Source: Bacteroidota bacterium
GTDB taxonomy: Bacteria; Bacteroidota; Bacteroidia; JACPRZ01
Direction: 5' to 3'
Assembly (NCBI GenBank): GCA_016193485.1
Contig: JACPRZ010000061.1
Location: 6,855-70,854 of the forward strand
DNA: 64,000 nucleotides
Below the pieces are notes generated by a model that worked only from the letters and a program-made list of their open reading frames with translations, searched no databases and was not told the DNA's origin. Below are positions 1 through 64,000 of this stretch, piece by piece (the stretch's first letter is position 1; the number at the start of each line of letters is the position of its first letter). A program made the position numbers and the translations under genes.

Positions 1-852
1 AACGGGGATGGCGGTGCCGGAGATGGCGTATATGGAATTTCCATACCGGTATCTTCGCCCGAAATTCAATATTATATTTATGCCGATAATAGCAATGCCG
101 GCATATTCTTCCCCCCCCGTGCCGAACATGAGTGGTACACTATTGATGCGGACTATGCAACAGTTACTTCCGGACAGGTTGTAGTCAATGAATTGATGGC
201 TGTGAACAACACTACCCAGGCGAACGGCTTGGGTAATTTCGGTGACTGGATAGAACTCTACAACAACACTAACGATACCGTTTCGCTTGATAATCTTTAT
301 TTGTCGGATGACATGGCAGTACCCGTAAAATGGCAATTCCCGGACGGAACGAATATCCTTCCCAATGACTTTCTGATCGTGTGGGCGGATAATGATGTAT
401 ATGCCAGTGAAAATCATAGCGGGTTCAAACTTGCATCTACCGGTGAGGCAGTGATTTTATCCTATGCCAACGGGACCATCATTGACAGCATCTCTTTTCC
501 TTCTCAAACCGCAGATGTGTCATATTCAAGGTGCCCTGATGGGACAGGGCAATTTATCAATTCCCCACCTTCTTTTGACAGCAGCAATAATTGCTCGGTG
601 GGTCTGGCGGAAGTCACTAATGATAACGGATTGGTTATTTATCCGAATCCGTCAACCATCGGAAGGGTGCGAATCATTTCAAATAGCGAACCCATCGCTA
701 AACTTGAAGTTTATGACTTTACGGGGAGAAAAATTTTATTCCGGGACGGTGGCGGCAAAACGGTGATGTCTATTGACCTGAACGGACATGGAAAAGGTAT
801 TTATTTACTCAGGATAAATAACCGCATAATGGAAAAGGTATTATTTGAATAA
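1..852 (+). CDS. 5'-truncated CotH-family paralog: lamin-tail domain plus T9SS C-terminal sorting domain
   Basis: Frame 1 is open from base 1 (NGDGGAGDGVYG...). It aligns to the C-terminal third of 2634..4877 (INE.MA.N.TTQANGLGNF.DWIELYN) and ends in a YPNP-type CTD. Confidence 0.85.
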   Translation, partial: NGDGGAGDGVYGISIPVSSPEIQYYIYADNSNAGIFFPPRAEHEWYTIDADYATVTSGQVVVNELMAVNNTTQANGLGNFGDWIELYNNTNDTVSLDNLYLSDDMAVPVKWQFPDGTNILPNDFLIVWADNDVYASENHSGFKLASTGEAVILSYANGTIIDSISFPSQTADVSYSRCPDGTGQFINSPPSFDSSNNCSVGLAEVTNDNGLVIYPNPSTIGRVRIISNSEPIAKLEVYDFTGRKILFRDGGGKTVMSIDLNGHGKGIYLLRINNRIMEKVLFE

Positions 853-881
853 TTTTCCGAATGCGGACATAATTTTTTCTC

Positions 882-2156
882 ATGAAAACCTCATGGATTA
901 TCACATTTTTCGGGTGCTTTACCTTATTGTCGATCCATAACCGGTCAGCATGTCAGTCAACCGTTATATCAATAGCGGACGGCAACTGGACAAATCCTGC
1001 TACGTGGGATTGTAATTGTATTCCATTGCCGGGAGATGTTATCATTGTCAATTCCGATGTTGTACTGGACATGAACTGGTCAACCGACAGTTCGCTTACC
1101 GTTACGCCCGGCTCATCGCTCATTGAAAACGGGACGCGGACATTTGCGGTTTATGGCAGTTTTATTAATAACGGCACAGTGGATATTTCCCGTTTTGGAG
1201 TCTGGGGCGGTTCAGTCATAAACAATGATTCCATGAGAATCAACCAGGCATTTTATAATGACGCTGAATTTGAAAATCACGACCGGCTGGTTGATATTGA
1301 CAGCATGACCAATGCCGGAACATTGAAAAACCTTGATTCAGCATATATTTTCGTCCAATTGTACACTAATTCCGATTCAATGGTTAATGAGGGTACAATT
1401 ATGGCTGGCGGCCACACTAACATGGGAAAAAGTTACAATTCCGGCACTTTAAATTTCACCGATTACACCAATGCAGGCACCGCTTATAATTCAGGAACAC
1501 TTTTCTTTAATGATTTTACGAATGCCATAACAGGAACTTTCAATAATTCAGCTCTCATCACAGGGACAAATGATTTCCTGAATGCCGGCACTTTTTCAAA
1601 CCTGAGCACCGGAAGTTTTACAATCGCCCGTGATTTTTACAATAGTGACGGCACTGCACCCGGCTGGGCTCTCTTCCTTAATAACGGGTTTGTTGAAGTT
1701 GGCGATGACTGGCTCAATGTTGATTCCGTATTCGGAAGTACCGGAAGGTTCTGTATCCAGGATTCAACAGCAAATACAGGAATGATGGCCGGCACTTTTG
1801 ATTTCTGCGATAAAACCCCCCCTGCCTCGCAGCCATTTATTGATTTTAACACCGGGACTATCCGCCCGGGAATAACATGGTGCACACAGTCGTGCAATAC
1901 GGGAGTTACAGAGTTACGCGATGATGGTTACCGGTTACGGGTATATCCAAACCCTGCGATCAAAAGCTATATAAAGATTGTATCTGCCGGTGATCCCATT
2001 TACAAAATTGAAGTTTTCGATATTAACGGAAGAATGATTGTTTCAAAAGATGATTTTTCCGGCAATGATTTTAATATCGAATTAACGGATTTTCAAAAAG
2101 GATTCTACCTATTCAGAGTAAATGATAAACCAATCCAAAAAATAATAGTGGAATAA
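882..2156 (+). CDS. T9SS-secreted Asn/Gly-rich beta-helix-like protein
   Basis: Signal peptide, ADGNWTNPATWD start, short N..GT..N repeats and a VYPNP...KIIVE CTD. Confidence 0.75.
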   Translation: MKTSWIITFFGCFTLLSIHNRSACQSTVISIADGNWTNPATWDCNCIPLPGDVIIVNSDVVLDMNWSTDSSLTVTPGSSLIENGTRTFAVYGSFINNGTVDISRFGVWGGSVINNDSMRINQAFYNDAEFENHDRLVDIDSMTNAGTLKNLDSAYIFVQLYTNSDSMVNEGTIMAGGHTNMGKSYNSGTLNFTDYTNAGTAYNSGTLFFNDFTNAITGTFNNSALITGTNDFLNAGTFSNLSTGSFTIARDFYNSDGTAPGWALFLNNGFVEVGDDWLNVDSVFGSTGRFCIQDSTANTGMMAGTFDFCDKTPPASQPFIDFNTGTIRPGITWCTQSCNTGVTELRDDGYRLRVYPNPAIKSYIKIVSAGDPIYKIEVFDINGRMIVSKDDFSGNDFNIELTDFQKGFYLFRVNDKPIQKIIVE

Positions 2157-2165
2157 TTTTCCGGG

Positions 2166-2621
2166 ATGAAATCAAAAAGCACTTCACCTCAACAATACAT
2201 TAATTCGCTGCCCCCTGGACGCAAGGCAGCCATGGCTGAATTAAGGAAAGTTATTCTTAATAATCTCCCCCCAGGTTTTTCCGAAGAGATGAATTATGGA
2301 ATGGTCGGCTATGTGGTTCCTCACTCCTTATATCCCAAGGGATACCATTGCAACCCCAAACAACCGCTACCTTTTATGTGTATTGCTTCACAGAAAAATT
2401 TCATTGCATTATATCACATGGGTATTTATGCGGATAAAAAACTTTTGGAATGGTTCACCGTTGAATATCCGAAATATTCCAAAACCAAGTTGGATATGGG
2501 AAAAAGTTGCATACGGTTCAAGAAAGTTGATAACATTCCCTTTAAATTAGTCGGTGAACTGGCTGCAAAAATGACACCCGGAGATTGGATCAGTTTATAT
2601 GAAATACAATTAAAGAAATAA
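2166..2621 (+). CDS. DUF1801 domain protein
   Basis: Typical sequence YGMVGYVVPHSLYPKGYHC...LASQKN-like...DMGKSCIRFK. Confidence 0.85.
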   Translation: MKSKSTSPQQYINSLPPGRKAAMAELRKVILNNLPPGFSEEMNYGMVGYVVPHSLYPKGYHCNPKQPLPFMCIASQKNFIALYHMGIYADKKLLEWFTVEYPKYSKTKLDMGKSCIRFKKVDNIPFKLVGELAAKMTPGDWISLYEIQLKK

Positions 2622-2633
2622 ACGTTAATAATT

Positions 2634-4877
2634 ATGAATATTTTTTGCTGTGTTTTATTACCGGTTTTTCTCACTTCTTTCGTCTTTGCCCAGGATTTTT
2701 ATTCACCAGGCGCTATCCAGAAAATCGAAATCTCTTTCGAGCAGTCCAACTGGGATTATATTCTTGATACCAACAAGCAGGGAAAAGACGGGTACACACT
2801 TGCCAAATGGGTAAAAATCAACGGAGTTCAGTTTGACAGTGCCGGGGTGAAATATAAGGGAAACAGTTCCTATAAGCCGAACTTCGTAAAAAATCCTCTG
2901 CATATTGAACTTGATTATGTGAAAGACCAGGATTACCAGGGATATAAGGACATCAAACTTGCAAACGGATACCATGAGCCGTCTTTTATCCGCGAAGCGC
3001 TTACCTATTCAATAGTGGGAAAATATATGCCTGCCTCGCTTTCAAATTTTGCTCAGGTTTATATTAATGGTCAATATATGGGACTCTATGGAAACAGCGA
3101 AGCGGTTACAAAGACATTTGTTGATAAACACTTTTTTTCAAACGATTATTCATTTTTCTTCATGGATAATGTAGGAGGAAATCTGCGGTACAAAGGTCCG
3201 GACAGTTCTCAATATTATTTCACCTATACAATAAAATCCGATTACGGGTGGGCTGACCTGCTGAACTTTTGCTCCACGCTTAAATTTAATATCAGCGCAA
3301 TAGAAAACGTGCTTGATGTTGACCGTACGCTCTGGATGCTTGCCCTTACTAATGCCACGGTGACATTGGACAGTTATATCGGACAACCATCGCACAACTA
3401 TTATTTATATGAAGACCATAACGGCAGGTTCAATCCCATTATTTGGGATTTGAACGGGGCTTTCGGGATATTCAATAAATCGGGTGTCGGAGCGCCTTTA
3501 ACCGGAACCCAGATGCAAACGCTGTCACCAAACCTGCACATCAACGATACCATGTGGCCACTGGTAAAAAATGTTCTTGGGGTACCGATGTTTAAACGGA
3601 TGTACATCGCTCACATGCGAACTGTTATTGATGAGAATTTTTCCGATTCATCTTATTATTACAATGCTCTCTTTCATCAGGCCGTAATTGACACCGCTTT
3701 TCAATCGGATCCGAACGCATTCTACACCTATTCTGAATTTCTCAATAATATTACCGCTACCGTTGTTGACAGCGATGGGAAAGTAGTAATAGGGATTACC
3801 GAACTTATGGAAGCGAGAAAAAATTATCTGTACTCCACACCGGAGTTCCAGCAGGCGCCTCCATCTGTTACCAATATTCAGCCGTCCGATACTTTCCCCC
3901 CCCTTGATTCAATCGTATATTTAACTGCGCAGGTTTCCAATGCCGCTTCGGTTTTTTGCGGGCTTCGTTATTCCATACTGGAAAAATTTACAAGGATTCA
4001 AATGTTTGATAACGGGCTTAACGGTGACGGTGCTGCCGGAGATGGAGTTTATGGCGTTCAAATAGCGGCCACCTCACCCGAAATTCATTATTACATCTAT
4101 GCCGAGAACAACACTGCCGGTATTTTCAGTCCGCAGCGGGCGGAGTATGAATATTACACTCTTAATTCCGATTATTCCACAGTTTCAGCAGGAGAGATCG
4201 TAATAAATGAAATGATGGCGGTAAACGGCACAACCCAGGCAAACGGGCTCGGTAACTTTAACGACTGGATTGAACTGTATAATACAACTACGGATACCAT
4301 TTTAATGGACAATCTCTATCTTTCGGATGACGCTGCAACGCCAACAAAGTGGCAATTCCCATTCGGCACAAAAATTTTTCCAAATGATTACCTGATGGTC
4401 TGGGCTGATGATGATATTTTAACCGGTGAACACCACAGCGGGTTCAAACTTTCAGGCACCGGTGAGCAACTGATTTTATCATATGCAAACGGTACCGTTA
4501 TTGACAGCATATCATTTCCGACACAATCAACCGATGTTACTTATGGCAGGTACCCCAATGGTAGCGGACCGTTTATCTATCTGACGCCAACCTATGATTC
4601 TGTTAATATGCCCCTCGTAAGCATTGAAGAATTAAACTCAGCAAATGGATATATTCTCTTTCCGAATCCTTCAAATGATGGTAAGGTTCAGGTGGTTTCC
4701 CTGTACGAACCAATTTCGAATATTGAAGTTTATGATTTTACCGGGAGAAAAATTTTTGCAAGACATGCAATCAGTACAAGAAAAATTTTAATGGATGTGA
4801 GCATTTTTGGTAATGGAATCTATCTTATAATGGTAAATGAAATTTGTACGGCAATAATTACTGTATTAAATGATTAA
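2634..4877 (+). CDS. CotH kinase family protein with lamin-tail domain and T9SS CTD
   Basis: GVKYKGNSSY, IREALTYSI, DSY...HNYYLY...WDLNGAFG kinase motifs, then the LTD and an FPNP CTD. Confidence 0.9.
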   Translation: MNIFCCVLLPVFLTSFVFAQDFYSPGAIQKIEISFEQSNWDYILDTNKQGKDGYTLAKWVKINGVQFDSAGVKYKGNSSYKPNFVKNPLHIELDYVKDQDYQGYKDIKLANGYHEPSFIREALTYSIVGKYMPASLSNFAQVYINGQYMGLYGNSEAVTKTFVDKHFFSNDYSFFFMDNVGGNLRYKGPDSSQYYFTYTIKSDYGWADLLNFCSTLKFNISAIENVLDVDRTLWMLALTNATVTLDSYIGQPSHNYYLYEDHNGRFNPIIWDLNGAFGIFNKSGVGAPLTGTQMQTLSPNLHINDTMWPLVKNVLGVPMFKRMYIAHMRTVIDENFSDSSYYYNALFHQAVIDTAFQSDPNAFYTYSEFLNNITATVVDSDGKVVIGITELMEARKNYLYSTPEFQQAPPSVTNIQPSDTFPPLDSIVYLTAQVSNAASVFCGLRYSILEKFTRIQMFDNGLNGDGAAGDGVYGVQIAATSPEIHYYIYAENNTAGIFSPQRAEYEYYTLNSDYSTVSAGEIVINEMMAVNGTTQANGLGNFNDWIELYNTTTDTILMDNLYLSDDAATPTKWQFPFGTKIFPNDYLMVWADDDILTGEHHSGFKLSGTGEQLILSYANGTVIDSISFPTQSTDVTYGRYPNGSGPFIYLTPTYDSVNMPLVSIEELNSANGYILFPNPSNDGKVQVVSLYEPISNIEVYDFTGRKIFARHAISTRKILMDVSIFGNGIYLIMVNEICTAIITVLND

Positions 4878-5876
4878 ATTTTTATTTTGAATAATTGAAT
4901 CCGGTAATTTTTTAAAAACCGCTTCTGTCAGATTTTTAAAGTCTTCATAGACATTTCTCACCGCTTCAACATGCCCTCCAATTATTCCATCTGCAGGTTT
5001 TAATAAAAACATTGGCTTATGCGCTTCCATTGCCAAAGGCGCCAAACTATGATAATGCTTTAGCATGGCAAGTTGATAAGGATCTGATTCAACGCTTATT
5101 TCTTCCTTTTTATCTGCTTCCAGAACATATTGCCTGTATGCCCCTGGAATTTTATTTGCCCATTTAAGGTAAGATTTCACGGGTCTTGTTTCCCTTATGC
5201 CATGCTGCATCACAATATAACCTATCGGCTCCATAGTACCTTCCGGAATAATAAGTTCCCGGTTCAGATTGCCACCCCAGCGGGTTTTCCACTGAATTCT
5301 CCATTCCTTTAAAGTTGAGCCGAGATTCTTTAATCCCTGCAATGAAAAAAGATCAGCAGTCATTGGAATGATGACATAATCTGCGGCTATCATTATTGCC
5401 CGGTTTAAGGCACCCAAATTCGGGCCTACATCCACAATAACAAAATCAGCATTTTGGCTGCTTGCAGATTCCTTAATAATCCTGTAAAAGGAGGAAATTA
5501 CCCTGAAGGCAGCTTCTTTTCTATCCATACATTTCCCCCAATTTTCGCTTAACTCATCTTCAAACACTGATAATTCCAAATCTCCGCAAATTAAACCCAA
5601 ACAATCCGTGATTTTTTCAATTTCACCTTTTGCAATATCTCCGGTTCCAGTTAATATAGGATTAATTGCTTTTAGTATTGTCGGTCTATTTTCCTGCATT
5701 GAAAAAATTTCTTCCAACCTTTCCTGAGTCAAAAACATGGATGTTAAATTGGACTGGGGATCAAGATCAACTGCCAATACCATGTATCCCAACTCGGAAA
5801 GCATATACGAAAAATGATAGACCAGAGTGGTTTTCCCAACTCCCCCCTTATTGTTGAAAAAGACGATAGTGGTCAT
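4866..5876 (-). CDS. ParA/MinD-family ATPase (orphan, no ParB)
   Basis: Deviant Walker A NNKGGVGKTT, DLDPQSNLT and VDVGPNLG. Its start overlaps the upstream stop (TAATG). Confidence 0.85.
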   Translation of the reverse strand: MTTIVFFNNKGGVGKTTLVYHFSYMLSELGYMVLAVDLDPQSNLTSMFLTQERLEEIFSMQENRPTILKAINPILTGTGDIAKGEIEKITDCLGLICGDLELSVFEDELSENWGKCMDRKEAAFRVISSFYRIIKESASSQNADFVIVDVGPNLGALNRAIMIAADYVIIPMTADLFSLQGLKNLGSTLKEWRIQWKTRWGGNLNRELIIPEGTMEPIGYIVMQHGIRETRPVKSYLKWANKIPGAYRQYVLEADKKEEISVESDPYQLAMLKHYHSLAPLAMEAHKPMFLLKPADGIIGGHVEAVRNVYEDFKNLTEAVFKKLPDSIIQNKNLII

Positions 5877-7072
5877 TAAGAGATGCGTGCAAAAATTTTT
5901 ACCGAAAATGTATACCTGTCATTAATTATTAAATCGGGAGGGTTATTGCCGTTCTTTTTTAGTTCTTCCTGCGCCCTCAGAATCCCGATATTAAATCTGT
6001 TTACATATCCAAGATTTTTTACAGCTTCGGCAAGGGCAGGATTCCTGTAATCATTGACACGCGGAAAATTTTCCGGGGTTACCAGTCCATAAAGTCCCCC
6101 AGGGTTTGTAATTTCAATGCAATTTTCAAATTCATAAAATTTAACAAATGAATTGCTCTGATAATCGCGGTGAATTATTGCATTGAAAAGAAATTCACGT
6201 ATTGCCCATGCAGGATAATTGTTAAAATATTCTTCCTGAATACTTTTGTTTTTTCTAACGGCTTTTGTTTTAATAATTTGAGCGTTGATAAATTCATCCA
6301 ATACTTTCATCTGGGTTGTCAGGTCACCGCTGAATTTTTTTTCCAAGTCAAATTCATCTGTAACAGATGTTCCTTTAAAACGGATGTACTGAATATAGGC
6401 GCCCGGAAGGAAATGCATGGGATTTATACCAAACATTAAAATTCCCGCAACCGTAGGGCAATTATGTTTTATATCATAAAACTGCAGAGATGCCAATTGG
6501 TTAACGGATTCCCGATTATTTGCCTTGAGCGTTTCACCATCTATTGCATTGGGAAGGTAAACCGTGCGGAATATTTCCATACTAAGGTCATTCATTGTAC
6601 TGCCAAGGCATGGAAATGCATCATAGGTTCTTGCATTAGTTGACCTCTTTTCGTTTAGTATTCTTTCTTCCTGTTCGTTGGCTACACCCCTGCGGGGACC
6701 AATCCGGATATAAATTTGATGCTTAAATTTTACAGGAGGCAATGTAGAGGGTTGAACTTCCACTACAGCCACGTCTCCATCTGGTAAAATAAATCTAGCG
6801 ACTGTTATTGCGGGTGGCGGTACAATTCTCCCGTCATTTCTGAAATCCATTAGTAATTGCAACAGCGGCTCGGTTACCATGAGACCATTTAATAAATTAT
6901 CCTTCTTCACTCCAATAATAAGGTATCCGGGCTTATTATGGTTAGGCAGATCATTGGCAAAAGAGCATATTGCCTCACCGAATTTCTGAGAATCGGTAGT
7001 TGATTCGGTTTTTTCTATCCTGTCATCTTCTGGATTGCTAATAAAATTTATTAATTGTTCCCTTGAAATCAT
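5876..7072 (-). CDS. AlbA_2 (Schlafen-like) domain fused to RecG-C/HATPase_c_4-like domain
   Basis: EDDRIEKT, ICSFAND...GYLIIGV, REFLFNAIIHRDY, IEITNPGGL and YRNPALAE motifs. Confidence 0.85.
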   Translation of the reverse strand: MISREQLINFISNPEDDRIEKTESTTDSQKFGEAICSFANDLPNHNKPGYLIIGVKKDNLLNGLMVTEPLLQLLMDFRNDGRIVPPPAITVARFILPDGDVAVVEVQPSTLPPVKFKHQIYIRIGPRRGVANEQEERILNEKRSTNARTYDAFPCLGSTMNDLSMEIFRTVYLPNAIDGETLKANNRESVNQLASLQFYDIKHNCPTVAGILMFGINPMHFLPGAYIQYIRFKGTSVTDEFDLEKKFSGDLTTQMKVLDEFINAQIIKTKAVRKNKSIQEEYFNNYPAWAIREFLFNAIIHRDYQSNSFVKFYEFENCIEITNPGGLYGLVTPENFPRVNDYRNPALAEAVKNLGYVNRFNIGILRAQEELKKNGNNPPDLIINDRYTFSVKIFARIS

Positions 7073-7076
7073 AACA

Positions 7077-7084
7077 CAAAGTTA
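7077..7084 (-). promoter_or_regulatory. Bacteroidota -7 promoter (TAACTTTG) for the AlbA_2-ParA pair
   Basis: Matches TAnnTTTG, immediately upstream of the ATG at 7072. Confidence 0.6.
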
Positions 7085-7100
7085 ACATTAAAAATGATAT

Positions 7101-7943
7101 TCACAGATTTATCTCCCTCACCATTTGCTGCCTGTCATCCACAAAAAGTTTGCAGAAATAACTGCCGCGCTTCCATAAAGAAACATCCAGCACAAAAACA
7201 TATTCATGATCATCCGGATGATGCGGCAGGTTTAAGAAAAGTTTCTGAACAATATTGTTGTTTTCGTCATATAGGATTAAGGATGCCAGTCCGTTGTTCG
7301 CAAGATAATATTGAAAATTTGCAAATAATTTCACCGGGATCCCCGTGAAAAGATGGGCTGTATCCTGTTTGTATTCCAGCGTGTACCATGGAATGGGTTT
7401 CCCTGTCACCTGATGAAGAAGTTTGTGCAAATCCTTTACCAAAGGATCATCCGTTGCATGAACGGATTCAATAGGAATATTGTTTGAGAGAACCCATACT
7501 GCATGTTGTCCTGTGCCATTGTAGTAATTATATTTTCCGATAAACCGGGCTATTGCCTCCAGTGCTTTACCTGCCATGTCGCCAACCGTGGATTTCGCAT
7601 CTTTTACCGGTGAACGGTCGGTCATCTCCATGCACATTCCGAAAATGTCACGTTTCAATGTCTGCCCCACGGTAAGGAAAAACGAATCGGCACCGGTGAT
7701 AAGGATGTTCTGGAACGCGCTGTCACCGGCAATAAGAACCCTTCCGGCTTCTATGCGCAGAAAAACCGTATCGTAGGAAATGTTTTTCACTTCCATTTCA
7801 ATACAGTTGCCGGTATGCCCCCCCCTGGAGCGGATCCGGATATCAATAAGATTTTTTAACAGGGCATCTTTCACCGAAATCCTGGTAAGGGGAAATATAT
7901 CCCGGCAGGCAAACAAAAAAATAAGAGTGCAAAATATCTTCAC
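7101..7943 (-). CDS. Hypothetical exported protein
   Basis: 280-aa ORF with a signal-like N-terminus. No family recognised. Confidence 0.65.
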   Translation of the reverse strand: MKIFCTLIFLFACRDIFPLTRISVKDALLKNLIDIRIRSRGGHTGNCIEMEVKNISYDTVFLRIEAGRVLIAGDSAFQNILITGADSFFLTVGQTLKRDIFGMCMEMTDRSPVKDAKSTVGDMAGKALEAIARFIGKYNYYNGTGQHAVWVLSNNIPIESVHATDDPLVKDLHKLLHQVTGKPIPWYTLEYKQDTAHLFTGIPVKLFANFQYYLANNGLASLILYDENNNIVQKLFLNLPHHPDDHEYVFVLDVSLWKRGSYFCKLFVDDRQQMVREINL

Positions 7944-8050
7944 GGGTTAACGATTTACCCTGTTAAACGTGTAAAGTTACCACTTATTTGAAAAATCAAA
8001 TCGTAACCAGGTTGAATATTTTATTACGTTTGTGGTCTAACACTGTAGTT

Positions 8051-9409
8051 ATGAAATTAATCACTATTGCCACCTGTATCGCTTTACTACCGTTTTTCTG
8101 CGGAAACGTTTCTTCCCAGGTTCCCTGGTGTGCCACTGATAATGTTTACCGGGAATATCAGAAGCAAAACCCGGCAATTAATATCCTTCACAGACAATCG
8201 GAAAACGGTTTTGTACAATGGCTGAAAAATAATGTGCAAATGCTGAAGCAACAATCCGCTGCACCGGTGATTACCATTCCCGTTGTTTTTCATATAGTAT
8301 ATCATGTCGATTCACCGCAGCAGAACATCCCCGATGCGGCTATTTTTTCACAGATGGATGTCATTAACCGCGACTTCCGAAGGTTAAACGGGGACACGGA
8401 TGATGTACGCGTTATTTTCGATTCGCTTCAGGCAGATATACAATTTGAATTCTGCCTCGCTTCGGTTGATCCGTCCGGTAACCAAACAACCGGCATTGTC
8501 AGGACGGCTGCCACTGTCGGTGCATGGGATTTTTACAATAATGATCAGGACAGTATGAAGTTTTCAATCGCGGGGGGGGATGATGCCTGGCCTAAAGATT
8601 CATATCTGAACATCTGGACTGCTAACATGACTTTTTTCGGATATGGCGGCATCCTCGGTTTTTCACATTTTCCATGGGATACCAACAGCGCTACGGATGG
8701 CATCGTGTTGCAGTATAATGCCGTGGGTAATCCCAGTTACCCGTACGGTATGCCCCCCGGAAACGGCCGGCCGCTCACGCATGAAATCGGTCACTGGTTC
8801 GGACTTTTTCATACATGGGGTAATGAATCATTTTTCCCCGGCTGCGATTCTTCCGATTATGTTGACGACACTCCTAACCAGAACGGGCAGTCAAATAATG
8901 ATTGCAGCCAATCAGCCAATACATGTGCAAACGAATCTCCCTTCTGGGGCGCAGTAAATCCTCCCGACATGGTAGAAAACCACCTCGACTATTCCAGCGA
9001 TACCTGCCGGTGTATGTTTTCGAAAGGGCAAAAGTCGCGCATGTTCTACTATCTCTATAATTACCGTTCTTCGCTTTTTAATGCAGTTGTATGCGATACT
9101 TCAACCGGCATAATGGGGGGGGATGGAGAAGCGTATTTAGTTACAGTTTCACCAAACCCTATGCAGAATGTGGCGCGGATTACAATAGCAGGGGGTGTAA
9201 GGGAGATAGGTGAGATAAGGGAAATATCCCGTAGCAGTGTTATTTTCAGGTTGACGGATGTTTTCGGTCGGAACATAGAAATATTACATACTTCAAAATT
9301 ACCTGTAACTCTCTTTCTGCAACGAAATGGTTTGTTGGCCGGAATTTATTTTTATGAAGTTTCCGTTAACGGGATGAACGTGTACACAGGGAAATTGGTC
9401 ATCAATTAA
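8051..9409 (+). CDS. M43 (pappalysin-family) zinc metalloprotease with T9SS CTD
   Basis: HEIGHWFGLFHTW, IPVVFHIVY, NHLDYS and an SPNP CTD. The in-frame ATG at 8051 is preferred to the TTG at 7988. Confidence 0.9.
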   Translation: MKLITIATCIALLPFFCGNVSSQVPWCATDNVYREYQKQNPAINILHRQSENGFVQWLKNNVQMLKQQSAAPVITIPVVFHIVYHVDSPQQNIPDAAIFSQMDVINRDFRRLNGDTDDVRVIFDSLQADIQFEFCLASVDPSGNQTTGIVRTAATVGAWDFYNNDQDSMKFSIAGGDDAWPKDSYLNIWTANMTFFGYGGILGFSHFPWDTNSATDGIVLQYNAVGNPSYPYGMPPGNGRPLTHEIGHWFGLFHTWGNESFFPGCDSSDYVDDTPNQNGQSNNDCSQSANTCANESPFWGAVNPPDMVENHLDYSSDTCRCMFSKGQKSRMFYYLYNYRSSLFNAVVCDTSTGIMGGDGEAYLVTVSPNPMQNVARITIAGGVREIGEIREISRSSVIFRLTDVFGRNIEILHTSKLPVTLFLQRNGLLAGIYFYEVSVNGMNVYTGKLVIN

Positions 9410-9532
9410 TTTCAATAAATTTCTATTAATTTCCATCAGTTTCCTTTCATCCTGGCTGCAATACATTTCAGCAATCACCATTCGAATATCCCAATATCCT
9501 AATATCCTCATTCAGCATCTATAATTATTCCC

Positions 9533-9540
9533 TATGTTTG
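9533..9540 (+). promoter_or_regulatory. -7 promoter (TATGTTTG) of lnt
   Basis: TAnnTTTG match 7 nt before the ATG at 9547. Confidence 0.6.
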
Positions 9541-9546
9541 CAACGA

Positions 9547-11163
9547 ATGAAAAGGAATCTCCTTCTCTCTCTCCTGGGCGGTATTCTGTTCGGATTCTCC
9601 TGGCCTGCAACAGGCAATATGCCTTTCCTTCTTTTCATAGCATTTGTTCCGTTGCTCCTCATCGAGGATGAATTTTCCGGCAAGCCCTTCCCAAAACCAT
9701 CCCGTCAACTATTCGGCTATGTGTATCTCACTTTCCTCATCTGGAACGGATGGACATCCTGGTGGATTTACTGTGTTTCTGAAGAATTGACGACCAAATT
9801 AATCATTTCTGCAGGAACAGTCACAATAAACTCGCTTCTGATGTCTATTCCCTTTATGGCTTTCCATCTGACTAAAAAATATGTTGGAACGAAAGAGGGG
9901 CTTATAGCGCTTCCGGTTTTTTGGATCACCTTTGAATATTTTCACCACAACTGGGAAGGACCATGGGTATGGCTTACCCTTGGTAACGCATTTGCCAACT
10001 ACCCCCCCCTTGTGCAATGGTATGAATATACCGGCCGGCTTGGCGGTTCTCTGTGGGTAATTATTATCAATATCCTGATTTTCCGGCTGGTAACCACCCT
10101 GGTAATCAGGAGAGAAAAACCGGGCAACATTATCCCTGCCATGCTTCCTCTTGACCTGGTACTCATGATCCCGGTCTTGTTTTCAGTTTTCCGGTACTTA
10201 TCCCGGCATGAGGACTATTCTCCTGTGCATATCACCGCGGTTCAACCCAATATTGATCCTTACAAAAAATTCGATGAAATTTCTCCGCGCGAACAACTTA
10301 ATCAACTGTTGCAATTGGCAACGGAAGGAATTGATTCAACAACCCGCCTGCTTGTCGCTCCCGAAACCGCCCTCACGGAAGATATCTGGGAAAATGATTT
10401 ATCCCGTTCCAACAGCATCAAAGAACTCACGGAATTCCTGAAAAAATATCCCAACCTGAAAATCGTTATCGGGGCGTCAACATACCGGCTGTTTGAACCG
10501 AATGAGCAACTTTCGGAGAGCGCACGCAAATTCCGCGATGCCGATGAATATTACGATGCTTACAATACCGCTTTTTTCCTTGACACTACCGGAAGGATTC
10601 TGATTCACCATAAATCAAAACTCGTTGTCGGCAGTGAAAAATTACTTTTCTCCTGGCTGTTCAAACCGCTTGAAAATTTCGCACTTGACCTGGGCGGCAC
10701 TTCAGGAACGCTTGGCGTTCAGCAGACACGCAACCCCTTCCTCTCTTCTGACGGAAAAATATCGGTGGTTCCGTCCGTTTGTTATGAGTCGGTATTCGGT
10801 GAATACACGGGTGAATACCTCCGCAACGGGGGGGGAATCATTGCCGTTATCACCAATGACGGCTGGTGGGGAAATACTCCCGGGTACAAACAACACTTCG
10901 CTTTTGCGCGCATCCTTGCCATTGAACACCGCAGGAGTATTGTGCAGTCGGCAAATACCGGCATTTCCGGATTTATCAATCAAAGGGGGGACGTAATAAG
11001 CCGTTCTGAATGGTGGCAACCCGTTGCTCTAAAGGAAACATTAAATGAAAATCAAAAACTTACCCCGTATACACGTTATGGTGATTTTTTAGGCAGGATT
11101 TCCTCATTTATTTCCCTGCTTCTTTTCGGATGGACAGTGGTGAACAGGATAAAGAGAAAGTAA
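9547..11163 (+). CDS. lnt: Apolipoprotein N-acyltransferase
   Basis: N-terminal TM helices and a nitrilase triad in PETA, KSKLV and VCYESVF, plus ITNDGWWG and RSIVQSANTGIS. Confidence 0.95.
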   Translation: MKRNLLLSLLGGILFGFSWPATGNMPFLLFIAFVPLLLIEDEFSGKPFPKPSRQLFGYVYLTFLIWNGWTSWWIYCVSEELTTKLIISAGTVTINSLLMSIPFMAFHLTKKYVGTKEGLIALPVFWITFEYFHHNWEGPWVWLTLGNAFANYPPLVQWYEYTGRLGGSLWVIIINILIFRLVTTLVIRREKPGNIIPAMLPLDLVLMIPVLFSVFRYLSRHEDYSPVHITAVQPNIDPYKKFDEISPREQLNQLLQLATEGIDSTTRLLVAPETALTEDIWENDLSRSNSIKELTEFLKKYPNLKIVIGASTYRLFEPNEQLSESARKFRDADEYYDAYNTAFFLDTTGRILIHHKSKLVVGSEKLLFSWLFKPLENFALDLGGTSGTLGVQQTRNPFLSSDGKISVVPSVCYESVFGEYTGEYLRNGGGIIAVITNDGWWGNTPGYKQHFAFARILAIEHRRSIVQSANTGISGFINQRGDVISRSEWWQPVALKETLNENQKLTPYTRYGDFLGRISSFISLLLFGWTVVNRIKRK

Positions 11164-11255
11164 TCTGGCATATCTATGCACCCATGATCACCTGCTGAAA
11201 ATCATCACCTCCGCCACCGCGATATTTTGTACATTCGTCTCCCAAAATTTAAACC

Positions 11256-13523
11256 ATGGCAAAAATCAACAAACAGGAAGCGCTTGATTACCACAGCCAG
11301 GGACGGCCCGGAAAAATTGAAGTTATTCCCATTAAACCGCACAGTACGCAGCGTGATTTATCCCTCGCTTATTCCCCCGGTGTTGCCGAACCATGCCTGG
11401 AAATTCAAAACAATATTGAAAATATTTACAAATACACCACAAAAGGTAACCTGGTTGCGGTAATTTCCAATGGCACTGCCGTACTCGGATTAGGGAATAT
11501 CGGGGCATCAGCATCAAAGCCGGTGATGGAGGGAAAAGGCCTCTTATTTAAAATTTTTGCCGATATAGATGTTTTTGACATTGAGGTTGACCCGGAAGAT
11601 GTGGATAAATTTGTAGAAGTGGTAAAGGCGATAGCGCCAACTTTCGGAGGGATAAACCTTGAAGATATCAAAGCGCCTGAATGTTTTGAAATTGAAAGGC
11701 GCCTGAAAAAGGAACTTGACATCCCTGTAATGCATGACGACCAGCACGGTACGGCAATCATTGCCGGTGCGGCATTGTTGAACGCTCTTGAGGTAACAGG
11801 GAAAAAAATAAGTGAAGTCAGTGTGGTTTTTAACGGTGCAGGGGCCTCGGCAATTTCCTGTGCAAAACTTTTTTTATCGCTCGGTGTTCAGAAAGAAAAT
11901 CTCGTCATGTTTGACAGCAAAGGAGCGCTGCATGTAAGCCGTAAAAATCTTGAACCCAATAAACAGTTCTTCGCCACATCAAAAAATATCGCTTCTCTTT
12001 CTGATGCCCTGAAGGGTTCTGATATTTTTGTCGGCTTGTCGGTCGCAGGGGTGCTGAATGGCGAAATGATTACGGGTATGGCAAAAGACCCGATAATTTT
12101 CGCCCTGGCTAATCCTACTCCGGAAATTTCGTATGAAGAAGCCAAGGCCGCACGGCCTGACGCCATTGTCGCCACAGGCAGATCCGATAATCCAAACCAG
12201 GTAAATAATGTTCTTGGCTTTCCGTATATTTTCCGGGGCGCTTTGGATGTGCGTGCAACCTGCATCAACGAAGAGATGAAACTTGCTGCAGTCCGTGCTA
12301 TTGCCGGACTTGCGCGCGAGCCGGTTCCTGAGATCGTCAATCTTGCCTACAATACCACCAATCTCGTATTCGGTCCGGATATGATAATTCCCAAACCGCT
12401 TGACCCGCGCCTGATAACCTGGGTGGCGCCCGCGGTCGCCAAAGCAGCCATTGACTCTGGTGTTGGACGGCATAAAATATCCGACTGGGATGAATACAAA
12501 TTGTCGCTCGAAAAGCGTCTCGGTCAGGAGAATGCTTTAATACGTCACATCACCAATAAGGCAAAGCACAATCCGAAACGCGTTGTTTTTGCCGAGGCGG
12601 ATCATTATAAAATTCTAAAAGCGGTTGAGATTATTAATGATGAAGGAATTGCTAAACCGATATTGCTGGGAAATGCGGGGCGTATCAAAAAAATGATTGA
12701 CGAATATCATCTCGATATTGATGACGTGCCTATTGTTGACCCGCGCACCAGCGATGAAGAAAAGCGCAACCGCTTTGCCGATCTTTTCTTCAAAAAACGT
12801 CAGCGCAGAGGTTATACTCTTTACGAAGCGCGTAAGGCGATGTCTGAAAGAAATTATTTCGGTGCCATGATGGTTGAAATGGGTGAAGCCGATGCCATGA
12901 TATCAGGGTTGACCCGTAAGTACCCGGATACAATACGACCTGCACTTCAGATAATAGGAACCCTTGAAAATTTCAAAAGAATTGCCGGGATGTATATTCT
13001 TATCACCAAGCAGGGACCTTTTTTCCTTGCCGATACTACCATCAACATCAATCCTTCAGCGGAAGACCTTGCGGAAATAACGGTTCTCACTGCAAGGGCG
13101 GTTCAGCAGTTCAATATCGTTCCGCGTATAGCGCTGCTATCCTATACGAACTTCGGATCCCTGGATGATGAAGAACCCAACAAGGTGAGAAATGCGGTAA
13201 AAATCCTCCGTGAAAATTACCCTGGGATGATTGTTGACGGTGACATCCAGGCGAATTTTGCACTTAACACCGAAATGATACGTGAGCAGTTTCCTTTCAG
13301 CGAACTCGCAAAGGCGCATGCGAATACCTTAATTTTTCCGAACCTTGCTTCGGGAAATATCGCCTATAAAATGATGCAATCAATTGGCGGGGCTGAAGCC
13401 ATCGGACCCATCCTTCTCGGGATGAAGAAACCGGTTCATATACTCCAGTTGGGAAGTTCAGTGCGTGAGATTGTAAATATGGTGACCATTGCAGTTGTTG
13501 ATGCACAGATGAGAAAGCAATAA
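11256..13523 (+). CDS. maeB: NADP-dependent malic enzyme with PTA domain
   Basis: LSLAYSPGVA, GTAVLGLGNIG, HDDQHGTA, NQVNNVLGFP and a C-terminal phosphotransacetylase-like domain. Confidence 0.97.
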   Translation: MAKINKQEALDYHSQGRPGKIEVIPIKPHSTQRDLSLAYSPGVAEPCLEIQNNIENIYKYTTKGNLVAVISNGTAVLGLGNIGASASKPVMEGKGLLFKIFADIDVFDIEVDPEDVDKFVEVVKAIAPTFGGINLEDIKAPECFEIERRLKKELDIPVMHDDQHGTAIIAGAALLNALEVTGKKISEVSVVFNGAGASAISCAKLFLSLGVQKENLVMFDSKGALHVSRKNLEPNKQFFATSKNIASLSDALKGSDIFVGLSVAGVLNGEMITGMAKDPIIFALANPTPEISYEEAKAARPDAIVATGRSDNPNQVNNVLGFPYIFRGALDVRATCINEEMKLAAVRAIAGLAREPVPEIVNLAYNTTNLVFGPDMIIPKPLDPRLITWVAPAVAKAAIDSGVGRHKISDWDEYKLSLEKRLGQENALIRHITNKAKHNPKRVVFAEADHYKILKAVEIINDEGIAKPILLGNAGRIKKMIDEYHLDIDDVPIVDPRTSDEEKRNRFADLFFKKRQRRGYTLYEARKAMSERNYFGAMMVEMGEADAMISGLTRKYPDTIRPALQIIGTLENFKRIAGMYILITKQGPFFLADTTININPSAEDLAEITVLTARAVQQFNIVPRIALLSYTNFGSLDDEEPNKVRNAVKILRENYPGMIVDGDIQANFALNTEMIREQFPFSELAKAHANTLIFPNLASGNIAYKMMQSIGGAEAIGPILLGMKKPVHILQLGSSVREIVNMVTIAVVDAQMRKQ

Positions 13524-13525
13524 GA

Positions 13526-13610
13526 AGTCCCAATATCCAAGTCCCAAGCACCAAGTCCCAGTATTTTCACTTGAAACTCTTGGGACTTGTAATTTGGGAC
13601 TTGGGACTTG
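13526..13610. repeat. Inverted AAGTCCC/GGGACTT heptamer array (long hairpin between convergent genes, probable bidirectional terminator)
   Basis: aagtcccaatatccaagtcccaagcaccaagtccca ... tgggacttgtaatttgggacttgggactt. Confidence 0.8.
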
Positions 13611-13612
13611 TA

Positions 13613-14239
13613 TTACTTTGTCAGGTACTCCGCCACTCCCTCATGCGTTGCTTTCATGGCTTTCTTCCCTTTAGTCCAGTTGGCAGGGCAAACTTCTCCG
13701 TTCTCTTCGTTAAACTGCAATGCATCCACCATCCTGAGCGCTTCGTCAACGTTTCTGCCAAGAGGCATATCATTGATCAGTTCATGGCGGACGATACCGT
13801 TCTTGTCAATTAAAAACAGTCCGCGATAGGCGACCATGCTGCCTGTAGCGGCCAACTCACCGGTCCCGTTGAATTTATATTCTCCGGCAAGAACTCCGTA
13901 ATTTGATGAAATTGTTTTAGTCGTATCGGCAACTACCGGGTATGTAATGCCTTTAATGCCCCCCTGGTGTTTATCCATCTGGAGCCAACCCCAGTGGCTT
14001 TGTTCAGTATCGGTTGAACAGGCGACCACCGCACAATTTCTTTTTTCAAATTCCTTCAGCGCTTCCTGGAAGGCGTGAAGTTCGGTGGGGCAGACAAAGG
14101 TAAAATCCTTCGGGTAGAAAAAGAATACTACATACTTTTTCCCGCGGTATTGCTCAAGCGAAAAATCGCTGACAATATCTCTTCCGTTCAGCACAACGCT
14201 TGCCGTGAAAACAGGCGCTTTTTTTCCTACTAGTGACAT
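13613..14239 (-). CDS. ahpC: 2-Cys peroxiredoxin
   Basis: FYPKDFTFVCPTE and EVCPANW motifs. TATCTTTG promoter at 14267-14274. Confidence 0.92.
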   Translation of the reverse strand: MSLVGKKAPVFTASVVLNGRDIVSDFSLEQYRGKKYVVFFFYPKDFTFVCPTELHAFQEALKEFEKRNCAVVACSTDTEQSHWGWLQMDKHQGGIKGITYPVVADTTKTISSNYGVLAGEYKFNGTGELAATGSMVAYRGLFLIDKNGIVRHELINDMPLGRNVDEALRMVDALQFNEENGEVCPANWTKGKKAMKATHEGVAEYLTK

Positions 14240-14322
14240 GTAATTAAGTTTAATTGGTTAATGGGGCAAAGATATTAAAATATTATCCGGCAATAATAAA
14301 TGTCTTATAGAAAACACAATAA

Positions 14323-14721
14323 TCATTCACACTCACACTGATAACTTTTCAGTAAATCAATGACCGTTATTAATTTTGAAACAGTGTCGCAGTTGCCAAC
14401 AATTGCCCGTATGTGTTGCCCCTCATGTGATATTCCCTCAACGGCATAAGACGGGCATGGTTTGCTGCGTACGCGGCTTTTTCTGAAATTGACTTTTCCT
14501 CTTTTCAATATTTCGCGCACTTCTGCCTCAGTAATCTCCCTGCAATCCATACGGCACAGAGCATGTCTGGTAAACCGGAGGGGCCTGGAGTTGAGGATTT
14601 CAATGACTGCATCACCGGGAAAAAGTTTGGGAAAGGAACGATCCCTGAATAGAAAATAGACAATAATTAAACCAAGGGTGAATCCCGTAAGGTAAACTGA
14701 AAGTTTTCGGATAAAGGTCAA
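14323..14721 (-). CDS. DUF4258 domain protein
   Basis: N-terminal TM helix, then TRHALCRMDCREIT and PCPSYAVEG. TTG start. Confidence 0.8.
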   Translation of the reverse strand: MTFIRKLSVYLTGFTLGLIIVYFLFRDRSFPKLFPGDAVIEILNSRPLRFTRHALCRMDCREITEAEVREILKRGKVNFRKSRVRSKPCPSYAVEGISHEGQHIRAIVGNCDTVSKLITVIDLLKSYQCECE

Positions 14722-14810
14722 GGAAAAGTGGAAACTGAATGGAAACTTGGTCGAAATTGGATTGAAACTGAGTTGAAACTATAAAGAAATTGGATTGAAA
14801 CGATTGTATT

Positions 14811-15659
14811 TCAATCCTTCAGTGAAACTCTCTTAAACGCAGTCACCGTAAGTCCCTTCTCCGTTTCATCGAGGTACTGTTTTACTGATTTTTTTTCATC
14901 GCGAACATAAGATTGGTTGAGAAGGGTATAGTCCCGGTAAAATTTATTCAGTTTGCCCTGGGCTATTTTTTCAAGCATGGCTTCGGGTTTCCCTTCTGAA
15001 CGCGCCTGTTCTTTCCCGATCTCAATTTCCTTTTCAAGAATCTTCGCATCCACATCGCTACGGTCAAGGGCGATGGGATTCATTGCAGCCACCTGCATGG
15101 CTATTTCCTTCCCCGCTTCATCCATTTTTCCGGATGCTTCCCTGTTAAACCCGATGAGGGAAACAATTTTATTTCCCGGATGATTGTACGCATATACGCT
15201 GCCAGCGGAAATTTTTTCATACCTGGACACTTCCATTTTCTCGCCAATTTTTCCCATCAGATTTGTTATGGCTTCTTCTACCGTATCCTGCCCTGTTTTC
15301 AGTTTTTTCAGATCGGAATCCGTTGCCGGCAACTCTTTTATTGCCACGCGTGTGATATTTTGAGCAAGTGTGGTGAATTCCCCGTTTTTTGCTACAAAGT
15401 CGGTTTCACAATTCAACGAGACGATTACCCCGTTTTTTTTGTCATCGGAAACAAGACCAAGGACAAACCCTTCCTTTGCCTGCCTGTCACCCCGGTTAAC
15501 GGCAATTTTCTGTCCTTTTTTACGGAGGATTTCAACCGCTTTCTCAAAATCACCACCGGCTTCGGTAAGGGCTTTTTTGCAATCCATCATGCCAAGGCCT
15601 GTTTGCTGGCGAAGTTTGTTTACATCGCTGGCGGAAATTTTCAATGTCGCTGTTTCCAT
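14811..15659 (-). CDS. tsf: Elongation factor Ts
   Basis: VNKLRQQTGLGMMDCKKAL and LNCETDFVAKN. Confidence 0.98.
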   Translation of the reverse strand: METATLKISASDVNKLRQQTGLGMMDCKKALTEAGGDFEKAVEILRKKGQKIAVNRGDRQAKEGFVLGLVSDDKKNGVIVSLNCETDFVAKNGEFTTLAQNITRVAIKELPATDSDLKKLKTGQDTVEEAITNLMGKIGEKMEVSRYEKISAGSVYAYNHPGNKIVSLIGFNREASGKMDEAGKEIAMQVAAMNPIALDRSDVDAKILEKEIEIGKEQARSEGKPEAMLEKIAQGKLNKFYRDYTLLNQSYVRDEKKSVKQYLDETEKGLTVTAFKRVSLKD

Positions 15660-15715
15660 TTTTGAAATAAATTTTGGTTACTATTCACTCCCCTATTAGT
15701 ATATGAAAATTTCTT

Positions 15716-15791
15716 GCCACAAAGGCACAAAGACACAAGGGGTTCACCAAGAAATTCTTTGTGTTTCTTAGTGACTTGGTGTCTTTGTGGC
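15716..15791. repeat. GCCAC...GTGGC inverted-repeat element, copy 1 of 3 (others at 36884..36976 and 63160..63232)
   Basis: GCCACAAAGGCACAAAGACAC ... GTGACTTGGTGTCTTTGTGGC. Confidence 0.75.
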
Positions 15792-15857
15792 AGGTATTTT
15801 TGTGAGGGGTGAACAGTAACCTGATTTTTTGATTTACCAAAGTAGGATTGGATGAAA

Positions 15858-16739
15858 TCAGTTTTCGTTTTTATCGCCTTTTTCACCGGCAGCAATTGTT
15901 TCGATGGTTTTTTCCGGTTCTTCCTTTTGGGTTTTATCTCCCGGTTCCTCATTCTGATCTTTGCTTACTGGCGCCTGCTGCCCGGATGGCGCGGCTTCTG
16001 CTTTTTTCTCCTTTTCCTTTTCCCGTGCCGCTGTCTCGGCATCGCGTTCTTCCCTGCGTTCGGTAAGTCCTTCATTGACTGCATTTGTTACTACCGACAG
16101 GATATACGAAACAGAACTGACCGCGTCATCATTTGCCGGGATCGGAAAATCAACCAGTTCGGGATTGGAATTGGTATCCACTATGGCAAATGTCGGGATG
16201 TTCAGTTTGCGCGCTTCGGCCAGGGCGATGTGTTCCCTCCGGATATCCACCACAAAAATAGCGGCCGGAAGCCGGGTCATATCGGCTATACTTGCAAGGT
16301 TCTTTTCAAGTTTTCCCTTCTGGCGCATGATGTGTAGCCGTTCTCTTTTGGCAACAGAAGCGAATGTTCCGTCCTTGGACATTTTATCCAACTGCGACAT
16401 TTTTTTGATGCTCTTGCGGATGGTATGAAAATTAGTGAGCATCCCACCTGGCCAACGTTCGGTCACATAAGGCATATTAAGCGGTTTTACCGACTGTTCG
16501 ACAAGCGGTTTTGCCTGCTTTTTCGTTGAGACAAATAGAATTTTCCTTCCCGATTTGGCAATCTGTTTCAGGGCATTGGATGCTTCCTCAAGTTTTACAA
16601 CGGTTTTGTTGAGGTCTATTACATGAATTCCCTGCCGTTCCATGAAAACATAGGGAGCCATGTTGGGATGCCACTTCCGCGTCAAATGACCGAAGTGTAC
16701 GCCTGCTGATAAAAGTTCTTCGTAGGTTGCTCTGGGCAT
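15858..16739 (-). CDS. rpsB: 30S ribosomal protein S2
   Basis: AGVHFGHLTRKWHP, RWPGGMLTNF and PIPANDDA, with a long acidic tail. Confidence 0.98.
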   Translation of the reverse strand: MPRATYEELLSAGVHFGHLTRKWHPNMAPYVFMERQGIHVIDLNKTVVKLEEASNALKQIAKSGRKILFVSTKKQAKPLVEQSVKPLNMPYVTERWPGGMLTNFHTIRKSIKKMSQLDKMSKDGTFASVAKRERLHIMRQKGKLEKNLASIADMTRLPAAIFVVDIRREHIALAEARKLNIPTFAIVDTNSNPELVDFPIPANDDAVSSVSYILSVVTNAVNEGLTERREERDAETAAREKEKEKKAEAAPSGQQAPVSKDQNEEPGDKTQKEEPEKTIETIAAGEKGDKNEN

Positions 16740-16832
16740 TATTATGAGTTTAAAGTTTATTAATTGAATTCAGAAATAATAGTCAGTAATTTATTTTTCC
16801 CTGTCTCCTGTCTTCTGTTCCCTGTCTCCTCA

Positions 16833-17222
16833 TTACCTCTTAGTGAACTGGAATCCTTTCCTCGCCTTTTTCTTTCCGAATTTTTTCCGTTCCACTTTTC
16901 TCGGATCGCGGGTAAGAAAATGTTCGCTTTTTAATTTGGGTTTCAACTCGGGGTTGACTTTTACCAGCGCCCTGGCAATGGCTAACCGTAATGCTTCGGC
17001 CTGCCCGGTAGTTCCACCGCCTTCTATACGGGCATCAATATCATAAGCGCCTGCCACCCCGGCAACGGTGATGGGTTGGTTTACTTTATATTGCAGGATG
17101 GATGTCGGAAAATAATTTTTTACCTCCCGGTTATTTATCCGTATTATTCCGCTGCCTTTTTTCAAAAACAAACGGACTACCGATGCCTTCCTCCTTCCTA
17201 TTGTGCGAATGGTATCCTCCAT
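16833..17222 (-). CDS. rpsI: 30S ribosomal protein S9
   Basis: GRRKASV, GGGTTGQAEA and LTRDPRKVERKKFG...QFTKR. Confidence 0.97.
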   Translation of the reverse strand: MEDTIRTIGRRKASVVRLFLKKGSGIIRINNREVKNYFPTSILQYKVNQPITVAGVAGAYDIDARIEGGGTTGQAEALRLAIARALVKVNPELKPKLKSEHFLTRDPRKVERKKFGKKKARKGFQFTKR

Positions 17223-17274
17223 GAAATCATTGGTTTAAAAGTAGTGATGTTTAATGCCTTTTTAAAAAGGGGTG

Positions 17275-17282
17275 CAAATATA
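17275..17282 (-). promoter_or_regulatory. -7 promoter (TATATTTG) directly upstream of rpsI
   Basis: TAnnTTTG followed by CA, about 53 nt before the rpsI ATG. Confidence 0.7.
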
Positions 17283-17355
17283 GGAAAAAAAGAATTCCAT
17301 GATCCTTATTTATGGATTCAGGATATAGCATGCATCCCATACCTAAATTTCAACC

Positions 17356-20300
17356 ATGAACACCAAAAACCTTATTACCGTACCGGTTGCCGGATTAGCG
17401 CTGGTCGGCTCACTCAGTTGGGTCAATCCCACTGAAGAAATTGTCACTTACACCAATGAAGTGATACGGGAAATTAAAACAAAGTTTGACGCGTTTTTTG
17501 ATCGCGTCCCCGAAGACCGCGTTTACCTTCATTTTGACAAACCCTTTTACGAACCGGGCGAAACCATCTGGTTTGCCGCCTACCTGCGTGACGGTAAAAC
17601 CCTGAAACCTTCATCGCAAAGCGATATCGTTCATGTTGAGTTTATTAATCCGAAAGGAAGCGCTGAACGCCATATAAAACTTATTGCGCATAACGGAAAA
17701 GCAGCGGGCGATTTTACCCTTGATCCTGAAATAGCGGGTGGACTTTATAAAATAAAGGCGTACACTCAATGGCAGAAAAACGAGGGTGAAAACAACTGCT
17801 TTGAGAAAGAAATACAGGTGCAGGACTTTGTGCTTCCGAATCTAAAAATGAAACTTGATTTTGAACGAAAAGCGTTTGGCGCAGGCGATGAAGTGATTGC
17901 CAAACTTGAAGTGCAGACCAATGAAAACAATCCGCTTCCGGCTCATAAAATACGCATTGCTGCAAACCTGAAAGGCGAAAAATTTTATGAAGGAGATCAA
18001 ATCACCGATGCTGCAGGAATGCGCTTCATCAGATTTAAACTCCCCGAAAAACTTGAAACAGCGGACGGATTGCTCAATGTCATGATTGATTATATGGGGC
18101 AGACCGAATCGGTCTCACGCTCCATTCCCATCATCCTTAACAAAATCAAATTCCAGATATTGCCTGAAGGAGGCGACCTGGTTGCCGGTATTGAAAGCAG
18201 GGTGGCGTTCAGGGCAGTGAATGAATTCGGTAAGCCGGCCGATGTTGAAGGGATTGTAATTTCTTCAACAGGGAAACAGGTTGCAAAATTTTCAAGTATT
18301 CACCAGGGCATGGGCGACTTCTCCCTTTCACCGCAGGAAAACGAAAAATATGTTGTGCGGATAACAAAACCCGAGGGGATAAAAGATGCGTTTGAACTTC
18401 CGGAAGCGCTTCCGCGCGGGTTTACGATGCATATAGATAATTCCAATAATGAAGAACTTTATATTCAGATTTCTTCTACTGAAACCGAAAACCTTTCCAT
18501 TGCAGCGCAACTGCGTGGAAAAATTTATCATTCCGCTTCAATAATGGCAAAACCGGGATTGAATCATTTATCCGTCCCGAAAAATATTTTCCCTGCGGGT
18601 GTCGCTCAATTCACCCTTTTTGACGGCAAGGGAATCCCGCGTGCCGAACGGCTCGTGTTTGTAAATCAGAATAAACAGTTGCAGGTCTCTGTTGAAACGG
18701 ATAAAGAAAAATACCTTCCGCGTGAAAAAGTCAATCTTACCCTTTCCGTCAAAGATGAGAGGGGAATCCCGATGCCGGCAAATTTTTCACTCGCAGTGGT
18801 AAATGACCAGTTGCTCTCATTTGCCGATGATAAATCAGGTAATATCCTTACAAAACTCCTCCTGGAAAATGACCTGAAAGAAAAAGTTGAAGAACCGCTG
18901 TTTTATTTCAAAAAAGATGAACCGAAAGCAGTCAGGGCGCTCGACCTGCTGCTGATGACTTCCGGATGGAGAAGATATACATGGAAAGAAATTCTTGAAG
19001 ATGAAATGCCGCAGATGGCTTATGAAGGTGAAAAAGCAATTATTGCCGGTTTTATACGCGATGCTTATACAGGTAAGGCGGTTCCGGATGCATCCATTAT
19101 CACAGGGAACAATAAATTTTTATTCAAAACCGATTCAACCGGGAATTTTTCAATTGCAAATATTGATCTTTTCCAACCGCTGAATCTTTTGATAAGCGCC
19201 AGCGGTTACAACCGGCAGAATTATCCTGTTTACGACTATAACAGGAACCTGACTTTCTATCTTTACAACAACCGCTATTACAATCAATGGTGGGATATGC
19301 CGGCATCGCAGGCAATGGGAGGAGGAGAGGCAGGAGTACTTGAAGAGGACAGGGTTATTGCAAGGAATGTCCGCGGTGGCGCGCTGAAACCTGCTGCGGC
19401 AAGAATACCGGTAAACAGGATGATGGCATTTGATAAGAGTGCAAAAGCGGAACCGGTTGGTGATTTACAAAGAATTGAAAACGAAGAAAACAAAAATGAT
19501 GAAGTAAAAAAAAGAAAGGTTTCGCAGTCGCTCCGGGTAAATGACCGGAGGGGACTGATGATCCAGGGAAAAACGGTGGCGGAAAAGGAACAACAGGGAA
19601 ATGTTGTCGCCTACTACTGCGCAAAGGAATTTGTATCTCCGGTTTACGACAAGGTTGAAACACCTGAAATGCGCACCGATTTCCGGTCAACCATTTACTG
19701 GAACCCATCTGTTGATATTGACCGATCCGGGAAAAAAACCATTGAGTTTTACAATTCGGATGATATTACTTCTTTCCGTGTAACTGCCGAGGGCATTGCT
19801 GCAGACGGAATGGTCGGGCAATCTCAAAAAACATTTTTTACCCAGTTGCCTTTTTCAATGACCGTAAAAGCGCCTGTTGAAGCGGTTACGGATGATATTG
19901 TTGCAATACCGCTGACGTTGAAAAATAACACTGACCGGCCTGTCAGCGGGCTATTAAAAGTAAAAGTTCCGTCAGAACTCCTCGCACTCGAAACAACACC
20001 GGAACTGCAAGTGCTTGGAGCAGGTAAAGCGAAAACAATTTTCCTGAAATACAGGGTAAACCATACAGTAGCCAATGGAAGCATTGAAGTTGTTTTCACC
20101 GCCTGCGGATTGTCAGATGCATTCAGCAGCCCTCTGAAAATCGTACCGCGCGGATTTCCTGTGTCGGTATCTTTTTCGGGACAGGAAAAGGAAGCGGAAT
20201 ATGAAATTCATATCCGCAACCTCGTGAAGGGCTCACTCATAGCAAAATTCACAGCATTCCCATCGGTGGTAAGTGATCTGATTTCTGGGGTTGAAAGCAT

Positions 20301-21735
20301 CCTGCATGAACCGTCCGGCTGTTTTGAACAGACATCAGCCACCAGTTATCCGAACGCGATGGTGATGGATTACCTGAAGACAACCGATAATAAGGATGAA
20401 AAACTTCTTGCCCATGCCGGGCAGTTGCTTGATAAAGGATACAAACGGCTGACGAGTTTTGAAACATCACAGAAGGGTTATGAATGGTTCGGCCAGGCTC
20501 CCGGGCATGAAGGTCTTACCGCTTACGGTGTCATGCAGTTCAACGACCTGAAAAAGGTTTATGAAGGCGTTGATGACAATATGCTGGACCGTACCACCCG
20601 GTGGCTGCTTGACAACCGGGATGGTAAGGGGGGGTTTAAAAGAAACCAGCGGGCATTACATAACTTCGGGATGATAAGCGATGACATTCTCAACGGGTAC
20701 ATTGTTTACGCTCTTACCGAAGCCGGAACAAAGGGCATTGATAAAGAAGTTGATGCGGCATACGATAAAGCGGTCAGTTCAAAAGATCCTTATCAACTTG
20801 CGATGAACGCAAATGCGCTTTGGAGACACAATGACAAACGGTATGAAAAAGTGATGAGCATGCTTTATGAAAAACAAAAAGATGACGGAAGTTTTGACGG
20901 GCTATCACATTCTATTGTCTATTCAACCGGTAATTCGCTTACGATAGAAACAACTTCGCTTGCCATACTTGCGATGCTGAAATCACCGTCACATGACCGC
21001 AATGCCATAAAAAAAGCAGTTCAGTGTCTGGTAAAAAGCCGTTCTGGTTACGGTTCATTCGGAAACACCCAGGGAACAGTGCTTGCCCTGAAAGCATTGA
21101 CCGAATATGCAAAAGCGAACAAGAAAACCCCTGAGGATGGAATCATTGAAGTGTACATTGATGGAGAAAAAGCAGGCGAGCGCTCCTATAAAGCAGGCGA
21201 AAAAGAGCAGATTGTGATTGAAAACCTTGAAAAGGAACTGAACGAAGGGAAACATAAAATCAGGGTGAGATATTCAGGAACCGAAAATCCGCTGCCTTAC
21301 ACGCTCGTTGTGACGTGGAATACTTCGCTCCCTGAAAGCGATGATAAATGCAAAATAGCGTTGCAGACCAAACTTGCAAAAAGGGAAGCGCTGCAGGGCG
21401 AAACCGTACGGATGAATATCACGTTGAAAAATAAAACATCCGAAGGATTGCCATCACCCATTGCAATCGTTGGAATACCTGCCGGGATGACCGTTCAGCC
21501 ATGGCAGTTGAAAGAATTGCAGGAGAAAAAGGTATTTGACTACTATGAAGTAACCGGCAACAATGTAGTGTTTTATTACCGCGCCTTTGCTCCATCAGAT
21601 ATAAAAGAGATCAACCTTGACCTTAAAGCCGACATCCCGGGTGAATATGAAGCGGCAGCATCCTCTGCATACCTCTATTACACGAATGAGAATAAGAGTT
21701 GGGACGGGGGGGAGAAAGTGAAGATATTAAATTAA
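17356..21735 (+). CDS. Alpha-2-macroglobulin/thioester-containing protein family (MG domains, bait region, thioester domain, receptor-binding domain)
   Basis: LHFDKPFYEPGETIWF, YWNP...DDITSFRVTAEG, GCFEQTS at 20317-20337 and GEYEAAASSAYLYY. Confidence 0.9.
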   Translation: MNTKNLITVPVAGLALVGSLSWVNPTEEIVTYTNEVIREIKTKFDAFFDRVPEDRVYLHFDKPFYEPGETIWFAAYLRDGKTLKPSSQSDIVHVEFINPKGSAERHIKLIAHNGKAAGDFTLDPEIAGGLYKIKAYTQWQKNEGENNCFEKEIQVQDFVLPNLKMKLDFERKAFGAGDEVIAKLEVQTNENNPLPAHKIRIAANLKGEKFYEGDQITDAAGMRFIRFKLPEKLETADGLLNVMIDYMGQTESVSRSIPIILNKIKFQILPEGGDLVAGIESRVAFRAVNEFGKPADVEGIVISSTGKQVAKFSSIHQGMGDFSLSPQENEKYVVRITKPEGIKDAFELPEALPRGFTMHIDNSNNEELYIQISSTETENLSIAAQLRGKIYHSASIMAKPGLNHLSVPKNIFPAGVAQFTLFDGKGIPRAERLVFVNQNKQLQVSVETDKEKYLPREKVNLTLSVKDERGIPMPANFSLAVVNDQLLSFADDKSGNILTKLLLENDLKEKVEEPLFYFKKDEPKAVRALDLLLMTSGWRRYTWKEILEDEMPQMAYEGEKAIIAGFIRDAYTGKAVPDASIITGNNKFLFKTDSTGNFSIANIDLFQPLNLLISASGYNRQNYPVYDYNRNLTFYLYNNRYYNQWWDMPASQAMGGGEAGVLEEDRVIARNVRGGALKPAAARIPVNRMMAFDKSAKAEPVGDLQRIENEENKNDEVKKRKVSQSLRVNDRRGLMIQGKTVAEKEQQGNVVAYYCAKEFVSPVYDKVETPEMRTDFRSTIYWNPSVDIDRSGKKTIEFYNSDDITSFRVTAEGIAADGMVGQSQKTFFTQLPFSMTVKAPVEAVTDDIVAIPLTLKNNTDRPVSGLLKVKVPSELLALETTPELQVLGAGKAKTIFLKYRVNHTVANGSIEVVFTACGLSDAFSSPLKIVPRGFPVSVSFSGQEKEAEYEIHIRNLVKGSLIAKFTAFPSVVSDLISGVESILHEPSGCFEQTSATSYPNAMVMDYLKTTDNKDEKLLAHAGQLLDKGYKRLTSFETSQKGYEWFGQAPGHEGLTAYGVMQFNDLKKVYEGVDDNMLDRTTRWLLDNRDGKGGFKRNQRALHNFGMISDDILNGYIVYALTEAGTKGIDKEVDAAYDKAVSSKDPYQLAMNANALWRHNDKRYEKVMSMLYEKQKDDGSFDGLSHSIVYSTGNSLTIETTSLAILAMLKSPSHDRNAIKKAVQCLVKSRSGYGSFGNTQGTVLALKALTEYAKANKKTPEDGIIEVYIDGEKAGERSYKAGEKEQIVIENLEKELNEGKHKIRVRYSGTENPLPYTLVVTWNTSLPESDDKCKIALQTKLAKREALQGETVRMNITLKNKTSEGLPSPIAIVGIPAGMTVQPWQLKELQEKKVFDYYEVTGNNVVFYYRAFAPSDIKEINLDLKADIPGEYEAAASSAYLYYTNENKSWDGGEKVKILN

Positions 21736-21749
21736 AAATTTAATTATTA

Positions 21750-22199
21750 ATGAATCCCTTTCAGCAACTACTTATGAAAAGTCCCAAGTCCCAAATTCCA
21801 ATCTCCAAGTCCCAAGAAATCAAAAACGGTTATTCCCTTGGAACTTGGAGATTGGGGCTTGGGCTCCTGGGTCTTGTGATTTGTGGCTTTGGATTTGGAT
21901 TTTTGGGTTTGATCCCCGGTCCCCTGTCCGCACAGCCACTCCCGCTTGAGCAAAACACGGTAACGGTACAGGGGCGCCAACCCTGTGATGGATGCGAAGA
22001 AGTGAAGCGGGCGATAAAAAAGCACAAGAATGAAATGCAAAACAGGCAATCCAGGACAGGTTTATTAGTGAAAATCGGAAAGAAGTGGATCAGAAGGGGG
22101 GGAATGATGAGAACTTTAATGAAAAAAAATAATCATAACAGGAACTCACTATATAAAAAAAGGGACATATATCTTGCATGTGAAAATGGATTCAGTTGA
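21750..22199 (+). CDS. Hypothetical protein whose N-terminus overlaps an inverted heptamer array
   Basis: 149-aa ORF. The first ~55 codons are repeat-derived and the basic C-terminal part is unique. Start uncertain. Confidence 0.4.
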   Translation: MNPFQQLLMKSPKSQIPISKSQEIKNGYSLGTWRLGLGLLGLVICGFGFGFLGLIPGPLSAQPLPLEQNTVTVQGRQPCDGCEEVKRAIKKHKNEMQNRQSRTGLLVKIGKKWIRRGGMMRTLMKKNNHNRNSLYKKRDIYLACENGFS

Positions 22200-22539
22200 T
22201 AGTACCATCCCCTTTTCCTCCCCCGATTACATACGTGTCATATTTAGCAGTTTGCATCTTTATTTCCTTGCCGAAAATTTTACTGAGAAGTCCGTTCATT
22301 AAGGTCAACACCTGCTCCAACTGCTCTTTGCTTTCAACATCCCCCCTGTAAACACTATCTTTCACACCATTGTCGCGCTGTACAAAGTGCGCCCATTCAT
22401 ACCGGTTATCCTTGCGCTTTTTTGCAAGCATTTTATATACACCGGTTCCGGCAATATGGGGTGATACCCACATGCCCGCAATCTCTTCGCCATCATCAAC
22501 ATTCATGATGGCGGCTACGCGGTTTTTGTCGGGATTCAT
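22192..22539 (-). CDS. Hypothetical protein
   Basis: ATG at 22539 (MNPDKNR...), with a TATCTTTG promoter at about 22589-22596. Confidence 0.6.
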   Translation of the reverse strand: MNPDKNRVAAIMNVDDGEEIAGMWVSPHIAGTGVYKMLAKKRKDNRYEWAHFVQRDNGVKDSVYRGDVESKEQLEQVLTLMNGLLSKIFGKEIKMQTAKYDTYVIGGGKGDGTIN

Positions 22540-22633
22540 TGGAAAGGAAGTTGTTATGTTATGGATTCTTGAGTTGTTGTTTGGAACGCACAAAGATAAA
22601 TAATGTTCTGTCTGCTTTTCCTACTTTTGCCCC

Positions 22634-24133
22634 ATGTCCCTGAAATCTCTTCTGAGTAAGCCCTTTGCATGGTATGCTGTACGGCAGATGAAAAAATGGA
22701 TGGCGGATCCATTGGGGACACAAATGGATACCTTTCACTACCTGCTGAAAAGCGCTGCCGGCACTTTTTTCGGGAGAGAACACCGTTTTAAGACCTTACA
22801 AACCCACAGCGATTTTATATCTTCCGTACCTGTACGTGATTACGAGGGTTTTATCAATTACATTGAAAAAATCACTCACGGAGAAAAAGATGTTCTTTGG
22901 CCCGGTCTGCCTCTTTACTTTGCAAAAACATCCGGTACAACATCCGGTGTAAAATATATTCCCCTTACAAAAGAATCAATGCCCTTTCATATTCAGGCGG
23001 CAAGGAATGCCCTGCTTTGCTACATTTATGAAACCGGAAACACATCATTTGTAGATGGTAAAATGATTTTTTTACAGGGAACCCCGGTGATGGATAAAAA
23101 AGGGGTGATACCTGCCGGGCGCCTGTCGGGTATTGTGGCGCATTACGTACCACGCTACCTTCAACGCAACCGGATGCCATCATGGAATATCAATTGCATT
23201 GAGGACTGGGAAACAAAAGTTAATGCCATTGCAGATGAAACCCTGAAAGAAGATATGCGGCTCATCAGCGGTATTCCGTCATGGGTGCTGATGTATTTTG
23301 ATATTTTACTGGCAAAAACCGGGAAGAAAACAATTGCGGAAATTTTTCCTCAGTTTTCCCTTTTTGTGCACGGGGGGGTGAATTATGAACCGTACCGGGT
23401 GAAATTTGAAAAAACCATCAGCAGAAAAATTGACTCGGTTGAGACATATCCGGCTTCGGAGGGATTTATTGCATTCCAGGATTCCCAAAAAGAAGAAGGG
23501 CTGCTGCTGCAACTGAACTCTGGCATGTTTTATGAATTCATCCCGGCAGATGAATTTTTTTCTGAAAATCCCAAAAGGATCTGGCTGAAAGATGTTGAGT
23601 TGGGTGTGAATTATGCGCTGGTGATGAATACTAATGCCGGGCTGTGGGGTTATTCAATTGGCGACACGGTAAAATTCGTTTCCAAAAATCCGTACCGGAT
23701 CCAGGTTACCGGCCGCCTTACCCATTATACATCGGCTTTTGGTGAACATGTGATTGCAGGTGAGGTAGAATCCGCGCTTCGGGAGGCATGTGCAGCAGAG
23801 AATGTGCGGGTGACTGAATTTCATGTTGCACCTCAGATTTCACCGTCAGGGGGGGGATTACCCTATCACGAATGGTTTATAGAATTTGATAAAAAACCGA
23901 ATGATCCGGAACGGTTTGCCCTGAAAATTGATTCGGCTTTACAGGAGAAGAATCTTTATTACAGCGATCTTATAAAGGGAAGGGTGCTTCAGCGCCTTAA
24001 GATCACCTCTGTCCGGAAAAACGGCTTTATTGACTATATGAAAAGTATCGGAAAACTCGGTGGACAGAATAAGGCACAGCGACTGGCTAATGACAGGGCG
24101 GTTGCAGATATACTTGCTTTGTTTTTTGAATAA
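22634..24133 (+). CDS. GH3 auxin-responsive promoter family (acyl-adenylate ligase)
   Basis: FAKTSGTTSGVKYIP, ETYPASEGF and LWGYSIGDTVKF. TACTTTTG promoter at 22622-22629. Confidence 0.93.
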   Translation: MSLKSLLSKPFAWYAVRQMKKWMADPLGTQMDTFHYLLKSAAGTFFGREHRFKTLQTHSDFISSVPVRDYEGFINYIEKITHGEKDVLWPGLPLYFAKTSGTTSGVKYIPLTKESMPFHIQAARNALLCYIYETGNTSFVDGKMIFLQGTPVMDKKGVIPAGRLSGIVAHYVPRYLQRNRMPSWNINCIEDWETKVNAIADETLKEDMRLISGIPSWVLMYFDILLAKTGKKTIAEIFPQFSLFVHGGVNYEPYRVKFEKTISRKIDSVETYPASEGFIAFQDSQKEEGLLLQLNSGMFYEFIPADEFFSENPKRIWLKDVELGVNYALVMNTNAGLWGYSIGDTVKFVSKNPYRIQVTGRLTHYTSAFGEHVIAGEVESALREACAAENVRVTEFHVAPQISPSGGGLPYHEWFIEFDKKPNDPERFALKIDSALQEKNLYYSDLIKGRVLQRLKITSVRKNGFIDYMKSIGKLGGQNKAQRLANDRAVADILALFFE

Positions 24134-24220
24134 ATCAACAAATTTTCCGGTCAGATTTTCATCACCCTCTTTTTCGTACATTCGTCCTCCGCCTGATCTT
24201 TGTCTAAATAATATTTTTAT

Positions 24221-24736
24221 ATGAATCCGAAACCTGCCCGCGAATCATTCACCACTACAACCATTGAAGTATTACCCAATGATACCAATACGCTGAATAC
24301 TTTATTCGGAGGGCGGCTGATTGAGTGGATGGATATTACTGCCGGTATTTCAGCCCAGCGGCACACCGGATTGGTTGTAGTGACTGCCGCAATAAATCAT
24401 GTTTCGTTTGATATCCCCATCCGCCTTGCCGACATTGTCACCATTGAGGCGATGGTCACGCGCACCTTCAGAACTTCGGTTGAAACACACGTTGAAGCAT
24501 GGGTGGAAAATCGCAAAACAGGCGAGCGGAAGAGGTGCAATGAAGCATACTTTACCTTTGTTGCGGTGGATGACAGCGGAAGGCCGTTGGAAATTTTACC
24601 GGTGGTCGCTGAAACACAGGTTGAGAAAAAACGGTATGACGGTGCCCTGCGCAGGAGGCAATTATCGCTTATTCTTGCAGGACGCATGAAACCGGAAGAT
24701 GCTGCCGAACTGAAGGCGCTGTTTGAGAAGGATTAG
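24221..24736 (+). CDS. Acyl-CoA thioesterase (hotdog fold)
   Basis: LPNDTNTLNTLFGGRLIEWMD and TFRTSVE. Confidence 0.92.
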   Translation: MNPKPARESFTTTTIEVLPNDTNTLNTLFGGRLIEWMDITAGISAQRHTGLVVVTAAINHVSFDIPIRLADIVTIEAMVTRTFRTSVETHVEAWVENRKTGERKRCNEAYFTFVAVDDSGRPLEILPVVAETQVEKKRYDGALRRRQLSLILAGRMKPEDAAELKALFEKD

Positions 24737-24778
24737 TGCCTCTGATCAATAATATTTTAACCAATTTTGGCAAAAGTA

Positions 24779-24939
24779 ATAAATCCGAATAACAAAATCC
24801 AAAATTCGAAAGAATATCTAATAACAAAAATTAAAAAACAAATGCAAATACAAACTGCCGCTATCTGTCAGATGTTTGTTTTTTTGAATTTTGACATTTC
24901 TATTTCGAATTTGTTTCGGGATTCGGATTTCGGATTTAT
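24779..24939. repeat. ~160-bp inverted AAATCCG-array element, copy 1 (copy 2 inverted at 62871..63047)
   Basis: The reverse complement shares blocks with copy 2: taaatccgaaatccgaa, aaatgtc(c)aaaattcaaaa, tttgtatttgcatttg and gttattagatatt. Confidence 0.8.
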
Positions 24940-25031
24940 GTTTTTCATGTTTGGTTGTGGCTTGTCCACGTTGGGATTATGATTCTTAATTTATAATGCT
25001 TTCGTGGAAAAGTTCATTAATGATACTCTGA

Positions 25032-27821
25032 ATGGACATTACATTTGAAGACGCTTTTCTGAAAGTGAAAGTTCTGGTTGCCGGTTTTCAGGCAAACGAA
25101 TCCTATTTTCTTTCGGCCGGATATGATGAATCAACCACCAGGCAGCGTTTTATTGATCCGTTTTGGACCGCGATGGGCTGGAATTTAATGGAGCGGGACC
25201 CCTATAAACAGAAAGTCAGAATAGAAGATACAGTTACAGAAGGGAAAAAACAAAAACGGGCCGACTACGCCTTCTATATTTCACCTGATTACAGAACCCC
25301 CCGTTTTATTACGGAAGCAAAAAAACCATCCAAAAACCTTTACAACCCGGAAGATTATTTTCAAACCGTGCGCTACGGATTTTTTTCCGGTATCCCAGTT
25401 GCCGTTCTCTTTGACTTTGAGGAGTTGCACATTCTTGATTGCAGGGGAGAAAATAAACCGGTAAAAAAAGATGTTCTCAAAAGAAAATTAGAATCGTATC
25501 ATTACACTGATTTTGCGGATGCTGAAAAGTTTAAGAAAATTTTTAATCTTTTTTCAAGGGGAGCGGTCGCCAATGGTTCTATTGAGAATTACATCAGGCA
25601 GTATAAGCGGCCGTACAAACGGGTGGATGAAATCCTCCTTGATGAGTTGGATGGAATTCGCGATAAACTTGCCCGTTCGTTGAAAAAACGAAATCCCGCA
25701 TTAGAGAGTGAACCGCTCACAGAGGCCGTTCAGCGTATTATCAACCGCCTCGTCTTATTCCGTTTCCTGGAGGACAAACTCATCGAACAGGAGTATTACG
25801 TGGGAACATTTTCAAAATCAGGGACTGCATGGATAGATTTTATTACCGAATGTTCCCGCATGGATGCAAAGTACAATGGAATTATTTTCAGAAAACATTT
25901 TATTGACGAACCGGGTTTCAAATCGCCTGAACCGGATATATTTTGTGAAGTTTGCTCTCAACTCTCTCACCTCAACCAGGAGGGATATGACTTTGATTTG
26001 ATTCCGATTCCGATTCTCGGTTCCATTTACGAGCGCTTTCTTGGAAAAGTTGTGCATGCTACTGAAAAACGGGTTAAAGTTGAAGAAAAAGGGGAAGTGA
26101 GAAAAGCGGAAGGCGTATATTATACGCCACAATATATTGTCAATTATATTGTGGAAAATACAATCGGTTCCCTTATCCGGGGAAAAACACCAAAAGAAAT
26201 TTCTTCTTTTCGTTTTGCCGATATTGCCTGCGGGAGCGGATCATTTTTGATAGGAATATATGATTATTTGCTGGAATATCATAAGCAGTGGTACACAAGT
26301 CATCAGGATGATGCAGGACAAATCGGGTGTACAATTACCGGAGATAAAATTTTCCTTCCGCTCCAACTGAGAAAAAATATTCTTATCAACAATATTTTCG
26401 GGGTGGATATTGACAATCAGGCGGTGGAAGTGACCCAACTGTCGCTCTACCTGAAACTGCTTGAAGAAAACGGAATGTACATGCAGCAGTTATTGTTCAA
26501 GGAAAAAATTCTGCCCGATTTAAGTAAAAACATTGTTTGTGGAAATTCTCTTGTTGAAAGGGATATCAACGGGAATTTATTCGGTGAAACGGATGAAATT
26601 AAAATCAATCCGATGAATATGAAATCGGTATTCCCGGAGGGATTTGATGCTATTATCGGCAATCCGCCATGGGGACAAAAAGCGGTTGAATTCAATGATG
26701 AGGTTAAAATTTATTTTAAACAAAAATATCCTGCTGCCGCTGATGGAATTCTTGATCTATTCAGATTATTTGTTGAGAGAGCAATTTCGTTATTGAAAAA
26801 CAACGGATATTTTGGACAGGTTTTACCTGACATTGTTTTACTGAAAAATTACAAATCTACCAGGAGATATATTCTTGATAAAATAAACATCAGTAACATT
26901 GATCATTGGGGAATGGTATTTGAAGGAGTAAACCTGGAATGTTGCACTATCATTGGAAAAGCGGGAAACATAAACCCTGCAAAGATTGTTACTGCTGCTG
27001 TTCATGAGGATAAAAATATAATTGTAAATCATATTCCACAAAGCGCATTCTTAAACCTTGAAGGATTTAAGTTTAATCTGTATATTAATCCTGGCATTCA
27101 ACTTGTTCTTGAGCAATTACAAAAACATAAAAAATTATCCAATTTCGTCAGTCCGCATGAAGGCATACATTCCGGGAACATAAGGCATAAATTATTTATA
27201 GATAAAAAGAAAAATAAAAATTGTAAAAAACTGATCTTCGGAAGGGATGAAGTGAAACGCTACTATTTGATTTGGCAGGGTAAATGGGTTAATTATGCAT
27301 TAGATACGATTGACAGACGGAAAAAAGAATATGCAGGACTGGGAAAAAAAGAGTTTTATGAAATTCCAAAACTCGTGGTTCGCAGAACCGGTGATTATGT
27401 TTTAGCAAATGTCGATTATGAAAAATATTATTTTAGCAACAATGTGTTTGTTTGTCCTCAAAAGGAATCTAATAATCTTAATCTGAAATATATTCTTGGC
27501 ATTTTAAATTCTAAATTGATAACCTGGTATTATAGAACCGTTCAGCCGCGAAAAGGAAAATTGTTTTCTGAATTAAAAATAAATGTTCTTGGTAATATTC
27601 CAATTCGTGATATTAATTTTGCCAATCCATCCGAAAAATCACTTCACGATAAAATCGTAAAACTTGTTGATGAAATGCTTTCGGCAAAAAAACAATTCAT
27701 TAACGCAAAGACGGATAAAGATAAACTTTATTACGAACGAAAATGCAACGAAACAGACAATGAAATTGATTCGCTTGTTTTTCTAATATATGATGTAAAT
27801 CCTAAAGACCTTAACATCTAA
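25032..27821 (+). CDS. Type IIG/Eco57I-like fused restriction-modification enzyme (nuclease, N6-adenine MTase, TaqI_C-like TRD)
   Basis: RADY...EAKKP nuclease motif, [19 protein letters not shown] and GNPPW. The 3' third is AT-rich. Confidence 0.88.
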
Positions 27822-27831
27822 TAATTTTATC

Positions 27832-28713
27832 ATGAGCATACTTGTCAATAAAAACTCCCGCGTCATCGTGCAGGGCTTTACGGGAAATGAAGGCACTTTT
27901 CATGCCGGACAGATGATTGAATATGGAACCAATATAGTGGGGGGGGTAACTCCCGGTAAGGGAGGAACCATGCATCTTGATAAACCGGTATTCAATACGG
28001 TCTCCGGAGCAGTGGGGGAAACAGGGGCAAACGTTTCCGTGATTTTTGTTCCACCGCCTTTCTGCCCAGATGCCATTATTGAAGCGGCTGATGCGGGAAT
28101 AAAAGTAATTGTTTGTATTACCGAGGGTATCCCGGTACGGGATATGATCAAAGTAAAAGCATATCTCAGTGCAAAGGATTGCCGCATGGTGGGACCTAAC
28201 TGCCCCGGAGTAATAACACCCGGTGAAGCCAAAGTGGGCATCATGCCAGGATTCATACATAAACCGGGTACTGTAGGAATAGTGTCGCGGTCCGGTACTC
28301 TGACTTACGAAGCGGTTGACCAGGTTACCAAAGCCGGACTTGGACAGTCAACCTGCGTTGGAATAGGGGGAGACCCCATTCTCGGTTCTTCAATGCTCGA
28401 CATTATAAAATTATTCATGGAAGATGGAGGCACCGAGGGAATTGTCATGATCGGAGAAATCGGGGGCAGTATGGAAACCGTAGCAGCCGAATGGATAAAG
28501 GCAAGCGGTACCAAACCCGTTGTGGGGTTCATAGCCGGCCGCACCGCTCCCCCGGGACGTAGAATGGGGCATGCCGGGGCGATCATAGGAGGCAAAACGG
28601 ACACTGCTGCCGCTAAAATGCAGATTCTCAAAGAATGCGGTGTGCATGTCGTTGAATCACCGGCACTGCTTGGAAAAACAATTGCCGGTGTTTTAAGGAA
28701 AGTCACTGCATAA
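27832..28713 (+). CDS. sucD: Succinyl-CoA synthetase alpha subunit
   Basis: [21 protein letters not shown] and RMGHAGA. Confidence 0.97.
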
Positions 28714-28765
28714 ATTGCCGGCAAGTGCATTTCCGGATACAAAACATGAATACTTACACTCAGAT

Positions 28766-31204
28766 ATGCCCATAAAGACAATTCCTTTTTTTATTTCTTC
28801 TATCATTTTTGCTTTCGCCTCAGCACAGCCCCAGGTTGAATGGGAATATTCATTCGGGAAAAGCGGTTACGACAAGGTGTATTCGGTTGTTTCAAATTCC
28901 ATGAGTGAATACCTGATTGCCGGTTCCACATGGAATAAACCGGGTGAAAATTATGACGGGCTTCTGATTAAACTTGATTTTAACGGAAATAAGATATGGG
29001 AAAAGGTCTATGGCGCTGCCGGAACTGAAATCATTACTTCAGTAACTGCACTACCTGCGGGGGGGTATCTTGCAGCCGGTTATACGAGTTCAAAAGGAGC
29101 AGGATCGGATGATTTCTGGATAATAAAAGTATCTGAATCGGGAATGATGGAATGGGAGCGGGTTTACGGAAAACAATTTGAAGATAAGGCAAGGGATATC
29201 TATCTGACGAAAAAAGGAGAAATCCTTGTAACCGGTCAACAGATGACCCAATCATCGAGCACTATCGGAATGTGGGTAATGAAATTAGACAGTGCGGGCG
29301 AAATGATCTGGGAAAAATGTTTTAACCGCCATTTCAGGTGCTATGGCGAATCGGTCAGGGAAGTCAATGATATGTACATCATAACCGGGTATTTTGAACC
29401 ATGGAGCAGCAAGGATGATGAAAAATACAGTGACGATAAAGCAATTGTCTTAGCGCTTGACAAAAACGGAGACATTGTCTGGGAGAAAATATTTGGCGGT
29501 GAAAAGGAGGACAGGGCATCATCTGCCGTAATAACAGGAAATAATGAAATTGCAGTTGCCGGTTACACAAGTTCTAAGGGTAAGGGGTATAAAGATGTAT
29601 GGTTGATGAAATTGAATTCAAAAGGTGAAATGATATGGGAACAAACATGGGGAGATATCTCTGATGACGAAGCCAACTGCATTGCTGAGACGGATGGCGG
29701 GTTAACGATATGCGGCAGCACATCATCCCGCGAATCGAACAGTTCCGATTTGGTTCTTCTGAGGTACAGTAAAAACGGAACGTTGTTATGGTCGAAAGTC
29801 CAGCCGACCGATCTGAATGAAGATCCCTCCGGCATTCTCAGCACCGCTGATGGCGGTTTGCTCGTTGCTGCCGTACAATGCACCCATTATTTATATGATT
29901 CAAGACCCGTGAAATGCAAAATGTATGTTGCGAAATTTCCCGGTACCCCTTCTAAAAGCATCGCCCGTTATATTGATCTGAAAGTTAAAAACTGGGAGAA
30001 AAAAGGTGAATTTGAAAAAACCGATACATATCAAAAAAGAGTAAACACAGAGAACAGGAATAAAATAATTGAAAAACACAGGCGTGAAGCCATCGCTTTG
30101 TATGCCAGTTATACCGTTAATCTGAAAGGTGCGGTCCTGGGCAATTACAATGCCGATAACGAGGAATTTACCATCACCGTTGAAGGTATTGGCACTATAC
30201 CCGTAAGTGTTTCAATTGATAACGCACAGACATTCAGGGATGATTTTCAGAATGTTCAGTTTGAAAATACGGAGTTTGCAGTGTCGGATGAAAAATTCAT
30301 CCTTAAAAAAGCGTTCCTCATTGCCGGGGGCGATGAATACACATTTAATACCTCGCAGGCGCAGGGCAAATTTGTTAAAACGGGTGAAAGAAAAGCAGCC
30401 GAACCCGACCCGCTCTTCCGCGGCAGCGGTGATCCGCTCAAAGGACTGAGCGTACCCAAAAGTTCAACTATACCCGAAACGGGAAAATACTTTGCATTGA
30501 TTATCGGTATTGATAACTACAAGGGACAATGGTCTCCGCTGAATAATGCGGTGCGCGATGCGCAGGCGCTTGAACTCCTGTTAAAAAGCAAATACCGCTT
30601 TGACCAGATCAAAACCTTCTATGACGAGCAAGCAACGCGGGAAAATATCATAACCGCCATGATGTTTCTTGCGGAAAATGTGACAGAAACCGATAATGTT
30701 TTACTTTTCTATTCCGGCCATGGCGAATTCAATAAGACACTCGATAAAGGATACTGGGTTCCTGCCGATGCACAGACATCTTCGGTTGCCGCGTTTATTT
30801 CCAATGCCGATATCCAGACCTTTCTCAACGGCATAAATTCAAAACATACATTACTGATTTCTGACGCCTGCTTCAGCGGTGATATTTTCAGGGGAGGAAC
30901 CTATAAGGTGGATATGGAGACGCCCGAAAAATATTTTGCCGGCACGTATAATCTTAAATCACGACAGGCGCTCACATCGGGGGGGGTAGAACCGGTGATG
31001 GATGGTGGTAAGGATGGCCATTCGGTTTTTGCATATTACTTCCTGAACACCCTTCAAAGCAATGAAAACCTCTACCTGGATGCAAGCCGCCTTTTTGATA
31101 AAATAAAAATTCCGGTTACCAATAATTCAGAACAGACCCCGATACTGCAATCCATTAAGAATACCGGTGACGAGGGAGGGCAGTTTATTTTTATAAGGAA
31201 GTAG
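28766..31204 (+). CDS. Secreted beta-propeller-repeat protein with C-terminal caspase-like (C14) domain
   Basis: Signal peptide from the ATG at 28766, repeated D.W..K.D..G...WE..(Y/F)G blades, and a FYSGHG / SDACFSG dyad. Confidence 0.85.
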   Translation: MPIKTIPFFISSIIFAFASAQPQVEWEYSFGKSGYDKVYSVVSNSMSEYLIAGSTWNKPGENYDGLLIKLDFNGNKIWEKVYGAAGTEIITSVTALPAGGYLAAGYTSSKGAGSDDFWIIKVSESGMMEWERVYGKQFEDKARDIYLTKKGEILVTGQQMTQSSSTIGMWVMKLDSAGEMIWEKCFNRHFRCYGESVREVNDMYIITGYFEPWSSKDDEKYSDDKAIVLALDKNGDIVWEKIFGGEKEDRASSAVITGNNEIAVAGYTSSKGKGYKDVWLMKLNSKGEMIWEQTWGDISDDEANCIAETDGGLTICGSTSSRESNSSDLVLLRYSKNGTLLWSKVQPTDLNEDPSGILSTADGGLLVAAVQCTHYLYDSRPVKCKMYVAKFPGTPSKSIARYIDLKVKNWEKKGEFEKTDTYQKRVNTENRNKIIEKHRREAIALYASYTVNLKGAVLGNYNADNEEFTITVEGIGTIPVSVSIDNAQTFRDDFQNVQFENTEFAVSDEKFILKKAFLIAGGDEYTFNTSQAQGKFVKTGERKAAEPDPLFRGSGDPLKGLSVPKSSTIPETGKYFALIIGIDNYKGQWSPLNNAVRDAQALELLLKSKYRFDQIKTFYDEQATRENIITAMMFLAENVTETDNVLLFYSGHGEFNKTLDKGYWVPADAQTSSVAAFISNADIQTFLNGINSKHTLLISDACFSGDIFRGGTYKVDMETPEKYFAGTYNLKSRQALTSGGVEPVMDGGKDGHSVFAYYFLNTLQSNENLYLDASRLFDKIKIPVTNNSEQTPILQSIKNTGDEGGQFIFIRK

Positions 31205-31229
31205 GAGAAGAATAACGTGCAAAAGAACA

Positions 31230-31961
31230 TTGGAAAAATTGAATCGTAAATTAATACTCTTACAATTATCATGGCTCCTGTTCAATTTCATTTGCATTTA
31301 TACAACCCTTGTTGCCCAACCTCCTGCTTTGGAAAAATGGAACGACAAAAAATATGATTCTGCAAACAGTGCAAATGATGCTGAATATCTTACACAAGGG
31401 GAAAAACAGGTCATCTTCTATACAAACCTTGCGCGAATGAACGGTCCCTTGTTTGCCGAAACCTACCTGCAAAAATATCTCGACAGCGCTGGAATGGAAG
31501 AAAATTCATGGGTTCAGTCCCTGAGAAAAGATCTCCGGAAATTATCACCGCTTTCGCCTATGAAACCGGAAAAGGAACTTTTCAATGAAGCGTACAAACA
31601 TGCCAGAGGCATGGGCGAGGCGGGCAGGACCGGTCATTCATCCCCGTCCGGTGAAAGTTTTGGCAGGAGGATGAAAAAACTGCAAGGTGAATATGATATG
31701 GTTGCCGAAAATTGTCAATACGGAAATGATGATCCGTTGTCCATTGTTATTGACCTGCTCATTGATGAGGGAGTCAGCGGAAACGGCCACCGGATGAATA
31801 TGCTGGATCCCAATATGCAATACATCGGTGTTTCCATCCAGCCGCATAAGAAATACGGATATAATTGCGTGATGGATTTTGGGGGAAGAGAAGAAGTTGT
31901 TAAAAAAACTCTGGCACAAAAGTTTCTTTTTTGGGTTAAAAGTATTTTTACCGGTGAATAG
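31230..31961 (+). CDS. CAP (SCP-like) domain protein
   Basis: TNLARMN, AENCQYG and LLIDEGVSGNGHRMNML. Confidence 0.85.
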   Translation: MEKLNRKLILLQLSWLLFNFICIYTTLVAQPPALEKWNDKKYDSANSANDAEYLTQGEKQVIFYTNLARMNGPLFAETYLQKYLDSAGMEENSWVQSLRKDLRKLSPLSPMKPEKELFNEAYKHARGMGEAGRTGHSSPSGESFGRRMKKLQGEYDMVAENCQYGNDDPLSIVIDLLIDEGVSGNGHRMNMLDPNMQYIGVSIQPHKKYGYNCVMDFGGREEVVKKTLAQKFLFWVKSIFTGE

Positions 31962-33942
31962 CAAAAAACCGTTTTTATTGCGATCCTTCAAAACAGGGGG
32001 GTATAATCCTCCATTCTTCATTCCTTTTCTTATTGCCGTTTATATGACAGGTATCTTTTTTTTCTTTTTGTGCCGGGTAGTTTTAGTGTTAATGAACCTG
32101 TTCGCCTCCGGAATCGGTATCCACCACGGATCTCTTATTTTTTATTCTTTCCTTATGGGTTTACGGTTTGATACCGTAATTTCATGTTATATCCTGGCTA
32201 TTCCCTTTCCATTCTTATTATTCTCCTGGATGTTCCCAATAGGATTTGTTATTTCAATAAAAATTTCGCGAATACTCATTCTTACCGGTTATCTGCTTTC
32301 ATTCTTTATCTGCTGGGTGGACATTCCGTATTACAATTTTTTCCATTCACGGCTGAACAGTGTCGTTTTCAACTGGTTTCATGACCCCGGTTTTGTCTTC
32401 AGAATGATATTTTCTGAATGGACTTTCTGGATTTTTATTATTCCGTTCCTGATATATGCGGTATGTTTTATTATGATCTCACGGAAATATCACAACCTGT
32501 TCTTTTCCAAAAAACCGGTATCCATTTCACGAAATCTATTGATTGATGTTCCCGTAATTTTACTTATCGGTTCACTGATCTTTCTGGGAATAAGAGGAAG
32601 AATTAAAAAAAAATCTCCCATCCGTACAGGTACCGCTTATTTCTGTGAAGTGCCTTTTTTAAATCATCTTGGCCTTAACCCGGCTTTTACTCTTGTATCC
32701 AGTGGTCTTGAAGATTTAAAAGACCGGAGTCGACCGGTAAAACTGATCCCGGAACAGGAAGCCGTAGTTACTGCTGAAAAATACCTCGGTATAAGACCTG
32801 ATTCTTTAGGAAAATCGGAATTTTCAAGATCTATACTGTATGATGGATCACCACGAAAATTAAATGTGATACTTATTTTAATGGAAGGTATGTCGGAATA
32901 TTTCAGGGGAAAGCATGGTGGTCCGGAAAATCTTACCCCGGTATTAGACAGTTTAACAAAGCAGTCCCTGAATTTTGAAAACATTTTTTCTTCCGGAATT
33001 CATACTTATAATGGGATTTACAGTACGCTTTTTTCCTATCCGGCTTTACTGAAACAACATCCGATGTTAAAAATTCCGTCAAGGCAGTATGAAGGTATGC
33101 CACTTTCCCTTAAAAGAAATGGGTACAGAACAATGTTTTTTATTGCCCATGATGACCAGTTTGATAATACCGGTGGTTTTCTTATCGCTAACGGTTTTGA
33201 CAGGATTTATTCCCAAAAGGATTATCCCGGTGAAAAAATATTAAGCACGCTTGGCGTTCCGGATGATTATCTTTATGAATTTTCCATAACAGTTTTTAAC
33301 GGATATCACCGGAGCGGACAACCCTTCTTTGCCGGCTTTATGACTGCGAGTAATCATGATCCGATAATAATACCTGAGTGGGCTGATTTTAAACCTAATT
33401 CTAATGACAAAAAAGAGATGATAATTGAATATTGCGATTGGTCACTCGGAAAATTCATAAAACTTTGTTCACGGGAACCATGGTATGGCAGTACTATTTT
33501 TGTCATCACTGCAGATCATGGTTCCGGATACCCTTGGGTTTATGAGATGCCACTTACCTATCACCATATTCCACTTATTATACACGCACCTGGTCTTAAT
33601 ATTAAACCGGAATCTTTGAAAAATCCGGGCGGGCAGATTGATATTTTTCCTACAATAATGGGTCTCCTGAACATCTCTTATAGTAACAATACCTTCGGAA
33701 CCGACCTGCTGTCAGAGACACGACCATTCATATTCTTTACTGCCGATGATAAAATCGGCTGTGCGGATAAAGATTATTTTTTCATTCATCTCATGGGGGG
33801 ATCAGAATATCTTTACCGTTATAATTTTCCTGGGTCCGGGAATGTGATAACTGATTTCAGAGAAAAAGCAGACAGCATGAAACGATATGCGTTCAGCATG
33901 CTTCAGGCAGCTCAATGGAAAATTAAAAATGAATTACAGTGA
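31954..33942 (+). CDS. LTA synthase family / sulfatase-like membrane protein
   Basis: N-terminal TM helices, NVILILMEG, TASNHDP and ITADHG. Start uncertain (GTG at 31954 or ATG at 32044). Confidence 0.85.
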   Translation: MNSKKPFLLRSFKTGGYNPPFFIPFLIAVYMTGIFFFFLCRVVLVLMNLFASGIGIHHGSLIFYSFLMGLRFDTVISCYILAIPFPFLLFSWMFPIGFVISIKISRILILTGYLLSFFICWVDIPYYNFFHSRLNSVVFNWFHDPGFVFRMIFSEWTFWIFIIPFLIYAVCFIMISRKYHNLFFSKKPVSISRNLLIDVPVILLIGSLIFLGIRGRIKKKSPIRTGTAYFCEVPFLNHLGLNPAFTLVSSGLEDLKDRSRPVKLIPEQEAVVTAEKYLGIRPDSLGKSEFSRSILYDGSPRKLNVILILMEGMSEYFRGKHGGPENLTPVLDSLTKQSLNFENIFSSGIHTYNGIYSTLFSYPALLKQHPMLKIPSRQYEGMPLSLKRNGYRTMFFIAHDDQFDNTGGFLIANGFDRIYSQKDYPGEKILSTLGVPDDYLYEFSITVFNGYHRSGQPFFAGFMTASNHDPIIIPEWADFKPNSNDKKEMIIEYCDWSLGKFIKLCSREPWYGSTIFVITADHGSGYPWVYEMPLTYHHIPLIIHAPGLNIKPESLKNPGGQIDIFPTIMGLLNISYSNNTFGTDLLSETRPFIFFTADDKIGCADKDYFFIHLMGGSEYLYRYNFPGSGNVITDFREKADSMKRYAFSMLQAAQWKIKNELQ

Positions 33943-34024
33943 ATAACCGCCAAAAGTGACACCCATCATTTTCTTATTATAAAAGAGATGTATTTTTGTG
34001 TTTCAAATTTTAAATCAGATTAAC

Positions 34025-34501
34025 ATGAATGCACCCACTGAAACCAGCTGCTGTCCCCGCTTCAATCCTGAATACTGGGATGGGAAGGAGATTAACTGGT
34101 CAAATAAATTATTTGTGAAAGACCAGGTAAAATGTCTTCTTCACATACCCCTTAATTTCAGCAAAGTAGTTGTGAGGAATATGAAGAAACTTGAGGATAG
34201 CGGGACAAAAAATCCCGATTATATCATGCTGTCGGATGAAATGTCGGCATGGAAATCAAACCTGCTCATTGCCGTGGATAAGGAAGTTCCCGGTGCGCAG
34301 ACAGAGAAAATATCGGGAAAATTTATCTCAAAGGCGTTTGAAGGGCATTACAGCAATGCCGGCAAATGGGCAAGAGAGATGAAACAGTTTATAAATGGCA
34401 AAGGATTGAACGCGAATAAACTTTATTTCTGGTACACCACCTGCCCTAAATGCGCAAAGGCGTACGGGAAGAATTATACGGTGATCTTTGCGCAGGTTTA
34501 A
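34025..34501 (+). CDS. GyrI-like small protein (often annotated 'hydrolase')
   Basis: CCPRFNPEYWD and FWYTTCPKCAKAYGKNY. Confidence 0.7.
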   Translation: MNAPTETSCCPRFNPEYWDGKEINWSNKLFVKDQVKCLLHIPLNFSKVVVRNMKKLEDSGTKNPDYIMLSDEMSAWKSNLLIAVDKEVPGAQTEKISGKFISKAFEGHYSNAGKWAREMKQFINGKGLNANKLYFWYTTCPKCAKAYGKNYTVIFAQV

Positions 34502-35190
34502 TGAAACGGTTTCCCGAAAGTATAGACAAGGCCCAATGACAACCCCGCAGCAGCCGAATGAGTAGCATGGTCCTGAAGATATACATAAGAATTCTCAATA
34601 TTTACTCCAAGTGCATCGGTCCCTTTAAGGTCAGATAATCCCCATGTAAATCGCAGGGCGGTTGAAAGATGCAGCCGTTTGGCAAGTTTAATATGGGTTC
34701 CCAGCCCGAGCAATACTTCATAGTTGCGGTTGGTGAAATCAACCGTATCCACAGCATTCATATTAAATTCAATAAATCCTTCGCGTTCGTAAACCGGGTT
34801 TGTGATGGATGAATATACTGCACCGAATTCAAAAAATGCCCCGCCTTCGGTAACGAGTTTTAACATCACCGGCACATCAATTTTCTGATAAGAAATACTT
34901 GAGTAATACTCAATGGCATCATAAGGGTCGCGGCCCGAAAAACGCTGAACATGATTGCCGTACAGGAGATCAATTTCAAGACCTAACCGCTTCTTCGGAA
35001 ACATTGCAACAGAGACACCATAATTCCATGCCAGCGATGGCAAGTATTCCTGGTCTTCGGCTTCTTCAAGAATATTCCTGTTGATTATCCATGAGTTGAG
35101 GAGTGTTCCGTTTACACCCACCACCACCCGCTGGGCATCCACAAATCCAAATACCGCAACAAAAGATATAATGAAGCCAAAAATTTTCAT
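34498..35190 (-). CDS. Outer-membrane beta-barrel protein (PorT-like)
   Basis: Signal peptide, alternating strands and a terminal aromatic strand. TACGTTTG promoter just upstream. Confidence 0.75.
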   Translation of the reverse strand: MKIFGFIISFVAVFGFVDAQRVVVGVNGTLLNSWIINRNILEEAEDQEYLPSLAWNYGVSVAMFPKKRLGLEIDLLYGNHVQRFSGRDPYDAIEYYSSISYQKIDVPVMLKLVTEGGAFFEFGAVYSSITNPVYEREGFIEFNMNAVDTVDFTNRNYEVLLGLGTHIKLAKRLHLSTALRFTWGLSDLKGTDALGVNIENSYVYLQDHATHSAAAGLSLGLVYTFGKPFH

Positions 35191-35358
35191 GCCAACAAAC
35201 GTATTTATACTGACGGAATTTGATTTTGCAAGTATACAAAATAAAATTCATCAGTATATGCTGATCTGAATGATTTGCAAAATCATTCAGCATCAGTATA
35301 AAAGGTAATTATTCGTAAATTCGTCCCTATAGCCATCTGGATTCGTAATTCGTAAAGA

Positions 35359-36087
35359 TTAAAAGAACAAAAACGATCTTCTGCCGGTACATGGCGATTT
35401 TGCCATAAATCCGAGATCGTAATTCAATTCCAGGACGAACCCGATACTCAACGGGGTTGTAAATTTATAGGGTTTGTAATTAGCGGCCTTGTAGGAAAAA
35501 ATATCAGGGTTTGCAGTACCGCCTTGTCCGCTAATAAAGTCATTAAAACTGTAGGTTAGCCGAATACCCGAAGCAATACCGAAGTTATCCCATCCCATAA
35601 GGTAAGAACCGAAACTGAATATCGCTGCCCAGTAATTCTTATCGTAATAAGTTGAAGCATCAATTTCGGCCTGTGCTGAATTTGTTTCTCTTATCCTGTT
35701 GTTAATGGTGTATTGCGGTCCGAATTCAAGGTAACTGCCGTTATCCTTATTGTACCTGAAGAGTATAGGTACCTGAATCTGCATACATGAAATTTCCTTA
35801 TCCCATTTAGTTTCACCATTATCTTCTATTGTGAACTTCTGCCTGAAAAAACCATAATATCCCTCTCCCACAATCTGAACCGATTCATTGAAATTAAACC
35901 CTAATTTTAAACCTGTTGCGTTGGCAAGCGAAATCCTTGTCTTGTATTTATCCACATCGCTAAGCACATTTTCATTGACCAGCACGGTTGTACCGATATT
36001 GTTTTTAATTCCACCGTCAAAGAACTGCTGCCCGTGCGCAACGGTGAAAGAAACAAACAAAACGAAAGAAACGATATATTTGCTCAT
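35359..36087 (-). CDS. Outer-membrane beta-barrel protein (PorT-like)
   Basis: ATG at 36087 (MSKYIVSFVLF), supported by a TACTTTTG promoter at 36110-36117. Confidence 0.75.
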   Translation of the reverse strand: MSKYIVSFVLFVSFTVAHGQQFFDGGIKNNIGTTVLVNENVLSDVDKYKTRISLANATGLKLGFNFNESVQIVGEGYYGFFRQKFTIEDNGETKWDKEISCMQIQVPILFRYNKDNGSYLEFGPQYTINNRIRETNSAQAEIDASTYYDKNYWAAIFSFGSYLMGWDNFGIASGIRLTYSFNDFISGQGGTANPDIFSYKAANYKPYKFTTPLSIGFVLELNYDLGFMAKSPCTGRRSFLFF

Positions 36088-36151
36088 GGTTGTTTCCGAT
36101 GATGAAGTACAAAAGTAAACCAAATAATGATTTCGGTCATCTGGCGCTGCC

Positions 36152-36853
36152 ATGAACATCATTGAGGTAACCGAACTTATCAGGAAGGAAATTCTCATTG
36201 AGTTCCGGAGGAAGTCATCCCTTGGAGGTCTCATCCTTTATACGGTAAGCGCGCTCTTCATTTTTTTTCTGACCATAAAAAAATTCAATGATCCTGCAGT
36301 CATTAATGCAATATTGTGGATTACCATTCTCTTTGGCAGCGTGAATGTTGCGGCAAGGAGTTTTATTCAGGAAGGGGAAGGCAGCCACTTTTATTTCTAT
36401 ACACTGGTTTCTTCGCAAACCCTGATCATTTCAAAAATCATTTATAATTTTTTTATCATTGTAATGCTTTCATTTATTGCTAGCGGTGCGGTCTGGTTGT
36501 GGTCAGGCAACCTGGGAGGCCTGCCTGCCTTGATGGAAATGCATGAGCAACGGCAGGCAGGGAACTTTCCGGAATTCCTGCTCATCATTTTGCTGGGTAG
36601 CACAGGGCTGTCCACGCTTCTTACTTTTGTCTCATCCATTTCGTCAAAATCAACCAACCAGCCGATGTTGATGGCCATCTTGAGTTTCCCGCTTATCTTA
36701 CCCCTGCTGATGGTCGTCATCCGGTTAACCGAAGCGGTTTTTGAAGGAAGCGGTTTCAGTGAAATTATCAAGGATATAAGCATACTCGCATCGCTTGACA
36801 TAATTATTATTACTCTTGCGATAATTCTGTTTCCTTATCTCTGGAAGGAATAA
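36152..36853 (+). CDS. ccmB: Heme exporter protein B
   Basis: LIRKEILIEFR, LMAILSFPLILP and ILFPYLWKE. Carries a 14-aa repeat-derived insertion. Confidence 0.9.
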   Translation: MNIIEVTELIRKEILIEFRRKSSLGGLILYTVSALFIFFLTIKKFNDPAVINAILWITILFGSVNVAARSFIQEGEGSHFYFYTLVSSQTLIISKIIYNFFIIVMLSFIASGAVWLWSGNLGGLPALMEMHEQRQAGNFPEFLLIILLGSTGLSTLLTFVSSISSKSTNQPMLMAILSFPLILPLLMVVIRLTEAVFEGSGFSEIIKDISILASLDIIIITLAIILFPYLWKE

Positions 36854-36858
36854 AAATT

Positions 36859-37009
36859 GAGTCCACTCTAATAAGTCATTTTTGCCACAAAAACACGAAA
36901 ACACAAAAATTGCACTAAAAATAAATATATCATAATAAAGATTTTGTGGGATTTCGTGTTTTTGAGATTTAGTGGCATTTTACTAAATTTTACTTTTTAT
37001 AGCGGACTC
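36859..37009. mobile_element. MITE-like element with GAGTCC terminal inverted repeats enclosing a GCCAC...GTGGC unit
   Basis: Left end GAGTCCACTCTAATAAGT, right end (reverse complement) GAGTCCGCTATAAAAAGT, with AAAATT on both flanks. Confidence 0.55.
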
Positions 37010-37076
37010 AAAATTTAGAGATTTGAGATTTTGGGATTTTAAATTCTGAAATCAAAAAATCCAAAAATAGTTTGTC

Positions 37077-37748
37077 ATGTCAACCTGGTGGTGGAAAATA
37101 GTTGTGGTCGTGCTCCTATGTTACACCGTGATAGCCGGCTTCCTTGGATCCGTTCCTGCACTTCCCATCCTCCATGAATCAATCCGCAACCTCTATTTTC
37201 ATGTTGCCGTTATGTTTGCCACCATTATTTTGCTGACGGTTTCACTTTTTTTCAGCGTCCGTCATCTTTCCGCATTCCGGCAGCATGATGATCTGAAAGC
37301 CGCTGAAGCGGTGAATGTCGGTGTTTTATTTGGGATTCTCGGTGTTCTTACCGGGTCGGTATGGGCGAAATTTACATGGGGAACCTGGTGGGTCAAGGAT
37401 GCCAAACTGAACGGCACCGTGGTCGCTCTTCTCGCCTACTTCGCTTATATGATCCTGCGCGACTCGATCACCGACAGGCAGAAGAAAGCCCGCATTTCGG
37501 CTGTTTACAATATCTTTGCATGGGTGATGATGCTGATTTTTTTACTTATCCTGCCGCGTATGACTGCATCCCTTCATCCCGGCAGCGGTGGTAATCCCGG
37601 ATTCGGAACGTATGACCTCAGCAATACCATGAAACTCGTTTTTTATCCCGCTGTTGCAGGATGGACGCTTCTCGCTCTGTGGCTCTGGGAGATAAGGGTC
37701 AGGATCAGGATCATAAATGATAAAATTTTAAATGAAAAAAATTTATAG
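37077..37748 (+). CDS. ccmC: Heme exporter protein C
   Basis: SIRNLYFHV and TGSVWAKFTWGTWWVKDAKL (WWD-like motif). Confidence 0.92.
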   Translation: MSTWWWKIVVVVLLCYTVIAGFLGSVPALPILHESIRNLYFHVAVMFATIILLTVSLFFSVRHLSAFRQHDDLKAAEAVNVGVLFGILGVLTGSVWAKFTWGTWWVKDAKLNGTVVALLAYFAYMILRDSITDRQKKARISAVYNIFAWVMMLIFLLILPRMTASLHPGSGGNPGFGTYDLSNTMKLVFYPAVAGWTLLALWLWEIRVRIRIINDKILNEKNL

Positions 37749-37998
37749 AATATTTTTTGCACGCTTCCCCTTCAGGGGGCTGGGGGGTGTTATCTTAGCA
37801 CCTTTGATTTTTCTTTTCCCTGCAGGAACCGCTTTTGCCGGTGTGGAAATGGCTGATGCATTGAGAGCGTCAGGGAAAATATATGTAGTGGTTGCCGTCC
37901 TTTGCCTGATTTTTGCCGGGTTGATTTTTTACCTGATCCGGATAGACCGGAAAGTATCGGGAATTGAAAAGAAACTTAAAGAAAAAGAGTCGTCATGA
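37732..37998 (+). CDS. ccmD: CcmD family protein
   Basis: MADALRASGKIYVVVAVL...LIFYLIRIDRKV, located between ccmC and ccmE. Confidence 0.8.
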   Translation: MKKIYRIFFARFPFRGLGGVILAPLIFLFPAGTAFAGVEMADALRASGKIYVVVAVLCLIFAGLIFYLIRIDRKVSGIEKKLKEKESS

Positions 37999-38381
37999 AG
38001 CGTTCGCATCTCATTGCAATAATTATCATTGCGCTTGCCGTTGGCGCCATTATCGCCACTATTTCCGACTCGGGCACTTATGCCGATTTCAGCGATGCTT
38101 TTGCCAATGAAGGAAAAGAATTTCATGTTGTCGGACGGCTGGCGAAGGATAAGGAGATGATTTATGACCCGTTATCAGACCCGAACCTTTTTATTTTTAC
38201 CATGGCAGATGATAAAGGAACCGAAAAAAAAATCTTCCTCCATAAAGCAAAACCGCAGGAATTTGAACTTTCAGAACAGATCGTGGTCATAGGGAAGGGC
38301 GTCAGCGGTGAATTCCATGCAAGGGAAATATTGATGAAGTGCCCGTCAAAGTACACGGATAACCAGGTGAGGGCGGAGTAG
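37995..38381 (+). CDS. ccmE: Heme chaperone CcmE (CxxxY type)
   Basis: N-terminal TM helix and an ILMKCPSKY motif. Confidence 0.92.
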   Translation: MKRSHLIAIIIIALAVGAIIATISDSGTYADFSDAFANEGKEFHVVGRLAKDKEMIYDPLSDPNLFIFTMADDKGTEKKIFLHKAKPQEFELSEQIVVIGKGVSGEFHAREILMKCPSKYTDNQVRAE

Positions 38382-38444
38382 CGGAGTGGTACCTGCCTGC
38401 CGGAACACCGGAATCAACTGCAATATTGAAAAAAACATGATGGT

Positions 38445-40898
38445 ATGACCTACCAGGGTGAACAACTTATTTATGGATATGCCGGCAACCTGCTGATATA
38501 CCTTTCTTTTACCGCTGCACTTGGTTCCGCACTGCTTTATTTTTTCGCTTCGGATAAAAACGAAATCAAATGGAGAAAATCGGCAAGAATAATTTTTCTT
38601 GTCCAGTTTCTTTCAACTGCATGCATCATCCTTCTTCTTCTCTTCCTGCTGGTCAACCACCGTTTTGAATATTATTATGTTTGGCAGCACTCCAATTCTG
38701 AGACACCGCTTCACTATATTGTATCCTCTCTCTGGGAAGGACAGGAAGGAAGTTTTCTCATGTGGATGTTCTGGAACGGGATGCTTGGGATATTCCTTGT
38801 AAAAACGGCACAAAAATGGGAACCGGTAACAATGGTCACAGTTTCGCTGGTGCAGGTTTTTATTGCATCAATGCTGCTGGGAATAGATTTTTTCGGATAT
38901 AAAATAGGTAGCAACCCGTTCATTCTTTTGCGTGATCATCCCGACATGGCGAATATGCCTTTTGCCAAAGTACCCGATTATTTATCCAAAATTGACGGCC
39001 GCGGGCTGAATCCTCTCCTCCAGAATTACTGGATGCTCATTCATCCCCCGGTTCTTTTTCTCGGTTTTGCTTTGACCTTAATACCTTTTGCTTATGCTGT
39101 TGCAGGATTATGGATAAAAGAATACGATACCTGGCAGAAACCTGCATTGCCTTGGATTTTCTCAGGAGTCGCTGTACTGGGTGCCGGAGTGCTTATGGGG
39201 GGGGCGTGGGCTTATGAAGCGCTTAGTTTCGGTGGCTTCTGGGCATGGGACCCCGTGGAAAATTCATCCCTAGTGCCCTGGCTTACGCTTGTAGCGGGAG
39301 GACATTCCCTGCTCATCAATATCCATAGCCGGCAGTCGTACAGGACTTCCTTTGCACTGCTCATCATCACATTTGTTCTTGTCCTTTATTCAACTTTTCT
39401 TACCCGCAGCGGAATTCTAGGTGATACATCGGTGCACGCCTTCACCGATCTCGGCATGTCGGGGCAATTGCTGGTTTACCTTCTTTTTTTTGCAATTGCA
39501 GGGTTCGCCCTGTTGCTCAAGAACTGGAAACAGATTCCATCCCACCGGCAGAATGAACATCTCCTCTCGCGTGAATTCTGGATGTTTACGGGCGCTTTGG
39601 TGTTGTGCATATCCTCCTTCCAGATCATCTTTACCACTTCCATACCGGTAATAAATAAAATATTCGGTGCCGGACTGGCTCCCCCGGTCAATCCTGCGGC
39701 CCATTACAACACGTGGCAGGTGCCCTTTGCCGTGATCATTGCGTTGTTCTCAGGGGCAGGGCTCTTCCTGAAATTCAGGAATACGGACAGGAAATTATTT
39801 CTGAAGGATATTCTTTTACCCGTGATAGTGGCGCTCATTCTGTCACTGGCAATAATTCTGGGATTATCCATTAAACGGCCTGACCTGATCGTACTGCTTT
39901 TCACTTCGCTCTTTTCCATCGGAGCCAACACAAAATACATTTTCAGGGTTTTAGGGGGGGGGTGGATGAAAGCGGGTAAAGGTCTTGCCCATACCGGTTT
40001 TGCCATGATTCTCGCAGGCGCTTTGATATCCACCCACAAAAGTGTTGTGATCTCCCAAAACTCATCCGGCATTGATGTCACAGCGCTTGGAAAAGAATTC
40101 TCCAACCGCGAAAACATCCTGCTGATGGTTGGGGACACTCTCCGCATGCATGCCTGGCCGGCCGTGCCTGCCGGCAGGCAGGTAGGCAGGGGTGAATACC
40201 TTGTCAGTTACCGGGGCAAGGAACTGCACGGTAAAAATGTGCTCTTCAGGATTGACTTCATGAAACCGGGGGAAAAAGATGGCGACACCGCACTGCACCT
40301 TTTTTCTCTTTTCCCGCGTGTGCAACTTAATCCGAAGATGGGAAATGTTGCTGAGCCCGACACCCGCCACTTCCTGACTAATGATGTTTACACCTTTGTG
40401 AATTTTGCCGATCTGGATACCGATAAAAACGATTCGGTTAAAATTTCTGAACATACCATTTCCATTGGCGACACCATTTTGCTTTCCAATAGCATGATTA
40501 TCCCTGTGAATCTTTACCGGTTACCGGTAAATGATTCACTGATTCTCATGGCCGGGTTGAGTCCTGATTCGCTTGAATTAGCGGTAAAAGCGGAACTGGA
40601 AATCATCCGGATGAAAAAAAAGAGCGGCTATATCTATCCTGTTTTTATTATCAGTAAAAACAATTTCATCTCGTTCATTGATGATGAAGATAAAGAGACG
40701 GGCATATCCGTTTCATTCGTGCGCATCTTCCCCGAAATGGGAAAGATCCACCTGCGGATAACGGAAAGAAAAAATGAAAGCCGCGATTTCATTATTATGA
40801 AGGCAATCGTATTCCCGTATATAAATATTTTGTGGGCGGGTGCGGTGGCGATGGTGCTGGGAACCGTTATTTCGGTAATTAAAAGAATTAAAAAATAA
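38445..40898 (+). CDS. ccmF: Cytochrome c biogenesis heme lyase CcmF
   Basis: SLWEGQEGS, LLQNYWMLIHPP, GGFWAWDPVEN, FLTRSGIL and AHTG. Confidence 0.95.
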   Translation: MTYQGEQLIYGYAGNLLIYLSFTAALGSALLYFFASDKNEIKWRKSARIIFLVQFLSTACIILLLLFLLVNHRFEYYYVWQHSNSETPLHYIVSSLWEGQEGSFLMWMFWNGMLGIFLVKTAQKWEPVTMVTVSLVQVFIASMLLGIDFFGYKIGSNPFILLRDHPDMANMPFAKVPDYLSKIDGRGLNPLLQNYWMLIHPPVLFLGFALTLIPFAYAVAGLWIKEYDTWQKPALPWIFSGVAVLGAGVLMGGAWAYEALSFGGFWAWDPVENSSLVPWLTLVAGGHSLLINIHSRQSYRTSFALLIITFVLVLYSTFLTRSGILGDTSVHAFTDLGMSGQLLVYLLFFAIAGFALLLKNWKQIPSHRQNEHLLSREFWMFTGALVLCISSFQIIFTTSIPVINKIFGAGLAPPVNPAAHYNTWQVPFAVIIALFSGAGLFLKFRNTDRKLFLKDILLPVIVALILSLAIILGLSIKRPDLIVLLFTSLFSIGANTKYIFRVLGGGWMKAGKGLAHTGFAMILAGALISTHKSVVISQNSSGIDVTALGKEFSNRENILLMVGDTLRMHAWPAVPAGRQVGRGEYLVSYRGKELHGKNVLFRIDFMKPGEKDGDTALHLFSLFPRVQLNPKMGNVAEPDTRHFLTNDVYTFVNFADLDTDKNDSVKISEHTISIGDTILLSNSMIIPVNLYRLPVNDSLILMAGLSPDSLELAVKAELEIIRMKKKSGYIYPVFIISKNNFISFIDDEDKETGISVSFVRIFPEMGKIHLRITERKNESRDFIIMKAIVFPYINILWAGAVAMVLGTVISVIKRIKK

Positions 40899-40901
40899 CC
40901 C

Positions 40902-41519
40902 TTGAATCCAACACCAGGCACTGGTCTTATTCCCATTGTTGAAATATTTCATTCCATCCAGGGCGAGGGATACTTTTCCGGCACTCCTGCGGTTTTTATC
41001 CGGCTTGGCGGGTGTGATGTGGGTTGTCACTGGTGCGATGAAAAGAATAGTTGGGACAAAAACAACTGGCCTTTTGTCAGGGTTGAGAAAATTGTAAAGG
41101 AGACGGTAAAATACCCGGCTGATATTGTTGTCATTACAGGGGGGGAGCCGTTAATGCACTCCTTAAATGAACTTACTGCCGGGTTACGGAAGGCAGGGAA
41201 AAGAACTCATCTTGAGACCTCAGGCGCTTACCCGCTTTCGGGCAGATGGGACTGGATTTGCCTGTCGCCAAAAAAATTCATGTCTCCGCACAATGAAATT
41301 TACCGTAAAACCGGTGAACTGAAAATTATCGTTTACAACAAAGATGATTTCAGATGGGCAGAGGAACAGGCGAAAAAGGTTTCCCGGAAATGTAAACTCT
41401 TCCTGCAGCCGGAGTGGAGCAGGAAAAAAGCGGTATTGCCGGTGATTGTTAACTATGTGCAGAAATTCCCGGAGTGGAGGGTTTCAATGCAAATCCATAA
41501 GTACGTGCAGGTGAAATAA
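40902..41519 (+). CDS. queE: 7-carboxy-7-deazaguanine synthase (radical SAM)
   Basis: EIFHSIQGEG, RLGGCDVGCHWCD, TGGEP and QIHKY. Confidence 0.93.
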   Translation: MNPTPGTGLIPIVEIFHSIQGEGYFSGTPAVFIRLGGCDVGCHWCDEKNSWDKNNWPFVRVEKIVKETVKYPADIVVITGGEPLMHSLNELTAGLRKAGKRTHLETSGAYPLSGRWDWICLSPKKFMSPHNEIYRKTGELKIIVYNKDDFRWAEEQAKKVSRKCKLFLQPEWSRKKAVLPVIVNYVQKFPEWRVSMQIHKYVQVK

Positions 41520-41690
41520 TGCTTTAATATGAGTATCGGAGCGAACGCATATTCCTATTCCCTATTCCATTCATTCTCCCGATAGCCATCGGGATTCCAT
41601 CCTTACATTTTTCCAATCTTCCATTCTTCCTCTATCCCTCCATCCCTCTCCCCATTTCATCCGTCTCATTTTCTTTCCGACCTTTGCCCC

Positions 41691-43661
41691 ATGAGTGTAA
41701 AAATTTTTCCACCTGTTTATTTTTCCTGCCTCACAATAATCCTGTTTTTATATTCGTCTTTCTCGTATTCCCAGGAAGTTAAAATCAACTATACCACCGC
41801 CAATAAAAAAGCCATTAAACGCTACGAGAATGCAATTGCTTTATATAATCAGGCGCAATACCGGCAAACGGAAGAAGAACTGCTGAAAGCCATTGCTATC
41901 GATTCCACCTTTGTGGAAGCCCATACCCTGCTTGGCGATTTGTACGACATTACGAAAAGATTTGACCAGGCGATTTCATCTTACCGCAAAGCAGTTACTA
42001 TTATGCCGGACTTTTTCCCGGGAACTTTTTTCAACCTCGCCAATCTTGAATTCAAAAAAGCGCAATATGAAGAGGCGCTGGATCATTATGAAAAATATAA
42101 TTCTTCTTCCGAAAGCGAACGCCAGGCGAAATATAAACGCATTGCGGAACAAAATATCCGCAACTGCCGCTTCGCCATTGAAGCGATGAAGAACCCGGTG
42201 CCTTTTAATCCGGTTAACCTTGGAGATAGCGTAAACACGCCCAACGATGAATACCTGCCTGCTCTTACTGCCGATGAACAGACCCTGCTCTTTACCATGC
42301 GCCATCCCGCTACCGAACAAACCTATCATCCGCATGACGGAACCGAGGAGGATTTTTTTATCACCACAAAGGAAAGCGACCGCTGGAAGCGGATAAATAA
42401 ATTACCCCCCCCTGTAAATACTCCGGGCAACGAAGGCGCCCACTGCCTTACTCCGAACGGCCAGATCCTCATTTTCACGGGCTGCAACCGCACCGATGGG
42501 TCGGGCAGCTGCGACCTGTATTTTTCCAAAAAGAATGGGGATGAGTGGAGCAAGCCGGTAAATATGGGTACGCCCATTAATACCGGTGCATGGGAATCGC
42601 AACCATCAATGTCTTCTGATGAAAAAACACTCTATTTTGTAAGCAATCGTCAGGGTGGAAAAGGCGATAAAGACATCTGGATGAGCCGCCTGGGGGATGA
42701 CGGGTTCTGGGCCACGCCTGAAAACCTGGGTGACACGATCAATACTCCCGGAACCGAACAATCCCCGTTCATCCACCCCGACAATCAAACCCTCTATTTC
42801 GCTTCATCAGGCCATACCGGCATGGGGCAGGAAGACATTTTTTTCTCAAGACGGCTGGAAAACGGTTCATGGTCAAATCCTGTGAACCTGGGATATCCCA
42901 TTAACACCAATGCGGATGAAAGCAGTTTGTTCGTAACGGCAAGCGGCACTACCGCTTATTTTGCTTCGGGGAAAGATAAGGGCGATCTTGACCTTTATTA
43001 TTTTGAACTTCCCGAAAGGGCGAGGCCGGTGACGGTATCCTATATGAAGGGACGGGTTTTTAACTCCAAAACCAGCGAACCGGTTGAAGCGAACTTTGAA
43101 TTAATTGATCTCGGCAGGAACGAACTCATTGTTAAATCAAAATCAAATAAAGGAAACGGGGAATTTCTCGTTTGCCTTCCTGCGGGACGGAATTACGCTC
43201 TCAATGTTTCAAAAAAGGGCTTTCTCTTTTATTCCGACCATTTTGAACTTGACAGGGCTTCTTCATCCGTGGATCCCGTGATAAAAGATATTGCGCTTTC
43301 ACCGGTTGAACCGGGAGCAAAAGTCATCCTTAAAAATATTTTTTACGAAACCGACAGGTTTGACCTCAAACATGAATCACGGGCGGAACTTGAAAAACTG
43401 ATCCAGTTCCTCAGACAGAATCCGGGAGTTTCAATTGAAATCAGCGGGCATACCGATAATGCAGGCGACAAAAAATATAACCAGGATTTATCTGAAAAAC
43501 GCGCAAAGTCGGTTTATGATTACCTGGCGGGGAACGGCATTTCGGCAGGTAAACTCTCTTTCAGGGGATATGGCGACACCCAACCCGGATTTCCGAACGA
43601 TTCGGATGAGAACCGCGCAAAAAACAGGAGGACGGAGTTCAGGATTATCGCTGTTCAGTAA
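41691..43661 (+). CDS. OmpA-family protein with TPR and PD40 repeats (PorE-like)
   Basis: N-terminal TPR, repeated PVNLG..INT...E..P blades, and IEISGHTD...NRRTEF. Confidence 0.9.
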   Translation: MSVKIFPPVYFSCLTIILFLYSSFSYSQEVKINYTTANKKAIKRYENAIALYNQAQYRQTEEELLKAIAIDSTFVEAHTLLGDLYDITKRFDQAISSYRKAVTIMPDFFPGTFFNLANLEFKKAQYEEALDHYEKYNSSSESERQAKYKRIAEQNIRNCRFAIEAMKNPVPFNPVNLGDSVNTPNDEYLPALTADEQTLLFTMRHPATEQTYHPHDGTEEDFFITTKESDRWKRINKLPPPVNTPGNEGAHCLTPNGQILIFTGCNRTDGSGSCDLYFSKKNGDEWSKPVNMGTPINTGAWESQPSMSSDEKTLYFVSNRQGGKGDKDIWMSRLGDDGFWATPENLGDTINTPGTEQSPFIHPDNQTLYFASSGHTGMGQEDIFFSRRLENGSWSNPVNLGYPINTNADESSLFVTASGTTAYFASGKDKGDLDLYYFELPERARPVTVSYMKGRVFNSKTSEPVEANFELIDLGRNELIVKSKSNKGNGEFLVCLPAGRNYALNVSKKGFLFYSDHFELDRASSSVDPVIKDIALSPVEPGAKVILKNIFYETDRFDLKHESRAELEKLIQFLRQNPGVSIEISGHTDNAGDKKYNQDLSEKRAKSVYDYLAGNGISAGKLSFRGYGDTQPGFPNDSDENRAKNRRTEFRIIAVQ

Positions 43662-43678
43662 AATTAAAATCAATCAGA

Positions 43679-44611
43679 TTGAAACAGGGAACCGTTATAA
43701 AAGTAGCGGGAAATATTTTCTCCGTCAGAACGGATGCAGGTGATTGTACAACTTGTTATGTGAAAGGACGACTCCGCATTGAAGGATTAAGGGCCACCAG
43801 TCCTGCCGCAGTTGGCGACAGGGTGGATTTTGAGAGGAGTGAATCCGGACCCGGCCTGATTGCCCGCATCCATCCGAGAAAAAATTATATCATCCGCAAA
43901 GCCGTAAAAAAATCAAGCGAGGTGCAGGTAATTGCTTCCAATATTGACCAGGCGCTGCTCATGGTTTCACTTGTTTCGCCAAAGACGCTTACCGGTTTTA
44001 TTGACCGTTTTCTCGTAACTGCTGAAGCGTACCGGATACCTGTTATTCTTGTTTTTAATAAAACGGATCTTTACGGTAAAAAGGAGCAGGAGGAACTTGC
44101 ATATTTCAGCCGTACCTACACCGGAGCGGGTTATAAATGCATGCACACTTCAGTAACGGAGAATAAAAACATTGATTCGGTAAAAGATACTCTGAAAAAC
44201 AAAATCACTTTATTATCCGGAAATTCCGGTGTGGGAAAATCATCCATGCTTAACCTGATCCAGCCGGACCTCTATCTGAAAACGGATGAGATTTCATCTG
44301 CCCATGATACGGGGAAGCATGTAACCACATTTGCCGAGATGATAACAATGGGCAATAACGCCAGGATCATTGATACACCGGGAGTAAAGAGTTTCGGCAT
44401 CGTTGACTTTTACCGCAATGAACTCTTTCACTATTTCCCGGAGATGTTCTCCCGCAGTAAGGAATGTAAATTTAATGACTGTACGCATATCAAAGAACCG
44501 AAATGTGCTGTCAAACGGGCAGTGGAAAGCGGTGAAATCGCTTCTTTCCGGTATGAGAATTATTTAAAAATATTCCGGGATGAGGATATGGATGTTGAAT
44601 ATGATGATTGA
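43679..44611 (+). CDS. rsgA: Ribosome small subunit-dependent GTPase A
   Basis: NKTD, GNSGVGKSS, IIDTPG and a C..C.H...P.C zinc site. Confidence 0.96.
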   Translation: MKQGTVIKVAGNIFSVRTDAGDCTTCYVKGRLRIEGLRATSPAAVGDRVDFERSESGPGLIARIHPRKNYIIRKAVKKSSEVQVIASNIDQALLMVSLVSPKTLTGFIDRFLVTAEAYRIPVILVFNKTDLYGKKEQEELAYFSRTYTGAGYKCMHTSVTENKNIDSVKDTLKNKITLLSGNSGVGKSSMLNLIQPDLYLKTDEISSAHDTGKHVTTFAEMITMGNNARIIDTPGVKSFGIVDFYRNELFHYFPEMFSRSKECKFNDCTHIKEPKCAVKRAVESGEIASFRYENYLKIFRDEDMDVEYDD

Positions 44612-45435
44612 TTAATTTTACTTCTATGTTCGTTAAAACAACTGAGTCCGTTTCACCGCACCAACACCTTGAGAAAATGGTGGTGCGGAAACTTCTTGCC
44701 GGCATGAATGCAGAGGATCACAAGGTTGCTGGTGTAATTAAAAAAATATTACCCGATATTGAAATGGTTGTGAAGGTCATTGAAAAAAAGATGAAAAAGG
44801 GGGGGAGATTGTTTTATATCGGTTCCGGCACAAGCGGCAGGTTGGGAATTGTTGATGCTTCGGAATGTCCGCCTACGTATGGAGTAGATCACGGACGAGT
44901 AATAGGAATCATTGCAGGAGGTGACAGGGCAATCCGCAAAGCGGTTGAATTTGCCGAGGATGATATGGAGCAGGGATGGAAGGACCTGCAAAAATACAAA
45001 ATATCAAAAAAGGATATCATTATCGGGATATCCGCTTCCGGCACAACTCCCTATGTTGCCGGAACTGTTCAATCATGCAACATGAACGGAATAGCCACCT
45101 GTGGAATTACCTGCAACGGGGGAAGTCCGCTGGCGATGGAAGCGAAATTTCCCATTGTTGCCGTAGTGGGTCCGGAATTTGTCACCGGAAGCACCCGTAT
45201 GAAAGCCGGTACCGCTCAGAAATTAATCCTCAACATGATCTCCACTTCGGTCATGATACGTCTTGGTAAAGTAAAAGGCAATAAGATGGTGAATATGCAA
45301 CTCACCAATAATAAACTCATTGACCGCGGCAGCAGGATTATTGCGGAGGAATTATCGCTCCCGTATGAACGGGCAAAAGAACTTTTGTTATTACACGGCA
45401 GCGTGAGGAAAACTTTAGAACGGTCTGGCAAATAA
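44608..45435 (+). CDS. murQ: N-acetylmuramic acid 6-phosphate etherase
   Basis: GSGTSGRLG...DASECPPTYG and GSTRMKAGTAQK. Confidence 0.96.
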   Translation: MINFTSMFVKTTESVSPHQHLEKMVVRKLLAGMNAEDHKVAGVIKKILPDIEMVVKVIEKKMKKGGRLFYIGSGTSGRLGIVDASECPPTYGVDHGRVIGIIAGGDRAIRKAVEFAEDDMEQGWKDLQKYKISKKDIIIGISASGTTPYVAGTVQSCNMNGIATCGITCNGGSPLAMEAKFPIVAVVGPEFVTGSTRMKAGTAQKLILNMISTSVMIRLGKVKGNKMVNMQLTNNKLIDRGSRIIAEELSLPYERAKELLLLHGSVRKTLERSGK

Positions 45436-45477
45436 TATTTTTCCTTATATTTGCTCTAATCTTTAACCAATCCCATC

Positions 45478-46290
45478 ATGAAAACATCTTTATTATCAAT
45501 CGGGGCATCGGTACTGTGCCTCGCTTTAATCGGATTATTTCCGATGACCTCCTGCCGGAAAAAAGGAGAAACACCGGTATTGCCGCCCCAGGAAAGTTTT
45601 GTTATAAACACAGATGCGCTTCCTGATTCGGCAAGCGGAAAAACTGCAGCAGATACAACTATGGCGAAGTGGTTCTATTCTGCTGCAACTGTTGGCATAT
45701 GGAATACCGTGCTGACAGTTACCTTATTTGTCCCTGTCGCTTCTTATGTTGAAGCGCTTAAACAAACCCCCGTATGGGATAAAAAAGAGAAAAAGTGGAG
45801 TTGGGTATTCAGCGTGACGGGGTTCTGGAATATTACCTATACCTGTAAACTTTACGGATGGGTTAACGGCACCAATTATGAGTGGGAGATGTATATCAGC
45901 CAGGCAGGCGGGCCACAGAATGTACTCTGGTATGAAGGCGTCACGGCCAAAGACCAGTCACATGCCGAGTGGACTCTTTATAAAGACATCAATAACCCGG
46001 TCAAATTCATCGGTGTTGTTTACAATAAAAATGGCGATGGAACTTCCAATATAAAATATACCAACATATTGGAAGGCGATGCAGGAAATGGAGGGTATAT
46101 TTATTATGGACTTAGTACTGATCCCCAGTATAATGCTTTTTATGATGTGAATTACATTCAGAATTCCAAACTAACCGAAATCCGCTGGAATACCACTTCC
46201 AAAATCGGTAAAGTGCGGGATAACGTTCAATTCGGTGATTCTGACTGGCATTGCTGGGATACCATGCTGAAAGATGCGGTGTGCCCGTAA
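45478..46290 (+). CDS. Hypothetical lipoprotein
   Basis: Lipobox MTSC followed by RKK. TATATTTG promoter at 45446-45453. Confidence 0.75.
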   Translation: MKTSLLSIGASVLCLALIGLFPMTSCRKKGETPVLPPQESFVINTDALPDSASGKTAADTTMAKWFYSAATVGIWNTVLTVTLFVPVASYVEALKQTPVWDKKEKKWSWVFSVTGFWNITYTCKLYGWVNGTNYEWEMYISQAGGPQNVLWYEGVTAKDQSHAEWTLYKDINNPVKFIGVVYNKNGDGTSNIKYTNILEGDAGNGGYIYYGLSTDPQYNAFYDVNYIQNSKLTEIRWNTTSKIGKVRDNVQFGDSDWHCWDTMLKDAVCP

Positions 46291-46362
46291 TTGCATTATT
46301 TCTGATTTCGATACTATTCACTCCGCCTTTGGCGGACAGGGGGCTGGGGGGTGAATAGGTAA

Positions 46363-46494
46363 CTTCTCAATACTTGTAGGTAAAATTTTACATTTTGCAT
46401 TTTACATTTATTGTTTTTTTGACAATGTAAAATATAAAATTCTAAATATAAAATGTAAAAGTTCAATCACCAAATACCTGTGGATATTGAGAAG
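46363..46494. mobile_element. MITE-like element with ~20-bp imperfect terminal inverted repeats around an inverted TTTTACA array
   Basis: Left end CTTCTCAATACTTGTAGGTA, right end (reverse complement) CTTCTCAATATCCACAGGTA. Confidence 0.5.
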
Positions 46495-46639
46495 CCGTGC
46501 TAAAGATACTCCCCCTTCAGGTGGATGGGGGATGAATAGTAACTTGGTTTCTTAATCTAATTAACAGAGGCGTTCATGGACAAACGGGAACGCCTTTGTT
46601 ATTATATACCTTTGTACGTTTTTCAAACCGTCAGGAATT

Positions 46640-48712
46640 ATGGATGCGGATATCAAATCAAAAATCATTGAATTATCCATTACAGGTATTAAAGATATCT
46701 GGAATTTTGAAGTTCCTTCCGGGTCTATTATCATTCAGAAAACCCGTCCTGAATTCACTAGCGATATTACACTTGTAGTATTTCCTCTCACCAAATTTAC
46801 AAAAACCTCTCCCGACAAAACCGCACAACAACTCGGTGAATATCTGAAAAACCGTATTCCTGAAATTGAAGGTTTTAATGTAATAAAAGGATTCCTCAAT
46901 ATATCTCTTATCAATTCTTTCTGGATTTCCTTTCTTCATGACATGTATGATGATACCCGTTTCGGTTTCACCCCCCCCGGCTCATCCGCATCGGTTATGG
47001 TTGAATTTTCTTCGCCAAATACCAACAAGCCGCTGCATCTCGGCCATATCCGCAACAACCTGATCGGTAATTCACTTTCGGAGATTCTTTCGGCAACAGG
47101 CAATAAGGTCATTAAAGCGAACCTCGTAAATGACAGGGGAATTCATATCTGTAAGTCAATGTATGCATGGAAAGAATGGGGAGCCGGTGAAACTCCGGAG
47201 TCATCGGGAATAAAGGGAGATAAACTTGTAGGAAAATATTATGTTGAGTTTGAAAAGAGATTAATTGCACAAACAAAGGAAAAAATAATAAGCATTTATA
47301 CACAAATTATTAAACAAGCAACCCCTATAAATGAAATTAAAAAAGAAGATATAAAATTAGCAACCTTTGATGCTATACCCAGAACAATTGAAACGGATTA
47401 TGATTACAATGAAATTAAAGATGCTTTTGCAAGAGCGCTAATTACTTACAATCAAACCGGAAGATTTCCTTCTATTGAAGAAGACAAATTTATCATTGAA
47501 TATTTTAAAAAATATACTTCTTTATTTAATGATGCGCAGGAAATGCTCCGTAAATGGGAGGATGGCGATGAAACTACTATTTTCCTCTGGAAAAAAATGA
47601 ATGACTGGGTTTATAAGGGTTTTGAAACTACTTACCGTGAACTGGGCATTTCATTTGATAAAACTTACTATGAGTCGGAGACATATCTTTTGGGAAAAGA
47701 GATAGTGGATGAGGGTGTCCGGAAGAATGTATTTATCCGAAAAGAAGACGGTTCCGTATGGTGTGATTTAACCGATGACGGGCTGGATGAAAAACTCCTT
47801 CAGCGTTCGGACGGCACTTCCGTTTATATGACACAGGATATTGGCACTGCAGCAGAAAGGTTTAAGGAATTTCCCGGAATGAAAAAATTAATTTACGTGG
47901 TTGGAAGCGAACAGGAGTATCATTTCAAGGTACTTTTTCTGATATTAAAAAAACTCGGCTATTCCTGGGCCGGTGACTGTCATCATCTCTCCTATGGAAT
48001 GGTTGACCTGCCGGAAGGGAAAATGAAATCGCGCGAAGGAACCGTTGTGGATGCCGATGACCTGATTGAGGAAATGTACGAAACGAGCAGGCAAACAACA
48101 AAAGAACTCGGTAAACTTGAAGGAATTCCCGATAAAGAAAAAGAATCAATATGCAGGATGATCGGCATGGGCGCATTAAAATATTTTATTCTGAAAGTTG
48201 ACCCAAAGAAAAGGATGGTTTTTAATCCGAAAGAATCCATTGACTTTGAGGGAAACACCGGTCCTTTTATTCAATACACTTATGCGAGGATACAATCGTT
48301 GTTGAGGAAAGCAGGGGACTGGAGAAAGGTTACGGGAGACCTGCCTGCCGGCAGGCACGGCAGAAGACAGGACACAGGGAATACATTAAAGATCCAACCG
48401 GTAGAAAAAAATGTGATTAAATTGATTTTTGATTTTCCAGGAGTCATCAGGCAAGCAGCAGATGAATTTAACCCGGCTGTTATTGCAAACTACATGTATG
48501 AACTCGCAAAAGAATTTAATCATTTCTACCAGACGGTCCCGGTATTGCCCGCCAAAGGCGGGTCCCTGCCTGCCGGTCAGGCAGGCGCCTCTGGCGGAAA
48601 GGCGGAAGATGAGGAGCGGTTGAATTTCCGGCTGCGGTTATCCGATACTACCGGAAAAATAATCAAAAAAGGTATGAACCTGCTTGGGATAAATGTGCCG
48701 GAGAAAATGTGA
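46640..48712 (+). CDS. argS: Arginine--tRNA ligase
   Basis: EFSSPNTNKPLHLGH, KMKSREG and LLGINVPEKM. TACCTTTG promoter at 46607-46614. Carries three insertions. Confidence 0.97.
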   Translation: MDADIKSKIIELSITGIKDIWNFEVPSGSIIIQKTRPEFTSDITLVVFPLTKFTKTSPDKTAQQLGEYLKNRIPEIEGFNVIKGFLNISLINSFWISFLHDMYDDTRFGFTPPGSSASVMVEFSSPNTNKPLHLGHIRNNLIGNSLSEILSATGNKVIKANLVNDRGIHICKSMYAWKEWGAGETPESSGIKGDKLVGKYYVEFEKRLIAQTKEKIISIYTQIIKQATPINEIKKEDIKLATFDAIPRTIETDYDYNEIKDAFARALITYNQTGRFPSIEEDKFIIEYFKKYTSLFNDAQEMLRKWEDGDETTIFLWKKMNDWVYKGFETTYRELGISFDKTYYESETYLLGKEIVDEGVRKNVFIRKEDGSVWCDLTDDGLDEKLLQRSDGTSVYMTQDIGTAAERFKEFPGMKKLIYVVGSEQEYHFKVLFLILKKLGYSWAGDCHHLSYGMVDLPEGKMKSREGTVVDADDLIEEMYETSRQTTKELGKLEGIPDKEKESICRMIGMGALKYFILKVDPKKRMVFNPKESIDFEGNTGPFIQYTYARIQSLLRKAGDWRKVTGDLPAGRHGRRQDTGNTLKIQPVEKNVIKLIFDFPGVIRQAADEFNPAVIANYMYELAKEFNHFYQTVPVLPAKGGSLPAGQAGASGGKAEDEERLNFRLRLSDTTGKIIKKGMNLLGINVPEKM
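48340..48360. mobile_element. 21-bp palindromic element CCTGCCTGCCGGCAGGCACGG (other copies at 40162, 48565, 63005; long form at 36520; half copy at 38392)
   Basis: Exact reverse complement of 40162..40182 in ccmF. Confidence 0.75.
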
Positions 48713-48730
48713 CAAAAAATTTTTCAGTGT

Positions 48731-49873
48731 CTATTTCAGAACTTCACGTGCAATTATTTCTTTCATTATTTCATTTGATCCTGCATAAATCTTCTGCGCG
48801 CGGCTGTCGGCATAGGCGCGGGCGATGAAATAATCCCACATGTAACCGTATCCGCCATGCAACTGCACACATTCATCCACAACTTTGCATTGCAGTTCGG
48901 TGAGAAAGTATTTCGCCATGGAAGCAGTAGCGGCATCGAGCCCTTTATTCAAATGTAAATCAAGGCAACGATCTGCAAAAGTTCTGCCGGCCTGGATTTC
49001 AGCAGCCATCTCTGCCAGTTTGAACCGGGTATTCTGAAATTCGGAGATTGTTTTTCCAAAAGCGCTTCTTTCTTTTGTGTACTGAACGGTTATTTCAAAT
49101 GCCGCTTCTGCGAGCGATATTGCCATCAGGGCTACTACGAGCCGCTCCTGCGGAAGTTGCTGCATCAAATATTTGAATCCTTCACCCTCCCTGCCAAGTA
49201 AATTGTTCACAGGTACACGCACGTTATCAAAAAACATCTCACAGGTATCTTGCGCTTTCATGCCGATTTTTTTCAACGGTCTGCCCTTTGTAAAACCTTC
49301 TTTCCCGGCTTCTACCAATAATAAACTCATACCCTTTGCTCCCACGGAAGTATCAGTTTTCACGGCAACAATCACCATGTCCGCCATGAAGCCGTTAGTA
49401 ATAAATGTTTTTGAGCCGTTAACGATATATTCCCCCCCCTCTTTTCTTGCAGTGGTTTTTATCGCCTGTAAATCGCTTCCGGCATTGGGTTCGCTCATGG
49501 CGATGGCTCCGATTATTTCACCGGATGCCATTTTCGGAAGGAATGTTTTTTTCTGCTCCTGAGTCCCGTAGTGTAAAATGTAAGGGGCAACGATATCCGA
49601 ATGCACAGGGAATCCGGGACCGGTGCAGCCAGTTCGTGCAAGTTCCTCAATAAAAACAGCGCTAAAAAGGAAGTCGGCTCCGCTGCCGCCATATTCTTCA
49701 GGGAATGCAGTGCATAGAAATCCTGCCTTGCCTGCCTTCAGCCATGCTTCGCGCGAAACCATTCCCGCCTGTTCCCATTGTTCATGGTACGGAACAATTT
49801 CCTTTTGAAGGAATTTACGGGAGGATTCACGGAAAAGATTATGTTCTTCGGAAAAGAGGGTGCGGGGAATCAT
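48731..49873 (-). CDS. Acyl-CoA dehydrogenase
   Basis: IAMSEPNAGSDL, NGSKTFITNG, QLHGGYGY and IYAGSNEIM. Confidence 0.95.
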   Translation of the reverse strand: MIPRTLFSEEHNLFRESSRKFLQKEIVPYHEQWEQAGMVSREAWLKAGKAGFLCTAFPEEYGGSGADFLFSAVFIEELARTGCTGPGFPVHSDIVAPYILHYGTQEQKKTFLPKMASGEIIGAIAMSEPNAGSDLQAIKTTARKEGGEYIVNGSKTFITNGFMADMVIVAVKTDTSVGAKGMSLLLVEAGKEGFTKGRPLKKIGMKAQDTCEMFFDNVRVPVNNLLGREGEGFKYLMQQLPQERLVVALMAISLAEAAFEITVQYTKERSAFGKTISEFQNTRFKLAEMAAEIQAGRTFADRCLDLHLNKGLDAATASMAKYFLTELQCKVVDECVQLHGGYGYMWDYFIARAYADSRAQKIYAGSNEIMKEIIAREVLK

Positions 49874-49917
49874 GATTTTTAAAGTTAGGAGTTATGAATC
49901 ATGAATAATGAATAATA

Positions 49918-51087
49918 TCAGATAAACAATCTAACTGCATTTTGGGATACAAGGTTATCAATCTCCTGCTGCGAGTAACCCAACGTTGTCAGTATTTCAA
50001 ATGTGTGTTCCCCATGCATCGGGGCAGGTCTTGAGGTATCCCGTTCAAACCCGCTGAACTTCACGGGTATATTAAATTGCGTAACCGTTCCTTCGCTAGG
50101 ATGTTCTTCGGAAATTACCATATTTCTGGCCATAACCTGTTCATTCTTTGCTGTTTCCGGTAACGTTAAAACAGGAGAAACGCAGCAATCAACATTTTTG
50201 AATCGTTCAGTCCATCCCGAAAGTGTCTTTGTCCTGAAAATATTTTCGAGTTCTGTTTTTACTTTTTCCGCTTCTCCGCCAGAAACTAAGTGGTGAGACA
50301 GCAGGTCTTCCCTTCCGACCGTTTCGCAAAATATTTTCCAGAATTTGAACTCAATCGCGGCTATTGCCATATACCTGCCATCGGCTGTTTCGTAGATGTT
50401 GTAACAGGGTAATGATCCGGTCAACATGCCTCCGGGGAAATCTTTACCGCTGAGGTCCGAAACTGCAGTAACATTGTTTGCCAGAAGTCCGTCAAGGATG
50501 GAAACGTCTATGTACTGACCTTTATCGGTATTTTTTTTCTGGTAAAGGGCTGCAAGGATTCCCATTGCCGCATTCAGCGCGCCACCGGTGATATCAGCAA
50601 TCTGGAAATTTGGAATGGAAGGAATTTCGGATTTTAATATTCCAGCCATTGAGATAAAATTCAAATCATGGCCTGCTTTATCGCGGTAGGGACCGGTTTG
50701 TCCGTAACCCGTAATTGAGCAATAGATTATTTCAGGATTAACTTTTTTTGCCGCCTCGTAATCAATTCCGAGTTTTTTAACAACTCCCGGACGGAAACTT
50801 TCTACAATAACATCGGCTGTTTCGGATAATTTCATGAAAATCTTTTTCCCATTTTCTTTTGTCAGGTCAATCGCTATTGAACGTTTATTCCGGTTTAGTG
50901 CGAGAAAAAAAGAGGATGTTGTTTTTTGCAGCGGAGGGGCAAACCGTGCATAATCCCCCAGTCCGGTATCTTCTACTTTTATAACATCAGCGCCAAGGTC
51001 GGCAAGGTGCAAGGTGCAGAGAGGACCGGGCAGGAGGCGGGTGAGGTCTAAAATAGTAATGCCGGTGAGAGGATTTTGAAGCATCAT
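49918..51087 (-). CDS. CaiB/BaiF family CoA-transferase (racemase-like)
   Basis: LTRLLPGP, LNRNKRSI, ESFRPGV and AGHDLNF. Confidence 0.93.
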   Translation of the reverse strand: MMLQNPLTGITILDLTRLLPGPLCTLHLADLGADVIKVEDTGLGDYARFAPPLQKTTSSFFLALNRNKRSIAIDLTKENGKKIFMKLSETADVIVESFRPGVVKKLGIDYEAAKKVNPEIIYCSITGYGQTGPYRDKAGHDLNFISMAGILKSEIPSIPNFQIADITGGALNAAMGILAALYQKKNTDKGQYIDVSILDGLLANNVTAVSDLSGKDFPGGMLTGSLPCYNIYETADGRYMAIAAIEFKFWKIFCETVGREDLLSHHLVSGGEAEKVKTELENIFRTKTLSGWTERFKNVDCCVSPVLTLPETAKNEQVMARNMVISEEHPSEGTVTQFNIPVKFSGFERDTSRPAPMHGEHTFEILTTLGYSQQEIDNLVSQNAVRLFI

Positions 51088-53204
51088 GAAGCAGTTTGCG
51101 TATGCTTTATAGGTCTAAACCTCCTCCCGTATTTCTTTGCCAGGACTTTACATTCTTCAGCAAACTTCTCCTTCCCCACCATCTCAATCAGTGAAATCAC
51201 CCCCCCCGTATAAGCGGGGAATCCCCATCCGAGGATGGATCCGAGGTCGGCATCCGATGGCTTAACAACAACATTTTCTTCAAGACATTTAATGGCTTCA
51301 AGGGATTGAATGTAGAGAAGACGTTTTTTCAGAATTGTAACTTCAGGTTGATTTTCTGCCGGAGGGAATATTTTTGTCAGTTCCTTCCATAAATACTTTT
51401 TTCCGTCAGCGGGATATTCATAAAATCCTTTACGATCTTTTTTTCCTACGCGTTTAAATTCTTCAACAAACCTCATCGGAATTGATACCGATGCATCAGT
51501 TCTTTGTTTACCGGTATCCTCTTCTGTCTGTTTGAGAATTTTGTAAATAAGGTCAATGGCTACCTCATCGGCAAGGGCAAGGGGTCCAACCGGCATTCCG
51601 GCCGCTTTGCCTGCATTTTCAATCAGAGCAGGAGCGATCCCTTCGGCAAGCATTTCAAAACCTTCATAAAGATATGATGCAAACACCCGTGAAGTGTAAA
51701 ATCCCCTGCTGTCGTTTACAACTATCGGTGTTTTTTTGATCTTCCTTATAAAATCAATGGCAACAGCAATAGCGTAATTTGATGTTTTCTTGCCTACAAT
51801 TACCTCTATAAGGGGCATTTTATCCACAGGTGAAAAGAAATGTAACCCGATGAAATTTTCAGGCCGTGCCGATGCTTTTGCCAGACCGGTAATTGGCAGG
51901 GTGGACGTATTAGATGCAAACACCGCATTTTTACTGAGTACCGCTTCCGATTCTTTTGTTACGGTTGCCTTCAGTTCCCTGTTTTCAAAGACCGCTTCTA
52001 TGACCAGATCACAACCCGCCATATCTGCAGGATTACCTGTAGTGCTGATTTTATTGAGAATATTTTCAACTTTTTCTTTCGTTGTCTGGTTTTTTGATAG
52101 TTTTTCGTTCAGTAATTTTTCCGAATATCCCTTTCCCTTGTCTGCATTTTCCTTTGATACATCTTTAAGCACAACTTCAGTTCCGGCCGATGCAGCAGCG
52201 TAAGCAATCCCCGCTCCCATCATGCCGGCACCGAGAATGCCTATCTTCTTTATGTCAGCAGCCGGAATATCCGTTGGGCGCGCAATGCCTTTGTCGGCTT
52301 CGTTTTTTACGAAGAAGAGTGTCCGTATCAGGTTCTTCGCTTCAACCGACATTACGCATTTTGCGAAATAGCGAAGTTCCACTTCCAGTGCACGGTCGAA
52401 CGGCAATTGCAATCCCTCATAGACGCTGTTAAGGATGGCCTGCGGGGCAGGGTAATTCCCAAAAGTTTTTTTCATGAGCAGTCCACCGGCAACCGACAGC
52501 ATCATCGCATTATTGGGAGAATTCACTCCCCCCCCAGGAATTCTGAACTCCTTTTTATCCCATGGCTGGATGCACTTTCCGGGATCCGGACTTTGAAGCG
52601 GAGGGCTGCCGAGAATCCATTGTTTTGCAGCAGGCCGAAGTTCTTCCTGCGTATTTACCAGTGCATTGACGAGTCCTTTTTTCAGGGCTTCTTCCGGGCG
52701 GAGTTTTTTACCTTCCAGCAGGAATGGAAGCGATTCCTGTATCCCGATTAACCGCGGCAGCCGCTGCGTTCCACCGCCTCCGGGCAAAAGGCCGAGCAGC
52801 ACTTCCGGCAGGCCAATTTGCATTCCGGGGTTGTTTACGGCAATGCGGTAATGGCAGGCGAGGCATACTTCATATCCGCCACCAACGGCAGTTCCATTGA
52901 TGGCTGCAACGACCGGCTTGCCGCCTGTTTCCATCTTGCGGAAAAGGGCATGTAATTTCCGGGTTACGTTAATAATATCTTCTGCCTTTGTAACATTTCG
53001 CAGTCCATTTAGATCTCCTCCAACGATAAAATCCTTTTTGGCAGATGCCAGAATGAGACCTTTAACATCTTTATCCGCCAGGGCGCGGGAAACGCAATCA
53101 TCGAAAGCATCAATGACTGCCGGGTTAACCACATTTACCGGTGAGTTGGGGAGGTCAAAGGTTATAGTTGAAATACCATCAGGATCTTGATTTAGTGTTA
53201 CCAT
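51084..53204 (-). CDS. Multifunctional enoyl-CoA hydratase / 3-hydroxyacyl-CoA dehydrogenase (FadB/FadJ type)
   Basis: GGGYEVCLAC, PEVLLGLLPG, GAGMMGAGIA, EAVFE and LHFFSP. Confidence 0.95.
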   Translation of the reverse strand: MVTLNQDPDGISTITFDLPNSPVNVVNPAVIDAFDDCVSRALADKDVKGLILASAKKDFIVGGDLNGLRNVTKAEDIINVTRKLHALFRKMETGGKPVVAAINGTAVGGGYEVCLACHYRIAVNNPGMQIGLPEVLLGLLPGGGGTQRLPRLIGIQESLPFLLEGKKLRPEEALKKGLVNALVNTQEELRPAAKQWILGSPPLQSPDPGKCIQPWDKKEFRIPGGGVNSPNNAMMLSVAGGLLMKKTFGNYPAPQAILNSVYEGLQLPFDRALEVELRYFAKCVMSVEAKNLIRTLFFVKNEADKGIARPTDIPAADIKKIGILGAGMMGAGIAYAAASAGTEVVLKDVSKENADKGKGYSEKLLNEKLSKNQTTKEKVENILNKISTTGNPADMAGCDLVIEAVFENRELKATVTKESEAVLSKNAVFASNTSTLPITGLAKASARPENFIGLHFFSPVDKMPLIEVIVGKKTSNYAIAVAIDFIRKIKKTPIVVNDSRGFYTSRVFASYLYEGFEMLAEGIAPALIENAGKAAGMPVGPLALADEVAIDLIYKILKQTEEDTGKQRTDASVSIPMRFVEEFKRVGKKDRKGFYEYPADGKKYLWKELTKIFPPAENQPEVTILKKRLLYIQSLEAIKCLEENVVVKPSDADLGSILGWGFPAYTGGVISLIEMVGKEKFAEECKVLAKKYGRRFRPIKHTQTAS

Positions 53205-53289
53205 AAGTTAATCAGGTTTGGATGATTGAATGCATGGATGTAGGGATGCATGAATGCGGGGATGCATGACTGCAAGGATACATGAATGT

Positions 53290-53412
53290 CGGATTTAACT
53301 TATTCATAATATCATGAACCAGTTTGTATAATTCAATAGCAAGCAACCAAATATCGAGTTTCCTGAAACCCCTGTTAATATTACGGTTTCTGTTTAAAAG
53401 TGTATTATCCAT
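53290..53412 (-). pseudogene. Truncated four-helix-bundle (23S rRNA IVS-type) protein gene
   Basis: MDNTLLNRNRNINRGFRKLDIWLLAIELYKLVH matches the family N-terminus. After about 40 codons the frame runs into an 8-mer array. Confidence 0.7.
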
Positions 53413-53532
53413 AGTTCAAAAATAGTGATATAATAAATCAACTGGTCATGCACTCATGCAAGCATGCAACATAGCAACCTTGCATCCATGCACTCTTGAA
53501 ACTATGCAAACTTGCATTCTTGCATCCTCCCA

Positions 53533-54741
53533 TTACACTCTTTCCACTACTGTCGCAATCCCCATTCCCCCCCCGATGCACAAGGTTACCAAACCGGTTG
53601 TTTTATTTTGCCTTTCAAGTTCATCAAGGATGGTTCCTACAAGCATCGCTCCCGTAGCGCCAAGGGGATGCCCCATGGCTATTGCCCCACCGTTGACATT
53701 TAGTTTATCGTGCGGGATTTTCATTTCATCCATGTAGAATAACGGAACAACGGCAAATGCCTCGTTGACTTCAAAAAGATCGATGTCCGTTACTTCCATT
53801 TTTGCTTTTTTCAATGCTTTGCGTGAGGCAGGAGCGGGTCCTACCAGCATTATAGTCGGTTCGGTGCCGGTAATTGCAAATGATCGGATTCTCGCACGAG
53901 ATTTGAGTGATAATTTCTTCCCGGTTTTTTTGTTGCCGATCAGTACCCCTGAAGCGCCATCTACAATTCCCGATGAATTTCCTGCGTGATGAACATGATG
54001 AATGGTCTCCACTTCCGGGTATCTCTGGATAGCCACAGCATCAAGTCCGGCCAAGGTTCCCATCTGCTCAAAGGATGGTTTAAGAGTGGCAAGGGTTTCA
54101 ACATTCGTATCTGCCCGTACGGCTTCATCTTTATCAAGTATTGTATTTCCAAAAATGTCCTTTACCGGGATCATTGATTTTGCGAACCGGTTTTCTTTCC
54201 ATGCCATTGCCGCCCTGCGGTGCGATCCAGCGGCAAATTCATCGAGTTGCCTGCGGGAATAGTTGTATTTTGTGGCGATAAGGTCTGCCGAGATTCCCTG
54301 CGGAACGAGATAATGGTTCATAATCATAGCGGGATCAGTAAACATACCCCCCCCGTCAGTGCCGAAAGGCACGCGCGACATGGATTCCACCCCACCCGCA
54401 ACGATCAGGTTTGAAAACCCGGAAATGATTTTCGCTGCAGCCATATTGACCGCTTCAAGCCCCGATCCGCAAAAACGGTTTACGGTCACGCCTGAAACAT
54501 TCTGATCCCACCCCGAAGCGATGACGGCTGACTTTGCCACATCCGCTCCCTGGTCTCCTACCTGTGTAACACAGCCGATAATGGCATCTTCAACAAGCGC
54601 TGTGTCAAGATTGTTTCTCTGGCGGATGCCATTCATAACGGTTACGAGGAGGTCAACCGCTTTGACCGTGTGGAGGGAACCGTCTTTTTTTCCCCTTCCC
54701 CTCTGGGTGCGGACGGCATCGTAGATGTATGCTTCGGACAT
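53533..54741 (-). CDS. Acetyl-CoA C-acyltransferase (thiolase)
   Basis: [20 protein letters not shown] and LCIGGG. TATCTTTG promoter at 54795-54802. Confidence 0.96.
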
Positions 54742-54847
54742 TATGAGTGAATATTAAAAACGATAAATATCTTTACGATGAGCGATTTGAATGACAAAGA
54801 TAAAAAAATGCTTCTATCTATATTATGACTTTTTAATTGTTTGTTTG

Positions 54848-54904
54848 TTAATTTGTAATTGCATTTTTAAATATCCTGTCAAGATATTTCTCAGTCGGCA
54901 TCAT
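54848..54904 (-). pseudogene. Orphan 3' end of a TPR-family paralog (MMPTEKYLDRIFKNAITN*)
   Basis: The translation matches the C-termini of the two intact TPR genes. Confidence 0.65.
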
Positions 54905-54940
54905 CAGCCCCCCTTTATCCCCCCAAAGGGGGGAAATATG

Positions 54941-56404
54941 CTACTGTTTTAGCCGGTTAAATAATGTATCAAGATATTTCTCTGGTGGCATCATAGCATT
55001 TTGTATCCTCCTTGCGTATCGTATGCTTGCAAGTATATCTTTTTGTTTTTCCTCTATGACGCGTTTTTGCCCGGCAATTTCAATGTTCTTCTTCTTGATC
55101 TGCCGGTAGGCGCGGAAAATAAATGCTGCGAACACAGCCACTAACAATAAACCGCTGACAACTGACCAGAGTATTATCTGCTGTTTCTTCGCCTCGGCCT
55201 TCGCCTTCGCCTCTTTTATCTCCGCCTCCGCCTTCGCCTTCGCCTCCTTTTTATCAAATTCGTATTGCATTTCTTTTCGCACCATTTGTTTTTTATTTTC
55301 CTGACTGAAAATGGAGTCCTTTAATACCATTGCTTTTTTGAAATGCTCCAATGCATCAGCATACTTATCTGATTTCTCATAGAGGTTGCTGAGGTTTTCC
55401 TGAGTGTTTTCCGTATGAAGAAGAAGCCCAATTGTTGTATCTATCGCAAGCGCCCGAAGCAAATACTTTTCCGCGTCAGCATATTTTTCGGTTGAGACAT
55501 ACAACCGCCCTATGTTGCCGAGCCAGATTGCAATTCCACTTTTATTTCCGAGCTCTTCAACAATTTTCAATGCTCTGAAATAATAGGTTAGGGCTTCAGG
55601 AAAATCTTTTAGTTCATAATAGACGCTTCCGATGTTGCCGAGGATTGTTTCAATATTGGTTTTATCTTCTGATTCCTCATCTATTTTCAATGCCCTGAAA
55701 TAATAGTCAAGGGCTTTAAGAAAATCTTTTTGTTCGTAATAGATGCTTCCGATGTTGCCGAGAACTATTGCGATTCCCTGTTTATGATTTAATTCTTCTA
55801 AAATTTTAATCGCCATTAAATAATAGTCAATGGCTTTGGGGTAATCTTTTTGCGCAGAATAGACATTTCCGATGTTGAGGGTGTGCCTTGAAATTCCAAA
55901 TTTATTTCCTATTTCTTCATCTATTTTCAACGCATTCAGGAAATAGTCAAGCGCCCTGGGGTAGTTCCCCTGGTAATCGTAAACAAGTCCGATGTTGCCG
56001 AGATTGGTTGCAATTCGTTTTTTATCACCGATATTTTTATTTATTTTCAATGCCTTCAGAAAATAATCAATGGCTTTGGGGTAATCACCCCGCTCTTTAT
56101 GGATAATTCCATTGTCATTGTACGAATCAGCAATGCCTTTCTGATAATTCAGTTTTTGGGCTATTTCAAAAGAAGCGTTTCCATAATACAATGCAGTATC
56201 GTAATTGCCGATGTTTTGGTATTCGCGGGATAATTTGTTTAAGTAAATAACTTTGTTGGTGTCCTCTTTTGCCGCAAGAAGTATTTTTCTGAGAGAGTCA
56301 ATTTTGCTTTGGGCTATTGAAGATAAAAATGCAAATAAAAAATACAAAATAAAAAACGTAAAATAAATAAGGAAGCGATGTCGCGCTGTATTTCCGGTTT
56401 TCAT
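54941..56404 (-). CDS. Periplasmic TPR sensor with TM helix, ending at the SpoIIE-leading helix
   Basis: Signal-like N-terminus, 40-aa TPRs, TM IILWSVVSGLLLVAVFAAFIF and terminal DILASIRYARRIQNAMMP. Confidence 0.85.
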   Translation of the reverse strand: MKTGNTARHRFLIYFTFFILYFLFAFLSSIAQSKIDSLRKILLAAKEDTNKVIYLNKLSREYQNIGNYDTALYYGNASFEIAQKLNYQKGIADSYNDNGIIHKERGDYPKAIDYFLKALKINKNIGDKKRIATNLGNIGLVYDYQGNYPRALDYFLNALKIDEEIGNKFGISRHTLNIGNVYSAQKDYPKAIDYYLMAIKILEELNHKQGIAIVLGNIGSIYYEQKDFLKALDYYFRALKIDEESEDKTNIETILGNIGSVYYELKDFPEALTYYFRALKIVEELGNKSGIAIWLGNIGRLYVSTEKYADAEKYLLRALAIDTTIGLLLHTENTQENLSNLYEKSDKYADALEHFKKAMVLKDSIFSQENKKQMVRKEMQYEFDKKEAKAKAEAEIKEAKAKAEAKKQQIILWSVVSGLLLVAVFAAFIFRAYRQIKKKNIEIAGQKRVIEEKQKDILASIRYARRIQNAMMPPEKYLDTLFNRLKQ

Positions 56405-56441
56405 ATTTTGTTAAGTGACCCGCTATCAATCGGAATGTTTT

Positions 56442-56552
56442 TTATTTCTTTCTCGCACTAAAAAATATTTTATCAAGAAATTTTTCAGTAGGCATCATCG
56501 CATTCTGTATTCTTCTCGCATAACGTATACTGGCGAGTATGTCATTCTGCTT
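56442..56552 (-). pseudogene. Orphan 3' end of a TPR-family paralog (KQNDILASIRYARRIQNAMMPTEKFLDKIFFSARKK*)
   Basis: 37 codons that differ from the 56590 gene end mostly at synonymous sites over the first two thirds. Confidence 0.75.
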
Positions 56553-56589
56553 AGCCCCCCTTTATCCCCCCAAAAGGGGGAAAAAATAG

Positions 56590-58035
56590 CTACATTCTTG
56601 CCTGCTTAATAATCCTATTAAGATATTTTTCAGTTGGCAACATAGCATTTTGAATTCTGCGGGCATACCGGATGCTGGCAAGAATATCATTTTGCTTTTC
56701 TTCTATTATTCGTTTTTGTCCATCAATTTCAATGTTTTTCTTTTTGATTTGCCGGTATGCGCGGAGAATAAATGCAGCGAACGCAAACACGAGCAATAAA
56801 CCGCTGATAACCGACCAGAGTATTATCTGCTGCTTCCTGCGTTCTGCCGCTGCCACCGCCTCTTTTTTTTCCGCCTCGGCTTTCGCCTTCGCTTCCTTTT
56901 TATCAAATTCGTATTGCATTTCAAAACGGGTTTGCTTTTTGGTGTTTTCTTCATTGTTTATGCTGTCGCGGGCGGTGATGTATTTTTTGTAGTGCTCCAG
57001 CGCAAGTTTATGCCTGCCTGTGGTGTCGTAGAGTTGGGAAAGGGCTTCTTCATTATTTCTTACCCGATTTAATGCTCCAATGCTATCTGCAAGTACAATT
57101 GACTGTTTCAGGTACTCCTCCGCCTCTACGAACTTTCCTGTTTTGATGTAAAGCGAGCCGATGTTGCCGAGGGCGATAGCAATTCCGTTTTTATTTCCGA
57201 GTTCTTCCGCCATTTTCAGCGCCCTGAAATAATAGTCAAGGGACCTTGGGTAGTCGGCTTGGTTATAATAGACAATCCCGATGTTGCCGAGGTGGCGGGC
57301 AATGCCGTTTTTATTTCCCAACTCTTCGTCCATTTTCAGCGCCCTGAAATAATAGTCAAGGGACCTTGGATAATCGGCTTGGGAATTATAGACATTCCCG
57401 ATGTTACCGAGGTCAGCGGCAATATAATTTTTATTTCCCAGTTTCTCATCCATCTTCAGCGCCCTGAAATAATAGTCAAGGGCTTTGGGATAGTCGGCTT
57501 GGGAATTATAGACACTCCCGATGTTGCCGAGGTTGGCAGCAATATTATTTTTATTTCCCAGTTCTTCATTCATTTTCAGCGCCCTGAAATAATAGTCAAG
57601 GGCTTTGGGATAGTCGGCTTGAAAATAATAGACACCCCCGATGTTGCCGAGGCGTTTTGCAATTCCTTCTTTATTATTAAGCGCTTCATCAGTCATTAAT
57701 GCGGCAAAATAATTTTCCAATGCCTTTGGATAATCGCCTTTCGCCCAGTAACCAACACCTGCAGTACCGTAAGCGTTTGCTTTGCCTTTGGGGAAATTTA
57801 TTTTTTCAGCAAGAGCGGCTGCCTGGTGCGCGAGCAAAATAGTTGAATCGGGATTGGCAGAGTAAAGAGCGAAAGCGAGTGCGTTGAGGTGGTTCACTTT
57901 GCCGGTATCTTCTTTATCTTTTTTGATGAAGGAGAGGAGGGAGTCGGTTTTGGTTTGCTGGGCAATGAGCAAAGAATTAAAACACAGGAGAGAAGTAGCG
58001 AGGAAAAGGTATTTGATTACTGGTGTTTTCATCAA
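56590..58035 (-). CDS. Periplasmic TPR sensor with TM helix, paralog of 54941..56404
   Basis: Same architecture. TATTTTTG promoter at 58067-58074. Confidence 0.85.
   Translation of the reverse strand: MMKTPVIKYLFLATSLLCFNSLLIAQQTKTDSLLSFIKKDKEDTGKVNHLNALAFALYSANPDSTILLAHQAAALAEKINFPKGKANAYGTAGVGYWAKGDYPKALENYFAALMTDEALNNKEGIAKRLGNIGGVYYFQADYPKALDYYFRALKMNEELGNKNNIAANLGNIGSVYNSQADYPKALDYYFRALKMDEKLGNKNYIAADLGNIGNVYNSQADYPRSLDYYFRALKMDEELGNKNGIARHLGNIGIVYYNQADYPRSLDYYFRALKMAEELGNKNGIAIALGNIGSLYIKTGKFVEAEEYLKQSIVLADSIGALNRVRNNEEALSQLYDTTGRHKLALEHYKKYITARDSINNEENTKKQTRFEMQYEFDKKEAKAKAEAEKKEAVAAAERRKQQIILWSVISGLLLVFAFAAFILRAYRQIKKKNIEIDGQKRIIEEKQNDILASIRYARRIQNAMLPTEKYLNRIIKQARM
57170..57660. repeat. 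Four near-identical 120-bp TPR-coding repeats
   Basis: gccctgaaataatagtcaag recurs at 57221, 57341, 57461 and 57581. Confidence 0.9.
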
Positions 58036-58053
58036 TTAACAGGATGGTTGCAG

Positions 58054-58085
58054 AGTTTTCCCGAAACAAAAATAGCGAAATTCAC
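58054..58085. repeat. 32-bp direct repeat, left copy (right copy 59208..59239)
   Basis: AGTTTTCCCG(A/T)AACAAAAATAGCGAAATTCAC, 31/32 identical. Confidence 0.85.
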
Positions 58086-58197
58086 CCCATTGGAAAGGGG
58101 GGGTATATGACTCGCCATGCTTTGCCAGATAAAAATAGTACCAGCATTTCCAACGGGGTAAACAAAGTGATTAACGGGGAGGGAATGCGCCAGTAAT

Positions 58198-58443
58198 TTA
58201 TTTTTTGCCGTATGATACCTTGGGTTCTGCAACCGTAAAAACAAGCATTTCGCTTTCGGTGGTATTCTCAGGCAAACGCAAACCCTCTTCCCGCATGCCT
58301 TCTAAATGAAATTGAATGGCATTATAAATATTTTCTTCCGTTTCCTTTCTTGTTCTGCCCGTTGCAATACAGCCGGGTATATCAGGCGAGTAAGCGCTGA
58401 AGCCCCTTTTTGTTTTTTCCAACACAATTAAGTATTTTTTCAT
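58198..58443 (-). CDS. hicB: HicB-family antitoxin (short form)
   Basis: SAYSPDIPGCIATG...AIQFHLEGM. Overlaps the hicA stop. Confidence 0.9.
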   Translation of the reverse strand: MKKYLIVLEKTKRGFSAYSPDIPGCIATGRTRKETEENIYNAIQFHLEGMREEGLRLPENTTESEMLVFTVAEPKVSYGKK

Positions 58444-58643
58444 TTTATATCCGGTTTATCAATTTGCGCCTGCCTGAAAATGCTTGCCAGGGTACCTTTT
58501 GCAATATCGTCAGACAAATGGTGGCAGGCAATAGTTACTAATCCTTTCTTAAAGGTATGCTTGAATTGCATGTGACTTCCTTTTTGTCTTACCGAATACC
58601 ATCCATCTTTTTCAATCAGTTTTATTATTTCCCTTACTTTCAT
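58440..58643 (-). CDS. hicA: HicA-family mRNA interferase toxin
   Basis: DGW...RQKGSHMQFKH...GLVTI...KGTLASI. TACCTTTG promoter at 58661-58668. Confidence 0.92.
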   Translation of the reverse strand: MKVREIIKLIEKDGWYSVRQKGSHMQFKHTFKKGLVTIACHHLSDDIAKGTLASIFRQAQIDKPDIK

Positions 58644-58859
58644 AAAAACATCTACAAGAGCAAAGGTAGAAATTATGTTACCATCGGATCAATCTTATTC
58701 TTTGGGGAGGTCTTATAGTGGATATGTATTACCGGCATGTTCATTTGAAACAGAAATACCGAAATTCATAAAGTGCTTAATGGAACGATAGAATTCACGG
58801 TATGGCTGGCAGCAGGCATTCAAGGCGGCACCAGAACAAAAGTATGAGAGACAGAGAAA

Positions 58860-58910
58860 GATTTCCTTTAAATGGAGGATTGGTCCGGTATCACAAACAA
58901 TCAATCTCAT
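58860..58910 (-). pseudogene. Truncated PIN-domain (DUF3368-like) toxin
   Basis: MRLIVCDTGPILHLKEI is a typical PIN N-terminus with an ATGA overlap to the RHH gene. Similarity stops after about 17 codons. Confidence 0.6.
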
Positions 58911-59110
58911 TGATCTTTTGTTTTCACTTTCAATGCCCACTCAATATCTTCCTTCATGAATCGTTCCATCAGATTAAGCCGGTTATGTCGTATAAACTCA
59001 TGGAGTGCGGTCCGCAGAAGTTCCGCCTCATCGGTAAACCATCCGCTCTTTACATAATTTTCAACTTCCGTTACCAGTTTCTTGGGAAGGGATACCTTAA
59101 TTGTTTTCAT
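58907..59110 (-). CDS. CopG/ribbon-helix-helix antitoxin
   Basis: MKTIKVSLPKKLVTEVENYVKSGWF...ELLRTAL. TACTTTTG promoter at 59185-59192. Confidence 0.8.
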   Translation of the reverse strand: MKTIKVSLPKKLVTEVENYVKSGWFTDEAELLRTALHEFIRHNRLNLMERFMKEDIEWALKVKTKDQ

Positions 59111-59310
59111 AATTTTACCTCAGATTTATTTTCAATATTCCGTTATGCGATATGCTTTCTGTAATTCGTGTTATTGATAGTACGCAAAAGTACAAATTAT
59201 TCAAATTAGTTTTCCCGTAACAAAAATAGCGAAATTCACAATGAGATTAACGGGGCGGGAGAAGGAAAAAACAAGATAGAGCCAAACAAATAAAAGTAAT
59301 AAAATACAAA

Positions 59311-61074
59311 TTAATTAACCGGTTTTTTCTGCACCGCCACCGGCTTCGCTTCCCCCCCCAGCACATTCACAAGTTCCTCTTTGGGTTGTTTATGCTGCAG
59401 ATCGGGTTTGCGTAAAATCTTCTTTTCTTCGGGCTGTCCGTAAAGCGAGGGCGTCTGATACTTTCCTTTTTCATGAGCGCGTTTTTCCGATTCGGGATTT
59501 TTTGCGTGAGGATACTTCCGGACATACAAATCATTCCTCTCTCCTATTACCATCCAGGATACTTCCATTTCCGGCTTTCCTCCTCCTATTGTAAAGGAAT
59601 TATTTTCTATTTTCCTTTTAATAAAAAGCGGGGCATAGTCACCCACAGGAGTTAACTGGTAAGAAAAGTTAATGTTAATTGACGAAAAATAGGCAGGCAG
59701 TTGAACGGTCGCTTCACCGTTCTGGTCGCACTGCACGGATCCCCTATAGACATTAAGAACTTCAGGCGATTCAAGGGTAAAATGTTTCAGGAATTTATTT
59801 TCAGGATCCAGCGGATGGTCAATCACAAATGATTTTGTGCCGGAAGCGCCCAGTTCTCCATCCGAATAAACGCCATATCCGATACCGCCATAACGATCCT
59901 GCCCGTAAACGCCAACGAATCCTATGCCCAGTACGCCAATGCCGTTGCCAAGCGGAGCAATTGCATCGGCATTGTCTCCATATACTGCATAGCCGGAACT
60001 GTACTGTGTTTCACCGACCACACCGTTATATCCTGTACCTCTTACTCCATGCCCGCCATTGGTTCGTGCATTTATGCCAAGAACTCCCTGTTGAGCAGTT
60101 GCCGTTGCAATTGCAACCTGACCGGCCACTCCCGATGCATTCCCGGTACTGCTGCCCACAACACCCGCTGCATTTGCAGTGCCGCTTACCGTTGTTGCCT
60201 GTACAGTGGAAAAAGTGTTTGCCGTGTTGGTTGATGAAGCATTCAATGCCACACCGGTGGTCGTATTCTGTGAACGGATGACGCTGACGGAACTACCGTT
60301 GGAAGTCGCAAAGAGCGCATCTGCAGTACTTGCCGGGTTACTCACAGAGAATGACGCAGCCCTCCCGGTAGCGCTTGTGTTCAATCCGAGAACAGCATCA
60401 CCGCTTCCATTGGTTATACCCTGCACTGCCGAAAATGTGCTTGCAGCGTTGGTAACTTCAAAATATCCAGCCGAACCGGTACCCGTCATGGTTGCGCTTA
60501 ATGCCTGTCCCGTTCCGTTTGATTCAGCGTAAACACCCGCTCCCGGGTTATCGGAGTTGGCGACAGTTCCGGCAATGCCAAAGCCAACAGAAGTTGCGGT
60601 ATTTATTTCCCCGGTAATGGCAACACTTGGCGTTGGAATTGAGCCGCCAACGGTTGTAACATGCAATCGTCCCTGGTTTGGGGTTACCGTACCGGTTCCT
60701 ATAATTTCAACCGGGTTGGCATCTGCATAAATGGTTCTTCCAAGGCCGGGACCTCCAAAATCATAGGCGTTATCCAGGGTTCCCCCCCCTGAACCTGCTC
60801 CTACCTGTACCCACTGGGTTCCGTCAAAATACCAGAACGAAAGAGTGGTTGTGTCATAAACAAGCAAGCCGTTTGAAGGAGAAGCGATGGCGGTTCTCTG
60901 CGCGGTGGTGAGACGCGGCACCAACAGGCCCTTATCCGTTGCGGTAAGGTCAAGAATGGCGGTGTTAGCCGGAGTTGTTGTGCCGATGCCCACATTGTTC
61001 TGGGAGGCTGCCTGATAGCAATAAATCACGGAGTATGCGCTTATTGCCGCGAATAAAAAAAATTGTTTTTTCAT
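59311..61074 (-). CDS. Bacteroidota fibre/adhesin-like protein (VGIGT head, Gly/Ala/Thr beta-helix, tailspike-chaperone-like C-terminus)
   Basis: NVGIGTTTP...KGLLVPRLT, GV.G.. repeats and TKSFVIDHPLDP...ESPE. Confidence 0.75.
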   Translation of the reverse strand: MKKQFFLFAAISAYSVIYCYQAASQNNVGIGTTTPANTAILDLTATDKGLLVPRLTTAQRTAIASPSNGLLVYDTTTLSFWYFDGTQWVQVGAGSGGGTLDNAYDFGGPGLGRTIYADANPVEIIGTGTVTPNQGRLHVTTVGGSIPTPSVAITGEINTATSVGFGIAGTVANSDNPGAGVYAESNGTGQALSATMTGTGSAGYFEVTNAASTFSAVQGITNGSGDAVLGLNTSATGRAASFSVSNPASTADALFATSNGSSVSVIRSQNTTTGVALNASSTNTANTFSTVQATTVSGTANAAGVVGSSTGNASGVAGQVAIATATAQQGVLGINARTNGGHGVRGTGYNGVVGETQYSSGYAVYGDNADAIAPLGNGIGVLGIGFVGVYGQDRYGGIGYGVYSDGELGASGTKSFVIDHPLDPENKFLKHFTLESPEVLNVYRGSVQCDQNGEATVQLPAYFSSININFSYQLTPVGDYAPLFIKRKIENNSFTIGGGKPEMEVSWMVIGERNDLYVRKYPHAKNPESEKRAHEKGKYQTPSLYGQPEEKKILRKPDLQHKQPKEELVNVLGGEAKPVAVQKKPVN

Positions 61075-61255
61075 CTTAAAATATCAATTATTATGAACGA
61101 CAAAATTAAGTTTACGTTTGTAAAGTAAAATGCTAATATACGAATCCCTATGGCTATCGGGACTAATCCCGCCATGGCGGGACGAATACTCAAGATTTTA
61201 ACCAACCTGAAAACTCCAAAAGTAAGAAATGACAAGGATTCTGATTAAGGCAGCG

Positions 61256-61705
61256 CTATGATGAATGATCTGCGATGATTACCCATTTCTCCCCGGATTT
61301 TTTCCACACTAATGAAAAATATCCTTTAAGAGTGTCGGTTTCCCGGTACAGATTCCATTTACCGATTGCCAAAGCGCTATTTTCTCCTGGAAATTCAACC
61401 GATGTGATTTCAAATGCCAGTTTCCCCATTGCGTTTTTGTCGGGATAGGATTTGCGGTAGTTATCCAGGATATTTTTCCATCCGCATGTCAACCCCTTTT
61501 TCCCGATAAATTTCAGTGAATCTGATTCCCAGTATCCCTGCATGAATCCTTCAAGGTCACCCCTGTTCCATGCATCCTGCTGGTTCTGAAGTATCAGTAA
61601 AATATCGCTTTTGTCATTTTTCACAGAATTCCCGGAGCGATGTACGCAGGAAGGGGAAAAAAATCCACACATGAGAAAATAAAGGAAAATCCGCATCAGT
61701 TTCAT
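61256..61705 (-). CDS. NTF2-like (DUF4440) protein, probable lipoprotein
   Basis: QQDAWNRGDLEGFMQGYW and WVIIADHSS. The start is one of several in-frame ATGs. Confidence 0.85.
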   Translation of the reverse strand: MKLMRIFLYFLMCGFFSPSCVHRSGNSVKNDKSDILLILQNQQDAWNRGDLEGFMQGYWESDSLKFIGKKGLTCGWKNILDNYRKSYPDKNAMGKLAFEITSVEFPGENSALAIGKWNLYRETDTLKGYFSLVWKKSGEKWVIIADHSS

Positions 61706-61780
61706 GCTGGCATGAATTTTGTTATCATTTGCGCGCAAAATTAAAATAATTCTTAAATTTGTCCCTTAATTTTTCAAATT

Positions 61781-62824
61781 ATGAAAACAACATTTATCAC
61801 TTTAGTGACGTCAATGTTTTTGTGTGCGGGTTATGCCCAAAACTCCAATATGGTATTTTTTACCGATGACGGCCAGCGCTTTGCACTCTTCCTGAACGGT
61901 GAACGCAAAAATCCCGTTCCGGAAACAAAAGTAAAAGCCGAAAACCTCAAACCCGTACCTTACAAGGTGAAGATTGCGTTTGAGGATCAGTCGCTGGGCG
62001 TTATTGACAGGGTGATTGAACCCAACCCGGGAATGGAATACACCTTCACGGTTACCCGCAAAAAAGAGAGCGCGCTTCTTAATAAAGCGAAACGGATCGG
62101 CAATGCCGTTGCAGATGACCTGAATATTAAAGATGCTGATTCATCCAAGTCCACCAGCCCTTACCGGTTGAAATTCATTTCAGAGGTTCAACTGCAGGCG
62201 CCTGTACAGGTGCAACCTGTCCAGAAAGAACCCGCAACCCAAAACTATACCCAGGCGCAGCCGGCAAAACCTGCATCCGCAACTCAAAAAACCCAGGCCG
62301 CGACTACTACCGAAAAAACCACGGTCGTAGTGCAGCAACAACCGCAGCCAAAGGCGAATGTCAATGTTTCGTTCAATGTGAATGCTCCACCGCCCGCAGT
62401 GGGAGTTAATATAAACGCTACTGAAGGCGTTTATCATGAGAGCCAGACCACCGTTACAACTACAACAACTACAACCGGTTCCGGCCAGGCGGTTTATGTG
62501 ATGCCCGGATACAGCGGTCCTACCGGCTGCCCGTGGCCGGTAAATGAGGCAAAGTTCAGGGATATGAAAAATTCGATTGCGTCAAAGTCATTTGAGGACA
62601 GCAAACTGCAGATTGCGAAGCAGATCACCCAGTCAAATTGTATCATCGCACAGCAGGTGAAAGAGATCATGATGCTCTTTTCGTTCGAAAATACGCGGCT
62701 TGATTTTGCCAAATTCGCTTACCCCTATACTTTTGACATCGGGAATTATTATAAGGTTAACGATGCCTTCCAGTTTGAATCAAGTATTGATGAACTGAAT
62801 GATTATATACAGTCGGGGAGGTAA
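61781..62824 (+). CDS. DUF4476 domain protein
   Basis: Signal peptide, Thr/Pro-rich linker and SFEDSKLQIAKQ...FSFENTRLDFAKFAY. Confidence 0.85.
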   Translation: MKTTFITLVTSMFLCAGYAQNSNMVFFTDDGQRFALFLNGERKNPVPETKVKAENLKPVPYKVKIAFEDQSLGVIDRVIEPNPGMEYTFTVTRKKESALLNKAKRIGNAVADDLNIKDADSSKSTSPYRLKFISEVQLQAPVQVQPVQKEPATQNYTQAQPAKPASATQKTQAATTTEKTTVVVQQQPQPKANVNVSFNVNAPPPAVGVNINATEGVYHESQTTVTTTTTTTGSGQAVYVMPGYSGPTGCPWPVNEAKFRDMKNSIASKSFEDSKLQIAKQITQSNCIIAQQVKEIMMLFSFENTRLDFAKFAYPYTFDIGNYYKVNDAFQFESSIDELNDYIQSGR

Positions 62825-63314
62825 TGTACTATAATATCATAACGTGGGCAAGCCACAACCAAACAAGAAAATAAATCCGAAATCCGAAACAAATCCGAAA
62901 TACAAATGTCCAAAATTCAAAAAGACAAACACCCAACGGATAGAAATAAATTTGTATTTGCATTTGTTTTTGAAATTTAGTTATTAGATATTGTTTCGGT
63001 TTTCCCTGCCTGACGGCAGTCAGGGGATTTAACTATTCGAATTTTAATCTTTGTTATCGCTAAAAGATATAAAGTTGGAATTCTGATTTTTCGTAGGGAG
63101 ATTAAAATATTTTACCAAAATGTGTCAAGATATTTTTGTTTAGGTACTAAAATCAATTTGCCACAAAAGCACCAAATCTCTAAATTACACTAAATCTTTT
63201 TATGGGATTTGGTGTTTTTGTGTTTTAGTGGCTGAATTTTCAGAGTAACAATTTCTTCTTGCCCTGTAATTCCAATCAGGAACTCAAGGTAATAATCATA
63301 ATTCAAAAACAAAC

Positions 63315-64000
63315 ATGGTCCTCACAAAAAAAATCCACAATTTTTCAGCCGGTCCCGCTATTCTTCCGCAGGAGGTTCTGAAGGAAGCGGCTGAAGGAAT
63401 TCTTGACTTTACAAAAGGGCTTTCCATTCTTGAAATATCTCACCGCAGTAAAGAATTTGAGGCGGTACTTGAAGAAGCCAAATCGCTGGTTAAAGAACTG
63501 CTTGGTGTACCCGATGGATATTCAATCCTTTTTTTGCATGGAGGCGCCCGGCTGCAGTTCGTGATGGCTCCCTTAAACCAACTTACCGTAAACGGTTATG
63601 CGGCTTATGTAAATACGGGTACATGGGCTACAGGCGCTATTAAGGAGGCGAAAATCATAGGGAAAGTGAATGTAATTGCATCCTCCGAAGATAAAAAGTT
63701 TACCTATATACCCAAAGGATTTACCATACCGGCAGATGCCGACTACCTGCATCTGACTTCCAACAACACGGTTTACGGTACGCAGTACCGGCAATTACTT
63801 GAAAGCCCGGTTCCGGTGATCTGCGATATGTCATCAGATATTATGAGCCGGAAAATTAATGTTTCAAAATTTGCACTCATCTATGCGGGTGCGCAGAAGA
63901 ATATGGGCCCTGCCGGCACAACGCTTGTCATTATTAAAAATGATTTTATTAAGGATCCCGGACGCACGGTTCCCACGATGATGAGTTACAAAATTCATGT
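63315..64000 (+). CDS. serC: Phosphoserine aminotransferase (runs off the window)
   Basis: Not in the ORF track. Translates as MVLTKKIHNFSAGPAILP...ISHRS...GGARLQF...SNNTVYG...DMSSD...YAGAQKNMGPAG. Confidence 0.95.
   Translation, partial: MVLTKKIHNFSAGPAILPQEVLKEAAEGILDFTKGLSILEISHRSKEFEAVLEEAKSLVKELLGVPDGYSILFLHGGARLQFVMAPLNQLTVNGYAAYVNTGTWATGAIKEAKIIGKVNVIASSEDKKFTYIPKGFTIPADADYLHLTSNNTVYGTQYRQLLESPVPVICDMSSDIMSRKINVSKFALIYAGAQKNMGPAGTTLVIIKNDFIKDPGRTVPTMMSYKIH

Follow-up and report, generated by a model that had tools for sequence, protein, structure and literature searches.

A 20-nt palindrome, CCTGCCTGCCGGCAGGCAGG, made up entirely of a pair of 10-nt terminal inverted repeats set back to back (CCTGCCTGCC and GGCAGGCAGG), was found to enter DNA as an exact 20-nt unit without target-site duplication in a Bacteroidia genome (4 Mb, a 72-contig draft, 92% complete), of which the window analysed here is a stretch of 64,000 nt. 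The best explanation, to which we give an even chance of being right, is that of a tiny non-autonomous element, of which the copies in genes are those that passed a coding filter, and which is mobilised in trans by a GIY-YIG/tRNA cassette.

A palindrome inserted as an exact 20-nt unit

The genome contains 43 exact copies of the palindrome, 82 with at most one mismatch (against none for the reversed pattern) and 107 with at most two mismatches, i.e. about 100 copies when two to three changes are tolerated. In the window itself four matches were found with at most three mismatches, against none in 100 shuffles. The palindrome family recognised in the initial annotation is real. We found no published description of a 20-nt element of this kind in the literature.

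Clean paralogous empty sites were identified for 43 of 93 copies, and filled and empty sites differed by exactly 20 nt in 41 cases and by 21 nt in two. Over 70 nt the joined flanks were 100% identical to paralogs that lack the hairpin, and those of the copies at C72:30171 and C72:27349 matched six hairpin-free loci. A target-site duplication was absent at the 41 clean empty sites, the boundaries being unambiguous at gtgaaa/.../ttttgtg (a slash marks the junction). In the window, the intergenic copy lies in a dispersed host repeat, and alignment with an empty paralog of that repeat (24760-24850, reverse strand) opens a gap of 20 columns. The interpretation as a minimal non-autonomous insertion element was borne out; the unit of 21 bp that had been proposed, also for the intergenic copy (given as 63005-63025), had to be replaced by one of 20 nt.

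Target preference was weak (G at +1, often CG/G); some insertions lay at the centres of other copies, giving nested copies, and some in tRNA-gene copies, at the D, anticodon and T loops. There was no confirmation of a general bias towards hairpin centres: seven or more of eight flanking bases were complementary in 7.5% of the copies versus 1.5% of the controls. We also found a 56-nt derivative that has the 10-nt halves as its ends and cargo between them (23 copies at different loci, 95-100% identity, clean empty sites) and that shares targets with the 20-mer (gacaatc/cgaaatc, ctaacgaacc/gctgtatgcg and gggtc/cgcc). Variants of 21 nt, which are minority subfamilies (16 of 102 copies), and cargo-bearing derivatives spread like the 20-mer and at the same targets. 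The reuse of targets by the 56-nt derivative, together with the nesting of copies, indicates that the 10-nt ends are what matters.

The exact 20-mer was found at 119 loci or more in many phyla, where about one is expected by chance, and these include Patescibacteria, Omnitrophota, Planctomycetota, Proteobacteria and viral contigs (35 viral stretches). Among 401 Bacteroidia genomes 66 were positive, with the genome studied here at the top (82) and the runner-up at 20; the reversed sequence gave no match in any of the 401. The identity of the sequence across phyla, the absence of target duplication and the second element family in argS described below go beyond what the initial annotation had noted.

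Copies within ccmB, ccmF and argS

Table 1. Copies of the palindrome and related features in the window
Feature	Sequence	Position	Strand	Evidence
Empty site, paralog of the same host repeat without palindrome		24795..24805	.	alignment, 20-column gap
ccmB, 42-nt in-frame insert, residues ~123-136	GLPALMEMHEQRQA	36520..36561	+	homolog comparison
Half copy, ccmE-ccmF spacer	CCTGCCTGCCGG	38393..38404	.	sequence
ccmF, 42-nt in-frame insert, residues 569-582	HAWPAVPAGRQVGR	40149..40190	+	homolog comparison
Free single hairpin, second family, upstream of argS	TCCGCCTTTGGCGGA	46322..46336	.	sequence
argS site 1, 21-nt variant (DLPAGRHG)	CCTGCCTGCCGGCAGGCACGG	48340..48360	+	sequence, homolog alignment, model
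argS site 2, 51-nt in-frame insert, residues 637-653	PAKGGSLPAGQAGASGG	48548..48598	+	homolog comparison, model
Intergenic 20-nt copy in dispersed host repeat	CCTGCCTGACGGCAGTCAGG	63005..63024	.	filled-vs-empty comparison

The insert in ccmB, at the position annotated before, consists of the two perfect halves split by a unique stretch of 22 nt (TTGATGGAAATGCATGAGCAAC); it has a predicted fold of -13 kcal/mol (z-score -4.45) and is missing from at least 115 of 119 CcmB homologs. That in ccmF, missing from all 112 CcmF homologs, is an outer, degenerate 22-nt copy (CATGCCTGGCCGGC..TAGGCAGG) with a 20-nt copy, CGTGCCTGCCGGCAGGCAGG, nested in it (40163-40182). The half copy reported at 38392 exists, at the corrected coordinates of Table 1.

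Two sites were found in argS. The variant at site 1 has just two copies in the genome, the other being at 40162-40182 in ccmF, and, as had been observed, the two are exact reverse complements over 21 nt; the match between these 21-mers, 8 kb apart, suggests a local hop. Site 2, missing from 110 of 110 ArgS homologs, is a double mini-hairpin of 30 nt that belongs to a second element family (CCCGCCAAAGGCGGG TC/CGCCTCTGGCGGA; two units of TCCGCCNNNGGCGGA, accounting for 30 of the 51 nt), interrupted at TC/CG; the inner part is a 21-nt variant whose loop contains an additional T (CCTGCCTGCCGGTCAGGCAGG, 48565-48585). The 30-nt host element of the second family also occurs without the 21-mer (C8:1903, C11:13905 and C56:267313).

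The claim that the coding copies are insertions, of 21, 42 or 51 nt, held for ccmB, ccmF and argS site 2 (42, 42 and 51 nt), each insert being missing in at least 110 homologs and each frame being intact in the predicted translation. At argS site 1 the loop varies in length, its residues being present in just 10 to 16 of 110 homologs, and the exact size of the insert can therefore not be fixed. The closest ArgS in the databases has 63% identity and the organism has no close relative there, so the ancestral empty sites in genes were deduced from distant homologs. The predicted ArgS model (mean pLDDT 87.5) has a pLDDT below 50 for residues 569-579 and 641-653, both coil and predicted to be disordered, in line with the earlier proposal that the inserts write flexible loops.

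Copies of 20 nt were found in coding DNA in 4 of 84 cases and copies of 21 nt in 7 of 16 (Fisher p = 1.6e-4), in a genome with a coding density of 88.5%. The coding inserts are compound or 21-nt variants (20+22, 22+20 and 21+30 nt), and nine of ten coding copies use the frame L-P-A-G-R-Q (p = 3.6e-4). The multiple-of-three length had been considered possibly intrinsic, and to that extent correctly that 21-nt subfamilies do propagate, also between genes, albeit as a minority; the core of 20 nt is frame-shifting, and the length of the coding inserts is mainly a survivorship filter. Since 20 is not a multiple of three, an unmodified copy within a gene would be lethal and be lost. The survivors would be those in which the frame was restored, either by the nesting of a further insertion together with 1-2 nt or by use of a 21-nt variant, nearly all of them in the one cysteine-free frame (which is the same from either strand because the element is palindromic), and placed in surface loops that presumably tolerate 14 to 17 extra disordered residues.

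The GIY-YIG/tRNA cassette and other candidate movers

An unbiased clustering of neighbouring ORFs yielded GIY-YIG as the sole recurrent neighbour family of the 20-mer. The linked gene encodes a catalytic-domain-only nuclease of 80 to 90 aa and lies between a broken and an intact tRNA copy, in the order 5' tRNA fragment with a hairpin in its D loop, GIY-YIG gene, intact tRNA; the ORF ends inside the tRNA, and the tRNA gene itself supplies the coding sequence for the C-terminus of the nuclease. Five different tRNAs share this architecture; they belong to WWE3, a Gammaproteobacterium, Chitinophagales, a viral contig and the genome studied (C2:46354-46880). Among the 18 best GIY-YIG homologs 16 lie directly 5' of a tRNA, and the D loop of the upstream fragment carries the 20-mer, a close variant or the halves with cargo. 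The protein of the own-genome cassette, P0361, matches PF01541 over residues 2-71 of 85 (E = 9.8e-16), and its best solved relative is 1zg2 (UPF0213 BH0048). At the genome level, the 20-mer and GIY-YIG genes co-occur with an odds ratio of 4.1 (p = 5e-7, kinship ignored). Of the three enzyme families that the initial annotation had named as candidates, GIY-YIG is the only one with a physical link to the motif: none of seven Y1/RAYT genes is flanked by it, and none of ten DUF559 matches lies within 3.6 kb of a copy. The window holds no capable enzyme, as the annotation had supposed.

GIY-YIG enzymes are known as nucleases; we know of none that joins DNA strands. Selfish cassettes residing at tRNA genes may have the hairpin as their cis element, in which case a structure-specific, UPF0213/SLX1-like GIY-YIG nuclease would act in trans on hairpin DNA, cutting and joining it, and thereby spread solo hairpins; mobilisation by this nuclease is inferred. 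It is a tentative proposal, its probability falling a little short of even, that these parts form an undescribed two-part mobile system of bacterial phyla and viruses, in which a tRNA-cassette GIY-YIG nuclease moves a fixed 20-nt hairpin in trans. If so, the hairpin with its two abutting 10-nt ends would be the smallest known transposable unit, which would enter loops and also other sites, leaving no target duplication, and could carry cargo between its halves, and loops of the L-P-A-G-R-Q type in essential proteins would be a by-product.

The same 20-nt element and filter could also be served by another mover (an unrecognised transposase or recombinase, a phage function, or replication or repair acting on hairpins), a serious contender that we nevertheless hold to be probably incorrect. 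The cassettes would then gather hairpins, and nuclease adjacency could arise, because dead tRNA fragments are neutral, loop-rich, single-stranded targets. In line with this, 96% of the copies are solo (a GIY-YIG gene lies within 300 nt at 6 of 154 foreign loci, about 4%), palindrome copies occur on viral contigs, and 20 of 65 motif-positive genomes, including a complete genome with 12 copies, have no GIY-YIG homolog at E <= 1e-6. The two best homologs (G214 and G088) are in genomes without the 20-mer, and some full-length tRNA copies are interrupted with no GIY-YIG gene present (C2:42008-42140 and L104). In the genome studied one of six GIY-YIG matches lies within 1 kb of a copy, and only the C2 gene of four small, tRNA-lodged GIY-YIG genes uses the 20-mer hairpin; the GIY-YIG tree, which is poorly resolved, follows tRNA type and not hairpin type. 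However, no other gene family recurs near the copies, Y1 and DUF559 genes are unlinked to them, and a search of the 92%-complete genome for units of 60-4000 bp that lie between the two halves and contain a candidate gene gave none. Moreover, the cassette hairpin occupies a fixed D-loop site, where the downstream ORF stops, across tRNAs and phyla, and because of this fixed position it looks built-in rather than randomly accumulated.

REP, BIME and REPIN elements, with their RAYT (Y1 HUH) transposases, are short GC-rich, non-coding hairpins, each genome having some 100 copies, for which movement in trans in single-stranded hairpin form and without target duplication has been proposed; REPs are extragenic, species-specific, imperfect palindromes with a conserved 5' GTAG, and they flank their own RAYT gene (PMC3116915; PMC6006769). 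The 20-mer resembles them in being a short GC-rich hairpin with about 100 copies, no coding capacity, a presumed movement in trans and no target duplication. That it is a REP moved by one of the seven Y1 (PF01797, IS200/RAYT-like) genes of this genome is nevertheless very unlikely: a common variant, CCGGTAGGCAGG, does contain GTAG, and a degenerate copy abuts a Y1 gene at C45:36343, but the predominant form lacks GTAG and is a perfect palindrome, identical across phyla and present within genes, tRNA copies and other copies, none of the seven genes is bracketed by motif or halves as in a REPtron, and Y1 genes do not recur near the 119 foreign copies.

It is similarly improbable that the palindromes are host motifs (intrinsic terminators, operators or protein-binding sites) kept by selection and never inserted. 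The predicted hairpin of the 20-mer is stable (-8 kcal/mol), 78 of 102 copies are intergenic and a T run follows 22 of 106; yet 84 of 106 have no T run, 13 lie between divergent genes, copies are found within tRNA copies, genes and one another, and unrelated phyla carry the identical 20-mer amid unrelated flanks. This reading is largely refuted by the filled/empty pairs, with their exact 20-nt difference between paralogous repeats. An assembly or sequencing artefact has a negligible probability, since, even though the metagenome-assembled draft has 72 contigs and some copies near contig ends (C14:41, C58:77 and C26:291), all four coding inserts keep long predicted reading frames open through compensating extra bases, the reversed-sequence control was empty, and isolate as well as complete genomes, obtained by many laboratories and with many sequencing platforms, contain the 20-mer.

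Relation to other small mobile elements

As regards the nuclease, SegB of phage T4 is a free-standing GIY-YIG homing endonuclease in a tRNA gene cluster; Seg enzymes possess a DNA-binding domain and are not known to be accompanied by a dispersed hairpin. In both cases a small, selfish GIY-YIG gene has its place at or among tRNA genes. P0361 belongs to the GIY-YIG superfamily by its catalytic domain, which fills the 85 aa; unlike in I-TevI and the Seg enzymes, no separate DNA-binding domain for long-site recognition was found in it, and each cassette has a hairpin in a duplicated tRNA fragment.

The palindromic elements (RPEs) of Rickettsia (and Wolbachia) were reportedly described by Ogata and colleagues in 2000 and 2002 as in-frame insertions in housekeeping genes, including those of tRNA synthetases. 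They are non-autonomous palindromic repeats of about 100-150 bp, restricted to a single lineage (Rickettsiales), that have frame-compatible lengths and add surface peptides to proteins that are kept. The element described here is likewise non-autonomous and palindromic and adds peptides, in frame, to housekeeping proteins including a tRNA synthetase (42, 42 and 51 nt, predicted ORFs intact); it differs in its 20 nt, in its occurrence in Bacteroidota, Patescibacteria, Omnitrophota and others, in being frame-shifting unless modified and mostly intergenic, and in its tie to tRNA/GIY-YIG cassettes. With MITEs it shares terminal inverted repeats, the 10-nt halves bounding the 20-nt, 56-nt and other cargo units at the same targets; a target-site duplication was absent at the 41 clean empty sites, where the difference is exactly 20 nt, and no parent insertion sequence with the same ends and a transposase was present among units of 60-4000 bp.

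The small dispersed repeats SDR4-6 of Nostoc and its relatives, reportedly described by Elhai and colleagues in 2008 (Genome Res 18:1484; cited in PMC3116915), are very small, hairpin-forming sequences of 21-27 nt. These repeats are confined to cyanobacteria; filled sites with empty counterparts, and insertions nested in one another, are the evidence for their mobility. To our knowledge they have no known enzyme, no reported link to a nuclease or tRNA cassette and no reported in-frame copies in essential proteins. The 20-21 nt, the empty sites and the nesting seen here constitute a likeness and not membership, as sequence and host range differ. GC clusters of yeast are mobile, GC-rich and mitochondrial. 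Small GC-rich palindromes in AT-rich genomes have more generally been described as mobile GC clusters or palindromic elements of fungal mitochondria (PMC7218506). Those elements are organellar, longer and diverse in sequence, with neither cross-phylum identity nor a tRNA/GIY-YIG cassette, and resemble the 20-mer in that they can land within genes, at times in frame, and within one another.

The palindromic element and its ends

A scan of the window for the palindrome CCTGCCTGCCGGCAGGCAGG gave four matches with up to three mismatches, versus none in 100 shuffles, and the palindrome and its close variants were found at the positions named in the initial annotation (see the table). The window corresponds to C53:6855-70854 of the source genome (4.0 Mb in 72 contigs, 42.8% G+C). 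Genome-wide, this genome contains 43 exact 20-mers and 107 copies with up to two mismatches, which bears out the repeat family proposed in the initial annotation. A count that tolerates indels yielded 102 non-overlapping copies, of which 84 measure 20 nt and 16 measure 21 nt; an asymmetric variant, CCTGCCTGCCGGTAGGCAGG, is frequent, and in several cases a second copy is nested at the centre of a first. The 21-bp, seven-codon unit of the initial annotation thus holds only for minority variants (16 of the 102 copies), the unit of the family being 20 nt, and the intergenic copy, also read as 21 bp at the time, measures 20 nt.

The size of the unit was established by excising exactly 20 nt from each copy, joining the flanks and searching the genome with them. 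A clean empty-site paralog was found for 43 of 93 copies, with a size difference of 20 nt in 41 cases and of 21 nt in two. For instance, the joined flanks of the copies at C72:30171 and C72:27349 gave ungapped matches of 100% over 70 nt at six loci, and those of C3:21260 matched two loci at 98.6%. The window itself holds a filled and empty pair (62960-63060 and the reverse strand of 24760-24850) with a gap of 20 columns, in which one base is ambiguous because the pair is only 77% identical. At gtgaaa|CCTG...CAGG|ttttgtg the boundaries of the element cannot be shifted, and there is therefore no target-site duplication at the 20-mer.

Target choice appears as a weak motif: of 65 distinct insertion contexts, 43% have C and 7% have T at position -1 and 51% have A at position -3, while position +1 is G in 15 of the 17 copies that could be oriented, often as CG|G, a type of site that includes the centre of another copy. 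The most frequent landing places, and the source of most empty sites, are several abundant and larger AT-rich host repeat families found throughout the genome (e.g. C56:140802-140871 and C55:10408-10477), with units such as cacaaag/ctttgtg, cgcagat/atctgcg, tacgaa/ttcgta and cggattt/aaatccg. The junction cttaacgaacc|gctgtatgcgagacccgca, in a repeat that lies where a 463-aa open frame ends, was used three times (C14:41, C30:19692 and C30:16950), twice by the 20-mer and once by a 56-nt derivative. We rejected the idea that copies always lie at the centre of pre-existing larger hairpins, as the mean flank complementarity over 8-nt arms was 4.03 versus 4.04 in controls; only strong complementarity (at least 7 of 8 pairs) was enriched, occurring in 7.5% of copies versus 1.5% in controls. 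A terminator function was dismissed as well, since a T run adjoins just 22 of 106 copies.

The 56-nt derivative, CCTGCCTGCT-36 nt-GGCAGGCAGG, carries the two halves at its termini and a 36-nt double hairpin between them. A BLAST search of the source genome recovered 23 copies with 95-100% identity, at differing loci and with clean empty sites, and several targets (gacaatc|cgaaatc, ctaacgaacc|gctgtatgcg and gggtc|cgcc) are common to the derivative and to independent 20-nt copies. Further forms with cargo between the halves occur in three copies each. It is the ends that define the element. We also looked for a long autonomous element and found no unit of 60-4000 bp in the source genome that is bounded by the halves and carries a candidate enzyme gene.

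A second mini-element family consists of one or two 15-nt hairpins TCCGCCNNNGGCGGA, the doubled form measuring 30 nt, or ten codons, and has about 14 copies genome-wide, some of them within coding sequence. The same hairpin is present in the D and anticodon loops of a tRNA-Asn fragment in a GIY-YIG cassette of another genome (locus L197).

Copies of the element and related features (window coordinates unless a contig is given; contigs are those of the source genome)
Feature	Location	Description
ccmB insert	36520-36561	both 10-nt halves perfect, 22 nt between them
half copy	38393-38404	
ccmF copy	40162-40182	21-nt variant CCGTGCCTGCCGGCAGGCAGG; exact reverse complement of argS 48340-48360
argS copy, site 1	48340-48360	same 21-nt variant CCGTGCCTGCCGGCAGGCAGG as ccmF 40162-40182, opposite orientation
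argS copy, site 2	48565-48585	21-nt variant, loop with one additional T
intergenic copy	63005-63024	20 nt, two changes
second-family copies	C11:13905-13933; C8:1903-1932; C56:267313-267341; window 46322-46336	
P0361 gene (small GIY-YIG protein)	C2:46494-46751	between broken tRNA-Arg(CCT) copy and intact tRNA-Arg

Copies within genes

According to a crude gene model of the source genome (88.5% coding density), 78 of the 102 copies are intergenic, 13 lie at reading-frame ends and 11 are internal to coding sequence. Internal positions were found for 4 of the 84 copies of 20 nt versus 7 of the 16 copies of 21 nt (Fisher p = 1.6e-4). Copies within genes are probably filtered survivors, and the 21-nt minority variants would be those that selection lets persist there. 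The frame CTG CCT GCC GGC AGG CAG (L-P-A-G-R-Q) is used in 9 of 10 internal copies (p = 3.6e-4); the remaining two frames of the 20-mer contain cysteine.

A search of 5.8 billion proteins gave no close relative of the organism, and hence no close orthologs by which exact empty sites could be defined, the best homologs being 63% (ArgS), 52% (CcmF) and 46% (CcmB) identical, and therefore the ancestral state of the gene inserts rests on distant homologs, for which broad alignments were used. CcmF residues 569-582 (42 nt) are missing from all 112 homologs, CcmB residues about 123-136 (42 nt) from at least 115 of 119 and ArgS residues 637-653 (51 nt) from all 110; ArgS residues about 568-578 fall within a loop of variable length in the alignment of 110 homologs. 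Judged from these alignments, the inserts in CcmF, CcmB and ArgS 637-653 are genuine insertions. All three are compound: that of ccmF consists of an outer degenerate 22-nt copy with a 20-nt copy nested in it, that of ccmB is a 20-nt copy split by 22 nt, and argS site 2 is a 30-nt second-family double mini-hairpin (two TCCGCCNNNGGCGGA) with the 21-nt variant inserted at TC|CG, the 30-nt element being found elsewhere without this variant. ArgS was modelled with AlphaFold2 at a mean pLDDT of 87.5; in this model residues 569-579 and 641-653 form coil of pLDDT below 50 and are flanked by confident helices. ArgS has another insertion of about 70 residues (about 216-290, window 47285-47510) that is missing from nearly all 110 homologs, is mostly helical in the model at reduced confidence (block means 53-81) and is not derived from the palindrome.

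Further coding hosts are an RND pump, a PP2C/TPR protein and the N-terminal regions of UvrA and DnaB. One 12-kb stretch (36520-48598) holds four or five of the about 11 coding copies of the 4-Mb genome, two of them identical 21-mers; this clustering could reflect local hopping, or it could be the reason why the window was chosen in the first place. The 20-mer element and its in-frame copies are real, and they exemplify a concrete route in protein evolution by which essential enzymes (ArgS, CcmF, CcmB) gain disordered loops from selfish DNA, with the reading frame as a filter on the insert variants that survive.

Distribution and relation to known systems

The exact 20-mer was found at no fewer than, i.e. 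at least, 119 loci in a collection of species-representative genomes, where chance would give about one occurrence in 596 Gb. Its hosts include Patescibacteria (Saccharibacteria, WWE3, Parcubacteria and others), Omnitrophota, Planctomycetota, Gamma- and Deltaproteobacteria, Thermodesulfovibrio, Chloroflexi and Bacteroidota isolates such as Winogradskyella and Flagellimonas; it also occurs in 35 stretches of viral contigs. The flanks are unrelated among hosts. Isolates of Flavivirga and Longitalea likewise carry the motif. Within the Bacteroidia, 66 of 401 genomes (43 of 200 genera) were positive at up to one mismatch and a reversed-sequence control gave zero; the source genome has 82 such copies, the next highest 20 and 19. 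That the sequence is identical letter for letter in ultra-small Patescibacteria, in Bacteroidota and Planctomycetota and on viral contigs implies that either horizontal transfer is frequent or the recognition between protein and DNA is under very tight constraint.

Its nearest counterparts among known systems are RPEs, REP/RAYT, Nostoc SDRs and mitochondrial GC clusters. The 20-mer differs from RPEs, REP/RAYT and MITEs in features that define them, namely size, host range, a linked Y1 gene and target duplication. We know of no transposase family that accounts for its footprint (no duplication, weak target motif), and we found no published description of the 20-mer or of GIY-YIG/tRNA/hairpin cassettes in bacteria. 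If mobility holds, this element of 20 nt, which consists of ends only, would mark how small a transposable element can be. A practical consequence for metagenome-assembled genomes is that contigs break at the hairpins, which also disturb the calling of tRNAs and genes.

GIY-YIG genes and tRNA cassettes

Our results support the proposal that a minimal element is mobilised in trans, and of the enzymes suggested with it the GIY-YIG family fared best: when all reading frames up to 2 kb from the 119 listed foreign copies were clustered without bias, it was the sole recurrent neighbour. Neither of the other two suggestions held for the source genome, as none of its seven RAYT/Y1 genes is flanked by the motif and the closest copy to any of its ten DUF559 matches is 3.7 kb away. 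Four DUF559 (Vsr-like nuclease) domains (C12:48822-49139, C20:116668-116979, C56:42121-42444 and C60:4748-5059), none near a 20-mer, lie inside very long open frames (1231, 1890, 1346 and 555 aa, respectively) and look like nuclease domains that entered large proteins by in-frame insertion.

P0361 is an 85-aa GIY-YIG reading frame (PF01541 at E = 1e-15; best solved relative UPF0213 BH0048). In the broken tRNA-Arg(CCT) copy beside it, the D loop contains the 20-mer and the T loop a nested 40-nt pair; the reading frame terminates within the intact tRNA-Arg, and a 3' tRNA fragment with the T-loop insert comes next. All four small GIY-YIG genes of the source genome lie in tRNA cassettes, the other three with different GC hairpins. 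The layout is repeated with tRNA-Lys (WWE3), tRNA-Gly (a Gammaproteobacterium) and tRNA-Leu (Chitinophagales) and on a viral contig, in the order 5' tRNA fragment (20-mer in the D or anticodon arm), nuclease gene, intact tRNA. A tRNA adjoins 16 of the 18 best GIY-YIG homologs of other Bacteroidia; the inserts in their upstream fragments (the exact 20-mer, 1-2-mismatch or 19-nt variants, halves with cargo, the TCCGCC family or another hairpin) occupy the D-loop site at which the downstream reading frame stops (GGA|TAG|AGC).

A GIY-YIG homolog was present in 45 of 65 motif-positive versus 118 of 335 motif-negative genomes (odds ratio 4.1, p = 5e-7, kinship ignored). A third of the motif-positive genomes, among them a complete genome with 12 copies, have no homolog at the threshold used, the two best homologs reside in genomes without the 20-mer, and the majority of 20-mer copies are solo; a GIY-YIG profile search of 154 loci gave nine with a match, which in six of them lies no more than 300 nt from a copy. 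The adjacency could arise simply because dead tRNA fragments make good neutral targets, and we know of no GIY-YIG enzyme that joins DNA. Co-evolution of hairpin and nuclease was rejected: most of a tree built from 26 proteins, each about 85 aa long, is unresolved, and its clades track the tRNA host, only the group with other hairpins clustering, weakly. What moves very small repeats in bacteria has long been an open question, for which GIY-YIG genes at tRNA genes provide a candidate that can be tested, and the link with hairpins offers a possible role for these widespread, unnamed small nuclease genes.

Several related arrangements were observed. A full-length tRNA-Arg(CCT) copy of the source genome (C2:42008-42140, L147 508-640) has the 20-mer in the D loop and the nested 40-nt pair in the T loop, with no adjoining nuclease gene and no ARAGORN call; in another genome (L104), a comparable tRNA of full length has a D loop that contains the 20-mer. 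In a Thermodesulfobacteriota MAG, a 714-aa open frame (L079 2751-4892) with a C-terminus that resembles a restriction-modification specificity subunit contains the exact 20-mer and a GIY-YIG domain match, and the whole cassette may be read through in frame. In another locus (L187 860-1340, G235 C1:5881960-5882440) a tandem tRNA-Leu(CAA) array lies downstream of a GIY-YIG gene, and the variant CCTGCCTGACGGCAGGCAGG precedes three of its four tRNA copies.

Follow-up and report, generated by a model that had tools for sequence, protein, structure and literature searches.

How did 51 nt of nested palindromic DNA come to lie, in frame, inside the single arginyl-tRNA synthetase gene of a Bacteroidota genome (one match in the genome search)? 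The original prediction placed a nested palindromic insertion in the anticodon-binding domain of ArgS and proposed that it had grown by two or three sequential events. The gene and the parts of the insert, as located in the 64-kb window (the whole stretch of DNA that was analysed), are the following.

46640..48712, plus strand: argS (arginyl-tRNA synthetase), 690 aa, from the ORF list, with the Pfam domains tRNA-synt_1d and DALR_1
48548..48598, plus strand: 51-nt composite palindromic insertion, in frame in argS, encoding PAKGGSLPAGQAGASGG (aa 637-653)
48548..48562, plus strand: H1, the 15-nt hairpin CCCGCC-AAA-GGCGGG = CCCGCCAAAGGCGGG (6-bp stem, 3-nt loop), first half of a 30-nt double hairpin
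48563..48564, plus strand: TC, the first 2 nt of H2, split from the remainder of H2 by the inner palindrome (junction TC^CGCC)
48565..48585, plus strand: P21, CCTGCCTGCCGGTCAGGCAGG = CCTGCCTGCCGG-T-CAGGCAGG, a 21-nt version of the 20-nt perfect palindrome CCTGCCTGCCGGCAGGCAGG
48586..48598, plus strand: the remaining 13 nt of H2, CGCCTCTGGCGGA (CGCC-TCT-GGCGGA), assigned from the sequence and from the junction shared by the composites

The insert within ArgS

The stretch 48548-48598 reads CCCGCCAAAGGCGGG + TC[CCTGCCTGCCGGTCAGGCAGG]CGCCTCTGGCGGA. An alternative parse of nucleotides 48563-48598 is TCC+CTGCCTGCCGGTCAGGCAGGC+GCCTCTGGCGGA, in which TCCGCCTCTGGCGGA remains after removal of 21 nt; owing to the flanking C's the inner palindrome can be shifted by 1 nt in argS, and its limits were set by alignment to the canonical family. 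The insertion is flanked by ...GTATTG and AAGGCGG..., with no target-site duplication, and the codons of L636 and K654 border the insertion point. ArgS gains 17 residues in the same frame and is otherwise intact, all catalytic motifs and all family-invariant residues and columns being kept. The peptide spanning the insert is ...VLPAKGGSLPAGQAGASGGK..., to which P21 contributes (S)LPAGQAG.

In the alignment with 27 class-level relatives, every ArgS but this one has a gap of exactly 17 columns between ...PVL and KAED..., and the same exact gap is found in the nearest database homologues (60-66% identity). Removal of the 51 nt thus restores the form of the relatives, as had been foreseen, and none of these proteins has an equally long unrelated loop in its place, which supports the view that the insert is foreign to ArgS. 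In the AlphaFold model (pTM 0.90), the insert residues score pLDDT <50 and form a coil between helices 613-632 and 652-681; the insert is thus modelled as a disordered loop joining the two final helices of the anticodon-binding domain. At the nucleic acid level, the 51-nt DNA folds into one long hairpin (DNA z = -3.1), and an alternative fold pairs H1 with H2, the P site then being the apical loop at the top of a long hairpin. A second copy of the inner palindrome is present upstream in the same gene.

48340..48359, plus strand: second P copy in argS, CCTGCCTGCCGGCAGGCAcG, with one mismatch, in the variable linker aa 566-586 (GDLPAGRHGRRQDTG)

This linker comprises ~12 residues more than in the nearest homologues, and its pLDDT is 51-62 in the ArgS model.

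The double hairpin and the palindrome as dispersed families

The modules of the insert are nested members of dispersed palindrome families, as the original prediction held, with 54 copies of the H hairpin and ~122 P loci in this genome. The 15-mer hairpin YCCGCCNNNGGCGGR thus exceeds its arm-swapped control, which has 4 copies. It occurs twice in the 64-kb window against 0.02 expected, at 48548 and as the free copy that had been announced.

46322..46336, plus strand: solo 15-nt hairpin TCCGCCTTTGGCGGA, intergenic, 32 nt past the upstream ORF, with no T run after the hairpin

About 45 of the 54 genome copies are solo, and many of them directly follow promoter-like TAnnTTTG motifs or are intergenic; many solo 15-mers of this genome may belong to a different class from the double hairpin. 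The 30-nt double hairpin (H-H) itself is found at no fewer than 120 (at least) sampled loci from many phyla. Because its units come strictly in twos across phyla (no array of more than two units is seen), its loops obey a complementary rule (xRA / TYx) and its flanks are fixed (TTT...AAA), the two 15-mers appear to behave as one 30-nt element and not as the product of two events. H-H units devoid of P, with the peptide xAKGGSASGG, are abundant, and one in this genome (C8:1904) has the same make-up as the argS pair, CCCGCC...GGCGGG + TCCGCC...GGCGGA. Double hairpins lie in long ORFs in 57/107 cases, where the usual reading is SAxGGSAxGG; this SAxGG frame is used by 47/57 genic copies (p = 3e-14). 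The unit TCC-GCC-xxx-GGC-GGA encodes Ser-Ala-x-Gly-Gly whichever strand is read.

The P palindrome, CCTGCC-N3-8-GGCAGG, is present at ~120-124 loci in this genome, and at least 119 stretches of DNA from other genomes contain the exact 20-mer CCTGCCTGCCGGCAGGCAGG (~0.5 expected). Two filled and empty pairs document its behaviour. One is in the window, where an alignment of 62860-63060 with 24765-24950 shows a 20-nt gap with matching flanks.

63004..63025, plus strand: P-type palindrome CCTGCCTGACGGCAGTCAGG, within a dispersed repeat whose inverted copy cleanly lacks it (empty site ~24799/24800)

The other is the C2 pseudo-tRNA-Arg, which holds P20 and a 40-nt nested insert, both absent from an intact copy 300 nt away. 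Neither pair displays a target duplication. Judged by these alignments, P inserts cleanly and is independently mobile. P is stop-free in every frame. P20 outnumbers P21 about fivefold; among the copies in this genome, 9/17 P21 versus 5/79 P20 fall within ORFs of at least 200 aa (p = 2e-5). The enrichment of P21 in genes over P20 indicates that the insert is translated into protein, a reading based on these frame statistics.

Elsewhere the flanks of P display almost no site preference. The idea that P constantly occupies hairpin loops was rejected, flank complementarity being 4.05 versus 4.08 of 8 in a re-paired control, and only ~6% of P copies lie within longer palindromes. A position of P in the D-loop of working tRNA genes of the Candidate Phyla Radiation (CPR) was likewise discarded: with P removed, ARAGORN reports no tRNA at L227, L274, L288, or L350, and these four loci are tRNA 5' fragments, like those in the cassettes described below. 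This genome also has a TTCCCGC..GCGGGAA family, some members of which contain P in the loop.

The 51-nt composite across genomes

In this genome, 5 loci contain the complete composite with P inserted at exactly the same TC^CGCC junction, whereas random landing of ~124 P copies predicts ~3e-4. The same composite with the same junction is found at 48 foreign loci from at least seven phyla, for a chance expectation of ~0.007 matches (25 specified bases, 596 Gb). The nearest copy of the argS 51-mer is in a Campbellbacteria MAG (48/51 identical), the best paralogue in the same genome reaching 44/51. The elements range near-identically over Bacteroidota, CPR, Omnitrophota, Planctomycetota, and Proteobacteria, and include isolate genomes (Winogradskyella, Flagellimonas, Longitalea, Pararhodonellum); cyanobacteria were not among the hosts found. 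Host genes elsewhere encode GyrB, LeuRS, TopA, IF-2, TsaD, and RarA, and foreign 51-nt composites lie in long ORFs in 19/34 cases, against 1/14 (p = 0.003). The argS gene is not a recurrent target among the element loci, since the only other argS there (L331) has no element inside argS. Composites occur in both orientations in proteins (~10 versus 9), at unrelated positions of unrelated proteins, and in intergenic DNA as well. Their stems keep pairing through compensatory changes (TCCGAC/GTCGGA, TCAGCC/GGCTGA, CACGCC/GGCGTG). Literature searches with the sequences and peptides returned unrelated primers only, with no published description of these sequences.

History of the argS insert

Taken together, the 51 nt probably represent a single copy of a very small composite insertion element without coding capacity, which most likely entered argS ready-made. 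Such an element would consist of the 30-nt double hairpin H1-H2 with P21 placed two bases into H2, and would have inserted between the codons of L636 and K654 cleanly and with no duplication of the target. It would persist there as its length is a multiple of three and the frame used is free of stops, being translated as a flexible surface loop of Gly, Ser, Ala, and Pro. Copies that break the frame are lost, hence the presence of P21 versions in genes and of P20 versions between genes. With the same composite at 5 own and 48 foreign loci, argS need not be hit two or three times, and the insertion of a pre-formed 51-nt element appears the most economical history.

The succession of events put forward originally survives in part, as its main alternative: a 30-nt double hairpin (10 codons) would have entered argS before the 21-nt P inserted inside it, a course that we regard as possible, if doubtful. 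The abundance of P-less double hairpins, often genic, and the one of the same make-up at C8:1904 provide the starting material, P is independently mobile by the pairs above, its site would be the apical loop when H1 pairs with H2, and the P21 subtype of argS also occurs solo at C7:20433. Moreover, composites hold several P21 subtypes that also occur solo, an observation that would fit just as well if P had repeatedly been targeted to double hairpins already in place. However, P would then have to reach the identical TC^CGCC at 53 or more (at least 53) separate loci despite its near-absent site preference and a palindromic context for only ~6% of its copies; the fivefold commoner P20 would be lethal at the argS position; and the closest relative of the whole 51-mer belongs to another phylum. 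The PAKGGSASGG-like intermediates that had been anticipated do exist as P-less double hairpins, yet no argS orthologue with an intermediate insert was found among 40 class-level genomes, genome contigs, metagenome contigs, and 5.8 billion proteins, because none of the collections searched holds a close relative of this genome; the best ArgS relatives in them are 55-66% identical and all lack the insert. For the same reason, the choice between unit insertion and a 30-nt step preceding a 21-nt one draws solely on loci other than argS. The longer version of the original scheme, two separate 15-mer insertions plus P, is very improbable: solo 15-mers are common here, the one at 46322-46336 included, but the pairing, loops, and flanks of the double hairpin set it apart as a fixed pair, and the many solo copies that follow TAnnTTTG or are intergenic may be of a different class.

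Two further explanations do away with a passive parasite or with biology altogether. The hairpin block might be a selected cis-element or a useful loop, for instance an mRNA structure pacing translation or a tRNA-contacting extension. Its compensated stems and its site within the anticodon-binding domain fit this idea, which is nevertheless improbable given the unrelated proteins and positions, the two orientations, and the intergenic copies, the disordered loop in the model, an RNA fold no better than shuffles (z = -1.05), and the lack of any Rfam match for the element; compensatory changes are equally expected if a mobilising enzyme recognises the hairpin. An assembly or library artefact, such as a chimeric palindrome or adapter-like sequence, could be suspected as the genome is a MAG, library chimeras can yield palindromes, a BamHI site lies within H1/H2, the sequence has a likeness to Gly-Ser linker DNA, and literature matches for GGCGGATCCGCC are cloning primers. 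This is effectively refuted by the base-for-base identity of argS between the separate contig assemblies of two sequencing runs, as well as by the frame and its selection, the variable loops and compensated stems, the isolate genomes, and the structured association with tRNA/GIY-YIG cassettes.

Comparison with known systems

The closest likeness is with the small dispersed repeats SDR4-6, which Elhai et al. reportedly described in 2008 (Genome Res 18:1484; ref. 43 of PMC3116915) in Nostoc and related cyanobacteria. The SDRs are non-coding units of 20-30 nt that insert precisely without target duplication and are mutually nested, and precise as well as nested insertion is seen here. They are also nested in other repeats and occasionally lie in frame in genes, and their mobilising enzyme is not established. 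Their sequences presumably differ, however, and their reported range is a single cyanobacterial lineage; H-H, P, and the composite, by contrast, recur almost base for base across many phyla. To our knowledge, a fixed 30-nt/51-nt composite architecture, a strong frame preference, and a link with GIY-YIG/tRNA cassettes have not been described for SDRs.

Rickettsia palindromic elements (RPE), said to have been reported by Ogata et al. in 2000, are also palindromic repeats in frame in housekeeping or conserved genes, translated as surface segments with function kept; in argS, translation is the likely reading of the frame statistics. RPE differ in being ~100-150 bp and known from Rickettsia only, in contrast to the 30-51 nt, modular hairpins, Bacteroidota host, and cross-phylum range of the argS element. 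The REP/REPIN-RAYT systems likewise have short GC-rich hairpins that multiply within genomes, frequently as inverted pairs, and whose stems are kept by compensatory change, but REPs are extragenic, lineage-specific, and flank their own RAYT gene, while the present elements often lie in long ORFs (9/17 P21, 57/107 double hairpins, 19/34 composites). Classical MITEs, derived from IS, have terminal inverted repeats, a target-site duplication, and more than ~50-100 bp, in contrast to 20-51 nt and no duplication here.

A candidate mobiliser

GIY-YIG enzymes cut DNA and do not join it. Our best guess for the mobiliser is nonetheless a small GIY-YIG nuclease encoded beside tRNA genes, by analogy with the Ssn family, whose members cut ssDNA beside hairpin repeats (Chenal et al. 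2025, PMC11893778). The NTS/SRM repeat of that system is a short GC-rich hairpin with many copies per genome, beside a small single-domain GIY-YIG gene, of consensus CGTCATTCCCGCG..GCGGGAATC with NTS = CGTCATTCCCGCGMAVGCGGGAATCYRG; the description of SRMs places them between genes and links them to transformation, and does not present them as in-frame or transposing (PMC11893778). H and P resemble them as short GC-rich hairpin repeats in many copies, but do not match the NTS/SRM consensus. We infer the following mode of spread: the hairpins would be recognised on single-stranded DNA by small (83-108 aa), Ssn-like GIY-YIG nucleases in tRNA-gene cassettes, and host repair or ligation would then complete the insertion.

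Four small GIY-YIG genes are located at tRNA/tmRNA loci of this genome, and their proteins match Pfam GIY-YIG and PDB 1zg2 (UPF0213) only. Such genes lie at C2, C4, C31, and C38. The one at C2:46497, which encodes 85 aa, is flanked by three P copies, C2 being the sole locus behind the nuclease link within this genome. Of the sampled element loci, 16/278 include a GIY-YIG gene in the fetched region versus 0/160 controls (p = 9e-4), and in several the gene is directly adjacent; as this amounts to only ~6% of the loci and most copies are solitary, the link between nuclease and element is weak. A RAYT was also considered as mobiliser and rejected. The genome has seven Y1-transposase genes (Y1_Tnp, PF01797), and neither H nor P is found within 600 nt of any of the seven, which pair with other hairpin families (TGTCCC, CACGACC, CCCGAT).

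Implications

If the reading preferred here is true, argS would clearly exemplify a class of mobile DNA much smaller than MITEs (30-51 nt), whose members would routinely lie in frame within essential genes. It would bear on the origin of short, low-complexity Gly/Ser/Ala loops in conserved proteins, loops that annotation and phylogenetics would mistake for protein features specific to a lineage. It would also be relevant to how very small palindromic repeats are mobilised, giving a candidate enzyme and defined substrates. More tentatively, H-H, P, and the composite might be pan-bacterial minimal mobile DNA, spread by tRNA-lodged Ssn-like GIY-YIG nucleases and made translation-proof by evolution. 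The SAxGG reading on either strand and the stop-free P would then allow these elements to shelter in essential genes (argS, gyrB, leuS, topA, and infB among them), in which an imprecise loss would kill the cell.

An in-frame insertion in argS

The ORF at 46640-48712 (+) encodes a 690-residue arginyl-tRNA synthetase (ArgS; Pfam tRNA-synt_1d and DALR_1), single-copy in the assembly searched (4.0 Mb, 72 contigs, 42.8% GC) and retaining every family-invariant residue in the alignment columns. It contains in frame the 51 nt at 48548-48598. All 27 class-level relatives aligned, as well as all the nearest database proteins (60-66% identity, among 5.8 billion), show a gap of exactly 17 columns between ...PVL and KAED.... 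As every other aligned sequence has this gap, the 51 nt are an insertion. The original prediction held them to be foreign to ArgS, and relatives checked for an equally long unrelated loop indeed all have the gap instead. Its parse, CCCGCCAAAGGCGGG TCC CTGCCTGCCGGTCAGGCAGGC GCCTCTGGCGGA, agrees with the sequence. By alignment to the canonical family, the insert divides into:

48548-48562, + strand: H1, the first 15-nt hairpin
48565-48585, + strand, preceded by TC: P21, the 20-nt palindrome P20 plus one extra central T
End of the insert, 3' of P21, + strand: CGCCTCTGGCGGA

No target duplication is present at the insert, flanked by ...GTATTG and AAGGCGG.... An assembly artefact is excluded, since the whole gene is base-for-base identical in contigs assembled independently from runs SRR12113421 and SRR12113425. 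Two folds are open to the 51 nt when single-stranded: three small hairpins, or a single long one made by pairing H1 with the second hairpin, H2, with the palindrome P at its tip (DNA MFE -23.3 kcal/mol, z = -3.1, 0/200 shuffles equally good). The RNA fold is ordinary (z = -1.05 vs shuffles), and Rfam reports no match for the insert. In an AlphaFold2 model (99-sequence alignment, mean pLDDT 89, pTM 0.90), the insert is predicted to be a disordered loop between two helices of the anticodon-binding domain (residues 613-632 and 652-681), residues 633-651 being coil and pLDDT falling below 50 at residues 641-644 and 647-652. The nearest solved ArgRS structures (6ao8, 4oby/5yyn, 1f7u) exhibit a short turn at this position.

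A second P copy (48340-48380, CCTGCCTGCCGGCAGGCAcG, peptide GDLPAGRHGRRQDTG), followed by AGACAGG-like heptamers, lies in the variable linker preceding the anticodon-binding domain, which is ~12 residues longer than in the nearest homologues. The catalytic-domain insertion region carries a ~75-residue AT-rich insertion (47288-47506, residues 217-289, 28-31% GC), missing in most relatives, partly common to a few (P0002, P0094, P0095) and modelled at lower confidence (pLDDT 56-83).

Hairpin and palindrome families of the genome

The 15-mer had been proposed to be a repeat family, and further copies of YCCGCC-NNN-GGCGGR were found: 54 in the genome, vs 4 for an arm-swapped control, and 2 in the window, vs 0.02 expected, the second being at 46322-46336. 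The P family, CCTGCC-N3-8-GGCAGG, occupies ~122 loci, its canonical form P20 being the perfect palindrome CCTGCCTGCCGGCAGGCAGG. Other over-represented families, found by counting perfect hairpins with 6-bp stems de novo, are CCCGAT, CCCCCC, TCCCGC, TGTCCC and CGAGAC. Elsewhere in the window, an 822-aa ORF (38430-40898) includes in frame a P-like block of 24 nt at 40167-40190, CCTGCCGGCAGGCAGGTAGGCAGG, read as PAGRQVGR. At 36521-36560, 26 nt of other sequence separate the P arms CTGCCTG and CAGGCAG, in frame (GLPALMEMHEQRQAG) within a 240-aa ORF (36131-36853); the centre of this P may itself have been invaded. Solo CCCGCC-NNN-GGCGGG hairpins stand directly 3' of TAnnTTTG at C53:133248, C56:350509 and C52:22213 (contig:position); this is the Bacteroidota -7 promoter motif, and hairpins so placed would stand at transcript starts.

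The modules move. Of two inverted copies of a dispersed repeat in the window, the one at 62860-63060 contains a P-type palindrome of 20 nt, which is cleanly absent from the other (24765-24950). A tRNA-Arg pseudo-copy on contig C2, ~300 nt from the intact gene, has P20 cleanly inserted into its D-loop region and, in its T-loop, a nested palindrome of 40 nt; the intact gene has neither. The flanks of P are nearly unconstrained apart from a weak A...T preference. A control spoke against a constant placement of P in hairpin loops, which holds for ~6% of copies.

The composite as a family

The layout H1 + TC[P]CGCC-NNN-GGCGGR, with P two bases into H2, occurs at five loci of this genome, vs ~3e-4 such junctions expected if ~124 P copies landed randomly in 4 Mb:

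C8:18802
C18:139680
C24:45100
C34:163
argS

At C8:18802-18858 and C18:139680-139751, P itself carries further nested elements, namely another palindrome, CCTGCCC...GGGCAGG, and an unrelated repeat of 37 nt, so that elements are nested three to four deep. Across 596 Gb, with each species represented by one genome, a scan for TCCCTGCCT-N6-12-AGGCAGGCGCC-NNN-GGCGG reports 48 foreign loci, vs ~0.007 expected by chance arithmetic, in hosts including Patescibacteria, Omnitrophota, Planctomycetota, Gammaproteobacteria, Bacteroidota and Auribacterota. H1 precedes P in most of these, and its stems vary with compensatory changes (TCAGCC/GGCTGA, CACGCC/GGCGTG, TCCGTC/GACGGA). The argS 51-mer has its closest counterpart (48/51) in a Campbellbacteria MAG, whereas its best paralogues within the argS genome reach 44/51 and 40/51. 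The composite thus constitutes a distinct family.

The two hairpins devoid of P, predicted as an intermediate, exist as a 30-nt unit (GGCGGATCCGCC-NNN-GGCGGA) in at least 120 stretches of foreign genomes, across still more phyla than the composite. Among the matches listed, 85 of 107 on the plus strand are full 30-nt double hairpins, arrays comprise exactly two units each time, and the two loops follow xRA / TYx. Again among the matches listed (L365-L483), the left flank is TTT (T 60/87/64%) and the right flank AAA (A 60/78/61%), which would represent either a target preference TTN^NAA or three more element bases per side; the argS site, TTG^AAG, agrees at 2/3 positions per side. The exact 20-nt P alone is found in at least 119 stretches, vs ~0.5 expected.

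Probable translation of the element

In this genome, 9/17 P21 copies are inside ORFs ≥200 aa long, vs 5/79 for the 20-nt versions (Fisher p = 2.4e-5). Similarly, 19/34 foreign composites of 51 nt are inside open frames ≥250 aa long, vs 1/14 of 50 nt (p = 0.003). Among the matches listed, 57/107 double hairpins are in long frames, 47 of these 57 using the S-A-x-G-G-S-A-x-G-G frame (binomial p = 3e-14). Removal of the hairpin from the RNA would give no reason to expect such a frame filter, which therefore counts as evidence that the element is translated. Both orientations of the composite are about equally frequent, and it reads much alike on either strand. Host proteins identified by Pfam are GyrB, LeuRS, topoisomerase I, IF-2, TsaD and RarA.

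Candidate mobilising enzymes

Four genes of this genome encode small GIY-YIG proteins (83-108 aa), and every one is squeezed in next to a tRNA (Arg, Thr, Pro) or next to a tmRNA-like 3' end:

C2:46370-46870
C4:16470-17030
C38:27270-27660
C31:20800-21400

At each locus, part of the tRNA is present a second time, and palindromes replace or lengthen the D- or T-loop region of this partial duplicate. Three P copies lie within 500 nt of the gene at C2:46497, vs ~0.15 expected. By tblastn from these four proteins, a GIY-YIG homologue accompanies 16/278 foreign element-bearing loci, vs 0/160 control (argS) loci (p = 8.5e-4), at several of them 20-60 nt from the element. Ssn-family GIY-YIG enzymes cut single-stranded DNA beside their own hairpin repeats (PMC11893778). 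On these grounds, we tentatively propose that the small nucleases might recognise the folded element on single-stranded DNA, insertion then being completed by host repair, with the caveat that most element copies are solitary. We know of no GIY-YIG enzyme that ligates.

The seven Y1-transposase genes are paired with other hairpin families, and neither H nor P is found beside any of the seven. Loci of this RAYT/IS200-like type are C46:31272-31903, C9:24675-25203, C66:4275-4459, C42:24004 and C45:36055, the genes having their own hairpins on both sides (TGTCCC..GGGACA x4 at C46, CACGACC..GGTCGTG at C9). Because CCCCGAT..ATCGGGG palindromes lie near three Y1-transposase genes, the CCCGAT family may belong to a REP/RAYT pair instead of being linked to GIY-YIG genes.

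Insertion history and relation to known elements

Reading the argS insert as nested modules was right in kind, the modules being repeat families. The several hits proposed within argS are probably unnecessary, as the composite recurs with the same junction at 5 own and 48 foreign loci. On indirect evidence, one pre-assembled 51-nt composite probably entered in a single hit: the junction is identical at no fewer than 53 loci, P shows no site preference elsewhere, and the nearest neighbour of the argS copy belongs to another phylum. Successive hits of 30 and then 21 nt are a less likely history, in favour of which stand the abundance of P-less units, a matching one at C8:1904 and the solo occurrence of the argS P21 subtype. 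Three separate hits are most improbable, because the 30-mer behaves as a single unit, and a slim chance goes to a non-mobile origin.

Cyanobacterial SDRs are tiny, nested and precise, and Rickettsia palindromic elements are in frame and translated; with REP/RAYT and Ssn/SRM, these are the closest known kinds. The element lacks some of the features that define REP/RAYT, MITEs and RPEs. Its mode of action is similar to that of SDRs, from which it differs by its sequences, pan-phylum range, fixed composite architecture and candidate nuclease. Full-text literature searches for the element sequences and peptide returned nothing relevant, and the element is apparently undescribed. The best reading of the argS insert is as a single, translated copy of this widespread composite hairpin element, tolerated in what is modelled as a disordered loop of an essential enzyme.
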